Below are positions 1 to 64,000 of a DNA stretch of 64,000 nt, piece by piece. The position numbers and the translations under genes were made by a program. Position 1 is the stretch's first letter. Every line of letters begins with the position of its first letter. A model generated the notes under the pieces. The model was not told the DNA's origin, searched no databases, and worked only from the letters and a program-made list of their open reading frames with translations. Source of the stretch: Eledone cirrhosa (taxonomy: Eukaryota); contig OZ024743.1 in assembly GCA_964016885.1 (NCBI GenBank), positions 32,488,001 to 32,552,000 of the forward strand, read 5' to 3'.

Positions 1-941
1 AATGTCAGTGCTGCAGAATATGTACAAACTTTATTTGCATATTACAATTGTTTTGATATCAATCAGCTCGGGGTACAATCAAGGTGATGGGGGTCTGACT
101 CTTTTTGTACATCTCATTCTGCATGAAATGTATACAACTAGAGTCTCACATTCTAAATATTTTGAGTGGAAACAACTTTAATCAACTGAGACTATATTCA
201 CAATTTCAAAAACAAAACTCCCTTTCAGGAATGTTCATTGAGGCAACCATTATGGACTTTGAAATTAAGATGTTGGTGTAGTGATTATATATTTGATAAC
301 TTGACTCATACAATGTTGAGATCCAGTGTAAGGGACATAATAATGTATTCACAGTGTTAAAAAAATCAACTTCCATATTACAACATTACAGTTAAGTAGT
401 TTGTATTAGAAAGAACACGCCAAAAATGTTTTGACTCAATTCTTAACATTTCTCAGATGTTCATACTAGCTGGTGTTCCTTACAGGTGGAATCTAATTAC
501 ATTGTCCCTAATTAGCTGACTAATACCCAAACGTCTTAGTCTATTTCCCATATTTTTACTGCACTGAATCATTGCATTTTCAGACATAATCCCCTATATC
601 TGCTGCCTACTTCACTGCTCAAGTTTCAGAAAAATACTGAACTATATATATCTTGCAGTTATCTTCAGGTTTAAGTGAAGATTAGTGGGCGTTTTGCTAG
701 TAAGTAAAATAATAGGGATCTAGGTATTTTTGTCATTCAACTCCTTTCCATCACTCCTCTCACCTAGTTACTTTCATCCATCCTGAACACTTGACTCAAC
801 CATCTCATTCCATTTCTCTTTACAACATTCATCACTGGCTTTTTTTCCCATTATCTTTTATTTGTCTCCCTATCCCTGAGCAATATTCCACTCATCCACT
901 GATACATCTTAATTTCAGTTCTTTCCAGTCTTCTCTTCTTC

Positions 942-1074
942 CAGGGCCCGATTTAATGGGGAGGGGGGCAAGGAGGTAGTTTCCCCCCCCCCCCCCCCCC
1001 CGATATGTAAAATTAGGGGTTTGCTCCCCAAACCTGTAGGTCCCTGGGCCCTCCAAGGTCTAAATCTGGCCCTG
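942..1074. mobile_element. hAT-type MITE
   Basis: TIR CAGGGCC(C/A)GATTTA at both ends; 8-bp TSD tcttcttc/tctgcttc. Confidence 0.75.
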
Positions 1075-1240
1075 TCTGCTTCTCCATGTCCATCACCCAT
1101 GTGTCACTCCTATAAATCATGGCATTACTCACACATGCAGCATATACATTTCCGTTTAGTTTCAGCAACACTCCCTGCCTCATTAGCATAGTAGTCAGCC
1201 ACCAGAAATTCCTCCATCCACATCTCAATATAATCACTGT
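1075..1240 (-). mobile_element. Old degraded RTE LINE fragment
   Basis: ILRCGWRNFWWLTTMLMRQGVLLKLNGNVYAACVSNAMIYRSDTW aligns by eye to RVRTGWKKFRELIPLL...GRLYDACIRTAMLHGSETW of the intact copies. Confidence 0.65.
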
Positions 1241-1381
1241 AGTAGAGTTTGATTCACCTTAATTCAACATGTCTTGAACATAAGTTTTCACACATTCCAT
1301 CTTCACATTATTCCCAAGACCCATCAGCAAGACTCATCAGCACCTTCTGTATCTGTAGCTCCACCCATACACACTTTACAA

Positions 1382-1604
1382 TTAACCCTTTACCATTTAC
1401 ATCAATCTGTATTTACTATTGTACTTTCATGATGAAAGTTTTATCTCATATAATCTCAAATCTACCAAGATTTTGATGATATTATTGTTTATTTTGAGAA
1501 TGATATCTTCATGCCAGTATGAACGGCTGATTATGGCCAGTTTGAACAGAAATGGGGGAGAGAATTTTGGCCAGATGTGGCCAGTTTAATTGCTAAAGGG
1601 TTAA
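1382..1604. mobile_element. piggyBac-like MITE (~220 bp)
   Basis: TTAA-CCCTTTA...TAAAGGG-TTAA termini; same family at 28644 and 28902. Confidence 0.65.
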
Positions 1605-2049
1605 ATGAGAATTAAGTTCAGAATATATGTTTTGGGAATGCTCTGCCACTTATATGTAAATTTCAGAAGCAGGCTGTTCCATTGATTGAACAATTGGAAC
1701 ACAACACTCAATGCCAAAACCGATGGAGGTTCATTCCATTCCATTTCATATAATTTGATAATCCCATGCTTTCATAGGGCTGGGCTTCTCCCTGAGATTT
1801 GTAGTATTAAAAACTATATAACAGACTAATTTCACACCGGAAAAGATGCTGGTGGATTGTTTATAGCTTTCTCTTTGGGAACAATTGGATGTAAATCACT
1901 TAATAATTCTTCAATACTACTACTACCTATTATGGTGAGTCTTACCAGTAATAATACTGTCTTGAAACTGGTGAGAATTAATTGTCTGGGTTATCTATAT
2001 ACAACATGTAACCCAATGAATGCTTGGTTGATTGTCTCGTATAATTATT

Positions 2050-2195
2050 TGATACACACACATATATATGCTTATATACGTATTTACATTTGAATACACA
2101 GATATACAAATATATACACAGACACCCACACATACATACACATATATATATACATGTGTGTGTGTATATATATGTGTGTGTGTGTGTGTGTGTGC

Positions 2196-2230
<35 letters not shown>

Positions 2231-2287
2231 CACATACATATACATATATACATACACACATATATATATATATACATATATATATAC

Positions 2288-2330
<43 letters not shown>

Positions 2331-2725
2331 TATATATATATATCATCATCATCAGGTCGAGCTTGCTCAGCTTTCTATGACACGTTTCCTCCATCCATCT
2401 CTGTCTCTCATAGCGTTTGCCAGTTCTTCCGCACATTTACAGGAATAACCACACACATATATACACTACATCAACGTCAAATGTACCAACACACATACAT
2501 ATATGTCTTCATAGAAACATAAATACATATATACATTCACACACTGACACACACTTGTATGCACACATAGATATATGTCTTCATAGAAACATAAATACAT
2601 ATATACATTCACACACCGACACACACTTGCATGCACACACATATATGCACACAACCATGCACATACATGAATGTACACATGCATTTACACATCCATGCAC
2701 ACACATGTACATATATATTACACTA
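2050..2725. repeat. (TA)n/(CA)n/(TG)n microsatellite complex with a ~58-bp tandem duplication
   Basis: Direct reading; atatgtcttcatagaaacataaatacatatatacattcacacac occurs twice. Confidence 0.9.
2343..2447 (-). mobile_element. RTE LINE 3' end fragment with (GAT)n tail
   Basis: Minus-strand translation [26 protein letters not shown] followed by gatgatgat. Confidence 0.65.
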
Positions 2726-2949
2726 TCTTAGAAAAAATGTGCAAATTCCTCTGGACACCCAATATAACACATATTAGTTCTTTGTTATATATTCATGAGC
2801 AAGCAAATTGAAGCGCCGGCATTGAGTACCTTTAATTCTTTTTTTTTCACAGATAACATCACCCCATACCCACTACTGCACTGTACTATATTTCCTTTCT
2901 TTCACTTACTTTATTACTGTTATCACAGTGACCACCATCACCACCACAC

Positions 2950-2988
<39 letters not shown>

Positions 2989-3539
2989 TTATTATTATTT
3001 ATTTCCAAACTTTGGCAAAGGAAGCAATATATATATTGGAGCATAATCTAGTATAACTATCTCTGGCATCTCACGTCTTCATTTTCATAAACTACACATA
3101 GCTCATAGTTTGTATATGATTCGGTTGTGTTAACAGTGTCCGTAGAAAGTCATCTTAACTGACTTTGGTTGTCAGAAATTGTCAACTCATTAGAATTGTA
3201 TTATAATCATTGTTTTATTTGATTTATTTACCTATTCATTATTTTTATTTTATTTTATCTTATTTTATTTTATTTCTTACTGTTTTATTTTTATTTTATT
3301 TTATCTTATTTTATTTTATTTCTTACTGTTTTATTTTATTTATATATATAAATATAAATATATTTATTTTATGTATTTTATATTTTTGTCTCGGAACCTC
3401 GTGGGTGAAGAATAATATTAGTTTGACCTATAACTAAAATTGAATGCAATTTGGGGGTTATTTTTCTTCTGCTACTATGCCAGTGTTTTTACCGACCCAT
3501 TGAAAATATTCTGTTATTATTATTATTATTATTATTATT

Positions 3540-4716
3540 GCTCTTTGAGTCTCAGTCATTGATGTTGGCTAACTGGAAAGTTTGTTGAAATGAATATCAA
3601 GCCACTACCTGCAGCCTCAGATATTCAGGACGTATCGGAGGGTTCTTGCTGTTCCCAGCAAGCATACCTTTTGAAGTATTCCAAAAAGCGGGGTGGGGGC
3701 AATTTTCTTTAACCATCCCTGGAAACTCTTTGAGATAGTACCTAGTGCGCCTATGACAATCGGGACCACTTTGACTTCAAGGCCGTTCTAAATCCTTTTT
3801 ACCTCCCATTTTAAGTCCTGGTATCGGTTAATTTTCTCCCTCTCCTTCTCTTGCACTCTCGTATTGAATGGGCAGGCCACATCCTCAATCAGGCACAATC
3901 TTTTTTCCTTGTTCAAAACCACCAGGTCAGATCTATTGTGTTCCAGTTTCTTGTCCGTCTGTATCCTAAAATCCCACAGCACCTTCACCTGATCGTTTTC
4001 TATCACCGACTCTGGCTTATACTCATACCACTTCTCAGAATGTGGTAAATTGTTTACTTTGCATAGGTGCCAGTGGATCACCCGGCCCATCACATCATGT
4101 CTCCAGCCTTTATAGTGAGTCCGGGCTAGGTGTTTACACTCGGATACAATGTGAGCCACAGTATCCTCTCTCTCTCCACAGATCCTGCACAGTGGGTTAG
4201 CCTCCTCCTTGTAAATATGGTGTTTCAGCCACTTCGTTTTGAGGGCCTGCTCTTGCGCAGCCATTAGCATTCCTTCTGTAGCCTTTTTAAGGTCTCCTCT
4301 TTTCAACCAGTTCCATGTCTGTGGATCTCTGAATTCAGTTTTCTCAAAGAAGGTACTATGAAGGGATTTTTCATGAAGGTTGCTCTTTCTCCTTGTTGTT
4401 ATTTCCTCCTTGGATATCCCCTGGTCTATTGTCCTCTCCTTCAGTACAATTCTGAGCATTGGCTCCCTACTATCAGTCACGTATTTGTGTAGGTTGTTTT
4501 TCTCCATCTGAACACAGTCCTCTATGCTGATAAGACCTCTTCCACCTTCAGATCTCCTTAAGTAGAGTCTATCGACATCACTCCTCTTGTAGAACATGTT
4601 GTAGATAGTCAATAGCTTCCTAGTCTTCCTATCCATTTCTTTTTGTTCAGCAACATTCCATCTCAGAATTCCCGCACTGTACCTAATAATAGACACAGCT
4701 CGGGAATTTACTGCAC

Positions 4717-4717
<1 letters not shown>
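3540..4717 (-). mobile_element. 5'-truncated R4/Dong-like non-LTR retrotransposon (RT C-terminal part, CCHC knuckle, restriction-like endonuclease)
   Basis: CRICGEREDTVAHIVSEC, RHD, RSDLVV...DVACPF, KINRY. Premature TAG at 3788-3790; the frame continues VVPIVIGALG...LGTARTLRYVLNI to TGA at 3617. (TTA)n on both flanks. Confidence 0.88.
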
Positions 4718-4753
<36 letters not shown>

Positions 4754-5147
4754 GTTATTATTAAGAATTTTCAATCATTTATATCTTTATTTATTCATTT
4801 ATCTATTATTTATTATTACTATCATTATTATTATTACTATTATTATTATTATTACACTTATTCCTTTTTATTGTTGTTGTTGTTGTTGTTGTTTGGTTGT
4901 ATGCAATGAATCATTACTTTGGGTTTAGGATGGAGATCAAGTAATTTCCATTGCAAACAGATTGGATATAGGAGACAGCTGGAAATGGAATTGAGATGTT
5001 TTTGTGTTAAAATGGTAATATTTGAATAGCAAGAGCAAAATCAACAATGAAGACGAACTACAATGAGGAAAATGTTAATAATAACCAAAGATATATAAAC
5101 AAATTAATAAATTTAAAAAAAAGTAAGAAAAAGCTCATTGCTGGAAT

Positions 5148-7705
5148 GGTTGGTTGATTAGTTGGTTGGTTGGTTAGTTGGTTGGTTGGTTGGTTATTTG
5201 GCTGGTTGGTTAGTTGGCTGGTTGGTTAGTTGGTTGGTTAGTTGGTTGGTTGGTTGGTTAGTTGGTTGGGTGGCTTGTTAGTTGGTTGGGTGACTGGTTG
5301 GTTGGTTGGATGGTTAGTTGATTGGTTGGTTAGTTGGCTGGTTTGTTTGTTGGTTAGTTGGTCAGTTGGTTGGTTGGTTGATTAGTTGGTTGGTTGGTTG
5401 GTTGGTTAGTTGGCTGGTTGGTTAGTTGGTCAGTTGGTTGGTTAGTTGGCTGGTTGGTTGGTTAGTTGGTCAGTTAGTTAGTTGGTTAGTTGGTCAGAGG
5501 TTGGTTGGTTAGTTGATTGGTTGGTTAGTTTGTTGGTTAGTTGGTTGGTTGGTTGGTTGGTTGGTTGATTAGTTGGTTGGTTGGTTGGTTGGTTAGTTGG
5601 CTGGTTGGTTAGTTGGTCAGTTGGTTGGTTAGTTGGCTGGTTGGTTGGTTAGTTGGTCAGTTAGTTAGTTGGTTAGTTGGTCAGAGGTTGGTTGGTTAGT
5701 TGATTGGTTGGTTAGTTTGTTGGTTAGTTGGTTGGTTGGTTGGTTGGTTGGTCAGTTGGTTGATTAGTTAGTTGGTCAGTTGGTTGGGTAGTTGGTTGGT
5801 TGGCTGGTTGGTTGTTTAGTTGGTCAGTTGGTTGCTTGATTAGTTGGTCAGTTGTTTAGTTGGTTAGTTGGTCAGTTAGTAGGTTGTTTAGTTGGTTGGT
5901 TGGTTAGTTGATTGGTTGGTTAGTTGGTTGATTAGTTGGTTGGTTGGGTAGTTGGTCAGTTGGTTGTTAGCTTGGTTAGTTGGTTGATTTGTTAGTTGGT
6001 CAGTTGGTTGGTTGGTTAATTGGTCAGTTGGTTGGTTAGTTGGTTGGTTGGTTAGTTGGTCAGTTGGTTGGTTAGTTGGTCAGTTCGTTGGTTAGTTAGT
6101 TGGTCAGTTGGTTGATTGGCTAGTTGGTCAGTTGGTTGGTTGGTTAGTTGGTCAGTTGGTTGGGTGGTTAGTTGGTCAGTTGGTTGGTTAGTTGGTTGGG
6201 TAGTTGGTTGGTTGGTTAGTTGGTCAGTTGGTTGGTTAGTTGGTCAGTTGGTTGGTTGGTTAGTTGGTCAGTTGGTTGGTTAGTTGGTTACTTGGTCAGT
6301 TGGTTGGTTAGTTGGTCAGTTGGTTGGTTGGTTAGTTGGTCAGTTGGTTGGTTAGTTGGTCAGTTGGTTGGTTAGTTGGTCAGTTGGTTGGTTAGTTAGT
6401 TGGTTGGTTAGTTGGTCAGTTGGTTGGTTAGTTGGTCAGTTGGTTGGTTAGTTGGTCAGTTGGTTGGTTGGTTGGTTGGTTGGTTAGTTGGTAAGTTGGT
6501 TGTTAGTTGGCTGGTTAGTTGGCTGTTTGGCTGGTTGTTTAGTTGGTTGGTTAGTTGGTTGGGTGGCTTGTTAGTTGTTTGGGTGGCTGGTTCGTTGGTT
6601 GGTTGGGTGGGTAGTTGATTGGTTGGTTAGATGGTTGGTTGGTTAGTTGATTGGTTGGCTAGTTGGCTGGTTGGCTGGTTGGTTTGTTGGTTAGTTGGTT
6701 GGTTGGTTAGTTATTTGGTTGGTTAGTTGGCTGGTTGGTTGGTTGGTTAGTTGGCCGGTTGGTTAGTTGGTCAGTTGGTTGGTTGGTTGATTAGTTGGTT
6801 GGTTGGTTAGTTGGCTGGTTGGTTGGTTAGTTGGTTAGTTGGTTAGTTGGTCAGTTGGTTGGTTGGTTAGTTGGTTGGTTAGTTGATTGGTTGGTTAGTT
6901 GGTTGGTTAGTTGGTTGGTCAGTTGGTTGTTAGTTGGTTGGTTGATTGCTTAGTTGGTTGATTGGTTAGTTGGTCAGTTGGTTGGGTAGTTAGTTCGTTG
7001 GTTGGTTGGTTGGTCAGTTGGTTGCTTGATTAGTTGGTCAGTTGGTTAGTTGGTTAGTTGGTCAGTTAGTAGGTTGGTTAGTTGGTTGGTTGGTCAGTTG
7101 GTTGGTTGGTCAGTTTGTTGGTCAGTTGGTTGTTAGCTTTGTTAGTTGGTTGATTGGTTAGTTGGTCAGTTGGTTGGTTGGTTAATTGGTCAGTTGGTTG
7201 GTTAGTTGGTCAGTTGGTTGGTTAGTTGGTCAGTTCGTTGGTTGGTTAGTTGGTCATTTGGTTGTTTGATTAGTTGGTCAGTTGGTTGATTGATTAGTTG
7301 GTCAGTTGGTTGATTGGTTAGTTGGTCAGTTGGTTGGTTAGTTGGTCAGTTGGTTGGTTAGTTGGTCAGTTGGTTAGTTGGTCAGTTGGTTGGTTGGTTA
7401 ATTGGTCAGTTGGTTGGTTAGTTGGTCAGTTGGTTGGTTAGTTGGTCAGTTGGTTGGTTGGTTAGTTGGTCAGTTGGTTGGTGGTCAGTTGTTTGATTGG
7501 TTAGTTGGTCAGTTGGTTGATTGGTTAGTTGGTGAGTTGGTTGGTTGGTTAGTTGGTCAGTTGGTTGGTTAGTTGGTTGGTTGGTTAGTTGGTCAGTTGG
7601 TTGGTTAGTTGGTCAGTTGGTTGGTTGGTTAGTTGGTCAGTTGGTTCTTAGTTGGCTGGTTAGTTGGTCAGTTGGCTGTTTGGCTGGTTGTTTAGTTGGT
7701 TGGTT
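5148..7705. repeat. Complex (GGTT/AGTT/GGTC)n satellite, ~2.55 kb
   Basis: Direct reading; 4-nt periodic G/T-rich array. Confidence 0.95.
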
Positions 7706-7754
7706 ACAATTAAAGGGACCAAAATAAAATGGGCATAAGTGCAAGAACCCTAAG

Positions 7755-8060
7755 GTAGTTTCTCCCAAAGTGCATTCAGTTTTGTGGAACCCTTGGTGTC
7801 TGGGTTCCATGAAAAAATATAGAGGAGTATATTAATACGGCCCTTTACGGACTAAGTTCAAATCCCACAGAGGTTAACTTTGCCTTTCATCCTTACGGAG
7901 TCTATAAAATAAAGTACCAGTAATGTACTGGGTGATTGCTGGCTTTGTGCCATAAGTAGAAACAATTATTATTAAATAACAGTATTAGACTTTGGGGTTC
8001 CCCAAAAAAGTTTCTGAACCAAAAAGGATTCTGCGTTCGAAAAGGTTTGCGAAACCCATC
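7755..8060. mobile_element. hAT MITE (same family as 24974-25160) interrupted by a SINE at ~7840-7975
   Basis: Shared agtattagactttggggttcccc...aaagtttctgaa sequence; embedded SINE core aactttgcctttcatccttacgg. Confidence 0.65.
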
Positions 8061-8919
8061 AAACATTACATTGTCATTTAATGGTTTGTATGCCAGCTTC
8101 ACAATGCTGGCATGGGTTGGACATCCATAGTCTTATCCAACCCATGCTGGTAGTTATTCCACAGACCTTCATCCATTGAACCTGTAACCTATGTACCCTT
8201 TTTTTAATAGTATCAAAGTGAATACCGATGAAGAGACAAACACACGCATGCATGCATGCACACATGCACACGCGCACATGCACATGTATATGACAATGGT
8301 AAAGAAGTTCAATTTACAAACATAGGGTTCTTGGGTTTTATCCCATTACATGACACTTTGGGAAAATGTCTTCTATCATAGCCTGTTGTATATCATCATC
8401 TTCATCATCATCATTGCCATCATCATCATCATTTTAAAATGTCTTCATCTGACATAGGTCTTTTCTTGAAACATCAATTACTTCATTAGAACATAGGACA
8501 AAATGTCTTATGGTATTTGTTCCAACTCATTTGGCTCTAAATTCAAATCCTTCTGAGGTCGAATTTGCTTTTCATTTTTCAGGGTTGATAAAGTAACAAT
8601 GTAGGGTGGTGGATTAGCAGAATTGTTCAAGCATTGGATGAGATGCTTTGCTATATTTGTTCTGGTGCTTTGCTTTCTGTGTTTTTGTGTGGTAAACTTA
8701 ATCAATTATCTAGTTTAACCCCTCTACCTTGTCCTTGGGTGCCTTTAACAGAATTCACTTTATTGTAAGAATCTGAGTGAGAGCTCTTAAAATCAAAGTA
8801 ACAAATTGGCAGTCATTAGAGTGTCAGATTAAAAATGTCTTCTCATTTTGCAGCTTACTGCTCTTTGTATTCAAATACCACTGAGTTCAATGTTGTATTC
8901 CATCCTTTTAAAGACAATA

Positions 8920-9112
8920 AATAATTGTTTCTACTATTGGCACAAGGCCAGCAATTATCCAAGTGCATTACTGGTACTTTATTTTATCGACGCCATAAGG
9001 ATGAAAGGCAAAGTTATCCGCGGCAGGATTTGAACTCAGACCATAAAGGGACGTAACTCTATACTGCAAAGCATGGCGTCCGACCCTCTACCGATACTGC
9101 CAATCCACCACC
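8920..9112 (-). mobile_element. tRNA-like SINE family 1, full-length copy
   Basis: A-box-like TGGCAGTATCGG, B-box GAGTTCAAATCC, core ACTTTGCCTTTCATCCTTA.GG.GTCGATAAAATAAAGTACCAG, (ATT)n tail; at least 14 copies in window. Confidence 0.85.
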
Positions 9113-9176
9113 CTGGACAATAAATAATGTACCTGTCTAGTAAAAGACTTGGCTCTTCCCCAACTCTCCTTTTCCC

Positions 9177-9211
<35 letters not shown>

Positions 9212-10049
9212 ATCTATCTCTATCTCTCTCTCTCTCTCTGGAAGATATTGACTGTTCTGATTTGGAGAGGGATGGGCTCCACTAGGGTTTAAAGTGCCCA
9301 AGATGGCACCCCTATGATTTTATCAAGTGGTAAGGGTATTTTACTTTAGCTTTGATGGTTCTGACAAAAGAAAGGTTCATGAGAAAGTGTCCTTCTTTTC
9401 TTGACTAAGGGTTAAAAAAAAGAAAACTAATTTTCTCATGGCATATAAACCTATTTACATTTACAAACTTCATTAACCCTTTTGTGACCATGTTACTAAT
9501 AGGAATATGTTACCTTTGTGTTTTAAGTATTAAAATAATCAAGAATTCTGAGATGTTTCATGACATAATTAACTTTTGACTTCAAAATAAATACAAATAT
9601 TTAACTACTGAAATTTGATATCACCTTTCTTGTAATAGGATTACAATCCAGATATTAATTTATGTTTAAACACTTGAAGAGATGTATTTCAGGTGATTTA
9701 GTCTTTAATGCTTGACATCCTGTAATTATTTAGCATAAAATATCTAAAGATGGGTTTGTTAATTCAAATGTTTATAGTATCATTACTAGTGGATACATCA
9801 TTGTGAAAAATTGCAATATTTGAGTAAAGACTTTAATTTTTAATGTAATGAAGATTTAGTGCTGTTTCATGATTTTCAAGAATGTCTTATTTCATGTTGT
9901 ACAAGAAGATAAAAGTTAGAGGATTAAATGATTTTTGCCAATATAGATTACCACTAGCTTCCTTAAATTCAATATTATTAATGCTTGTTAAGATTTGGGC
10001 AAATAAGATAATGTGGGTAGTGAGGATAAGTGCTTTTACTTTTGTATAT

Positions 10050-11570
10050 ATTTCCAATTGATAACCACTCAATTGTAAAGGACTGGTAGGAATTATCTTG
10101 AGCCAAGTAATTTTTGTCTTGTTCAATAGAAAATAATTGGAAGTTCTTATGCGGCAACCTACTGCAAGCAACTGAAGAGACTTGTGGCTGGAGCAAAGCT
10201 CCAACCAGACAGAGGGTGACTTGGTGGTGGAACAGCATGGTAGATAGAGCCATTAAAAACAAAAGACAAGCATGGAAGGATTGGAAAATGGGAGGGGATT
10301 AGATACCGATACTCAGCCACTAAAAGAGAGGTTAGACGTCAGGTATACTTAGCAGGCAAGGAAGCCGAGAGTAGGAGGTTTACCAATGTTCTGTGACGAG
10401 AGGATCAGAGACATGAATGTTGAGAATGAATGGGAGAGAGAGAAACTACCCCCAACAGACCCAACAGAGGGGCCAGCTATTGAGGTTGACAACTTTTGGG
10501 TCAAAGAGGCAATTAAGGAAATGAAAAGTGGTAAGGCCACTGGACCGTCAGGGATAGTACCTGAGATGCTGAAGGCATCAGAAGTAGGAATAAACTGGTT
10601 GCACGCAGAGTCAATCAAGTTATATGTGGCGGAGTCATACCCAAAGACTGGTGCAGCAGTATTCTTGTAAATTGCTACAAAGGTAAAGGGAATGTTCTGG
10701 AGAGGAGCAATTATAGGGGCATAAAACTGATGGATCAGGTTATGAAAGTGACAGAAAGAGTGCTAGCACAACTAATTAGAGAAAGGGTAAAATTAGACGA
10801 GATGCAGTTTGGTTTTGTGCCTGGGAAAAGTACAACAGATGCCCTCTTCTTAGTGAGACAACTACAAGAGAGATTCTCAGAAAAGAATAAGCCACTATAT
10901 TTAGCTTTTGTTGACATAGAGAAGGCCTTTGATAGAGTACCTTGATCTGTCATCTAGTGGTCCCTAAGGAAATTAGGGTAGAGGAATGGCTTGTGAGGAC
11001 AGTCCAAGCTATGTACAGAGAAGTTGTCAGTAAAGTGAAAGTAGGAATGGAGTTTAGTGAGGAATTCCAGATACAAGTAGTTTATCAGGGTTCGGTCCTC
11101 AGTCTACGGTTATATGATGCCTGTGTGAGATGCATTATGCTGGATGGTAGTGAGACATAGGCAGCAACTGTAGAGGATATGTGATGGCTGAAGAGAAATG
11201 AAGCAAGCCTGCTCCGATGTGCAATGTCAATGTGCGTGAACAACCAAGCATGTATGGGTTGAGAGTGAAACTGTGTATAAGAGGGCTAAACTGTAGTGTG
11301 CAGGAGAGAAGACTGCAATGGTATGGCCATGTGATGCGCATGGAAGATGACCGTTGGGTGTAGAAGTGTCAAGAAATCCTGGTGGAAGGAAGACACAGTA
11401 GAGGAAAACCATGAAAAACATGGGCGGAGGTGGTGAGAGCAGACCTCAGATCACTGAAGCTCACAGAGGAGATGACGAGGGACTGTGACGAATGGTGAGA
11501 TGCTGTGCTGAAAAGGACCGTCCCACCCTTGCAAGCAGGGAAAAACGGACATAAAATGATGATGATGATA
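10050..11570 (+). mobile_element. Degraded RTE LINE (short 3' UTR subfamily) with internal deletions
   Basis: TWWWN, GKATGPSG, MQFGFVPGKSTTDA, FVDIEKAFDRVP; jumps from QGSVLS to RLYDAC near 11100; (GAT)n tail. Confidence 0.9.
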
Positions 11571-12923
11571 AATGAATATATGTTTAAATTGAATTGTTGT
11601 TATTTTTCTGTGTTCTTTTTTCGTTTTCTTTTTTTGCTATTAACCTCAACTTTAGAAATGAAAGATTGTTTAATTATGATATCATCTACACTGTGTTTTG
11701 ATAAGTTTGATTTCTAATCATCATCAGACATCTTAATTTAGGTTATGGAGGATATACTAAAGAGACTTCGAAAAGAATATTTTTAATTTTACTCATTTAA
11801 TTACCATATTTACAATGAAAGACCCTGCTGTGATTTTCAAATGATTTTGAAAATAATCAAGAATTGATAGGGTTTAGTAAAATAACTAATTTTCTAATTA
11901 TTAAGCTCATGTTTGGAAACATAACTTAACTTACTTAACACTTACTGAGGCCTCATTTAACCTGTAAGTTATACATAATTATATAAACAATACTTTATTC
12001 AGTGTTTCTGTGAAGAGGAAGGAATATTTAATGAGTTGATCAATGTCAGTTCACAACTAGTTACCCTACTTTTAGATGCATATCTACTTATCACTAACTA
12101 CTCAAATGTCTGTCTTTAACTTCAGCAACACCTCCCATTGATTAAACAGGTACATCACCATTAACAGCCCTCTCACTCCACCTCTCACCCACAACCATTA
12201 ACTTATCTCATTCCTTTTTTCAGTCATTGGTCACTGAAATAATGAACATTTCAGGTTGGTACACGTCCAAAGATTTGCAGGGATGCAGTATAATCAATTG
12301 AATTAACACCAGTATATGACTGATATTTGTTTTAATAACTGAGAGAGGGTGGAAAAAAAACAATTGCATTTTGTAAAGGATAAAAAGGCATGTACAATAT
12401 GCAATTAGCTCCGTCAATCACTCCAAATGCTGAGGATCTCCCATACTAAATACACATCCTTAACATAGCTAGGCCTGCATCTCAAAGACTGACCTTTTCC
12501 ATTAGACTCAGAAAATATTTCAGCCCCAACAATTACTGACCCTCTACAAAGCTGAGGGGAAAGTTTATAGCGTTGCTCTCACACCTGAGACAGTGTTGCT
12601 GCTACACACACAGACATTCTAGACTTCTACAAGAGAAAAGCAATTTAATTAATCAATATATAATCCCCCATTGGCTCCCTTTGCTATCACTACTAAAATG
12701 GCCACCATACCTCAAATCTGGCAGGTCTTGCACTCCTGACGTACACATCTCTTCTCCTCTTCTCCCACATTCTGTGTCAAGACCCCTAGTCGCTTCACTA
12801 ACTCCTATGTCCAACCTTTTCTGCTAAGAACATCAACCATCTTGAATACTCTCCCAACTCTTCTCTTCCTACATGTGTTGATTTGCCACAGTTTTAGTGA
12901 AAAATAAACAGAATCAATCTCAC

Positions 12924-13066
12924 TGGTTATGAAGGGCCTGTGGAAAACAAAAACAGGTATTGCTCCTTCTTCCAGACCCAGAAAATATGAAGGAAATATA
13001 AAATAATCTATGGCAAGATGTGCACTCATAACAAAGGGTGCCCACAACTGTACTCCTGCCACCTGC
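12924..13066 (-). CDS. Host gene coding exon ((K)QVAGVQLWAPFVMSAHLAIDYFIFPSYFLGLEEGAIPVFVFHRPFIT)
   Basis: Acceptor tatatag|G, donor A|GTGAGA; 143 nt, phase 2 to 1; overlaps track ORF 12805..13062. Confidence 0.75.
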
Positions 13067-14024
13067 CTATATAATCATAAGCCACCAGGAATTATAAATG
13101 CAACATCTATAACTCTAGGAAATATAATTGGTAATTCAAATAACCAAATTATATTTCAAATATTTGAATAGAATAAATAGATTTATAATCTCCACCGATA
13201 TTTGATGAGCAATATTGTTGAGATTTTAATTACTTTCTAATGATAACGAGACAACAAATCTGAACAATTTATTATGAAAACCAACACTATTTAATTAAAA
13301 ATTACATTTCATTAAATTAATTTAGCAATAACAGAAAACAAATATTTATGATAAAATAGTCAAGCAAAGCAGTGAAATGGTTCTGGGAGATTGTTAGCTT
13401 TCATCTTCGTCTCTCCCTACTAATCAAATTGGGAATACATACACACGTACATACATGCATACGTACATACATGCATACATAGATACATACACACATACAT
13501 ACATACCTGCATACATGCATACATAAATACATACACACATACATATATACATAGTGGAAGCCAATTTGTGTCCGAGTATGACCACTTCTTACAAAAAAAA
13601 CCCAGATATTGGCAAAAACATGTTATTGATGTTGCTGTCTCTGATGCCACCTTAGATGACTCATCAAACCATGAAGTAACTTACTGTGCAGGTAAGTTAC
13701 TCACGTGATTGAGTTTGATTGGAGTGGCATGCTTTGTGGTTGATTAGTTGTTTCAAGTGTTTCAACAATCAAACACCCTTATCAGAGTAAACAGTTGGGA
13801 TTGAGTAAGCCTTGGCTCATGTCCAGAAAGCCTTGACTCAACCATAGCCTTTTTTTTCTTGATCCACAGCTCAAAGAAAGAAATCCTCCCAGGAAATAGA
13901 AAATTTTTTTAAAATTTACCTGCTTGCAAGTTTCTGGAAGCTTCTAAGGCCAACTTTAGTGATGTCGTGGTGACACTTTCTAGAAACTTTAGCTGCTTCT
14001 AAATACTACTGCAACTTCGTGTGA

Positions 14025-14285
14025 TATAGGAATTGAGAGATCCCAGTTCTGATACTATGGGCATGTAGTTAGGATGTCTCAGAAAAGAATTGCTGGACAG
14101 ATTTTATGGGCAAAGCCAACTGGCAAGAGACCCAGGGGTACACCCTGAGCAAGATGGTTGGATAACATACATGAGCTTAGCTGGTCATGCTTGGAGACCC
14201 AGCTGAATCAATTGGAGGCGGTTGCTTCTGACAGGACCCATTGAGGACTCTGCCCCACGACCCTCTCAGTGGACAAAGAAGATAA
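14025..14285 (+). mobile_element. Expander/Rex3-like RTE 3' fragment
   Basis: YYGHVVRMSQKRIAGQILWAKPTGKRPRG...WLDNIHELSW; homologous to 26685-27000. Confidence 0.7.
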
Positions 14286-14625
14286 AGAGTTAAATACATA
14301 TCAAATATGCTGTGGTTGTCTATGTCAAGAGAGTAAATGGTTCGGTGAAGTGTCTTGTATCATTAGTGCTATCAACTAATAATCATGAACAGACTGTTCC
14401 TTTTAAATACTGATCTCTTGGGATTCTTCTTTGTTTTCCTCTTTGGGGAACACATACAGATAATGTGTCAGCTGAATAACTGTTCTTGTACATTGATATT
14501 ACATTTATTAGATAAATGAATTAATGAGCCATAGATGAAGTGATTCCTTACTGCTAAGGATATTTATTTATGTATGCCTATGTATGTATATCATCAGTAT
14601 CATCATTATTTTATGGGCATATAAG

Positions 14626-14659
<34 letters not shown>

Positions 14660-14709
14660 TATGAAATGTGTGTGTGCATCCAAATATGTCCCTCCCTTTC
14701 TCTCAATAT

Positions 14710-14766
<57 letters not shown>

Positions 14767-15206
14767 CACATATACACACACAAGTACACATAATCATTTT
14801 ACATCCATTTTCCATGTTGTGTATATATGCCAACATGGAAAAACAGACGTTAAATAATGATGGGTAGATAGATTTTTAGATAGATAGATATATGCATATG
14901 TATATGCGTATGTACATTTGAATATGTGTATGCGTGTCTGTTTGTGTGTGGTTGTGCATATTTGTGAAATTGTTATCTGATAAAATAATATATTATTTAA
15001 ATAGCAGACAAAGCAATGTGCTACTATTTTGTAATAAAAGCTGGGAACGAGGTGTTAGAAAATAGAAGTATAAAGCCAAATGTGTTATATTTATACATTA
15101 ATGTATAGCTAAATATGATAGGCAGCTTGATATGATTGTAAGTTCTCACTAAATTAAATACATTGCATGGTTTCAGTTCCCAACTAACTGAAGCCATATC
15201 ACTTAC

Positions 15207-15272
15207 TTTCTTAAATCTTTTTGTATAAACATTAAATGTGTCCATTTTCCACCCTCTTCTTCTTCTTTAACT
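15207..15272 (-). CDS. Host gene coding exon (VKEEEEGGKWTHLMFIQKDLR)
   Basis: Acceptor gctttag|A (or GAG 2 nt downstream), consensus donor AA|GTAAGT; phase 2 end joins the next exon to give K-Q-V. Confidence 0.72.
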
Positions 15273-15819
15273 CTAAAGCTTATTAGATATAATATAAAAA
15301 TTATTGCACAGTTGATTTATTTAAGTTAAAAAGAAATGTTGTGAGCTGGCAGTGTTAGGTACCTGTAACAAAAGACATCTAAGGAAGATAAAATATACAA
15401 TGATGGCTGACATAAAAACATTGGGCCTTGTAGGTAATGTAAGTTTATAATTTCATTTTGTAAATAGAGCCATGTTATTTAGAAGGTTTACAAGGTAGAA
15501 GTCTAGGGGCCTAACTGGGATTAGGGGCCTATCAATATTTTTGTTGAAGCTGAAGTACTGTTACTTGTAACCTAGGGCTTCAATAGTTAAAAACACTTTG
15601 TATTCATAATTAGTAAATATTCTGTATATTGTAAATGTTATATTTGATATCTCTTTTATTACACCAGAGTTAAGCTGTCAACTGTAGTTAAGTGAAAGAT
15701 TGAAGTGCCAGAGGGTGCTTGAAATAAGTGAAAGCCTTGTGACCCAGACTACAAAACCATCTAACTAATGGTGATGGTGACAAGGAAAGTGATGATTATA
15801 AAGACAAAAGAAAACTACA

Positions 15820-16015
15820 CTAACCCTTTCATTATTGTATTTATAGTTTAAGACAGAGCCTATGATTTCCAAAATAGTTTGAAAATAATCAAGAATTTGG
15901 AGGGATTTAGTAATATAACTATCTTTCTCATTATTAAGTGGGTTTTTGGAGAATAACTTAACAGAGATTTTGTTTTACATAAAATCCTAATGGAAGGCTT
16001 TTAGATTAAATATAA
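15820..16015 (+). mobile_element. Left part of an AT-rich MITE (family with gaaaataatcaagaattt core) split by the RTE LINE; resumes ~18103-18170
   Basis: Similar to uninterrupted copies near 22135-22380 and 33880-34110. Confidence 0.55.
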
Positions 16016-16019
16016 TCAG

Positions 16020-18102
16020 GCCATATCGACCCAATAGAGGGACCAGCAGTGTTAGTCGAGGGGAGTATAATAAGTAAGGCAATCAAGGATATGAAGACTG
16101 GTAAGGCGGCTGGGCCTTCGGAAATAGTTGCTGAGATGCTGAAGGCATCTGGCACGGTGGGACACACCATGGTCACCCGCATAGTTAACCAAGTCGTACA
16201 AAACGGGGTTGTTCCGAAGGACTGGCATAGCAGCATCATCGTTAACTGTTATAAGGGTAAAGGAGACGCCCTAGATAGGAGTAACTATAGAGGCATTAAA
16301 TTAATCGACCAGGTCATGAAGGTCACGGAAAGAGTAATAGCGCAACTAATCAGAGAGAGAATTGACCTAGATGAAATGCAGTTCGGGTTTGTGTCAGGCA
16401 AAAGTACCACAGACGCTCTTTTCATAGTACGACAACTACAAGAGAAGTACCTAGCTAAAGGTAAACCCCTCTACTTAGCTTTTGTCGACTTGGAGAAAGC
16501 CTTCGACAGAGTCCCCCGCTCCATTATCTGGTGGGCTCTTAGAAAACTAGGCGTTGACGAATGGCTTGTGAGGGCTATACAAGCCATGTATAAAGAAACA
16601 GTCAGCAAGGTTAGAATTAACAACGAATATAGTGAAGAGTTTAGCGTAAAAGTCGGCGTCCATCAGGGCTCTGTTCTCAGTCCACTACTATTTATTATTG
16701 CCCTTCAGGCCATAACAGAGGAGTTCAAGACAGGCTGCCCATGGGAACTCCTATACGCAGACGACCTGACACTCATAGCGGAATCAATGGCCGAGCTAGA
16801 GAAGAAATTCCAAACATGGAAGCACGGCCTAGAGTCAAAAGGACTTAAAATTAACCTGGCTAAGACCAAAGTACTAGTTTGTAGGAAAGAAAACAAGGCG
16901 GCGGTCCCTTCTGGGAAATGGTCGTGCTCGGTGTGTAGGAAAGGCGTAGGTAGAAACTCCATTTTATGTCCTAAATGCAAAGTATGGGTGCATAAAAGAT
17001 GTAGTGGGATCACAGGTAGGCTAACTAAGAACATAGATTTTACATGTGGCCGGTGCTCTGGTGCAATAAGTAGCAGCAAGTGCCCACAAACTACTAGCTC
17101 TTTCAATTGCGCAGAGGGTTCTATAGAAATAGTGGACAGCTTCCGTTACCTGGGCGATAAAATCAGCAGTGGGGGAGGGTGCTGTGAAAGTACTGTAGCT
17201 AGAGTCAGAACTGGTTGGAAAAAGTTCAGAGAGCTTATACCACTATTAGCTGCTAAAGGGTTCTCACTAAAAATGAAAGGCAGGTTGTACGATGCCTGCA
17301 TACGAACAGCAATGCTGCATGGCAGTGAGACCTGGGCATTGTGTGCAGAGGATATACGCAGACTAGAGAGGAACGAAGCTTGCATGCTCCGCTGGATGTG
17401 TAACAGTAATATACGTGAACGGCAAAGCATAAACGAACTAAGGAATAAATTAGAGATAAGAGGGATCAGATGTTGTTTACTCGAGAGAAGGCTACGTTGG
17501 TATGGACACGTGATGCGCATGAAAGTCGATAGCTGTATAACAAAGTGCAGGGCAATAAAGATAGACGGTAGTCACGGAATAGGCAGACCTAGAAAAACCT
17601 GGGACGAGCTGATAAACTCCGACATCACACACTTACACCTCTCCAAGACAATGTCACTGGACCGAGACCTTTGGCGGTACTCAGTAACAGAGAAGACCCG
17701 CCTTACCTAAATATATAGTAAAACCTACTCCAGCCAGTAGGCATCTCTAACAAATACACCCCGTCCCACCACCCCCACCCGATCCACACCACCCCGTTCT
17801 ATGTAAAGTTATGTTGGTGCCGCGCCATCGAGGCCGAAACAAATGAGATCGTGTAGGTGTCACGACAAAAAAACACACAGTCCACGCTGTAATGTGGCCG
17901 TGTAGGCAACACGGTAAAAACCTCCCAGACCCACACTGTAAATGTGGTTGGTGTTAGGAAGGGCATCCAACTGTAGAAAACCTGCCAGACAGTCCTATGC
18001 GAGCAAGACAATCACTCTTGCCTCAAGTGGGACTACCCCCGTCCAAACCCATGCAAGCGTGGAACACGGACGTTAAACGTTGATGATGATGATGATGATG
18101 AT
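16020..18102 (+). mobile_element. 5'-truncated RTE LINE with uninterrupted 553-aa RT/PHD ORF (16049-17710), long 3' UTR and (GAT)n tail
   Basis: RT motifs DLEKAFD, GVHQGSVLSP, YADD, FRYLG; RTE C-terminal RRLRWYGHVMRM, GRPRKTW. Confidence 0.95.
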
Positions 18103-20724
18103 GTAAAAACAAACAGTTTTGTATTGTGGAACTTGGGATAGTTTTTTGCCAGTTTGATATCAAAGGCTCTAAGATGAAACAAGGTGTAAGAGTGTGATAC
18201 TAAACTGTAGACCAACTGTTTGATGACAATACAAGAAGACATTGTAAAGAATTGTAGATTGAGATCTAATTGACACTCTGTAAAGTAGTAGTGTTGGTGC
18301 CTTGATAAAATGCCCCAATACACTCTGTAAAGTAGTAGTGTTGGTGCCATGATAAAATGTCCCAGTACTTTACATAAAGTGGTTGACATTAGAAAAGCCA
18401 CTCAACCATAGAAACCATGCCAAAGATGAGGATTATGAGCAAAGCATGGTTTTCTGACACATTTAGACTCAGGCCATGTTAACCTCTCCAACACATGCCA
18501 ACAAGAAAGACAAATATACATGATGATGATGATAATAATATTGATACAAAAGTCTCAAACTTTTGAAGACCTGACATAGGAAAGAATATTTCCAAGAGTC
18601 TAAAAGATATGAAATGTTTGAAGAAATAATTTCATCACAGACAGATTTAGCAGCAATTATGTAAATTAATTTCAGCAACAAGATTAAAATTTGTTGGGAA
18701 ATGTTCAGTCATTTGATTTAACATAGCTTGAGGTCATTTGTGTAGCATAATAGCTGACTTCACAATTTAGTATTTCTTTTAAAATTCCTGTCAGATTTTA
18801 GTAATATGGTAAGTTGTTAGGTGATGGATTGCTTGAAGCAAAATAGACAAAGGAAGAGAAAATTGATAAGAAAATCCAAGGGATGCTAAATAACTCACCA
18901 AAGAATCAATCATTAGTTCATATCTTGTGGTAAGCATAGCAGCATACCTATGGTCAAAATATTAAACCCTTGATAGCCCAGTAACTGTCAGTGGGAACTA
19001 ACTACAGGGTGATATAGTTCATATAAGCATCCTTTAGTAGATATATGATCAAAAGCATTCCAGCCATGACTGCATTGCCCTTTTTTCATATATCATCTAT
19101 ATCAAATACCATATTATCAAATGCAAACTTTAGATGTTGTTTTATAGATATTAGTGTAATTTGGCTGTTATTTTTAGCCCCATGAATAACCACATAGAAT
19201 ATATTTTTTGTGTATATTTACCGACAGACGAAAATACTTTTATATCATACTAAATCATCAAACGCAGTCTTTAGATATCCTTTTGTGATACAATAGGGAA
19301 TGATCTAAAAGAAATTTGGCTGATGTTTCTAGCTCTTTGAGCAACCACAAAAAAGCTCCCCAGTTGGCTTATAACTCTGTATCTTTCCATGCTAAGTTCT
19401 ACCTCTCCAATAAATATAACTACAATGGTATTGTGTCCATTTGCTTTGATTAATCTACCCAAATAGTAGCCATGTTACCTGACATTCAAATATGATGTTG
19501 GAAGATGATTAGTTTTGGTTTAGTTGAGGGTATACATATCAACTTCAAAATTCAAGAAGGCATCTAAAATATTCTACATCATTATTTTCTTTAATCTATT
19601 TCCTAATTAAATCTTAGAATTGAATTCATGCCAACTAATAAAAAAGATAAAAGATAGAGAATGTAATTTGGTTCACATGATCAACCTTTAACTATAATTT
19701 CTCTTGTGTAAAGTAACTCTGGGAGCAACATTTTATCTCCATATGTTGCAATTATTTTCCAGATAATTTCTTCAGAGTTCTGGAAGTTAAGTTTCAACTG
19801 AACTGACATTATTCAATTCACCCCCAATACACAGTGAAATGCAACTGCAATATATGAAATGATGACCCAGCATTTTATTTTTTCAATTCAAATCCATCTT
19901 GTCATTTCACCTCTTTAAAACTACACTTGAAACCTATAACAAAACAATAATCATATAATTATCTGTCCTTGAAACATGTTTCCTTAAAATCCCAAGAGTT
20001 AAAAACCAGTAATCTATCAAAAGCTGTAGAAAGTTGACTGGTAGATAGTAGGTTGGATTTATTTATTTTTTAAGACATCACAACAAAGTTTTCTGCAATC
20101 TTTAGACTTAAATTTATATAAATGAAGTGTTAAATTATTTTTGTGGCTGTCCATATTCATATAATCTTCTGATTCACAAAGGTACATTTAACATATCTAA
20201 GGGACCAGTGTAATATCCTTCATAATGCAACACATATTTAGTACTTTGTGGTTTTCTAGGAAGAAAAGCTTATAGTTTCTGGAATGTTTTATTACTTTGC
20301 TTGAAGAAGGAGAGTTACTATAGCGCCATAATCCTATAATGTTAACATATACAGTAGAAAGAGCATTTTAAACATAAGTTTGACTGACAAAACCCAAAGC
20401 TTTTCCAGCTCCCTCTATGTTGTGGTTAGTGTGGTTACTGCCTAGTTTGAACTGTTGTAGGTTATTTGTTGTCAGGGAAAGACATAGGTAGGAAGGAAAT
20501 CTAAAGGATTATTCAACAGAAGGATTGAGTAGAATGGTTGTTGAGGCCAATTGATGAAAAGAAGAGGGAGATTAGACAGAAATGAGTAGAGGGAGAAAGT
20601 ACAGAGGAATATCAGCTAGTGTAGTTATGATATATAAGACAGAAAGAAGATTAATGCTGGAAGTCTTATCTACTAAGCAGAAACCAGTAACCATTTTCTT
20701 TAAGAGTCGTCCTTTTTGTTCATA

Positions 20725-20965
20725 ATCTTCATGAACAGGATTGACATGCAGAGTCAGATTGGATGTTGTATCAAAACCTGTGGGTGTAGGATCAGTCGAC
20801 TGAAATTTACAGATGACATGGTGTTACGGCTCATTAGCAGGTGATCTCTGACTTGCGCTGGGAAAGTTTGCAGCCAAGTGCTGCATGGCAGAAATGAAAA
20901 TAAGTGCTGCAAAGACTGAAACATTCATCCTATCAAGAAAGCTTGCACAGTGCCTTTGCATATGA
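20725..20965 (+). mobile_element. Expander-like RTE RT fragment
   Basis: MNRIDMQS...RLKFTDDMV...FAAKCCMAEMKISAAKTE; homologous to the minus-strand copy at 27250-27500. Confidence 0.6.
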
Positions 20966-22527
20966 GTAGAGTTAAATTGATGCAGAAATAACTGGGGGGA
21001 GGAAGAATAAATCCAATCTTTGGTATGTGTAGTCTTGGCAATAAGAAAAATGTATAGATGATATTAAAGATAATCAGAGAGTTAGTTTTTTTTTTATAGA
21101 AAAACAAAAGTTGGTGAGAAGTTCTAAAGAGCTATAATTCTTGTGTTGAACTGAATATTGATGGGGGACACTGAATACTTTACTTGGTTGATACAATTTT
21201 GTATCTTAGAACCATTTTTAGGGGTTTGGTATCAAAAGAGTTAACTAAATATAAAAATCAGTATGATTTAAAATATGTTAAATGCAAGAAAAAACATGAT
21301 ATCCAATAGCCCTTGTAAAACATGACAATCCCAGATGTTGAATTAATAAGTGCAAATCCATATGTAGTGAAAGTGTATCCTGGTTATTTACCTAACCCTT
21401 CCCGAAATAGATACCTTTGAGTTACACTTTACAGGAAGGATGATTCTGATGTTCTGCTGTCAGATTTTTGGCAGTTCTTCTCAACACAGATGTAACTTTG
21501 CTTACAATGACTTACAATAGTATGAAACACAGTAACTGTGAGGTTAAAGTTTTGCACTGTTGACTATATGGTCATGAGTTCAAACTTTACCACCTCAGTG
21601 ATAAGAGCAAAATGAACCCTAACATGATTCAGACTAAAAACAATTTGCTAGAACTAGATACAGCTGAGGATTCATGATGCCTGTTGTAAATTATTCAACC
21701 CAACATTTTACAGTCTCAGCTTTCTACACTTCACTAACAATAATCAAACATCTCATTATGAACATTTTCAACCTGTCTCTGACTTTCTAGTAAACAATAC
21801 ATTCAAAGCAGCTTAGGCCATGTGTGTGTGTCTGTTCGTGGGTGTGGAAACAAAGCAACAGAACATTAGGTGTGTCTTCATAGCAACTTTTTCAGTACAT
21901 TATACAGATTTAGCTGTTTGCGTTTATAACCGTTGCTTGAATTTGCAACTACTCTTTACATCTAGAAAATATGATAACAAACATTTGAAGGTCCCTGCTA
22001 GGTAAACAAGCTCCTGATAAAGCTACAATACAATCGAATTCCAGCTACTATAGGGTAGCATGAGATTCACCGAATTATTTTTCTTCTGTAAACGACTTTT
22101 ATTAAAGAATGTGTACATATATATATACATTCATAACCCATCTATTATCATATTTCTAATGAAAGACAGCCAATGATTTCCAAATCATTTTGAAAATAAT
22201 CAAGAATTTGGAAAGCTTTAGTAATATAACTAACTTTCTTTTTATTAAACTGGTGTTTGTTACATACCAAAGTTTTTTTTACATATCGTTATGATTGCAG
22301 GTTTTTAATAAATATAAACACTTGAAAACAAATAGCTTACTATTGTGGAACAAGGAATGGTTTCAGGGTTAAATAAAAGTTGTATACAAGGAATTCTTTA
22401 ACATATGCACACAGACACATATATATATATATATACATATATATTGAATATATTGTAAATTAGGTACACATTTTCATAAAATGCTCAAGTATCTTGACAG
22501 TGGTTTCCTATAGGTGAATTCCATTAC

Positions 22528-22629
22528 CAGAGATGATCCACAAATCCTGGAAGCATACACTTCCAGGGAAACTGATACTTAATGTTGGCCTAGCACAAGT
22601 GAATCCTCTGCAATAATGGAAATCAACTA
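22528..22629 (-). CDS. Host gene coding exon 4 ((L)VDFHYCRGFTCARPTLSISFPGSVCFQDLWIIS)
   Basis: Acceptor gtctttcag|TA, donor G|GTAATG; 102 nt, phase 1 to 1, open frame. Confidence 0.72.
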
Positions 22630-22984
22630 CTGAAAGACCATCATCATGAAATTTAAGTATTTTATGAAAATGTATGCCTAGTTCACCATATCTAAATACT
22701 TATAAAAAGGAAGTTTGTTTGTACTTTGACTGCTAAATAAAATTGATAATAAATAAAGTTTTTCATATGTTTTTACCTAATCTGACCTTTAACAAGATCA
22801 CTGTCGATTTATTTTCTGAAAACAGAATTGGGGGAGGGAGTTGGGAGAGACTTTACTGCCCTTTCTAGCATGTAGATACTATCTGTTCATCCATCATCTA
22901 TTTATATGGCTATACCCTTATAAAAAGGAAGTTTGTTTATAGGTTGACCACTAATAACACTAAATAAAATTGATAACAATTGAT

Positions 22985-23385
22985 AACACAAAATTATTAA
23001 CCATCTTGCAACAACAACCCTGAACACCTTTTCGATTTCCATGTGTCTAACACACTTGGGCATGCCTACAAAGTCAGAAAACAGCAAAGCTCCCATGACT
23101 TTTGGAAACATTTTTTTCATGCTCAGAGTTGCTGAAGCATGGAACAAACTACCTGCATCAGTTGTTAGCTGCCGAGACACTACATCCTTTAAAACCTTCA
23201 TGCTTCCTGAGATTCGCCAACACTACACCTAATATTCCCACTCCATACACACGCATACATGTATTTCATGACTCATACACTGTTCATTTTCCTGACATTT
23301 GTACATTATTCTATGTACTATACATGCACCTTTGATGAGTTGTAGTGCACCTGAGCACTGTACACAATAATTTCATTATTATTAT
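22985..23385 (+). mobile_element. CR1-like LINE 3' end with (ATT)n tail
   Basis: LGHAYKVRK...FFMLRVAEAWNKLPASVVSCRDTTSFK; its 3' UTR recurs at 39217-39340. Confidence 0.8.
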
Positions 23386-24973
23386 AATAATTAATGTTTT
23401 TCATGTATTTTTATCTAATCTGACCTTCAACAAGATCACAATCAATTTTTTTTCTCCGAAATCAGAATGGAGCGATCCTCAGATTCTTCTAGCCTCGGAG
23501 ATTTCTTCATTGCTAATAATTCAAGCTAATAATTCAAGCTTGAAAAATTGGAAAACATTATTTTTTGTAATATATCAAATCAAAATTACATTATTAAATC
23601 TTATTCTTATTTTATTTCTTGTAAATAATTTTTCTTGTAAATAATTTTTTCAAAATATCAATTGAAAAATTTGTGAATCTTGTCATTTACCTATGGTTTA
23701 AATTTCATATAAATCAGATGGAAAACATTTTCAGCAGGGGTTTTCAGTGGGGGTTTTGTGCCCTTGGGGAATCCTTTGATTAAAATGAAATATACTTATC
23801 GAAGTACCTTGAGCAATGTAGTTTCAGAATATATATGGTTACAGGGGTCTATCTCCCAAACCATAGGAGTAGTTTGTGAACAAACAAACAGGAATACAAC
23901 TTGATGATATATATATATAATCATCATCATCATCATCATATAAGGCATATAAATCGAAGTTGTAGCCACCATATAGCAGGTACTAATCGAATTGTTTGAG
24001 GCAATCACAAAGTACTCAATGGACCAAGAAGTTAATACATTATCGTCCAGAGTAAACACAAAAGTTAAAAAGTGTGACACCAAGAAAATCGACCGAAGGA
24101 AGTGGCCATACATATATCACAAAAACAACATATATATATGTGGGTGGGGGGGGGGGGGGGGTTTGTTCCTATTCATAAACATTCCACAAAGAAGTTGAAG
24201 TGAAATTAGGTTTTAGACAGTCAAACAAACAAAGCCACTAAAGATGTCCCTTGGCCAGAAGTTCAATACAGTTTGTTCACCAAGGTTTGAACCCATGATC
24301 ACATGATCAGTCATCCAGTTCATTAACTTCACTACACTTGTTTTTTCAGAGAAAATTAATTTCCTTCTAAGGTGCACAAACCTAATTATAGTAGTTTTCA
24401 GCATTATTGTTCTAAGAACATGTGTGTTAATTTAAAATTTCAAACCCACAAGTAACGTTTTCCTATAAACCTTTTAATGATGTTATGAATGCAATTGACA
24501 ATAAGTAGGAGACACTTTGGTCTATGTGTGTATGTAGATGCATGTGGCTGTGTTTGTGTATAGGAATATATGTGTACATGTCTATATGTGTATGTGGTTT
24601 TGTAAGTAAATGTATTTATAGACATTGCTATGCAGGTGTGCATGTTTATGTATGAATGTATGCATACCAATTTCATAAGACTCATTTTATATTTTCCATG
24701 GAATACTAAAACTGTTTACCTTTTCTATTATTTAGATATATACCAGCATATTTATGTGTATACCAATGGTATACCCGAGCTACTGAAACCCAGTGCTGAA
24801 CATTACACAAAGGTATGATTGCACCTTATTTTATAAATTCATTTTCAGATATGTAAATATTAGTAAATTGTTTATGTATTAATTGGTTGATTATACATTA
24901 CAGTCTATAACATGTGATGAAATACATATTTTCTGTATGTAACCATACTTTCTATGCTGTCATAACTGTAGCC

Positions 24974-25160
24974 CAGTGGTTCCCAAAGTGGGTTACACAG
25001 AACCCAAGGGTTCTGCAAAGGATTGTCTGGGGTTCTGTGAAAAAAGGTAGAGAAGTATATTTATATTACGACCATATAACAGTATTAGACTTTGGGGTTC
25101 CCCCAAAAGTTTCTGAATAAAAAAAAGGTTTCTGTGTTTGAAAAAGTTTGGGAAACCCTG
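24974..25160. mobile_element. hAT (Charlie-like) MITE
   Basis: TIR CAGTGGTTCCCAAA / TTTGGGAAACCCTG; 8-bp TSD ctgtagcc/ctatagcc. Confidence 0.8.
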
Positions 25161-25499
25161 CTATAGCCTGTTGGCTTTGACCATGGTGTTGATAGATGAT
25201 AAGTTTTTTGCCATTTTTTATACAATTATTTCAGTCGTCTGCAACACCACATTATGATATTTCTCCAAATTCAACCTTATCGCTTAAACCTGGATGCTGC
25301 TGTTTGCACAACAAAGGAGCAGAAGATGATAAAATACCAGGCAGTAGAGGGACAGGTTCCATTTTGTACCATTCACCATTGAAACCTCTAGTGGACTGCC
25401 ATTTTCCTCAGTCAAATATGTATGAAGGTATCGTACCTACAAAAGAAACCACGAGGTGGAATGACTGATGCAGTAAAGTCATCAAACGTGAAATTACAT

Positions 25500-25890
25500 A
25501 TCTCCTCAGCTGCCACTCAGATACAAGTATCGAGGTCAGTGAGGAGAGATGCATGGCTGTAGCAAGGAGCATTACGAAATGTGTAAAGGAGCTTTGGCAT
25601 AGCGAAGCAGTTCCTCAACAGGAAGAGGGCTGGATCTGCTTGTGAGGGTATTGAGTTGCTGGAGCCTGGACCTGATGGTGGAGTGGATGGCCAGTGGAAG
25701 GATCGGTGACCCAAGGATGAGGGTATCCTCTTTTGGAGTCACCTGCACTTGGCAGAGAATGGATCGCAGATCCAAAATGGAGGATGCAAAGCCTTCTGCT
25801 TCCTGGGTGACATTCAGAATCTCCGATTTGGACAAATTGACCTCAAGGCTGATTCTTACCAGAACATGAGCAATATTGTCCAATCACGGG
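25500..25890 (-). mobile_element. CRE-clade non-LTR retrotransposon RT fragment
   Basis: LEVNLSKSE...ILGSPI and ALFLLRNCFAMPKLLYTFRNAPC in adjacent frames. Confidence 0.7.
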
Positions 25891-26684
25891 TGAACATTTC
25901 CTTCTCCCTTTTTTTTATTTTATTTTTGTTCTCTTTTTATTTTGTCTTCTGTTTTATGAATTAGAAATGTTCTGTTTCTCACTTTGGTCATGTGACCTTG
26001 TATGATAATGTTATTGGCAAAAGGTCTCTTTCTGTCTGTTTTTGCCTCTTCCCTGTCTCATTCCCTGATGGCTTTCAATTGCTTTTAACCCCGTTGATAA
26101 TGTTATGAACCTGAGCCATCATGTACCAAATGCTGAATTGTCCAATGTAGTCATGAATGTAACTACTTCATTCTGATTATATTAATTTTCTTCTTAATCT
26201 TTGTGTTGCATTTATCAGTGGGTCCATCATCTAAACCATCTTCTTTACTCTTTTAGCAGTTCAGGATGATACTGCTATACCAGTCATTAGGAATGACCCC
26301 TTCCTGTAGTACTAAGCATTTATCCCATTTAGCAAAATATTTTCAGCATCTCAACAATAATCAGTGATAATCTGGCTGCTTTATCTACATTCATATTTTT
26401 ATAACGATTTTAAATACACAGCTGTTAATTTCAAATGCTAGTCCCTCTCTAGAGACTAACTGGAGCAGTCACTCTCTCTACCACACATTCTCATACAATT
26501 ACCTCTTAAAGTAACATTTCTTCTTATTGAGATTGAATGTGCTGCCATCATTTCATACATACTTTCACCAATGATGTCTGATATTTACTGACTGACACAC
26601 TTTGAAATCCCAAAGACTATATGTATATGCACACATACATACACACATATATATAAATATCTCTTAAAACATGTAGATACCTTC

Positions 26685-27500
26685 TTCTTCATCCACCTAT
26701 TCCTGGGAGGGTCATGGGGCCATAATCCTCAAGCACACCATCCAACAGGTCCTGTCAGAAGCAACTGTCTTCAGTTGATCTGGCTGGATCTCTGAGTGAG
26801 ACCAGCTGAGCTCATAGATATTATCCAACCATCTTGCTTGGAGTCTTCCTCTGGGTCTCCTGCTAGGTAGTTTTGCCAGTAAAATCTGTCCAAAGCTTCT
26901 TTCTTGAAACATTCTAACTACATGTCTGTAATATTGAAACTGTGATCTCTCAATTCGGAGAAGTAGTGGCTCTACCTGGAGTGACTCTCTGAGCTTTGAG
27001 CTATGCAGTCTATCAAGTAATGTTATTCCAACATCCCTTCAGAGGAACCCCATTTCAGCGACTTTATTCATGATCATATTTTTTTGGTCATTACTCAAGA
27101 GTCATGACTCAAGATAAGGGTTGATACAGATACCGAATTGAAGAAAGTGAGTTTCACTTTAACACCTATCTCCCTTCTGATGACTGAATGCTGAAGCCAT
27201 AATAATACTGCGCTTAATTAGTTTCTTGCCCTCCATCACTTGTGAACACGGCTCCGAAGATACTTGAACTTCTCCAATTGCTTCAGTGGAACTCCACTCA
27301 CATATAGTCTTCGCAGCATTGATTTTCATTCTTGCTGTGCAGCACTCAGCAGCAAATCTATCAAGTGCTTGTTTGAGATCACCTTCTGATGAATTAAGTA
27401 GTACTATGTCATCTGCAAATTCTAGTCAACGGAACCTACACCTGTCAGTCTCGATACCACATCCAACCTGGCTGCGCATGTCAATCCTGACCATGTAGAT
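26685..27500 (-). mobile_element. Expander-like RTE LINE, RT to 3' end, degraded
   Basis: FADDIV, EKFKYL, KMGSSEG, RRPRGRLQARWLDNIYELSW. Confidence 0.78.
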
Positions 27501-27743
27501 ATAATTTATTATTTTATAAATCACAGAGGGCATTCAATACTTTCAAAGAGCATAAAGATATTAGTCTAGTATACATGCAAATATAGGTTTGAATGTATAT
27601 AAACATAACATCAAAATAAATAAAGATATTAATTTACCACATACTTTAAATTTCATACAGCTTCTAATGTATTGCGTGCGTACGTGAGTGTGTGTGTGTG
27701 TTCCAGCAGTACTATATGGCTATTCATATGAATACAAATTTAC

Positions 27744-27832
27744 AATGCTGCTGAAGAAGCTCTTTGAAGAAATCTTCATTTGGCATTTGTGCAAACAAAG
27801 ATTTTAATACATGCCATGTGTGTATAATTTTT
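27744..27832 (-). CDS. Host gene coding exon 3 ((R)KIIHTWHVLKSLFAQMPNEDFFKELLQQH)
   Basis: Acceptor ttttatacatag|A, donor T|GTAAAT; 89 nt, phase 2 to 1, open frame. Confidence 0.7.
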
Positions 27833-28643
27833 CTATGTATAAAAGTATTCTACCTTTGTTATTTAAGACTTTAGGTTGAGCAACCAAGTAGAGGCACTCT
27901 CTATACCATAGATCCCAAAATGGTTGCTATTAACCTATAGAGTTCAATGACACTAGCTAGATGATCAGACTGGTGGGAGGGGTGACTTGGATGAAAACCT
28001 GACACCTTTATATAAGAAATCTAAATACATCAAACCATACAATAAAATGCATTCTGCTTATACAGATTGCTGATTTATATTAATTGGTCTTTATTGCCTA
28101 GTTATGTTATAGTTTCTTTACTTATTTATTCCCTTATGATATTTTTGTACATGCCTGTGATAGATGAAGTGTCATGGCTTTTATAAGGAGTCCATCTAAA
28201 TTGCTAGTGGGGCGCTGAAAATTTATAGAAAAGAAGTTTTGTAGAAGAGTATTAAAGTAACATTACTCTTGAATATATACTCCTGGTGTACATGTCTACA
28301 GAGTGATGTTCAGTTATTGTAAATATTGGCTACCCAACATTTAATTAGTTGTATGTAAATGAGGCTGCATTTATTCCTGAATGTAAAGCTATAAGTTACT
28401 GTTTCTTTATAATCAATTTGTAATACCATTTGATTAAAAAAAACAACTAATTGTACTATAATTGCATTTGTTTTCATTTCAAAATAATTTAATTTTAATT
28501 TTAATTTTTCTAAAATAAATAGAAATAATGGAAATTTAGTTTCTCTAAATTAATTGTTGAGAGTCAGTTTGAAAGCAACTACAATAATAGCTAGTGTTTG
28601 TTGTCTAAGTAACTGGCAAAAATGTAGAAATATTGTAACTGCA

Positions 28644-29130
28644 TTAACCCTTTAGCATTTAAACCAGCTGTACCCGGCCAGAATTCTCTCACCGCTTTCT
28701 GTTCAAACAGGCTATAACAGGTCGCTCATAGTGATGTTAAGGCATTGTTCTCAAAATAAATAACAACAAAACCTCACAGACTTGATATTATGTGAGATAA
28801 TTATGTAAGAAAATGCCTTAACCATAAAAATATAATAGTAAATATAGTAAATATCACTAAGAGAGACTACAACTTCCTTAAATACCTTCCACCTTACTTT
28901 CTTAAGCCTTTAGCATTTACATTACTCTAGATTTACTATTATATGTTTACGGTAAAGGCTTTATCTTACATAATTATCTCACATAATATCAAATCTCTGA
29001 GATCTTGTTTTTATTTATTTTGAGAACACTACCTCAACATCAGTATGAGCGGCTGGTTACAGCCGGTTTGAACAGAAAGAGGTTAGAGAATTCTGGCCAG
29101 ATATGGCCAATTTAAGTGCTAAAGGCTTAA
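28644..29130. mobile_element. Two piggyBac-like MITE copies in inverted orientation (28644-~28860 and 28902-29130)
   Basis: ggccagaattctct...tgttcaaac is the reverse complement of gtttgaaca...agagaattctggcc; TTAA termini. Confidence 0.75.
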
Positions 29131-29467
29131 AGTGACTAAAAACTTTCTTCATAATTTCATGTAAGAAGCTTAGCTACATTTCAAACACCAGTTTGATAAT
29201 GAGAAAGTTAGTTATATTACTATGTCCCTCTAAATTCTTGATTATTAAGAAGATTATGTGAAAGGCATAGGCAGTGTTTTCATTAGACAATATGGTGATG
29301 AAGGGTTAAAATAATAAAATAATCTTTAGCACATACTAAAAACACTTCTTAAATATCTTGCTATCACTTTTCATTCCAAATACAAAATAATTATGGCTGA
29401 TATATGGTTGCCAATAACAACTAAAATTTGTTACACCTTATGTCTTATTACTTGATTACATTATAAT

Positions 29468-29652
29468 ATTGGCAGTATCGGTAGATGGTCAGACGCCATG
29501 CTTTGCAGCAAAGAGTTACGACCCTTTATGGTCTGAGTTCAAATCCCGCCGAGGTTAACTTTGCCTTTCATCCCTACGGGGTCGATAAAATAAAGTACCA
29601 GTAATACACTGGGATAATTGCTGGCCTTGTGCCAAAAGTAGAAACAATTATA
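29468..29652 (+). mobile_element. SINE family 1 copy
   Basis: Same head, core and tail as 8920-9112. Confidence 0.85.
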
Positions 29653-30386
29653 ATATAGACATATATTACTGAAGCTGTTCTATCAATCTGTCTCATTCTA
29701 TCTTGTATGAGAGTGAATATATGTGAATGCATTTATGTATAGTTGAAGAGGCTTGAGACTATAAGGTAAAAGAGTTAGTATAAACTTGAGTATACAATTA
29801 AACATCTCCTAGGAAAATATTTGTATTTCACACAAAGTAAGTAGCTGGATATGCTGGAGTGATATTCATGATTTAACAACTCCAACTATATATATTTTTT
29901 TAAAATTATTGATACAAATTTGTTTTTTTATTTTATATGTAGGTATATACCTACATCCATATATGTGTCTGTGTGTGTGTGTGTGTATATATATATATCA
30001 TCACCATCACCGTGGAAGATAGACATTAAACGATGAATGATAATATATATATATAGGAAAAGATTCAGGATATATATATATATATATATCATCATCATCA
30101 TCATCACCGTTTAACGTCCGTGTTCCACGCTTATGCTAACAGAATAACTATGAAGCTTGTTCCCTTCCTTCTACGGTTAGCTCTCCTCTTTGTTGTTATC
30201 TTGTCTCACTCGCTTTACGCGTTCTAATTGTCCTAATAACTTAATTTAGTTATTATTGCACCGACGTGAGGTATATGATTTTTAATGCAATGAAATATCT
30301 ATGATCGTCGGCAAATCACTGATGAGGGACTTATTTTATTACATGTTATCCATGTGCAACCTGCAGTATTCTTCTCCCCATTTTTT

Positions 30387-30822
<436 letters not shown>

Positions 30823-30891
30823 TATATATATATACATACATATATATATATAAATATATATATATATAGAAACATATATATATAAATATAT

Positions 30892-31228
30892 GGAGGCAAA
30901 TGGCTTAGTGGTTAGAGCATTGGCCTTGCAATCGAAAGGTTGTCAGTTCAATTCTCAGACCGGCTGATGTGTTGTTTCCTTGAGCAAGACACTTTATTTC
31001 ACATTGCTCCAGTTTACTCAGCTGTAGAAATGAGATGATAGGGACTGGGGTCCATATCATTCCACTGCAAAGTGGTCGTGGAGGTGCCATGGCAAAAAAG
31101 CACCCAGCACTCACTGTAAATGAGGTTGATGTTAGGAAGGGCATCCAGCTGTAGAAATCAAGCCAGAATCAGTTCCCGTCCCAAGCAAGGAAAAGCGGAC
31201 GTAAAAAAATAAAAAAATGAAATGATGA
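30892..31228 (+). mobile_element. tRNA-derived CORE-type SINE family 2 with RTE-derived 3' tail
   Basis: A-box TGGCTTAGTGG, B-box-like GTTCAATTC, CORE-like ccttgagcaagacactt...ctcagctg, tail shared with RTE LINEs. Confidence 0.85.
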
Positions 31229-31234
31229 TATATT

Positions 31235-31500
31235 CAGTGTACGGGAGCCTCCCAAAAGTCAGCTCGAGAGTAGCACAGAGGAGATTGAGGTTAGCTGGAC
31301 ATGCTCACCGAGATCCAGAGTTGACACTGCACTCCGTGCCCCTGTGGGAGCCCCTGCATGGACACACTGGAAGAGGAAGACCGAGGTTAACATATGTTGA
31401 TGCCCTAAGGACAGACACTGGTCTTATGGAGACGCAGGACATGGCAGCAATAATGAGCGACAGAGATCGCTGGAGAGAACTCGTCCATGGATCTTAATTC
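31235..31500 (+). mobile_element. RTE-clade LINE 3' fragment (different family)
   Basis: RRLRLAGHAHR...LWEP...GRGRPRLTYVD...MSDRDRWR. Confidence 0.8.
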
Positions 31501-31814
31501 ACATTGCTCCTTTTACCTGGAGTTGCAACCGATAGATAGTATTAGCAATTGGAAATCAGTCCGATTTGAGAAAGTTGATCGAATGTCGATATATATATTT
31601 ATGATTGAATTGAATTACTAATTTCACTGTATTACTTAACTACAGAAAATCCCGCCGAGGTTGACTTTGCCTTTCATCCTTACGGAGTCGATAAAATAAA
31701 GTACCAGTAATGCACTGGGTAATTGCTGGCCTTGTGCCTAAAGTAGAAACAATTACTTAACTACAGGAAATATTCTAATAATAACAGAATGTATAAGCAG
31801 AAAGTGAGTGTTAG

Positions 31815-32058
31815 CATGTTTTCATGTGTTATGTAAATAGCCCATGCGATCTGTATACTTCATTATCTGTATAATTCATTATCTGATACTGTCTGGTAAT
31901 AATTTCCATGCATCTCCTCTGTTCAAAGAATAATGAGCATTATTCTTTAAGCCTTCTCTGATGAGATGCATGGAAATTATTACCAGGCACTATGAGAAAA
32001 TGAATTATGTAATTATACAGATCTCATAGGCTATTTACATATCACATCGAAACACGTG
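31815..32058. mobile_element. Foldback MITE with ~100-bp imperfect TIRs
   Basis: ctggtaataatttccatgcatctc / gagatgcatggaaattattaccag and atgtaaatagcc / ggctatttacat. Confidence 0.75.
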
Positions 32059-32204
32059 TTAGATCCACCAATATTTAATAAGTGAATTAATAAAAGATAT
32101 ATTGCAAAACCTGGCGATGGACCTGCGACCTGTCTTCAGAGGCGTGGGTTGGATGCACAAAGATTACATATCCCAAGAAACCAAAGAGGGTTTGGAAGGG
32201 AGCA

Positions 32205-32780
32205 AACCTTGACAAATGGAACCTGAAACATCACAACCATTACAAGTAAGGAGCAAGAACTAATGGAGGAGGCTAGATGCTACTGGTTAGATATAGTTGG
32301 GGTTTCTTCAACAAAGTTCTGTGGCTCTGATACTGTAGATTTGGATGGAAGATGGACTCTCCACTATTCAAGAGTGGCACCAGAAATGACTGGACAGGCA
32401 AGAGTGGGGATACTCACAAGCCCCAGCAAGCAGAATGTATTATGGACTGAATCCCATTAGGAAGGAGATTTGCTTCTTGAAACTTAAGCTGAACGATAGG
32501 TCTTTGTGGGTGGTGCAAGTTTATGCATCAAACAAGGAGTCAAAATACAGACCCTTCTTGATGAAGTCATTGCAGCATTAGATGCAGTTAAGACTAAGTC
32601 ATATATCCTGATGGGGGGACTTCAATGCACATGTTGGCACAGATCACCTGACATGGAAAGGAGCGATTGGAAGGAAAGGCTACCCCGATCTAAATACGAA
32701 TAGAGAGAGCTTATTAGACTTCAGTTCTAGCAATGGGCTCTATTATGAATACCTTGTTCCAGCACAGAGATATCCAATTA
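32205..32780 (+). mobile_element. Expander-like RTE apurinic endonuclease (5') fragment
   Basis: KEQELMEEARCYWLDIVGVSSTK...[28 protein letters not shown] with frameshifts. Confidence 0.78.
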
Positions 32781-33119
32781 ATAACACTATTATGCACTTA
32801 ATAGCACCACCTGGCGAATTGTTTCAAATCATGATTTGGACACAATGGCTCACTCAAGTAGAGAGTTATTGTTTATGGAGACACATCCAGGCGTAGGAGG
32901 TTTATCCTGGATTTATTGGAGGAATTTGTCCAAAGACGTTTTGAATTTTATGGGATCTGTTTCTGTTTTTATGTATTTTGGTACAACATTAAAGAGAAAG
33001 AAACCAGTTGAGGTGAAATAATTGTGCTGTTGTTATGAGATATGAGTTTGATTTTCGTTGTGAGCAGATAGCATGGGGATCAAGCCATAGGTGTATTTTA
33101 AAGATGATGCCAACAATGT

Positions 33120-33438
33120 AAATGCCAGAGAAAGGCAGAGCTTGGATGAAGGAGAAACTTGGTTTAAGAGGAATCCAAAGTGGTGTGCAAGAGAGATGAC
33201 TGCATTGGTATGGGCATGTGATGTGCATAGATGATGATTGCTGGGTGAAGAAGTACCAGGAAATCCCAATAGAAGGAAGCCACTGTAGAGGTAGACCAAG
33301 GAAGATCTGGGCGGAGGTGGTGAAAGCAGATCTCAAATCACTGGGACTCACAGAGATGATGAATGAATGCTATGAGTGGAGATATGCTGTACTGAAATAC
33401 AAGCATGGAAAATGGACGTAAAAATGAGGATGATGATA
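33120..33438 (+). mobile_element. RTE LINE 3' fragment
   Basis: LHWYGHVMC...RGRPRKIWAEVVKADLK; catggaaaatggacgtaaa + GAT tail. Confidence 0.8.
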
Positions 33439-34610
33439 TTTTTTTTTTAATCAATAATAATGAATTTTCAAAAAATATATAGATATATATACATACATAT
33501 ATTTCTTTACATGCAATATGGAAGATTTTAATCCTTAACCAAATTTCATAGAACTTGCCTAACAGAGAGAAAATTGAAGTAGCAGAGATTTTATATGTTT
33601 AGATATTTGCCTTTTGTGGTTTCTTAATCCTTTTCAAACAACATGGATTTACCAGACTGATGCTTAACTCAAGTTTCCCTAATCATAAGTGGTTTTGAAA
33701 TTAATCTCCCTTTAACCTTTTCATGACCACATTTAAACACATTGCTTATGTGTTTTATTAATTTTTATAATGTTCAAGAATTTGGAAAGGATTTACTCAA
33801 ATAATTTTTTTTTTTTTCATTACAAAGCTGTTGTTTGGAACATAACTTGACAAAAAGAATTCAAATATGAGCATTTTATTCCTTTCACTATTATATTCTT
33901 TTATGAAAGACATTTCCCATAATTTTGAAATAATCTAGAATGTGTAGGGCTTTACTAATATAACTAACTTTCTTGTTATTGAGTTAGTGTTTGGGATAGA
34001 ATATAAAGGCCTTACATTAAATTATGATGGATGGTTTTGAGATAAATATAAACATTGTAAAATAAACAGCTTTGAATTATAGGACCAGAGGCAGTTTGAT
34101 ATTAAAAGGATTGAACCAGGAGCACTCTCAAGCAGATTGTTATCTAAAGTGTTAAATATGATACCATTTTACTGATGTTAAGTATCCTTAGAAGCACATT
34201 CTCCTACAGCTATGTAATCTGAAGTAATTAACCCTTTCATTCTTGTATTTCTAATGAAATATATTGCCTATCATTTCCAATTAATTTTGAAAATAACAAA
34301 TAACCTAAAATTTTGAGAAATTTAATAAAATCACTTAGTTTTATATTAGTAAGCTGATATAACAAACATTTCTAAAATTACAATGGAAAGTTTTAATATA
34401 AGGATAAATATTTATAGTCCTTTCCTCCACTTACCCGTAGAGCCAGATCTGCCCTTTTTTATCCCTTCTTCTTTTCTCATTACTTAATTTTGCTTTTATC
34501 TTTCTTTTTACATAATTATCATCATCATCATCATCGTTTAACGTCTATCTTCCATGTAATCATCAATGGTTTTTAAACCAACTTTGTGAATAAAATAAAA
34601 TACCCATATA

Positions 34611-34807
34611 TCAGACCTGTCAACTCTCCCCATCTAACGGGGAGATGTCCCACCCACCTTAAGGTGAGTGTGAGATGTCTTCTTTTGTGAAAATGGGTAT
34701 AGCTTTCATTATGTAAAATTTCCCCATTTTACCTCATTTCTCCCCGTTTTGGGGCACTTTTTTTCATGGTACACCTCGTTTGGGTTTTTAGACATTGGCA
34801 GATCTGA
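34611..34807. mobile_element. Small MITE
   Basis: TIR tcagacctgtcaa / ttggcagatctga. Confidence 0.5.
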
Positions 34808-34912
34808 TATATAGTAAAAAATATACATTTTTTTTTAATGAACAGCTTTGTGGCATAAATCCAGGGCAGTTTCTAGTGATTTGTTATGGAAATAGTTAAG
34901 AATGAAATGTAC

Positions 34913-34982
34913 CTCTGAGATGTGAAATATGACAATATCCTTGAGCCAGCAACTAAATATTGTCTACTCATCAATTGATCTC
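34913..34982 (-). CDS. Host gene coding exon 2 ((G)DQLMSRQYLVAGSRILSYFTSQ)
   Basis: Acceptor tttatacag|GA, donor AG|GTACAT; 70 nt, phase 1 to 2, open and joins exons 1 and 3 in frame. Confidence 0.7.
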
Positions 34983-35364
34983 CTGTATAAATTCCTTAAG
35001 TCTTTGGGGAAAGTTACTTAATGCTGCAGTTACTGGTTTAACCCCTTTGATACCAAACTGCCTGAAACCGCCTCTAGTTCTACAATACAAAGCAATTTAT
35101 TTTAAAATATATTTATATTTATCTAAAAAGCTTCCCTCATAATTAATGTAAGAACCTTTGTTAAGTTATATTTCAAACACTAGCTTAATAATGAAAATAT
35201 TAGTTATATTACTAAATTCTTCTAGATATTTAATTATTAAAAAAATATTTGAAAATCATAGGTAATGTCTTTCCTTAGAAATACGATAATACTTCACACT
35301 AATACACAAATCACTTGAGCCAGAGTTGGGAACATTTTAGTTTTAAAAAGAAAATTGAGACTAT

Positions 35365-35540
35365 CATTTCACATTGGTCCAGTATACTCAGCTGAAAATG
35401 GGTACCAGTAGAAGTTAGGGGTTTAAGCCTACGATAGACAGGCATCCTATCCAGGGGGGGGGGTCTTGTACACTTAGTCGCTTAACACTACTGAAACCAG
35501 GATAAACACTAGCCTGATGCGCCTCCAGCCTTGAGCAAAA
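35365..35540 (+). mobile_element. SINE fragment with CORE-like and V-domain-like segments
   Basis: ctcagctgaaaatgggtacc followed by cctacgatagacaggcatcctatccagggg. Confidence 0.45.
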
Positions 35541-36439
35541 CTTTAGAATTTTAGATGGAATTACTATTTAATTGATCTAACATTCTAGAAATAACAGCTA
35601 AATATCCTTCAATTAGCACCAAATAACACATTGATAGAAAATAATAGAACTCATATTTCACATCGGACAACATTATTCTCTCTAGCCTGGTCTGAGTTCA
35701 AATCCCGCCAAGGTTAACTTTGCCTTTCATCCTTACGGGGTCGATAAAATAAAGTACCAGCAATGCACTGGTTAATTGCTGGCCTTGTGCCAAAATCAGA
35801 AACAATTATTCTCTCTAGCCACACATACCACACTCCTTCACGTTTTGATAGAACAGGCAGTCAGAATATTGACTCAATGCAATTGTAACCTAAGCAAAAA
35901 TGAAAGAACAGCCAAACCCCCACTGTCATCGCCTCCATCTCTCTGGACCTCTCCATCTCTCTGGCCCTCCCCATCTCTCTGTATGGTGAGCGAATGGGGT
36001 CCCACGTGCTGGCCTCCCCACAGCCCCGGCGGACAGAATGGAGAAGGTGTTTCCCCGTTTTGTCTATAAATTTTACTGATTGATCAAAATATTTACACAT
36101 TTTTAAAATAAAATACGAATGAAGCAGACATTTTAAGTAGCTTAATTGAAAAAAAAAAAAAGTAAAAGTCACGTGATAAATGTGCCGCACCAAGTGACTG
36201 AACTCAGAACCACATGGCTGCAAAGTATGTATGTGTGTATATATATATATATAAGTATGTATCAGCCGTACTAAGAGTGAGAAATGAAATTTCAATTTCA
36301 TTTTTTCCATTTATATATATATATATGATTCCAGTTCCTCAGTGAAATAACAACCCAACCAGGAACTGGGCATATCAGAGTATTGACAATATTATACACC
36401 TCAACAACATATGTACTTGTCTATACCACACTAATTCGG

Positions 36440-36494
36440 ACTGCTTGAAGAGGTCACAGCCAAAGATGGCTGTCACTGAAATATATATAGCAGT
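36440..36494 (+). ncRNA. Minimal type I hammerhead ribozyme motif (C3U core variant)
   Basis: Stem I actgc/gcagt, core TTGAAGA, stem II ggtcacagcca/tggctgtcact, GAAA, palindromic stem III, ATA cleavage triplet. Confidence 0.6.
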
Positions 36495-36615
36495 AATAAA
36501 CGAAGCTAAATTTTAAACATTTGACTTTTTTAACTTTATTTACATTACTCCGGAGTAACCGAGTGCTCCAGCCTGCATACTGAGGTGTTGGTATACAACC
36601 AACATATACTCAAAA

Positions 36616-36647
<32 letters not shown>

Positions 36648-36652
<5 letters not shown>

Positions 36653-38543
36653 CAATCAAAGATATGAAGATGGGGAAGGCAACCGGTCCATCGGGTATAG
36701 CTGCCGAGATGCTGAAGGCATCTGGGTCTGTAGGTCACACTATAACCACACGTATTGTTAACCAGGTAATACTAGAAGGTGTCATACCAAAAGATTGGTG
36801 CAGTAGCATCATTGTCAACTGCTACAAAGCTAAAGGTGATGCACTAGATAGAGGAAACTATAGAGGTATAAAGCTGATGGACCAGGTCATGAAAGTAACA
36901 GAAAGAGTTATAGCACAGTTGATTAAGGACCAAGTGAAACTAGATGAGATGCAATTTGGGTTTGTACCAGGAAGAGGCACCACTGATGCCCTCTTCTTTG
37001 TGAGGCAGTTACAGGAAAAGTACCTAGCTAAAAATAAGCCACTCTACCTGGCATTCATCGATCTCGAGAAAGCCTTTGACAGAGATCCACGTGCTATAAT
37101 CTGGTGGGCTATTAGAAAACTAAGAGTAGATGAATGGCTTGTGAAAGCTGTACAAGCCATGTATAAGGGATCAGTCAGCAAAGTTAGGATTAGCAATGAG
37201 TATAGCGAGGAATTTAGCGTACAGGTTGGTGTCCACCAGGGCTCTGTTCTTAGCCCTCGCCTGTTCATCATAGTCCTGCAGGCAATAACGGAGGAGTTTA
37301 AGACTGGATGCACATGGGAACTCCTGTATGCAGATGAACTCGCACTCATAGCTGAATCTATGGTAAGAAGAAATTCCAAACTTGGAAGCAGGGACTAGAA
37401 AGAAAGGGTCTCAAAGTCAACATGACAAAGACTAAGGTCCTTGTAAGTAGACGAGAAAACAGAACCCAGATCCCCTCAGGGAAATGGCCTTGCTCAGTAT
37501 GTAGGAAAAGTGTAGGTAGGAACTCCATTCTCTGCCCCAAATGCAAACAATGGGTACACAAGAGATGTAGCGGGATCTCAGGAAGCTTAATTAAGAACGT
37601 AGGCTTCACATGTAGCAGCTGCGCTGGGACAGCAAGCAGCAAACAGCCACAGGAAACAAGTACCACCAATCTCTGGGAGGGCTCTGTAGAAACAGTAGAC
37701 AGCTTCTGCTACCTAGGTGACCGAATTAGCAGCGGAGGTGGGTGTTCAGAAAGGACAATAACTAGAGTAAGAACGGGATGGAAGAAGTTCAGGGAACTAC
37801 TGCCACTGCTAGCTGCAAAAGGCTTCTCCCTCAAAATGAAAGGCAGACTGTATGATGCGTGTATCCGAACAGCAATGTTACATGATAGTGAGACCTGGGC
37901 GCTGAAGGTGGAAGACTTACGTACATTAGAAAGAAACGAAGCCTGCATGCTCCGATGGATGTGAATAGTAATATACGCGAATGGCAAAGCATAAATGAAT
38001 TGAGAGAGAGACTGAACATAAGAGGAATCAAATGCTGTGTGCAGGAGAGGCGGTTGCGCTGGTATGGACATGTGATGAGTATGAAGGATGACAGCTGCAT
38101 AAAAAGGTGCAGAGCACTAGAAGTCAATGGAAACCGCGGAGTGGGGCAGACCCAAGAAGACCTGGGATGAGGTGATAAAAGCTGACCTTACCCAATTACA
38201 CCTCTCAAAGGTGATGACACACGACCGTGACCTCTGGCGTCACGCAGTAATACAGAGTACCCGACCTCCCATGGGTACAAGCTGAAGCATATAGACAATA
38301 TGCCCCCCACACCCTCCCACTGTAAAATGGACGTGTAGGCGCCACGGAAAAAAAGCACCCAGCACTCACTGTAAATAAGGTTGGTGTTAGGAAGGGCATC
38401 CAGCTGTAGAAATCAAGCCAAAATCAGCTCCTGTATGAGCAAGGCATGGTCAGCCGACCAGACACTGCCCACAACAGGACAACCCATCTAACCCATGCTA
38501 GCATGGAAGAACGGACGTAAAACAGTGAGGATGATGATGATGA
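36648..38543 (+). mobile_element. 5'-truncated RTE LINE with PHD, frameshifted, long 3' UTR; inserted in (TA)n
   Basis: ORFs 36664-37398, 37422-37964 and 37955-38170 are consecutive parts of the same RT; YADE variant; (GAT)n tail. Confidence 0.93.
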
Positions 38544-38739
38544 TATATATATATATATATATATATTGTTAAAGGAAATACTGTATATATCTATCTAATG
38601 ATTCTTTGGACTTATATTTTTATATATAGCTCTGATTAATAATTATTTAATTAATTGAGCCACACCGTGAATGGTTGCCAAACTCATATATGTATCTGTG
38701 ACTATGTCTAATTATATATATATATACCCTTTGATTTTA

Positions 38740-38811
<72 letters not shown>

Positions 38812-38852
38812 ATGATATTAATAAATGGAAACTATATTTATAAAACCATATT

Positions 38853-38913
38853 TATTCTATTAGATATATTTCAAGGGTACCAAAACTTTGATACGCTCTC
38901 ATCAGATAAAATA
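38853..38913 (-). ncRNA. Minimal type I hammerhead motif, inverted copy
   Basis: Minus strand reads tattttat CTGATGA gagcgtatcaaagttttggtaccctt GAAA tatatcTA atagaata. Confidence 0.6.
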
Positions 38914-38996
38914 CAACGGTTCAAGTTTTTCCAGGAAAAACTTGAACTGTTAAGATCTCCTTCCTGGATATGTCAATATTTATAAAACAAACTTTG

Positions 38997-39057
38997 TATT
39001 TTATCTGATGAGAGCGTACCAAAGTTTTGGTACCCTTGAAATATATGTAATAGAATA
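38997..39057 (+). ncRNA. Minimal type I hammerhead ribozyme motif
   Basis: Stem I tattttat/atagaata, CTGATGA 39005-39011, stem II gtaccaaa/tttggtac, GAAA 39038-39041, loopless stem III, GTA triplet ending at 39049. Confidence 0.72.
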
Positions 39058-39359
39058 AATATGGTTTTATAATTAGTTTCCATTTATTAATATCATTTAT
39101 ATTATACTCCAGAAAAGTTGTTGAGTGCTTTGAATCAGTTATAAATATATTTGTTGAATTACCAACAAATTAAATATCCCTTTGCTTATATATATATACA
39201 CACACACACACATATATCATGACTCATACACTGTTCATTTTCCTGACATTTGTACATTATTCTATGTACTATACATACACCTTTGATGAGTTGTAGTGCA
39301 TTTGAGCACTGTACACAATAATTTCATTATTATTATTATATATAACTTGTCTCGACTTG

Positions 39360-39465
39360 GTTAACACCCATGTGTTTAATTTGCAAGGAGTCCTTTTTGA
39401 ATGAGGCGATGAAGCCATCGCGTTTGAGTAGACACCTGGAGGTGAGGCACCCCAATAAGAGATAG
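39360..39465 (+). mobile_element. hAT Charlie/Buster transposase BED-finger fragment
   Basis: TPMCLICKESFLNEAMKPSRLSRHLEVRHP matches the C..C...MKPS.L.RHL...H pattern. Confidence 0.75.
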
Positions 39466-39492
39466 CATACTTTCAGTCTCTTAGGGGCCAAT

Positions 39493-39688
39493 GGCGGTGG
39501 ATTGGCAGTATCGGTAGAAGGTCGGACATGCTTTCCAGCATAGTTACGTCCCTTTACGATCTGAGCTCAAATCCCGCCGAGTTTAACTTTGCATTTCATC
39601 CTTACGGGGTCGATAAAATAAAGTACCAGTAATGTACCGGGTAATTGCTGGCCTTGTGCCAAAAGTAGAAACAAAAATTATTATTATA
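39493..39688 (+). mobile_element. SINE family 1 full-length copy
   Basis: ggcggtggattggcagtatcgg head through (ATT)n tail. Confidence 0.85.
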
Positions 39689-40228
39689 TATGTATATATA
39701 TATATATATATATATACATACACACACACACGATACCACTAAGGCACCGATCATTAAAACTCGCAGAAAACCTCGTAGGTGGCAATCTAAAGCTACATCG
39801 GTGTGAACTATAACATTTGCGTCATGTGTGTGTGTATACGCAAACACGTTTTGGTGCAATTACCTGTGAGAGAGGGAGAGAGCGAACGACTGTGTGCGTG
39901 TCTTTAGGTGACTAGTTTAACTATTTTACTTATTCTATGTTCGTATGTATGTCTGTATATGAACGATGTACGCACTTAAAACAATATGAGCCCACACTTA
40001 CTAAGTGAGGAAATAGATATCGAAATTCAGAAATAAAAACTTGCGAGTAGATGAAATAACATCTTTAAGCGAGCATTCCCTCGGTTAGAACGATGAATGT
40101 TCCAGTTGGTGCGATTAACGGAACAGCCTGCTCTTGAAATTAACGTGCAAGGGTCTCGTTTGCCTTAAAAATGTGGGGAGGACACACCAACATTTGTTGA
40201 TTCTTAAAGGAGTATAGCAAAATACTAG

Positions 40229-41144
40229 TGTGTATGAATGTAACAAGGAGACGTGGTTTGTGTGTATAATATTTAATAAACAATTTGTGGATATATAGAA
40301 AATTATAGTTGATGCGTCAATGAATAGATGAGAGAATGAAACAAAGTTATTAGTTACCGCTTGGTTGCCAGGGTTACACACGCCTGAGTGAGTACTCCTA
40401 GCGAAAGCCAGGATGCGCCTGACCGAAAAGGCCAAATGAGAGAGAGAGAGCTTAACGTTGTTGGTTTTATAGGGTTCTGACCGGAAGTTACAGAAAGGGT
40501 TCTACTTCCTGTCTATTGGGGTTGTGAGGTTCACAACAAGGGAGGCAACTCCTGCTACATTACTTCCCGCCAGATTTTTAGAATATAAAAATCGAATGAA
40601 ATATGTATGTAGCAAGTTGTCGAGAATGTTGTAACAGGCATGAAAATTACGAAAAAAAAAAAATAATAATAATGTTTGCAAAAATCAATGATAGATATCA
40701 AGGTAGCCAACCGCTCTTGGCCAGAGAACGACTGGACATCTATCTATCCATCACCCAAAGATACAATGTAATAAAGTAAGAGAAGAGCTCAAAGTTCAAA
40801 ATATAGTTCACAGGTGTGTATGAATGTAACAAGGAGACGTGGTTTGTGTGTATAATATTTAATAAACAATTTGTGGATATATAGAAAATTATAGTTGATG
40901 CGTCAATGAATAGATGAGAGAATGAAACAAAGTTATTATTACCGCTTGGTTGCCAGGGTTACACACGCCTGATTGAGGACTCCTGGCGAAAGCCAGGAGG
41001 CGCCTGACCGAAAAGGCCAAATGAGAGAGAGAGAGCTTAACGTTGTTAGTTTTATAGGGTTCTGACCGGAAGTTACAGAAAGGGTTCTACTTCCTGTCTA
41101 TTGGGGTTGTGAGTGTCACAACAAGGGAGGCAACTCCTGCTACA
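40229..41144 (-). mobile_element. Miniature LTR element (TRIM-like): two ~330-bp direct repeats with a 255-bp non-coding interior
   Basis: Repeats 40229-40559 and 40815-41144, TG...CA termini; minus-strand TATAAAA and ATTAAA; purine-rich GGCGGGAAGTAA just before the downstream repeat. Confidence 0.65.
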
Positions 41145-41987
41145 GGAGTATAAATTGCTTATAGTGCCTTTCTCGGACCCTATCACATAAGTAAAATTTT
41201 ACGCTAATTAAATTTTATATATTCAAATGAAGTTAGGATATAAAAAAATAAGCTTAAAAAGAATTTATTATATGAAATAAACAAAAAATAAAATATAGAC
41301 GTTTGAAAAAGTTGGGGGGACTTGTCCCCTGGTACCCCCCTGAAACAAGGCCCTTGCATACCCTGAACGTAGTTCTCAACGTGCCACATTGTGTGACAAG
41401 GCTGGCCCTTCGAATGACAGACACAACTTATTTTTGCCAGCTGAGTGGACTGGATCAACGTGAAATAAAATGTGTTGCTCAACCACACACCTTCACAATA
41501 ACATCTACCTAGAGGTTATTAAAAGACAGTATATCATTTCTAAGAGATACAAACGAAAGACAGAGTGCTGCAATTTTGAAAGAAGGATAAACGAAATCTT
41601 TGGAAATTTTCCTTTTCCAAAGATAACAGTCATTTAAAATGAGAAAAGATAAATTTACTTTCGATTTCAATACTCACACAAAAATATTCAACTAAAAACA
41701 CACAAAAAAAAAAAAAATACTTTGAAATAACTACAACAGCAAGAAAAATATTCCATGAATATTCTAAATATTAAAACACGTGCGTTATACTTCTTGTTCA
41801 TCAGTGTCTAATAAATAATTAGTATACGTGTGCTGACGGTTCCTAGAACTATGCAACACTTCGTCACATTCCACTAGCGATCGCTTACACTCACACCAAC
41901 TCAGGAATTGCGCCCGTCAGTGTGACGTAAGTGTGCTGACTTATTTAACACACACATTACCTATACACAAAATTCATGTGGAGAGAA

Positions 41988-42039
<52 letters not shown>

Positions 42040-42043
<4 letters not shown>

Positions 42044-42226
42044 ATTGTTTTTACTTTAGGCACAAGGCCAGCAATTATCCAGTGCATTACTGGTACTTTA
42101 TTTTATCGACTCCGTAAGGATGAAAGGCAAAGTCAACCTCGGCGGGATTTGAACTCAGGTCGTAAAGGGACGTAACTATGCTGGAAAGCATGGCGTCCGC
42201 ACCTCTACCGATACTGCCAATCCACT
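42040..42226 (-). mobile_element. SINE family 1 copy
   Basis: Same sequence as 8920-9112. Confidence 0.85.
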
Positions 42227-42476
42227 AGTAATAATAATAAATTTGAAGACTAAAATCCAAAGAGGGCTCGATAAGGATAAATATATATCAAATATATAAG
42301 AACCGTAGAGCAAATATTTCAGAAGATCCCGTTAAGGGTGAAAGTAGCGATTCTTTGCTTAAACTTTAATCTGTTATTTTAATATATATATATAGAGAGA
42401 GAGAGAGAGAAAGATGTTATATAATATATATATATATCCTTCTTTATTACTTCTACCAATTTACTTTTACTTTTAC

Positions 42477-42663
42477 CAAACGTTATCTTCGTTGTAGGAT
42501 CGGTTTTCATTCCTCCGAAACTCGTTCTTATAGCTAGGACAGTCCCATATGCTGCCACTTTACACCTAAATCCAGCCGGTATAACATCACATTCCGTACA
42601 ACAACAAGAGTTCTCAGTGTCTGAGAATGTAGAAGGTGGATCAGATAGATTTGGCATTCTCAT
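42477..42663 (-). CDS. Coding exon 1 of an unrecognised multi-exon host gene (MRMPNLSDPP...DPTTKITF)
   Basis: ATG at 42663 behind a CpG-rich leader; 187 nt = 62 codons + 1; donor TTTG|GTAAAA; phase 1 matches exon 2. Confidence 0.75.
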
Positions 42664-42760
42664 CTTAATTAAAAAGTGGACATTTCGCGTTCTTCACATC
42701 TGCGTTTACGTGAGCTGGCGAGTCTACTTTCCCTTCTTTTTTGCTACACCTCTGAGTTTC
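42664..42760 (-). promoter_or_regulatory. CpG-rich 5' leader/proximal promoter of the minus-strand gene
   Basis: Local CpG enrichment (cgcg, gcgt, tacgtg, ggcgag) directly upstream of the ATG in otherwise CpG-poor DNA. Confidence 0.45.
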
Positions 42761-43502
42761 TTACCATACTATATGAAAGGAATGGACCTCCATCGGTTTC
42801 TATGATGAGTATTCAAACTGTTCGATCTACAGAACAACATGCTTATGAATTTAACATGTAAGTGGTGGAGCATTCTACTGGTACGTGCGCCTTTGAACGG
42901 GATTCAGCGTGGTAATGTACGATACGACTGACCCTTTGAATTACAGGTACAATCCATCCAGCGGGCTTTTAGGTTCCATCTGCCCATCGTTGGATAAAAG
43001 TGAATTTTAATTGGTAGAAGTCGAGTCGATCACAATATTGATTGGTAGAACTCGATCTCAATATTTGATCGATCCCGGAAACAGATAACCTACGCGATAC
43101 AATCGATTTTTGCCGCCTTCGCCTTGTGGTTTTCTGATATTTTTTGCACAGCCTCAATTTATACACAAAGATTATAGTCGATTAAATGGAGCCAGGGTAT
43201 TGTTTTATCATTGAAGATAATTTATCCAGCCTACAGGTACAAAAAAGTAAAGCTGATCCCGGAGCGATTAGTAATATTCAGAATTGTAAGGGACGAGACA
43301 AACTACTGGCTCTTTATCATGTTTACAAACCCATCATTCAGAGACTATATGAGAAGTCCGTAAATGTTTAACGCCTTAAAAAAAAAAAAAAAAAAAAAAT
43401 CAGCCCCATTGAATTTTACGCGAGGCTTCCCCACTTCTCGTGGTCTGAAAGCTGGCTTTGTTCCGCCTTATAACTTTTTATCTGTGACCCCCTCCCCACA
43501 TG

Positions 43503-44730
43503 ATAATAATGGTTTCTACTTTTGGCACAAGGCCAGCAATTATCCAGTGCATTACTGGTACTTTATTTTATCGACCCCGTAAGGATGAAAGGCAAAGTTA
43601 ACCTCGGCGGGATTAGAACTCGGATCATAAAGGGCCGTAACTCTATGCTGCAAAGCATGGCGTCCGACCCGCTACCGATACTGACAATCAACCAATAATA
43701 ATAGTTTCTAACATAGGCTCGAGGCCAGAAATTTGGGTGAAGGATTAGTCAACTAATGGATCCCATATGGAAGGATGGATGGCAAAGTTGACATCGTCGA
43801 AATTTCCGCCCAGAACGTGAAGTGCGAGAGAAAATATTGCCAGGTCGACCCTTTAAAGATTCTGTCAATCCACTCCCCTACATATAATTGTTTCTACTTT
43901 TGGAACAAGGCTAGCAATTATCCCAGTGTATTACTGGTACTTTATTTTATCGATCCCGTAAGGATGAAAGGCAAAGTTAACCTCGGCGGGACTTGAACAC
44001 AGAATGGCAAGGGCCGTAACTCTATGCGTTAAAGCATGGCGTCTGACCCTCTACCGATACTGCCAATTCACTACATAATGGGTTCTAATTTAGGTTCACT
44101 GACAGCAATTTGGGGTGACGGGGAATATCGATTAAATCGACCTCGGAAAGGATGAAAGGTAAAGTTGATCTCGGTGGGATTTGAACTCAGAACAAATAAT
44201 ACCTATCCACTTCCCTACATATAATATATATAATAATTGTTTCTTCTTTTGGCACAAGGCCAGCAATTATCCAGTGCATTACTGGTACTTTATTTTATCG
44301 ACCCCGTAAGGATGAAAGGCAAAGTTAACCTCGACGGGATTTGATTCTGATTTAGGCACCAGGTCAATAATTTGGGGGAAGGGAAAGGTCGATTAAATCG
44401 ACTTCAGTGAGTTACTGGTATTTTATTTCATTGACCCTGTAAGGATAAAAGGCAAAGCTAACCCCGGCGATATTTGAACTCAGAACGTAAAGCAAATTGT
44501 TCGACGCAAAGCATATTGTCCAACGCTCCTAATAATAATTGTTTCTACTTTAGGCACAAGGCCAGCAATCACCCAGTGCATTACTGGTACTTTATTTTAT
44601 CGACCCCGTAAGGATGAAAGGCAAAGTTAACCTCGGCGGGATTTGAACTCAGATCATAAAGGGACGTAACTATGCTGGAAAGCATGGCGTCCGACCCTCT
44701 ACCGATACTCCCAATCAACGCTCCTAATAA
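43503..44730 (-). mobile_element. Head-to-tail cluster of about seven SINE family 1 and variant copies
   Basis: Repeated aaggatgaaaggcaaagtt core near 43580, 43780, 43960, 44150, 44310, 44440 and 44610, all on the same strand. Confidence 0.85.
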
Positions 44731-44734
44731 TAAT

Positions 44735-45045
44735 GATTTCTTTATTAACCTCAAAGGGTTCACACGGACAACACATTAACGACGGTACAGGACGATAGTG
44801 TGGGGTTTTCATGTAAAAAGGGTGTTTCACTAAACAAACATGTAAAAGAACTTAAAACAACCCCCACCCCTCCCTTAAAAAAAAGAAATTCCCCAATAGG
44901 AGGTTGATTCCGGGGGCCCTTCGAAGAGAAAGTTCACAAACGTCACAGTCACCCGACCGCTAGGGCAAACACACCCTCCCAGTAGGCCTCCTCTAATCAA
45001 CAGGCTCGTATTCAGAGCAGGTCCGTTCGCTCACCATGCCAAGAC
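44735..45045 (-). mobile_element. Possible LINE (Tx1/L1-like) 3' UTR fragment
   Basis: T-rich minus strand ending gttaataaagaaat + (ATT)n; no diagnostic coding motif. Confidence 0.35.
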
Positions 45046-45234
45046 CACAAATTTGAGTCGTGTTTATTGAAAAGATGAAGGCAATAAAATAAAAATGGAT
45101 GAAATTCAGAATGTAGATAAAACTAATTACTATACGGCTTTTAATCCGATGTTGCTCTACTGCTTCAGCTTTCCCACTGCTACCATCATCTCAGTAATAA
45201 TCTCTTGGTTATAATATATTGGTACCTTAGTTAA

Positions 45235-45610
45235 TAGCAGGGTAAGAGCAGATGTCTCATCTGGGACGGCACAGTCAGTGATTCTTTTGCTCTCTCCCAC
45301 ATCGTGGTTGTCGCAGTAAATGTGAGGATTTCTGCTTCCATTGCCGAACGGAATAAAATCCTAAAATACCGGGAACTATCAAATAACTATTTTTTCCAGC
45401 CTGTGGCGTTCGAGACGTTTGTTGGAGCTGGGCCACTGACAGCGAAGTTCTTGTCATCGCTAGTGGCTCGCCTTACCGAGGTGTCAGGTGATGTCCGTGA
45501 GGGTTCCTGGTTGTTTCAGCTCCTTAGCCTTGCCATCACCCGTGGTAATGATGCGAACGTGTTGGCTTGCCTTAAATTTTCCGTTGGCGATTGTCGCACT
45601 TTGTGTTGAA
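45235..45610 (+). mobile_element. CRE-clade retrotransposon C-terminal REL fragment
   Basis: AERNKILKY...FQPVAFETFVGAGP...FLSSL...REGSWLFQLLSLAITRGN. Confidence 0.78.
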
Positions 45611-45899
45611 ATAATGGTATTTTTTTAAGGGGGGGGGGTCTTTTTTCTCGCGTTGATCATATGTATATTTATGCATCATATTTGTGAGGTTCCCAGCAAT
45701 AATTAATTGTATTTATTATATGTGTTTATATTTTCATTCTGTAAGAAATATTAGCAATTTGTAATGTCATTTATACAACTATGAATAATAAAAATGATAA
45801 ACGTTAATAGGAAAGAAAAATTGTGTTCTGTGAAATGAATTATTTTTAAACGAGAATTGAAACCGGTTCGCCAACTCTTCATTTATTGAAGTCTGACAT

Positions 45900-46366
45900 C
45901 AACTCAGCATCTTTCACCACATTTTCTTTACAGCGCAGTTCTTATTAATTGTTTACGTCTATTGTTTTTCTTTATTACCGTGTGAAAAGGTCTCCCCACC
46001 TCTGATTCCACTTCTGTCTGTATAGAATTGTGTGTGTGTGACTGGAGCGAGAAATAAGCTGTTGAAAGAGAAAGAATTACAAACTAAAAGTTTCGTTCGG
46101 ATATCCAAAACTTTGAAAGCATCTTTCCCTCTTTCTCTCTCTGTCTCTTACTCTCTTTTTCGGCTACATTAACTGTTGCTGCAGCGCAGTTGTTTGTTTT
46201 TCGTGATGATGTTGTTGTTGTACTTGTAGCATTCACAAGCTTTTGCTGTAGTTGGTTTTATATTATCGGTGTTTATTATTTGTTACAAAACAAAACAAAA
46301 AAGCCAACATTTCGATTAACACTGCCAGCTTAGAAGATTTCTTAACAACTAAAGCAAAAAGTAAGT
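45900..46366 (+). promoter_or_regulatory. Probable promoter/non-coding first exon of a divergent plus-strand gene
   Basis: Non-repetitive CpG-containing sequence with CT-rich tracts, ending in consensus donor AAAA|GTAAGT at 46361; LINEs downstream are mostly minus-strand. Confidence 0.35.
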
Positions 46367-48272
46367 TATTCTTCAATTTTCTTCGCCATGCTTTCAACAC
46401 ACACCCTTCCCCCACACATACACACTACTTGATATTATGTATACCTGTCTCTCACTTTCTTCCGTTTCTTTCTAATTCTTTTTCTCTCTTTCATCATTTA
46501 TATTTCTATCGTCCGCCTCTGTGGCTTATATTTTCATTTTCCTTTTAAAACAATTGTCTTGTAATTGGTAACTAAATCTAACAGGTTTTTCTTTTGTTTT
46601 GTTTAGTTGTTTTTAAATCAATGTTCCTTTTTTTTAAATACATCGACTGAACTTTACATATAAGTACATATGTATGTATGTACATGTGTTTGTGTGTATG
46701 AAAGAGAGACAAGGGGAGAAAGAGAGGATATGTATAAATAGTGTATAGATTGGTTCTTCGATTTTTCTCTTTAGATAAGTTTCGAGATAGAGAAGGAGAG
46801 AAAAAAAACTACAGACAGAAGGAGAGAGAGAGAGAGTTAGTACATGTTAGCAGGGTGGCACGCGTATACTTGTGTCATGTACGAGTGGTTGTTTGTATAC
46901 GACTCCACCACACCACATGCACTACATACAAACAATCGTCGTATCTAGGTGTGTCGTGTTTACTAGCTCGGCGTCACACAACGGTAACAGTCACACATTT
47001 ATTGTAGTTTAATTTTAAAATTGTGTGGTATATATTTGACAGAGTGTGTATATATGGATGAGGAATCAGTGACTATGATGAGGGAGGTTATTGGGTAGGT
47101 TACTGGGTTTGTTTATTTATTTATTTAATTTATAATATATTTCTTATATTTCATACCTTTGTTTCTGTCAATTGAAGCCTGGAGTACGTAGACACAAACT
47201 TATACACGCATATTCACATATAATGACATAAATAAACATACACATATGTACAAATAAAAACAAATGCATATAAAAAAAAGGAAATGAGAATACAAAAAGC
47301 AACTTGTTAAAATACCGATACATACACAAATACACAGAACTGCATGTTCTAACTAAAACACTGATACACACAAACAGACCTGTAAACATTAATACGCACA
47401 AACCTTTAAATAAACACAGTCGAAGAAATAACGACACACATACACACGTGCCGACACAAACGAACACACACACACAGCCTCACATGTAGACGTAAACACG
47501 TAGACTTTGCATAAACAAAGTGCAAACACTGTCATACTGGTAATTAAATACACACTCAAACAATTTCTAAAACTATTTACTGTTAACTATTAAACTATTT
47601 GGGAAGTGTCCAGTGAATTAGTTTATACTACAATGAGGCAGGGTGGCCAGTGATTGCATTTCAGTGGTCAGTGTACCGTTATTGTTAAACACCGTGCTAA
47701 ACCAGGAGTCCAATGATCAAAGACGTTCCAGCCGGGATCATTATGATTTTTTTTTCCAGACAATATTTGGATTATCCAAAATGTTCACCGGACATAATGT
47801 ATCTATGGATTAATTTTACCGATACAGACCCTTCTAAGTTTCTTCAGATTACGGATTTTACCATAATGTATCTAAGAATACCCCATCCAATGTCTCGCTC
47901 CTTTATATATGACGATCAAGGAGATTTGGCTGCGATTTCTAGGAGGTCTCTCCTTGTTATTGTTTAGTCCCAAAAGGATGGTGGATTGGCGAAGTCATTA
48001 GAACGTTGAACAAATGCTTAGCAATACTTTGTTCTGGCGTCTGGCGCTTTACATTCAGAGTTCAAATCCTACCGAGGTCAACTTTACCATTTATCATTCC
48101 GAGGTCGATTACTGGGGTAGAGTTAATCGACTTTCCCTGCCCTTAAAATTGCTGGCCTTGTGCCAAACATAGAAATCATTGTTAAGCCCTTGATCAAGTA
48201 AGCATATGACTAAAGAGATTCTAGTCACCACCATCCAGTGTAATCTGAGGGAGATTTATCTACTATTTGTAG

Positions 48273-48462
48273 CAGGCATGTCAAACATGTGGCCCTTTAC
48301 AAATACACGTGCGGCCTCCACAAAGGTTTTTTATAGCGCGAGCATAATATAAAATTAAAAAATGTTAGTTGTAATGTGGGCAATTAGTTGTCGTGTGTGG
48401 CCCTTAGACAACACATATGTGACCCATGTGGCCCTCAAGGGGCCCTCAGTTTGACATGCCTG
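48273..48462. mobile_element. hAT (Charlie-like) MITE
   Basis: Perfect 14-bp TIR CAGGCATGTCAAAC; 8-bp TSD atttgtag/atttatag. Confidence 0.85.
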
Positions 48463-49564
48463 ATTTATAGTATCCCAAGCTACCAGTTAGTGACTGTCAT
48501 TGTATCATTGAGTTCCTTCTGGCTATACTGTGTTGGTCTGTGTATTGAGGGTCATGCGACTGTGGTGTAGTGGTCAGTAGACTGTTTTCACTTGTTGGAG
48601 ACAGGGACATCAACATTATAGGCCTCCAAGCAAGGCAATGCACTGAGGCTCTTACATACACAACCACTATATATATAGATTACCATTGAGCCCCTGTAAG
48701 CCCCTTGTTGTGGTGGACCCCTGAGCTACTTCCCAGTGTGGCCATGCCTTAAGATGGCACTAGTTAGGGGAAATGGTCAGAGTACTGAGATAGCAGCTGG
48801 AATTGGTCAATGTAATGTGGTTACAGTTTGGAGTTGTTATGGTTAGTGTGAGTGGAGTGGTGAGTTTATTGTAATCAAGCTCATGTAAAGCTGGTAATAA
48901 ACTCAAGCTAGATGTGAGATATAGGCCATTTCAAACTGCTGTTTTAGTGATCAGTGATAAATACATATGATTTATTTATGTATGGACTATAGCTATATAC
49001 ATGTATAAGTAGTGTACATAATGTACTTACAAGTAACAAAACACCCTCTCTGGAATAAATGGAAGGAGAAAACAAAAGAACTAGACTGATTGATAAAAAT
49101 AAAAAGGCAATTCTTTACCAAAGTGCCCCACTCATTTGCCTTAAACATGGGGATTAAACTTCTTACAGGGGATGAGGTCTCTTGGAGAATTATAGGCTCA
49201 TGCCAACTGACCAACCTAACTCCATCTCTTCTCTGGCTCACGTTATCTAAGGGAGTGAGGAGTTAGTATGGTTACACTAGAGTTTCAGTTGGTCAGTGTA
49301 CTCTGGTTATACTACATTGTAGGAAATTAGTGTAATGTGAGAATTTGTGAAGGATGATGGGCTCGTAATTGTATGGTTGTAAGTTCAATTCCTGGACTGG
49401 ATGGTACATTGTATCCTTGAGCAAGACACTTTATTTTACATTTCTCTGCTCAACTCAGCTGGAAAAAATGATTTGCAAGACACTGGAGCCAAGCTGTATC
49501 AGCCATTTTTTTTTTTTCCTTGAACAACATCTGTTGCATAAAGAGGATACTGCCATGCATTGAT

Positions 49565-49825
49565 GCAAGGCTGGATTAACCACTAAGCTAAATAAGTTCA
49601 TTCTTAGGGCACCAACAGAAGGTGGCACCATTTTATTCAAATTATCTGTATTTGTCATTACAATTTTTTTTTTACAGACTTTGTATATGAAGGTCACCAT
49701 AATCTTTTAAGTGTTTAAGGCATCAAGAAGGACTTAATCAATATTGGAAATATATAAATGTTATAAATAAAAGTCATATCATAACAGTGTAGGTTCTCAC
49801 TACAAAAAAAATGGGTTGATTGCAT
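49565..49825 (+). repeat. Dispersed repeat (hAT-like start AGGGCTG.ATTAACC), second copy at ~55394-55660
   Basis: Shared ggcaccattttattcaaatt, aaggacttaatc, atattggaaatatata, gggttgattgc. Confidence 0.6.
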
Positions 49826-49899
49826 GGGTGACTGTTAATCTTCCAATGCACTTTGGAGAGGAACTTTCTAGGTGCAAGACCCATGGTCAGAGAAGCTGT

Positions 49900-50312
49900 T
49901 TTTTAATGGTGACACTATAGTGTGGTAGAGTCTTATGTGTACCATAATTACAAGTGGCTGAATGTATCAGTGTACACTGGCTATTACACTGCAGTAAAGT
50001 GGTTACTGTAATTACAACTGGGTGAGTGTGTCAGTGTACTCTGGTTATTACACTGTAGTGTGATAAAGTGGTAAGTGTACCATAATTATAACTGGGAGAA
50101 TGTATCAGTGTACACTGGTTATTACACTGTAGTGTGATAAAGTGGTAAGTGTACCATAATTATAACTGGGAGAATGTATCAGTGTACACTGGTTATTACA
50201 CTGTAGTGTGATAAAGTAGTAAGTGTACCATAATTATAACTGGGAGAATGTATCAGTGTACACTGGTTATTACACTGTAGTGTGATAAAGTGGTAAGTGT
50301 ACCATAACTACA
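49900..50312. repeat. 74-bp minisatellite, about 4 near-identical units plus degenerate upstream units
   Basis: tgtatcagtgtacactggttattacactgtagtgtgataaagtggtaagtgtaccataattataactgggagaa at 50101, 50175, 50249. Confidence 0.92.
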
Positions 50313-50641
50313 GCGAGAGTAACATTGTCAGTATAGTAATGTAACACTTAAGAAAAAAATGTTCTTGAAGTTCGTTGATCTTTTAACAAAGATGTTGCTA
50401 TGTGTGAAGAGGAGATATTAGGTGTAACATATTGTGACATCCAATGTAAGATCAATGTATCTTTGTATATACCTTGTCATATATCTATGAATACATGTTT
50501 GTCTAAGGTGGAGTATTGTCTATAATGCAAGATTTTACAGTATCCAACACATGGAGGAATAGTAAAATATATTTATTCTCATTGGGTACTGATATCTTGG
50601 AGATTAAGATATCTTTTAGGAATATTGCTAATCATTTAATG

Positions 50642-50994
50642 CTGAGTTTCTCAAACATTTAGCCCCCCCCCCCTCATCCCCTTCACGGCCATGTAATACC
50701 CTCAGCTCCCCCAACCCTATTTTCAGAGAGACCTGCCTACACGTAAATTGTAAATAATATATAATAAATAAAACCATTAATTTATATATAATAAATAATA
50801 TAATATATACTATGTATAAATAAATATATATTTTTTTATATTACTCTATTTATATATAATATGTATCATTTGATATTAAATAAACTATTATATCATCTCT
50901 TCCACCCCCTTGGGCCCCAGCACCCCTGGACCTTTTCAATGCCCCATCCCCTGGGGGAGGGGGGCGGCAGTAGCACCCACTTTGAGAACCTCTG
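50642..50994. mobile_element. hAT MITE
   Basis: TIR ctgagtttctcaaa / tttgagaacctctg; perfect 8-bp TSD atttaatg. Confidence 0.8.
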
Positions 50995-52224
50995 ATTTAA
51001 TGGTAGAATCAGAGTGTATAAGAAGCAGATTGTAGCTGACAACCAAGTAATGGACTGGAGACTGCCACCTAATTTCTTATGAAGGCCAATTATATTTGTT
51101 AAGGTTTGAGAGTTCATTTTTTTCTCTAGAATCCCTAAACCTCTTTCAACACACCCCTCAAGTAGGTTCAACTACTTGAAATCATTGACTCAATTAGGTG
51201 TATGCATTGCACCCCCTACTCCAACTTTAGACTTTTCCTTCCACTTCAAACAGTATGAATTAATTGTTAATTAGGTGATTTTACATAAGATGAATTAAAA
51301 TGAGGATATTAAGAGAAAGAATGAGCTTTTTTACAGATGCCTCATATTTGAGGGATTAGGTTAACTATCTTCTTCTCATAGGTTTATATTGGCTTTATTG
51401 TACAGCAACTATTAGTTTCAAAATGTCTTTTGTGCATTATAAAATATCAGTAAATACATTGGTGTCTTGCTGGATGGGTCAATAAGTTGCTGAACTCTCA
51501 ATTAAAATGTTGACAGAAGAATTCAATAAATTTAGTTACTGAATGGTGTGAAGACTCTTGTTTTAAACCCAAGTCCAGTGGACCCTAAACTGGTCGATAT
51601 TAACCTCTAGAGGTCAACAGACCCACTCAGAGGTTAAGATGTCAGGCTGTAAAACCCTGTTCAATTCATGCCGGCATGGAAAAGCAGACATAAAGACTTT
51701 TCATTTATCAATTAAATGAAAAATAATGACTGAAATTCTTAAATATGTTTTTTTATATGGATTTTGAAATATTGAATGATGATTTGATTAAGGATGGTAT
51801 TGTGAATTAATTGCCTTCTTTAATAAACAGAATAAAATAGTTTCACCACTATTTCAACTTGTAAACTTTAGATCAATAAAAAAAAATACTAGACAACACT
51901 AATGCAATTTTCTGTGTTAGCAATATTGGTTGTATGAGTCAGAAGGACAAGGTTTTGTGTGGAAGACCTGTAATGACTGAAGACATTAAAAATGCTGTGT
52001 GTAGTTAAGAAAGAGATTGCATTGAAGTAGTAAATAAAGTAGCATTCTTTACTTAGTCAATATAGTATTACGAAGGTTAGGTAGCTTCTCCAAAACATTC
52101 AACTACTGTTAACTCTTCATAAAGAACAAATAAACTTCCCCATGAACACACTTGTCTCATTTGCCCCCCCCCCCCCCTCCATATCCTACACTAGGCGGCA
52201 AATTGGAAGAGTCGTTAGAACATT

Positions 52225-52595
52225 GGATAGAATGCTTTAAGGTATTCATTACTGGTACTTTATTTTATCGACCCCGTAAGGATGAAAGGCAAAGTCAACC
52301 TCGGCGCGATTTGAACTCAGATCGTAAAGGGACTTAACTATGCTGGAAAGCATGGTGTCCGACCCTCTACCGATACTGCCAATCCAAATGGTTTCTGATT
52401 TAAGCACAGGACCAATAATTTTAGAGGAGGGGAAAGTCGATTAAATTGACCCGTGTCTTACTGGTGCTTTATTTTATCGACCCCGTAAGGATAAAAGGCA
52501 AAGCTTTCCTTGGCTGGTTTTGAACTCAGAATGTAAAGGGTCATAACTCTATGCCACAAAACATGTTGTCCGATGCTCTACCAATTCTGTCAGTA
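52225..52595 (-). mobile_element. Two tandem SINE family 1/variant copies
   Basis: Core aggatgaaaggcaaag twice. Confidence 0.8.
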
Positions 52596-52697
52596 ATGCA
52601 AATATAATAACATGCAAAAGCCAGTGTTTAAAAGGGTTATTTATGGTTACATGGACGTCATGTTAGGGTCGTTCAGCAATGCAACTGTGGTGTTCTA

Positions 52698-52970
52698 TCA
52701 TCATCATCATCATTTTTTTTACGTCCACTTTCCTTGCTTGCAAGGGTGGGATGGGAACTGATTCTGGCTTGATTTCTACAGCTGGATGCCCTTCCTAACA
52801 CCAACCTCATTTACAGTGAGTGCTGGGTGCTTTTTTTTGCCATCGCACCTACATGTCCATTTTACAGTGGAATGATAGGCACCGCAGTCCCTATCATCTC
52901 ATTTCTACAGCTGAGTAAACTGGAGCAATGTGAAATAAAGTGTCTTGTTCAAGGAAACAACACATCACCC
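52698..52970 (-). mobile_element. SINE family 2 copy (5'-truncated)
   Basis: Reverse complement of 30960-31228. Confidence 0.8.
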
Positions 52971-53034
52971 TATATATTTATTTATTTTTATTTCCAGCTT
53001 ATAGGATGTGTAGTCAATTTGACTGCATGTATTC

Positions 53035-53380
53035 ATCATCATTATAATCATCAGTTTTACATCTACTTTTCCATGTTTGATTGGGTTGGACAGGTTATCT
53101 CCACCAGTAGTGTTTCTTTGTTGTCACTTCTGAGACCAGTTCTCACAATTTCTGCCCAAGTCTTCCTTTTTAATGGCTATATTTTACTTGGAACTCCTGG
53201 AACTTCATTCAATGATCATCATCCATATATATCATGTGCCTGTACCAGTTCAGTCTTGCACGCAACATCTGATTCTTCGTATGCCCAGTTTTTCCTTCAA
53301 CTCTTTTGTGTATCTGCATTCATTTGCATTAAAGACAGCATGCTTGCCTCATTTCTATCTAGCTTTCATCTATCTTCCTC
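53035..53380 (-). mobile_element. Degraded RTE LINE 3' fragment
   Basis: Minus strand LDRNEASML...CVQD*TGTG; catggaaaagtagatgtaaa tail. Confidence 0.6.
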
Positions 53381-54193
53381 GTGTGTAATTTGGATAATTT
53401 TCATTTTTGTATTTCATTGAGTGGAGGATTGGCAGTATCGGTAGAGTGTCAGGCAACATGCCTCATGGCATAGAGTTACAGCCCTTTACGTTCTGATTTC
53501 AAACCCCGCCAAGGTTAGCTTTGCCTTTAATCCTAACAGAATCGATAAAATGAAGTACCAGTCAATTTAATCAACTTTCCTTCTCTCCAAATTGTTGGCC
53601 TTCTGCCTAAATCAGAAGCCATTATTATTATTTTTTTTTGTCTTGTTGAAAATTACATTTCACATTATTTAATTTACATTTCATACTTACAGAAAAATAA
53701 ATGAAAACTTCTAATTTACCTTTCTGTGTGAATATAGAATAGAATCAGATCTTTTGTATGGAAATTAGCTAGAACAGTTTAGGGTGTCATTAAACCTATC
53801 ATCTTTGGCAATGTATTAACAAATAAATTATCTTAGTTCTAATATAAGATAAGCATATACATATGCATACCCATCCTCCACCACTGCTAATTAAATCACA
53901 TAGGTAACAAAAAGTCAACAAATTCTAGGGAGAGTCCTAGGCAATTGAGGCAATCTATTTCACATGTTCTCTTATAGTTTGCTTCTACTGTGCATCTACT
54001 GCATATCTTCTCCATCAACCTACTTGCAATCCAACTATATCTTTTGTGCATCCATAGATCATAAATTCCACAGTGCAACTTATGGAATTTATATATATAT
54101 ATATATATATATATAAACGAAGGAAATGTGGTAAGGAACCAGATGAACCATAACGCACCAAAGTACTCAATACTTAGGGTAGTAGAGTGGGTA

Positions 54194-54284
54194 ATAGGAA
54201 CAAGTATGACCCCAACAGCAGAGCTCAAGCCGTTTCGACTTCGAAACGGCTTGAGCTCTGCTGTTGGGGTCATACTTGTTCCTA

Positions 54285-54285
<1 letters not shown>
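54194..54285. repeat. Perfect 45-bp-arm palindrome with a 2-nt spacer
   Basis: 54194-54238 is the exact reverse complement of 54241-54285. Confidence 0.95.
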
Positions 54286-54335
<50 letters not shown>

Positions 54336-54377
54336 TAAGGATAAAGGATGGATATATGATTACTATTATTATTATTA

Positions 54378-54920
54378 TAGAGTTCAAATCCCGCCGAGGT
54401 TAACTTTGCCTTTCATCCATACGGGGTCGATAAAATAAAGTACCAGTAATGTACTGGGTAATTGCTGGCCTTGTGTCAAAAGTAGAAACAATTATTATTA
54501 TTATATATACATATATAATTGTTTCTACTTTTGGCACAAGGCCAGCAATTATCCCGGTACATTATTGATACTTTTTTTTATCAGCCCCGTAAGGATGAAA
54601 GGCAGAGTTAATCTTGGCAGGATTTGAACTCACACTGTAAAGGGACGTAACTCTATGCTGGAAAGCATGGTGTCCAACACTCTAGCAATACTGCCATAAT
54701 AATAATTGTTTCCACTCTAGGCACAAGGGCAACAATTTGTAGCGGAGGGGAAAGTCGATTAAATTGACCTCAGTACATACTGGTGCTTATTTTATCAACC
54801 CCGTAAGAATAAAAGGCAAAGCTAACCTCGGCAGGATTTGAACTCAGAACGTAAAGAGCCATAACACTATGCCACAAAGTATGGTGTCTGGCACTCTATA
54901 AATACTGCCAATCCACCGTC
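54378..54920. mobile_element. SINE cluster: plus copy 54378-54500, minus copies 54515-54696 and 54700-54920
   Basis: Family 1 core in opposite orientations, tail-to-tail. Confidence 0.82.
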
Positions 54921-57900
54921 CTTTATAATAATAATAATAATAATATATCCATTTGTCTGTGCTAGTATAGGCTGAACAGGTCATTACAGACCAAATCAAA
55001 CAAATAAGGAACAACACAAGTTGTATACATGAAAATAACAATTCTTAAACACATACACTCCGTAAAGTGGTTGGTGGTAGGCAGGGCATCTAGCCATAGA
55101 AATCCTGCCAGACAAATGGTCAGCTGTACCAAAGACATGACAACTTCCCTAGTGCTGACATGAGAAACTGCATTGAGAGTCTGAAGACTTTTATTTGTAA
55201 GTGTGATGAGCACCTAGTATTGTGTGGGAATGAGACAGGCCCCAGGCCCTTCTGAGAGGTCAAAAGCTTTGTTTGACTATTGACTTGGTCTACACTGACC
55301 CATCCAAAATATGCTAGCTGGGAAAAACAAACATTGATGATGATGATGGTACTATGTAGTATGTATACATGAAAACATTTGAAGTAAAATACGCAGGGCT
55401 GTATTAACCTTTAATCAAAATAAGCACATGCTTAGGGTATCAAGGGAAGAGAGGCACCATTTTATTCAAATTAAATGTATTTGTTATTCAAAAAAATAAC
55501 ATTTGGGGGGGGGGGGGGGGGCTTTATTTGGTTGGGGGCACCATAATCTTTTTAGTACTTAAGGCCTCAAAAGGACTTAATCCAATATTGGAAATATATA
55601 ATTGGAATAAATAAATATCATAATATCATAGGTTCTAACCACAAGAAAGGGTTGATTGCTATATGAGAGGTGATGCATTAGGAGTACTAGTTTGTCAACA
55701 TCTACTTGATAGATGAGGAGTTAACAAAGTTGTTTGATGCTTTCTGTGCACCACAGTTCAGTGTAGTAACTGAACTTATGAACTCCTTTGGTAAATTTTG
55801 TTATATTTTGTTTCTGTTTAGATCACTCTCAACAAAAATCTTATAGATCTTCTTAATATTTTTGCAGTCAATGGATATTCCATATCAATTTCTAGCGCTG
55901 CAGCTCACTCTTATTATAACAGCATCAGCTCCTCATTATCTAAATGTCATCTATGTGACGCTAACAATTTATTCACATCATCTTATATGACTTCGTCAAA
56001 CCTTACGTCATATGCCAGTATTACAATTTCTTCTCAAATTTCTGTAGAATTTCTGCTGATGGAAAACTTGAAAAGTCATAGATACAGACTAGTCATATGT
56101 TTACCCTAACACCATTTATAGCTGAGAGTTTCACTTCATTCTATGATATCTACACCATCCATAATATTGAACCATTTCCAGATATCTTTATGGTTTTATT
56201 CTCTCCAACAATTTGTTATATGGATTTTTTTTGATCTTCTCAGATAATATGACTTAAAATTAGCTATCCTATGTTAATTCATTGAGTAGAACAAAATAGC
56301 TGTGTTCTACTCTCACATTATCAGATCATCTAAGTTCACTGGCTGGCTTAGTGCATTATTGAAAAGGGGCAATAGATTTTTTAAAATATTATACCTAATA
56401 ATGTACCTTTCTACACCAGGGTAAAATAAAGTTTATAAACCAGTGCTCAAAAAGGCTCTTAGATATTAGATACCTCCATATTGGAACAGCAAATCACAGT
56501 TAAATTAGACTGAGCATAGCCCTTAAAAGTACATGTATTTTCAAAGTAATACATGAGCAAAGATTTTAATTTAATATCATTGGCAGCATTTCCTTTCAGA
56601 AGAAGGATCAGACAAGTTTGGTAGGCATTAAAGCTTGGTGTTGGTTTCTCTTCATGAGAAATAAATATCTTAGCAGGTATGCAGTTCCAGAAAGCTCAGT
56701 TTTATGAATGTTGCATATATTTTTTGATGTGTAGTCTCTTTCAGCAACCATTTTCCTGATTCTGTATCAGCACTGACAGTTTCACTAGCCATTTTAACCC
56801 TTTTATTACCGTATTTCTAATTAAATACTCTATATTTCAATTAATTAATGAATATTTTGTAGTGGTTTACTAAAATTATTTTTTATATACTAAGAGATAG
56901 TAACTTAATATATGGTTATTATATAGTTATACTGGAAGATTTTAATTTAAATAGGAACATTTTAAACAGAGATGGGTTTGGGCAGGTTAGTAACAAAAGG
57001 GATGGTGTAACATTTAAAAAATTCTTTAATCAGTCTTTTCTAGCCAGAAAAAGCTTTTGCTTTAGAAGTTTCATTTTTGTTTTCCTAGAAATCGTCAAAC
57101 ACCTTTTATTAGTGTGAAGAAATGGTGCATTTCTCTTGACCGTTCAAATACATTCTGGCCAAGTGAGACTGATGCAAGTAATGTTTAGTTTGAACATCTG
57201 CAAAGCAATCACAAGGAAGGATGAAAATTATATAGAATTGTTGTTCTGGTATAAGAAAAATTGGGAAGTATTTGCCAAAGATGATAAATGAATAAGCATG
57301 TGCATCAGGTTGTTTTGAGCAAAGGGGGTATGCAGCTTGTTAGTTTGGATAATAGATATCATTATAATAGCAGAAGAGATAGTGAGAAAGAACAGCGCAT
57401 CAGTGGAAGAGAGTTTGTACTACATTGGATAATTATACTTTGCCAATCGGTTGGATAGCCTTCTGGTGGTCTTAGCTATTTAAATGTGTGTGTATGTATG
57501 TATATGCTAGCATGGAAAATGGATGTTAAATGATGATGATGTATGTATGTATGCAACTTCATTTGCATCCAATGATGTAGACCAGTTCTTCTTTTGGGGC
57601 AAATACATTCGATATTCAGAGAGTGGGATTGGCCTCTTGCAAAGCTTTTCCTCGCTTAAAAAAGCTTCACGCACAGGCATCGCTTGATATGTGACATTTT
57701 TTGTGATGCATTGTATTGCTGGCCATAGGCAAGTCCCTAGCAGGACTAAAAAAGCCACGTCCGTGATGCTCATGCTTAAGTATCAAGTGATAACATTACT
57801 CGCAATCGAGTTGCAGCCATTATGTATGTATATTTTTATGTAGCTACCAATATATGTGATGTATTCATCAGATATCACCTTCTATCAACAGGTTCAATAT

Positions 57901-60517
57901 CATGGGTCCTAATCTCAGTTTCTTACACTGTCCTATATAAAATTCTTGGTTTTTCCATTCCACTCCATTTTTCTTTCTAGTCATAGAATTAAAGAAATTA
58001 TCCATAGACTCTGTGTATGAAAGATGACCAAATATTTAAGGAGTTCACTTCATAATCATTAGATCCCAGGTTTGATCCCACTGTATGGTATCTTAGGCAA
58101 ATATCATTAACTATAACCTCAGTAAACCCATGGCTTGTAAATTAAATTGGGTTGATGGAAACTGTTTGGTAGCTTGTTGGATGGACAGTACATGTGGTTC
58201 AAAGGGCCAGACTTGTCATACATTATACCTGTGAAATGCTTAGCTACTTACACCATATCTTCATGTGCTAGATGTCTCGTTGATTGAACAACTAGACCCC
58301 TCATTGTCAAAATCAATGGAGTTCTATTCCAAGAGACTTTATGAAGCATTTTGTTCTAAGTAATTGGCCAAAATATGTTAGTTTTCTCTTTCCATTGGTA
58401 TCTGATAAGATGTTCTTAGTTGTCATTTTTAGTGCTGCGCCATTAGTTTTGTGTTCTGTTCATATGCTCAACAGTCTTCTATATGTCCATATCATGAAAG
58501 CTTCATAATACTTTTGTTTCGTCCATGTTTCAGTTCCGTATAGTAATTGCTAGACTGTGTTGGTGACTACTAAATTGTTTCTTTAACAAAATTGAATCAG
58601 TTGGTCACCTCATTGATTTTTTTTTTCAGCCTAATCAGTATAACACATCAATATTATATTACTGATGTGTTATACTGTCACTGTTTCCACTGATGACTTT
58701 TGCATTAAAAACTGTCATTATAATTAAGTTTGATGATAAAATTCTTTCTCTTCACTTTTTTCTTGTGTAGGAACATATACTTGATGTTGATATTGAAAGG
58801 TTTTCCTTGTAGTTTCATCTTTATCACACTATCCAAATTTGTCCATTGTCTAATTAGTTATTTTCATTATTATTTCCACTCCTTTTCTGTCCCTTTCTAT
58901 CAGAATACAACATTGTGTGATTTTTTTTTTTTATTTAGTTTTAGATATTCCCCTGATGTCAATATTCATTTTATCTGTTTCCTGTATAAAATTGTCACAT
59001 TTTTCTGGTTGATATAATGCTCTTGTAATATCCTTAAATTTAAGATCTTGTCCCTAGCTTTCAGAGCAGCACCATTATTCAGTAACCTTCCATTAGAGTT
59101 TGGATTGCAATCATCATGAGCTGTTTTACTCACTGAATAATAAATCTCTACTTTCCTGTAATTAGTATCTGGATCAGCTGCTGAGAGTTCATTACTTTCT
59201 CATTACTTTTCATTTCTATTCATGGTCAACTAATGGTATGTGCACAATGAGGCTACAGTTCTTTCTACAGTAGCTAGTCACCGGTCTTTTTATGCTCAGG
59301 AGTACTCTAGATGTGTAACACATCTTGCTATCATATCTTCACAGCTTTTGGCCTTTAATTTGCTTCATCTATCTCTTCTACCATATTAATCATTGTTCTG
59401 TATACAATAATCTTTTCACAACTACTGATACCCTTTATTTAGCTTAACTTGCCAGCAAAAGTCTAGTTTGCTCATTGGGTGGGCACTATCCATGTTTTAA
59501 AGCAATAAACAAGAATTGTGTAGTTGTGAGAGCCCAGTTCTCCTATCCATATCCGTTTTGACTTAAGATGTGAGAAATGATGACAGGGTAACAAAGGTAT
59601 TACTATTCTAAAGCCTACAGTATAAATCACCAGTAATGTGAAGTATATTTTAATGTTAGTTATACCTGTGTTTTGTAGAGTGTAACTGCTCAGAGATTAA
59701 ATATTGTCTGGCCTTGATGGGGTATCCTAGTCTATGTGATACAATCTTGATATTGCTGCATGTCTGTAGTAAATTTGTGCTTTTTTTTATGCTTTGCTTC
59801 TCTGAAAATTTGCAGATTGTGCACCCAGACATGAAAGTGCTGTTCATTTATTTCTGTTTTTATTGGTAAGTTTAGACTGCAAAGTGTTTACTTCATCTTG
59901 GTTCAGGGACACGATAATTTCTTCAAGGTTCAACCAACCCTTCAATTGATGCCTTTAATAGGCCTTTAGTGGATCTTTTAATGTATTCCAAGGAATATAG
60001 GGTGATAGATCTTAAGTATGACTTGCTGGGTATAAGGCTGAACAAAAGTCAATGATGCATTTGTGGTCAGTTAGCTTCTCATATGAGGAAAGAGTGAACT
60101 ACAACATTTAAAAAAAAATATGTGTAATGCTTATGTCTCAATGATTGAAATATATTTTGGAAGTCTCTGTTCATTTTCATGAAGACAGTGTTAATCTGAT
60201 ATAAAAGGACAGTTGAGTGCGGAAGGCTATAGAGAAATGAAGATGGATATCATTTGCACAGGACTGCATGTAATCAGGAGTTTTAGAAAGAAATCAGTTA
60301 ATGTGCAGAAGGAATAGTGTGGAGGGCATAACTAAATCATTTGTACACCAAAGTTAATATATTAGTAGTAATATATTAATATGTTAGTAGTAGCCTGACC
60401 ACTGCATACTACAAGGAGTTATAAAATGATAGGTATGCAACTAAGTTATGAAGTACTCTTGCCAGACATGTTTGAGACTTTTGATGATGTCAAGGTAACA
60501 ATGTTGCTTCTCTTGAC

Positions 60518-62010
60518 ATCATCATCATCATCATCATCATTTTACGTCCGCTTTTCCCTGCTTGCAAGGGTGGGACGGGTCTTATTCAGCACAGCATCTC
60601 TCCACTCGTCACGGTCCCTCGTCATCTCCACCGTGAGCTTCAATGATCTGAGGTCTGTTCTCACCACCTCCGCCCATGTTTTTCGTGGTCTACCTCTACC
60701 TCTTCAACTGGCATTTCCTGGCACTTCTTCACCCATCGGTCATCCTCCATGCGCATCACATGTCCATACCACCTCAGTCTCCTCTCCCGTACACTGCATT
60801 CTATCCCTCTCAGACACAGTTTCTCTCTCAACACATTTATGCTGGGTCGTTCACGCACATTTACACTGCACATCCAATGGAGCATGCTTGCCTCATTTTT
60901 CTCCAGCCGTCGCATATCCTCTGCGGTTGCTGCCCATGTCTCACTACCATGCAGCATCGCGCTCCTCACACAGGCATCATACAACCGGCCTTTCGTACGC
61001 AGGGAGAAACCCTTCTTCGTCAACAGAGGAAGCAGCTCCCTAAACTTCTTCCAACCCGTCCTTATTCTAGATACTATGGCCTCGGAACACCCTCCTCCCA
61101 TGCTAATCTGATCTCCCAGGTACCGGAAGCTATCCACCACTTCTATAGCGCCCTCTCGCATTTGAAAAATGTGTCTATCAGTGCGACTTCTACTGTCTAA
61201 TTTCCCTGTACATCTACTGCATACATATTTCTCCCTACCTGTTAGTTTGCCTGCTATCCCGCTACATCTCTTGTGTACCCAGGACCTGCATTGTGTGCAT
61301 TTTATAGAATTTATGCCAGTTCCTTTTCTGCATATCGAACATGGCCATTTCCCTGACGGAATCAGGGTTTTGTCCTCTTTTCTACTCATCAACACTTTTG
61401 TCTTAGCTAGATTTACTCTCAGTCCTCTTGCTTCAAACTGCCGTTTCCATAGCCGGAATTTATTCTCTAGCTCCTCTACTGATTCTGCTATCAGAGCCAG
61501 ATCATCAGCATAGAGAAGTTCCCATGGACAGCCAGTCTTAAACTCCTCTGTTATGGCATGGAGGACTATAATGAACAAGAGCGGGCTGAGGACCGAACCC
61601 TGATGTACTCCTACTTGTATCTGGAATTCCTCACTAAACTCCATTCCTACCCTGACTTTACTGAGAGTACCTCTGTACAAAGTTTGCACTGTCCTCACAA
61701 GCCATTCCTCAACACCTAGCTTCCTTAGGGACCACCAGATGACAGATCGGGGTACCCTATCAAAGGCCTTCTCTAGGTCAACAAAGGCTAAGTATAGTGG
61801 CTTATTCTTCTCTAAGAACCTCTCTTGCATTTGTCTCACCAAGAAGAGGGCATCTGTTGTACTCTTCCCAGGCACAAAACCAAACTGCATCTCATCTAGT
61901 TTGACCCTTTCTCTAATTAGTTGTGCTAAAATCCTTTCTGCCACTTTCATAACCTGATCTATCAGTTTTATACCTCTATAATTGCTCCTCTCCAAAGCAT
62001 CCCCTTTACC
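60518..62010 (-). mobile_element. 5'-truncated RTE LINE with PHD, short 3' UTR subfamily
   Basis: Track ORF 60661-62103 from GKGDALERSNY onward (YADD, FRYLG); frameshift near C-terminus; (GAT)n tail; possible short TSD tgac. Confidence 0.94.
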
Positions 62011-63659
62011 TGACGTTCTTAATAATAAGCCATTAGAACACAAGTCTCTGATATTCTGATATATTTGGTTCAACATAAACACTATTAGATCACTTCTATG
62101 CATTGCGAAACTTATGTTAGAGAGCCTCTCCTAAAATCCAGGAGGAAATGCATTGGATGTGACCTTGTTCAGGGTCTCTAAAGCTGGTGTGAAGGAAAGA
62201 GGAAGGCATCCTCAAACTCAAAACCCGGCCTGATTGCTTGCAACACAGTGAACTCTACTAAAGGCATCTAAGAGACAAGTAGTCTGTTGACCCACCATCC
62301 TTTCAGTTTTTAAATAATACATCAACTTCTGAGTACTCTCACTATGATAAAATTTGAGCCATGTAATAGTGAGATATCTATTTACTGTTAGTGGAAAGGG
62401 CCATTGATGATTGGACAAATTTAGATTCGATGACCATTTATATAACTGATAATTGTTAAGCTAATTGTCTACTACTTAACTCAATCATTTTAAAGCATAT
62501 ACTATCATGTATATATTTAATAAACATAAATTAATTTTGATATTCATTCAATTACAGTATTCAAAGCTGCATAAAAATTTACATTTAGAATTTATTTCTT
62601 CATGTAAAATGTTTTGTTGCACTGTTTGCAATCTGGTCATTGTTATGGTTCCACTATGACATCAAGAGATTAATAATGCATGTAAAATAAATTTAACAGT
62701 TTTTGTGTATTTTTTGAATGGCCAAAATGACTCTTCTATGGTGTAATCGCTTTAATTTCAATACAAGTACAACTTCTTAATATTAACTGTTATCTACGAG
62801 ATAGGTGGAATGGTACAAATGGTGGAATAGGTGTATGCTGTATAAAAAGAGACATAAGTATAGTGCTAATTGTTTCCATATTTCAGATTTAAATCTCTGG
62901 CAGGTGAATTTCATGAAATCTTATCAAACAAAGAATGATTAAATAGTATTTCCTTTCCAATACCAACACAACATTTCTCCTACTCTGCCACCATAATCTA
63001 ATACTGCATTACCATGTTGACAGAATAACACTAATCATTATTATTTTTGTTCAGCTTTTCATTTTTGTTTTTTGTTTTGTTACCAGTTTCCAATTTTAGC
63101 AACAAAATAATGCTGAACCATTGAAATTTCCCATGATATTTCTGTAAATCATGACAAATTTACAGAATTTTTTTTTAACCAATAATTATTCAATGTATCT
63201 TCTAGTTTTAAATCTTGACATATTACATTAATACAGAATGCTTGCTGGGTAAAATTGCTCCAGTTTTTATGTCTATGTTATTGACAATTTCTGACAATTT
63301 GTTTTTTTTTTTTTCCTTCAGTAAAACTAAGTTATTTGTTAACATTCAAGAATCATATTTTCTTGTTCGTTTATTCCATTGGCTTTTAAGTCTTAAAAAC
63401 ACTACATTATCAATGCTGTTAGAATGACATTTCTATCAGTACAGAAATAAATAGATGAGAAACTTCAATGAATGGTTTTGAAATAAGAATAACAACAACA
63501 ACAATAATAATGATGAAGATCTCTTACATGGTGATTAATAGTCTCAATGATACTACTACTACTAATAATAATTTCTTTCATTAGTACAAGGTCACAGAGT
63601 AATTGAGTAGCAATTATTCTATTGATACCAGAGATTTCAAAGGAAATGTTATAAATATA

Positions 63660-63758
63660 CAGAGTGTCCCCCAAAAATGTATGCACATGTCAACAGCATT
63701 CTAATGAATATTGCCTGTACTGGTAATCAAAGTGTGTATACATTTTTGGGACACCCTG
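63660..63758. mobile_element. Tc1/mariner-type MITE (~100 bp)
   Basis: TIR CAG(A/G)GTGTCCC..AAAAATGTAT.CAC flanked by TA on both sides. Confidence 0.8.
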
Positions 63759-64000
63759 TATATCATCATCATCGTTTAACATCCATTTTCCATGCTAGCA
63801 TCGATTAGACTGGTTGTCCAATTTGAGGTAAATTTGGGTCAGGTGACCGTGTCTTACTTGTATAGGACTGTTTCTGGCTAGGTTTCTATGGCTGGATGCC
63901 CTTCCTAATACCATATATATATATATATATATATAGGAAAAGAGTCAGGACCCCAACGGTTGAGCTCCGGCCATTTCTACAGCGAGATCCGAACAGTCAT

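Follow-up and report, generated by a model that had tools for sequence, protein, structure and literature searches.

A foldback relic of a Hydra-clade Penelope-like element family carrying two opposite-strand hammerhead motifs in Eledone cirrhosa

Penelope-like elements (PLEs) of the Hydra clade are described in passages of PMC8557442 as having a C-terminal GIY-YIG domain without the CCHH motif, CxCX5C, CxxC, CxH, RW[K/R] and DKT motifs, a 3′ hammerhead, and (TA)n targets. The same passages give, for PLEs in general, an insertion form in which the 5′ end carries a truncated, inverted copy and one of the ends bears a tail. The supplement of that paper contains a single octopus Hydra family, Hydra-1_Obim. 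The minimal type I hammerheads of metazoan PLEs are portrayed in parts of Cervera and de la Pena 2014 (PMC4209133) as mostly solo motifs with a conserved core, a long stem II, a palindromic stem III, and a highly conserved G10.1-C11.1 pair. Such motifs need a partner of the same sense and cleave poorly even as dimers, and opposite-strand pairs 100–700 bp apart were already noted there. The non-LTR retrozymes treated in parts of Cervera and de la Pena 2020 (PMC7229834) are short, non-coding and AT-rich, contain a type I hammerhead, and form head-to-tail tandem arrays.

A priming system has been described for PAc, an Anolis PLE of the Poseidon group (Frangieh et al. 2024, PMC11167929). As set out in parts of that study, its protein in vitro nicks and extends both strands of an AT-rich target, initiates reverse transcription at two internal sites that bound the tail, and uses uncleaved RNA by preference; these parts do not link double-strand priming to inverted pLTRs. 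Titles and abstracts of the papers listed for PLEs and twin priming contained nothing on such priming as a source of inverted pLTRs. The Penelope element of D. virilis has, according to parts of PMC2377424, an internal Inr-type promoter and an intron 46 nt downstream. Passages of Porath et al. 2017 (PMC5625713) report unusually much dsRNA-forming sequence and hyper-editing in octopus and frog. The frog signal is partly explained by a palindromic Harbinger repeat of Xenopus, and a lizard Penelope is heavily edited; for octopus, an exceptional dsRNA-forming fraction of 4.4e-3 is given without a repeat annotation for that signal. In the giant squid, 235 Hammerhead_1 hits are listed in a part of PMC6962438. 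We found no report of the family described below, or of such copy numbers in cephalopods, in the literature on hammerheads, Penelope and octopus RNA editing, and a term search of PMC9989829 returned no mention of Penelope.

The analysed stretch, called the window, comprises 64,000 nucleotides of E. cirrhosa DNA. The unit of interest spans positions 38810–39189 and consists of two pLTRs, one inverted and one direct, followed by a tail of 92 nt, all embedded in (TA)n. Its parts are as follows.

38740–38809, no strand: (TA)n microsatellite, left insertion flank
38810–38932, minus strand: inverted pLTR copy, without the tail and without 44 nt of the direct copy (38950–38993)
38853–38913, minus strand: minus-copy type I hammerhead motif; core 38905–38869, nominal cleavage between 38861 and 38860
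38917–38949, no strand: centre hairpin formed by back-to-back pLTR 5′ ends that overlap in the TCC/GGA mini-palindrome 38930–38936
38930–39097, plus strand: direct pLTR copy, beginning 4 nt inside the ACTATCC motif
38997–39057, plus strand: plus-copy type I hammerhead motif; nominal cleavage after 39049
39098–39189, plus strand: tail, present on the direct arm only
39187–39215, no strand: (TA)n/(CA)n, right insertion flank; TAT shared with the tail end

The initial annotation recognized inverted arms of about 105 bp, which are real: 38811–38916 and 38994–39097 align over 106 and 104 nt with two mismatches and two one-base gaps, and contain an ungapped core of 87 nt with 94% complementarity. 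Its limits of 38811–39097 hold for the arms, but the unit starts at 38810, and the tail to 39189 had been missed. The 16-bp hairpin that it assigned to the spacer itself (38917–38949) is merely the place where two pLTR 5′ ends meet. The 44-nt loop 38950–38993 belongs to the pLTR and has no counterpart in the left copy. The sequence common to genomic copies runs from about 38930 to 39189, and the tail corresponds in full-length copies to the 5′ leader from the pLTR towards the ORF start. Directly to the right of the unit (39227–39339) lies another very high-copy repeat, with the highest summed depth after the arm. Farther along the window, a direct repeat of about 330 bp (40228–40559 and 40814–41144; 97–100% identical, 585 bp apart) is present. 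Long reverse-transcriptase ORF fragments of non-LTR retrotransposons, which we take to be RTE-like, occupy 16016–17710, 36559–37964, 60661–62130, 10353–10945, and 3788–4774.

Copies of the arm are dispersed over the 3.0-Gb genome (846 candidates; 42 listed matches at 93–100%), and a 31-mer of the window subfamily has 2,004 exact genome matches, with none for the control. In loci L043, L045, L046, L047 and L048, an ORF is followed on one strand by a 3′ UTR of about 1.1 kb, the same pLTR, and the tail. The full-length copies L068, L069 and L086 start with an inverted pLTR, and their tail leads into the ORF start; in L069 and L086, the pLTR with the hammerhead is repeated at both ends. In longer copies, ORF fragments with YRDD and a GIY-YIG-type VIY..YIG, which the window copy lacks, immediately precede this pLTR. 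The neighbourhood of GIY-YIG/RT Penelope ORFs, which the initial annotation proposed to look for, thus exists in these copies. Since longer copies place the same pLTR behind a Hydra-type RT and GIY-YIG ORF, the window unit is identified as a Hydra-family insertion that lacks the ORF.

The motif content of the ORF copies supports assignment of the putative parent family to the Hydra clade. Locus L043 encodes CNCRIKSNC (the CxCX5C linker), CHLCIEE (CxxC before E), and N..CRH (CxH after N). Loci L073 and L086 encode RLRWRA, with R for K of RWK, and SDKT, with DKT replacing DKG, and both align with the RWK and DKT of relatives. The CCHH motif is absent from the translated ORF copies. Of 7,999 proteins scored in a homolog search, 49 reached E<=1e-20, many of them about 700 aa long; the named ones come from coral, sea cucumber, Octopus sinensis and Argonauta, and one is named a GIY-YIG domain protein. 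Hydra-like ORF pieces with 45–70% identity occur in 5 of 30 loci drawn from matches of a clade-wide hammerhead pattern. The target is (TA)n in the window flanks and in most 3′ flanks of other copies. None of nine translated copies has an unbroken ORF, the longest open stretch being 474 aa, and Pfam detected neither an RT nor a GIY-YIG domain in 25 window ORFs and 23 neighbouring ORFs. Two features fit less well: the tail of about 92 nt exceeds the 30–40 bp of other PLEs, and the element length of about 3.7 kb exceeds the usual Hydra length of less than 3 kb.

The Penelope-like origin with inverted pLTRs proposed initially is thus supported and narrowed to a Hydra-clade family. The hammerhead sequence differs from that of Hydra-1_Obim, so the family is another one. 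Its own features relative to Hydra-1_Obim are a palindromic stem III of 8 nt and a stem II closed by G.U or A-U, and it is further characterized by the tail of about 92 nt, the 3′ UTR of roughly 1.1 kb, and motif copies that number in the tens of thousands over its subfamilies. The window unit is a new family member of the Hydra clade and an ordinary PLE foldback relic. An RT/GIY-YIG fragment adjoining the foldback in L011 and L012 was rejected as the parent, as it comes from another PLE, a relative of which, in L022, carries a hammerhead-like motif of its own. There, the family foldback sits at the broken end of that PLE (L011:1500–1850 and L012; RT, Cys-rich linker, GIY-YIG), and the two loci, on different contigs, carry the same whole composite. 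L003 suggested that hammerhead and ORF might be antisense to each other, a reading discarded because this locus is internally inverted and other copies are co-oriented.

Both arms carry CTGATGA..GAAA cores, at 39005–39041 on the plus strand and 38869–38905 on the minus strand. By itself, a loose version of the core pattern is no rarity: the window has 10, compared with a mean of 4.6. Each copy has the 8-bp stem I described in the initial annotation, a stem II, and a UH site. The plus copy has stem I at 38997–39004/39050–39057, a GUA triplet, and a stem II closed by G.U. Its stem III, ATATATGT, is self-complementary with G.U, occurs in 10 of 195 motifs, and has a self-duplex energy of −3.2 kcal/mol, the same as the common form. 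The minus-copy stem III, ATATATCT, has a private mismatch at 38863 (1 of 195 motifs) and a self-duplex energy of −1.0 kcal/mol. The claim of a complete core on each arm therefore stands for the plus copy, but the minus copy breaks one stem III pair. Bases 39047 and 38863 of the window are rare among relatives in the contigs of sequencing run X1. The contigs of four such runs, of unspecified kind, included none that spanned the unit.

The 195 motif instances come from fetched loci filtered for a T-rich 5′ strand of stem I, and overlaps may count twice. Stem I pairs are held in 184–192 of them, seven stem II pairs in 174–186, and the stem III palindrome in 187–191, counts that are inflated by relatedness; 131 of the 195 have the length of the window subfamily. 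Two-sided changes distinguish subfamilies, including ATATATAT to ATGCGCAT and, in stem II, G-C/A-T and T-A/C-G. As the stems covary across subfamilies, selection appears to have acted on the hammerhead while it was part of the transposon; the swaps point to a dimer-type hammerhead with a palindromic stem III as the target of selection in the parent element. Loss of the core or of stem covariation elsewhere, named at the outset as grounds for abandoning the motif, is not what the other copies display. By its CUGANGA core, GAAA, UH, and covarying stems, the motif qualifies at the sequence level as a type I hammerhead, and the palindromic stem III anticipated for it recurs in most of the 195 motifs. 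It shares the conserved core, long stem II and palindromic stem III of the metazoan PLE hammerheads in PMC4209133. It departs from them in its 8-bp stem I and in the closing pair of stem II, which is G.U or A-U, the canonical G-C being found in 3 of 195 motifs. The covariance-model check proposed earlier came out negative: the 10 matches at E<=1 in an Rfam scan of 37500–40500 included no hammerhead family. The MIR2599 match in that scan (48 bits against a cut-off of 120) was set aside as a generic hairpin match. Hammerhead-like motifs of other families were observed in the genome (L022:700–770, L042:2524, L054:18, L081:7101, L084:7130), several of them with a palindromic stem III (ATGCAT, ACTAGT). 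In the window unit, the hammerheads are probably passengers.

The clade-wide hammerhead pattern, which covers several subfamilies, has 61,061 exact matches in the genome, about one per 49 kb, and the reversed control has none; the number is a lower bound, as mutated copies are missed. It lies above the approximately 9,000 in Xenopus and below the 120,000 that axolotl retrozymes reach according to a part of PMC7229834. The first 100 listed matches cover 11.4 Mb of one contig and are not a random sample. Fourteen of the 99 gaps between them are no longer than 500 bp, with 12 pairs back-to-back, none face-to-face, and 2 in tandem (p 0.0005 for 12 against 0). Extrapolation from this sample gives about 7,300 foldbacks in the genome (95% interval 3,900–12,200). 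Visual inspection of the first 100 matches of the window subfamily identified 10 back-to-back and no face-to-face pairs. In 22 foldback pairs, the cores are separated by 89–352 nt, and the tail is on one arm in 15, on neither in 7, and on both in none. The window arms are 0.936 identical, against a median of 0.957 for these pairs. The examined loci were the best-scoring or first-listed matches rather than a random sample.

The 3′ ends of copies cluster at about +176 and +272 from ACTATCC. The 5′ ends lie at ACTATCC in 23 of 46 alignments of loci selected for the hammerhead. Among 29 tail-bearing copies, for which the sole selection criterion was sequence downstream of the cleavage site, 14 start between −10 and +15 of ACTATCC and none at the cleavage site. 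All 11 of their inverted partners stop at +175 to +184, an end that single copies use too. The ACTATCC motif has 552 genome matches, or 278 with five upstream bases added; of 30 inspected copies with an intact motif, 10 begin at it or within 4 nt, and 19 continue upstream. We infer that a pLTR promoter starts transcription at ACTATCC, with the short copies representing complete cDNAs of the 5′ part of the RNA. Some PLE families retain a spliceosomal intron in the 5′ leader. In several subfamilies here (L088–L117), a splice-donor-like G|GTAYGT lies about 40 nt from both ACTATCC, which it follows, and the hammerhead core, which it precedes. TACTCCAG opens the tail (39104–39111 in the window), and window positions 38966–38975 read GGATATGT, without GT. 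An intron delimited by the donor-like motif and TACTCCAG, if present, would place the hammerhead within intronic sequence of the element's 5′ leader.

It is very probable that the unit is an ORF-less Hydra-clade PLE insertion in (TA)n, composed of two back-to-back hammerhead-bearing end repeats and a single tail. It likely arose when an uncleaved RNA was copied twice, and has likely decayed neutrally ever since. We propose that the RT/endonuclease of the element would cut the (TA)n target, and that reverse transcription would be initiated at two constant positions (about +176 and +272) inside a transcript starting at ACTATCC. Priming would proceed from both sides of the cut on uncleaved RNA, and each short cDNA would run to the RNA 5′ end. 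The two cDNAs would then be joined 5′ end to 5′ end, giving a back-to-back palindrome with the tail on one arm. PAc resembles this scheme in its two internal RT starts bounding the tail, its AT-rich target, and the lack of any sign of hammerhead-cleaved RNA as template in the parts of PMC11167929 concerned. It differs in that the PAc starts lie inside the ORF and its tail measures 30–40 bp, whereas both ends lie in the 5′ leader here.

The main rival to double priming, a doubtful one in our judgement, shares the transposon origin. The 3′ end of the first cDNA would have snapped back at TCC-A-GGA and primed copying of itself, and the endonuclease would have resolved the second end at +176. The inversion centre of the window unit lies within the TCC-A-GGA mini-palindrome, which also fits such self-priming and keeps double priming short of proof. 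Several pairs with arms 98–100% identical agree with fold-back as well, and Craig et al., in a part of PMC8557442, ascribe both the tail and the inverted pLTRs to endonuclease resolution. However, the junctions of other loci occur at many offsets, with filler or deletions, and the stop of all 11 inverted partners of tail-bearing copies in one narrow interval is directly explained by two priming events.

The great number of short units could suggest an independent non-autonomous element, MITE-like or a retrozyme, that transposes as a unit, and animal retrozymes have been proposed as pLTR-derived in a part of bioRxiv 10.64898/2026.07.22.740005. We regard this origin as improbable. Every foldback has its own junction and arm spacing, so the foldbacks arose separately, and tandem same-strand neighbours account for only 2 of 99 gaps. 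The unit is short, non-coding and AT-rich with a type I hammerhead, like the non-LTR retrozymes of PMC7229834, from which its back-to-back pair and direct link to a coding PLE set it apart. Classification as a non-LTR retrozyme was rejected, since the locus has an inverted arrangement and no array of head-to-tail 150–450-bp hammerhead units.

The predicted folding energy of the unit region is −167.7 kcal/mol, with a z score of −23.9 relative to 100 shuffled sequences. For a read-through transcript, prediction gives a 120-bp hairpin rather than a ribozyme, and the hammerhead fold is predicted to be abolished by the foldback on both strands (predicted stem I probability 0.0 on either). The predicted stem I probability is 0.42 for the isolated minus arm and only 0.0001 for the plus copy from its own start; therefore, predicted folds of monomers are a poor guide to activity. 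When a minus-strand transcript is synthesized, the complementary arm emerges ahead of the minus hammerhead, which is thus predicted to be captured. Splice-site and Pfam screens, which are weak and miss short exons, identified no convincing exon in the window or within 100 kb on either side, and Pfam on the 25 window and 23 neighbouring ORFs gave nothing meaningful for a host gene. The best-looking small exon candidate is at 49167–49246 on the minus strand (80 nt, open frame, pyrimidine tract, GTAAGA donor). The host intron in which the minus copy had been placed as sense is thus unconfirmed.

Least probable of all is the reading, advanced in the initial annotation, of a co-opted host pre-mRNA switch in which the minus hammerhead cleaves when free and is silenced and ADAR-edited in the foldback: the very stable predicted foldback, the ability of the isolated minus arm to form stem I, and the abundant dsRNA and hyper-editing of octopus and frog are in its favour, but the minus hammerhead is predicted to be captured, its stem III is privately damaged relative to the family form, the window copies lie on opposite strands and not in the same-sense pairs described in PMC4209133, the arms are no better kept than those of siblings, thousands of like units are expected, and the weak screens found no host exon. 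A passive role of the unit as dsRNA and ADAR substrate is plausible from the predicted fold. Like the hyper-edited Harbinger of Xenopus and lizard Penelope, it is a self-folding repeat that would form tight dsRNA without a partner; editing was shown for those repeats in the part of PMC5625713 concerned and is only predicted here.

The single window locus is ordinary transposon debris, and its value lies in the family-wide counts. More than 61,000 motif copies make two questions of PLE biology countable: how inverted pLTRs originate, and whether the hammerhead cuts the RNA that is copied. We tentatively speculate, while rating the joint claim as rather unlikely to hold in full, that Hydra-clade PLEs strewed thousands of short tight palindromes across the genome by double priming on uncleaved, promoter-initiated RNA, and that these foldbacks are a main source of the excess dsRNA and A-to-I hyper-editing of octopuses. 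Their ends would then record how inverted pLTRs form and, as none of 29 copies starts at the cleavage site, that the hammerhead does not cut the RNA template of transposition. The foldbacks could be a large pool of ADAR substrates: the estimated 3,900–12,200 short foldbacks would be ready-made for the enzyme in the octopus lineage.
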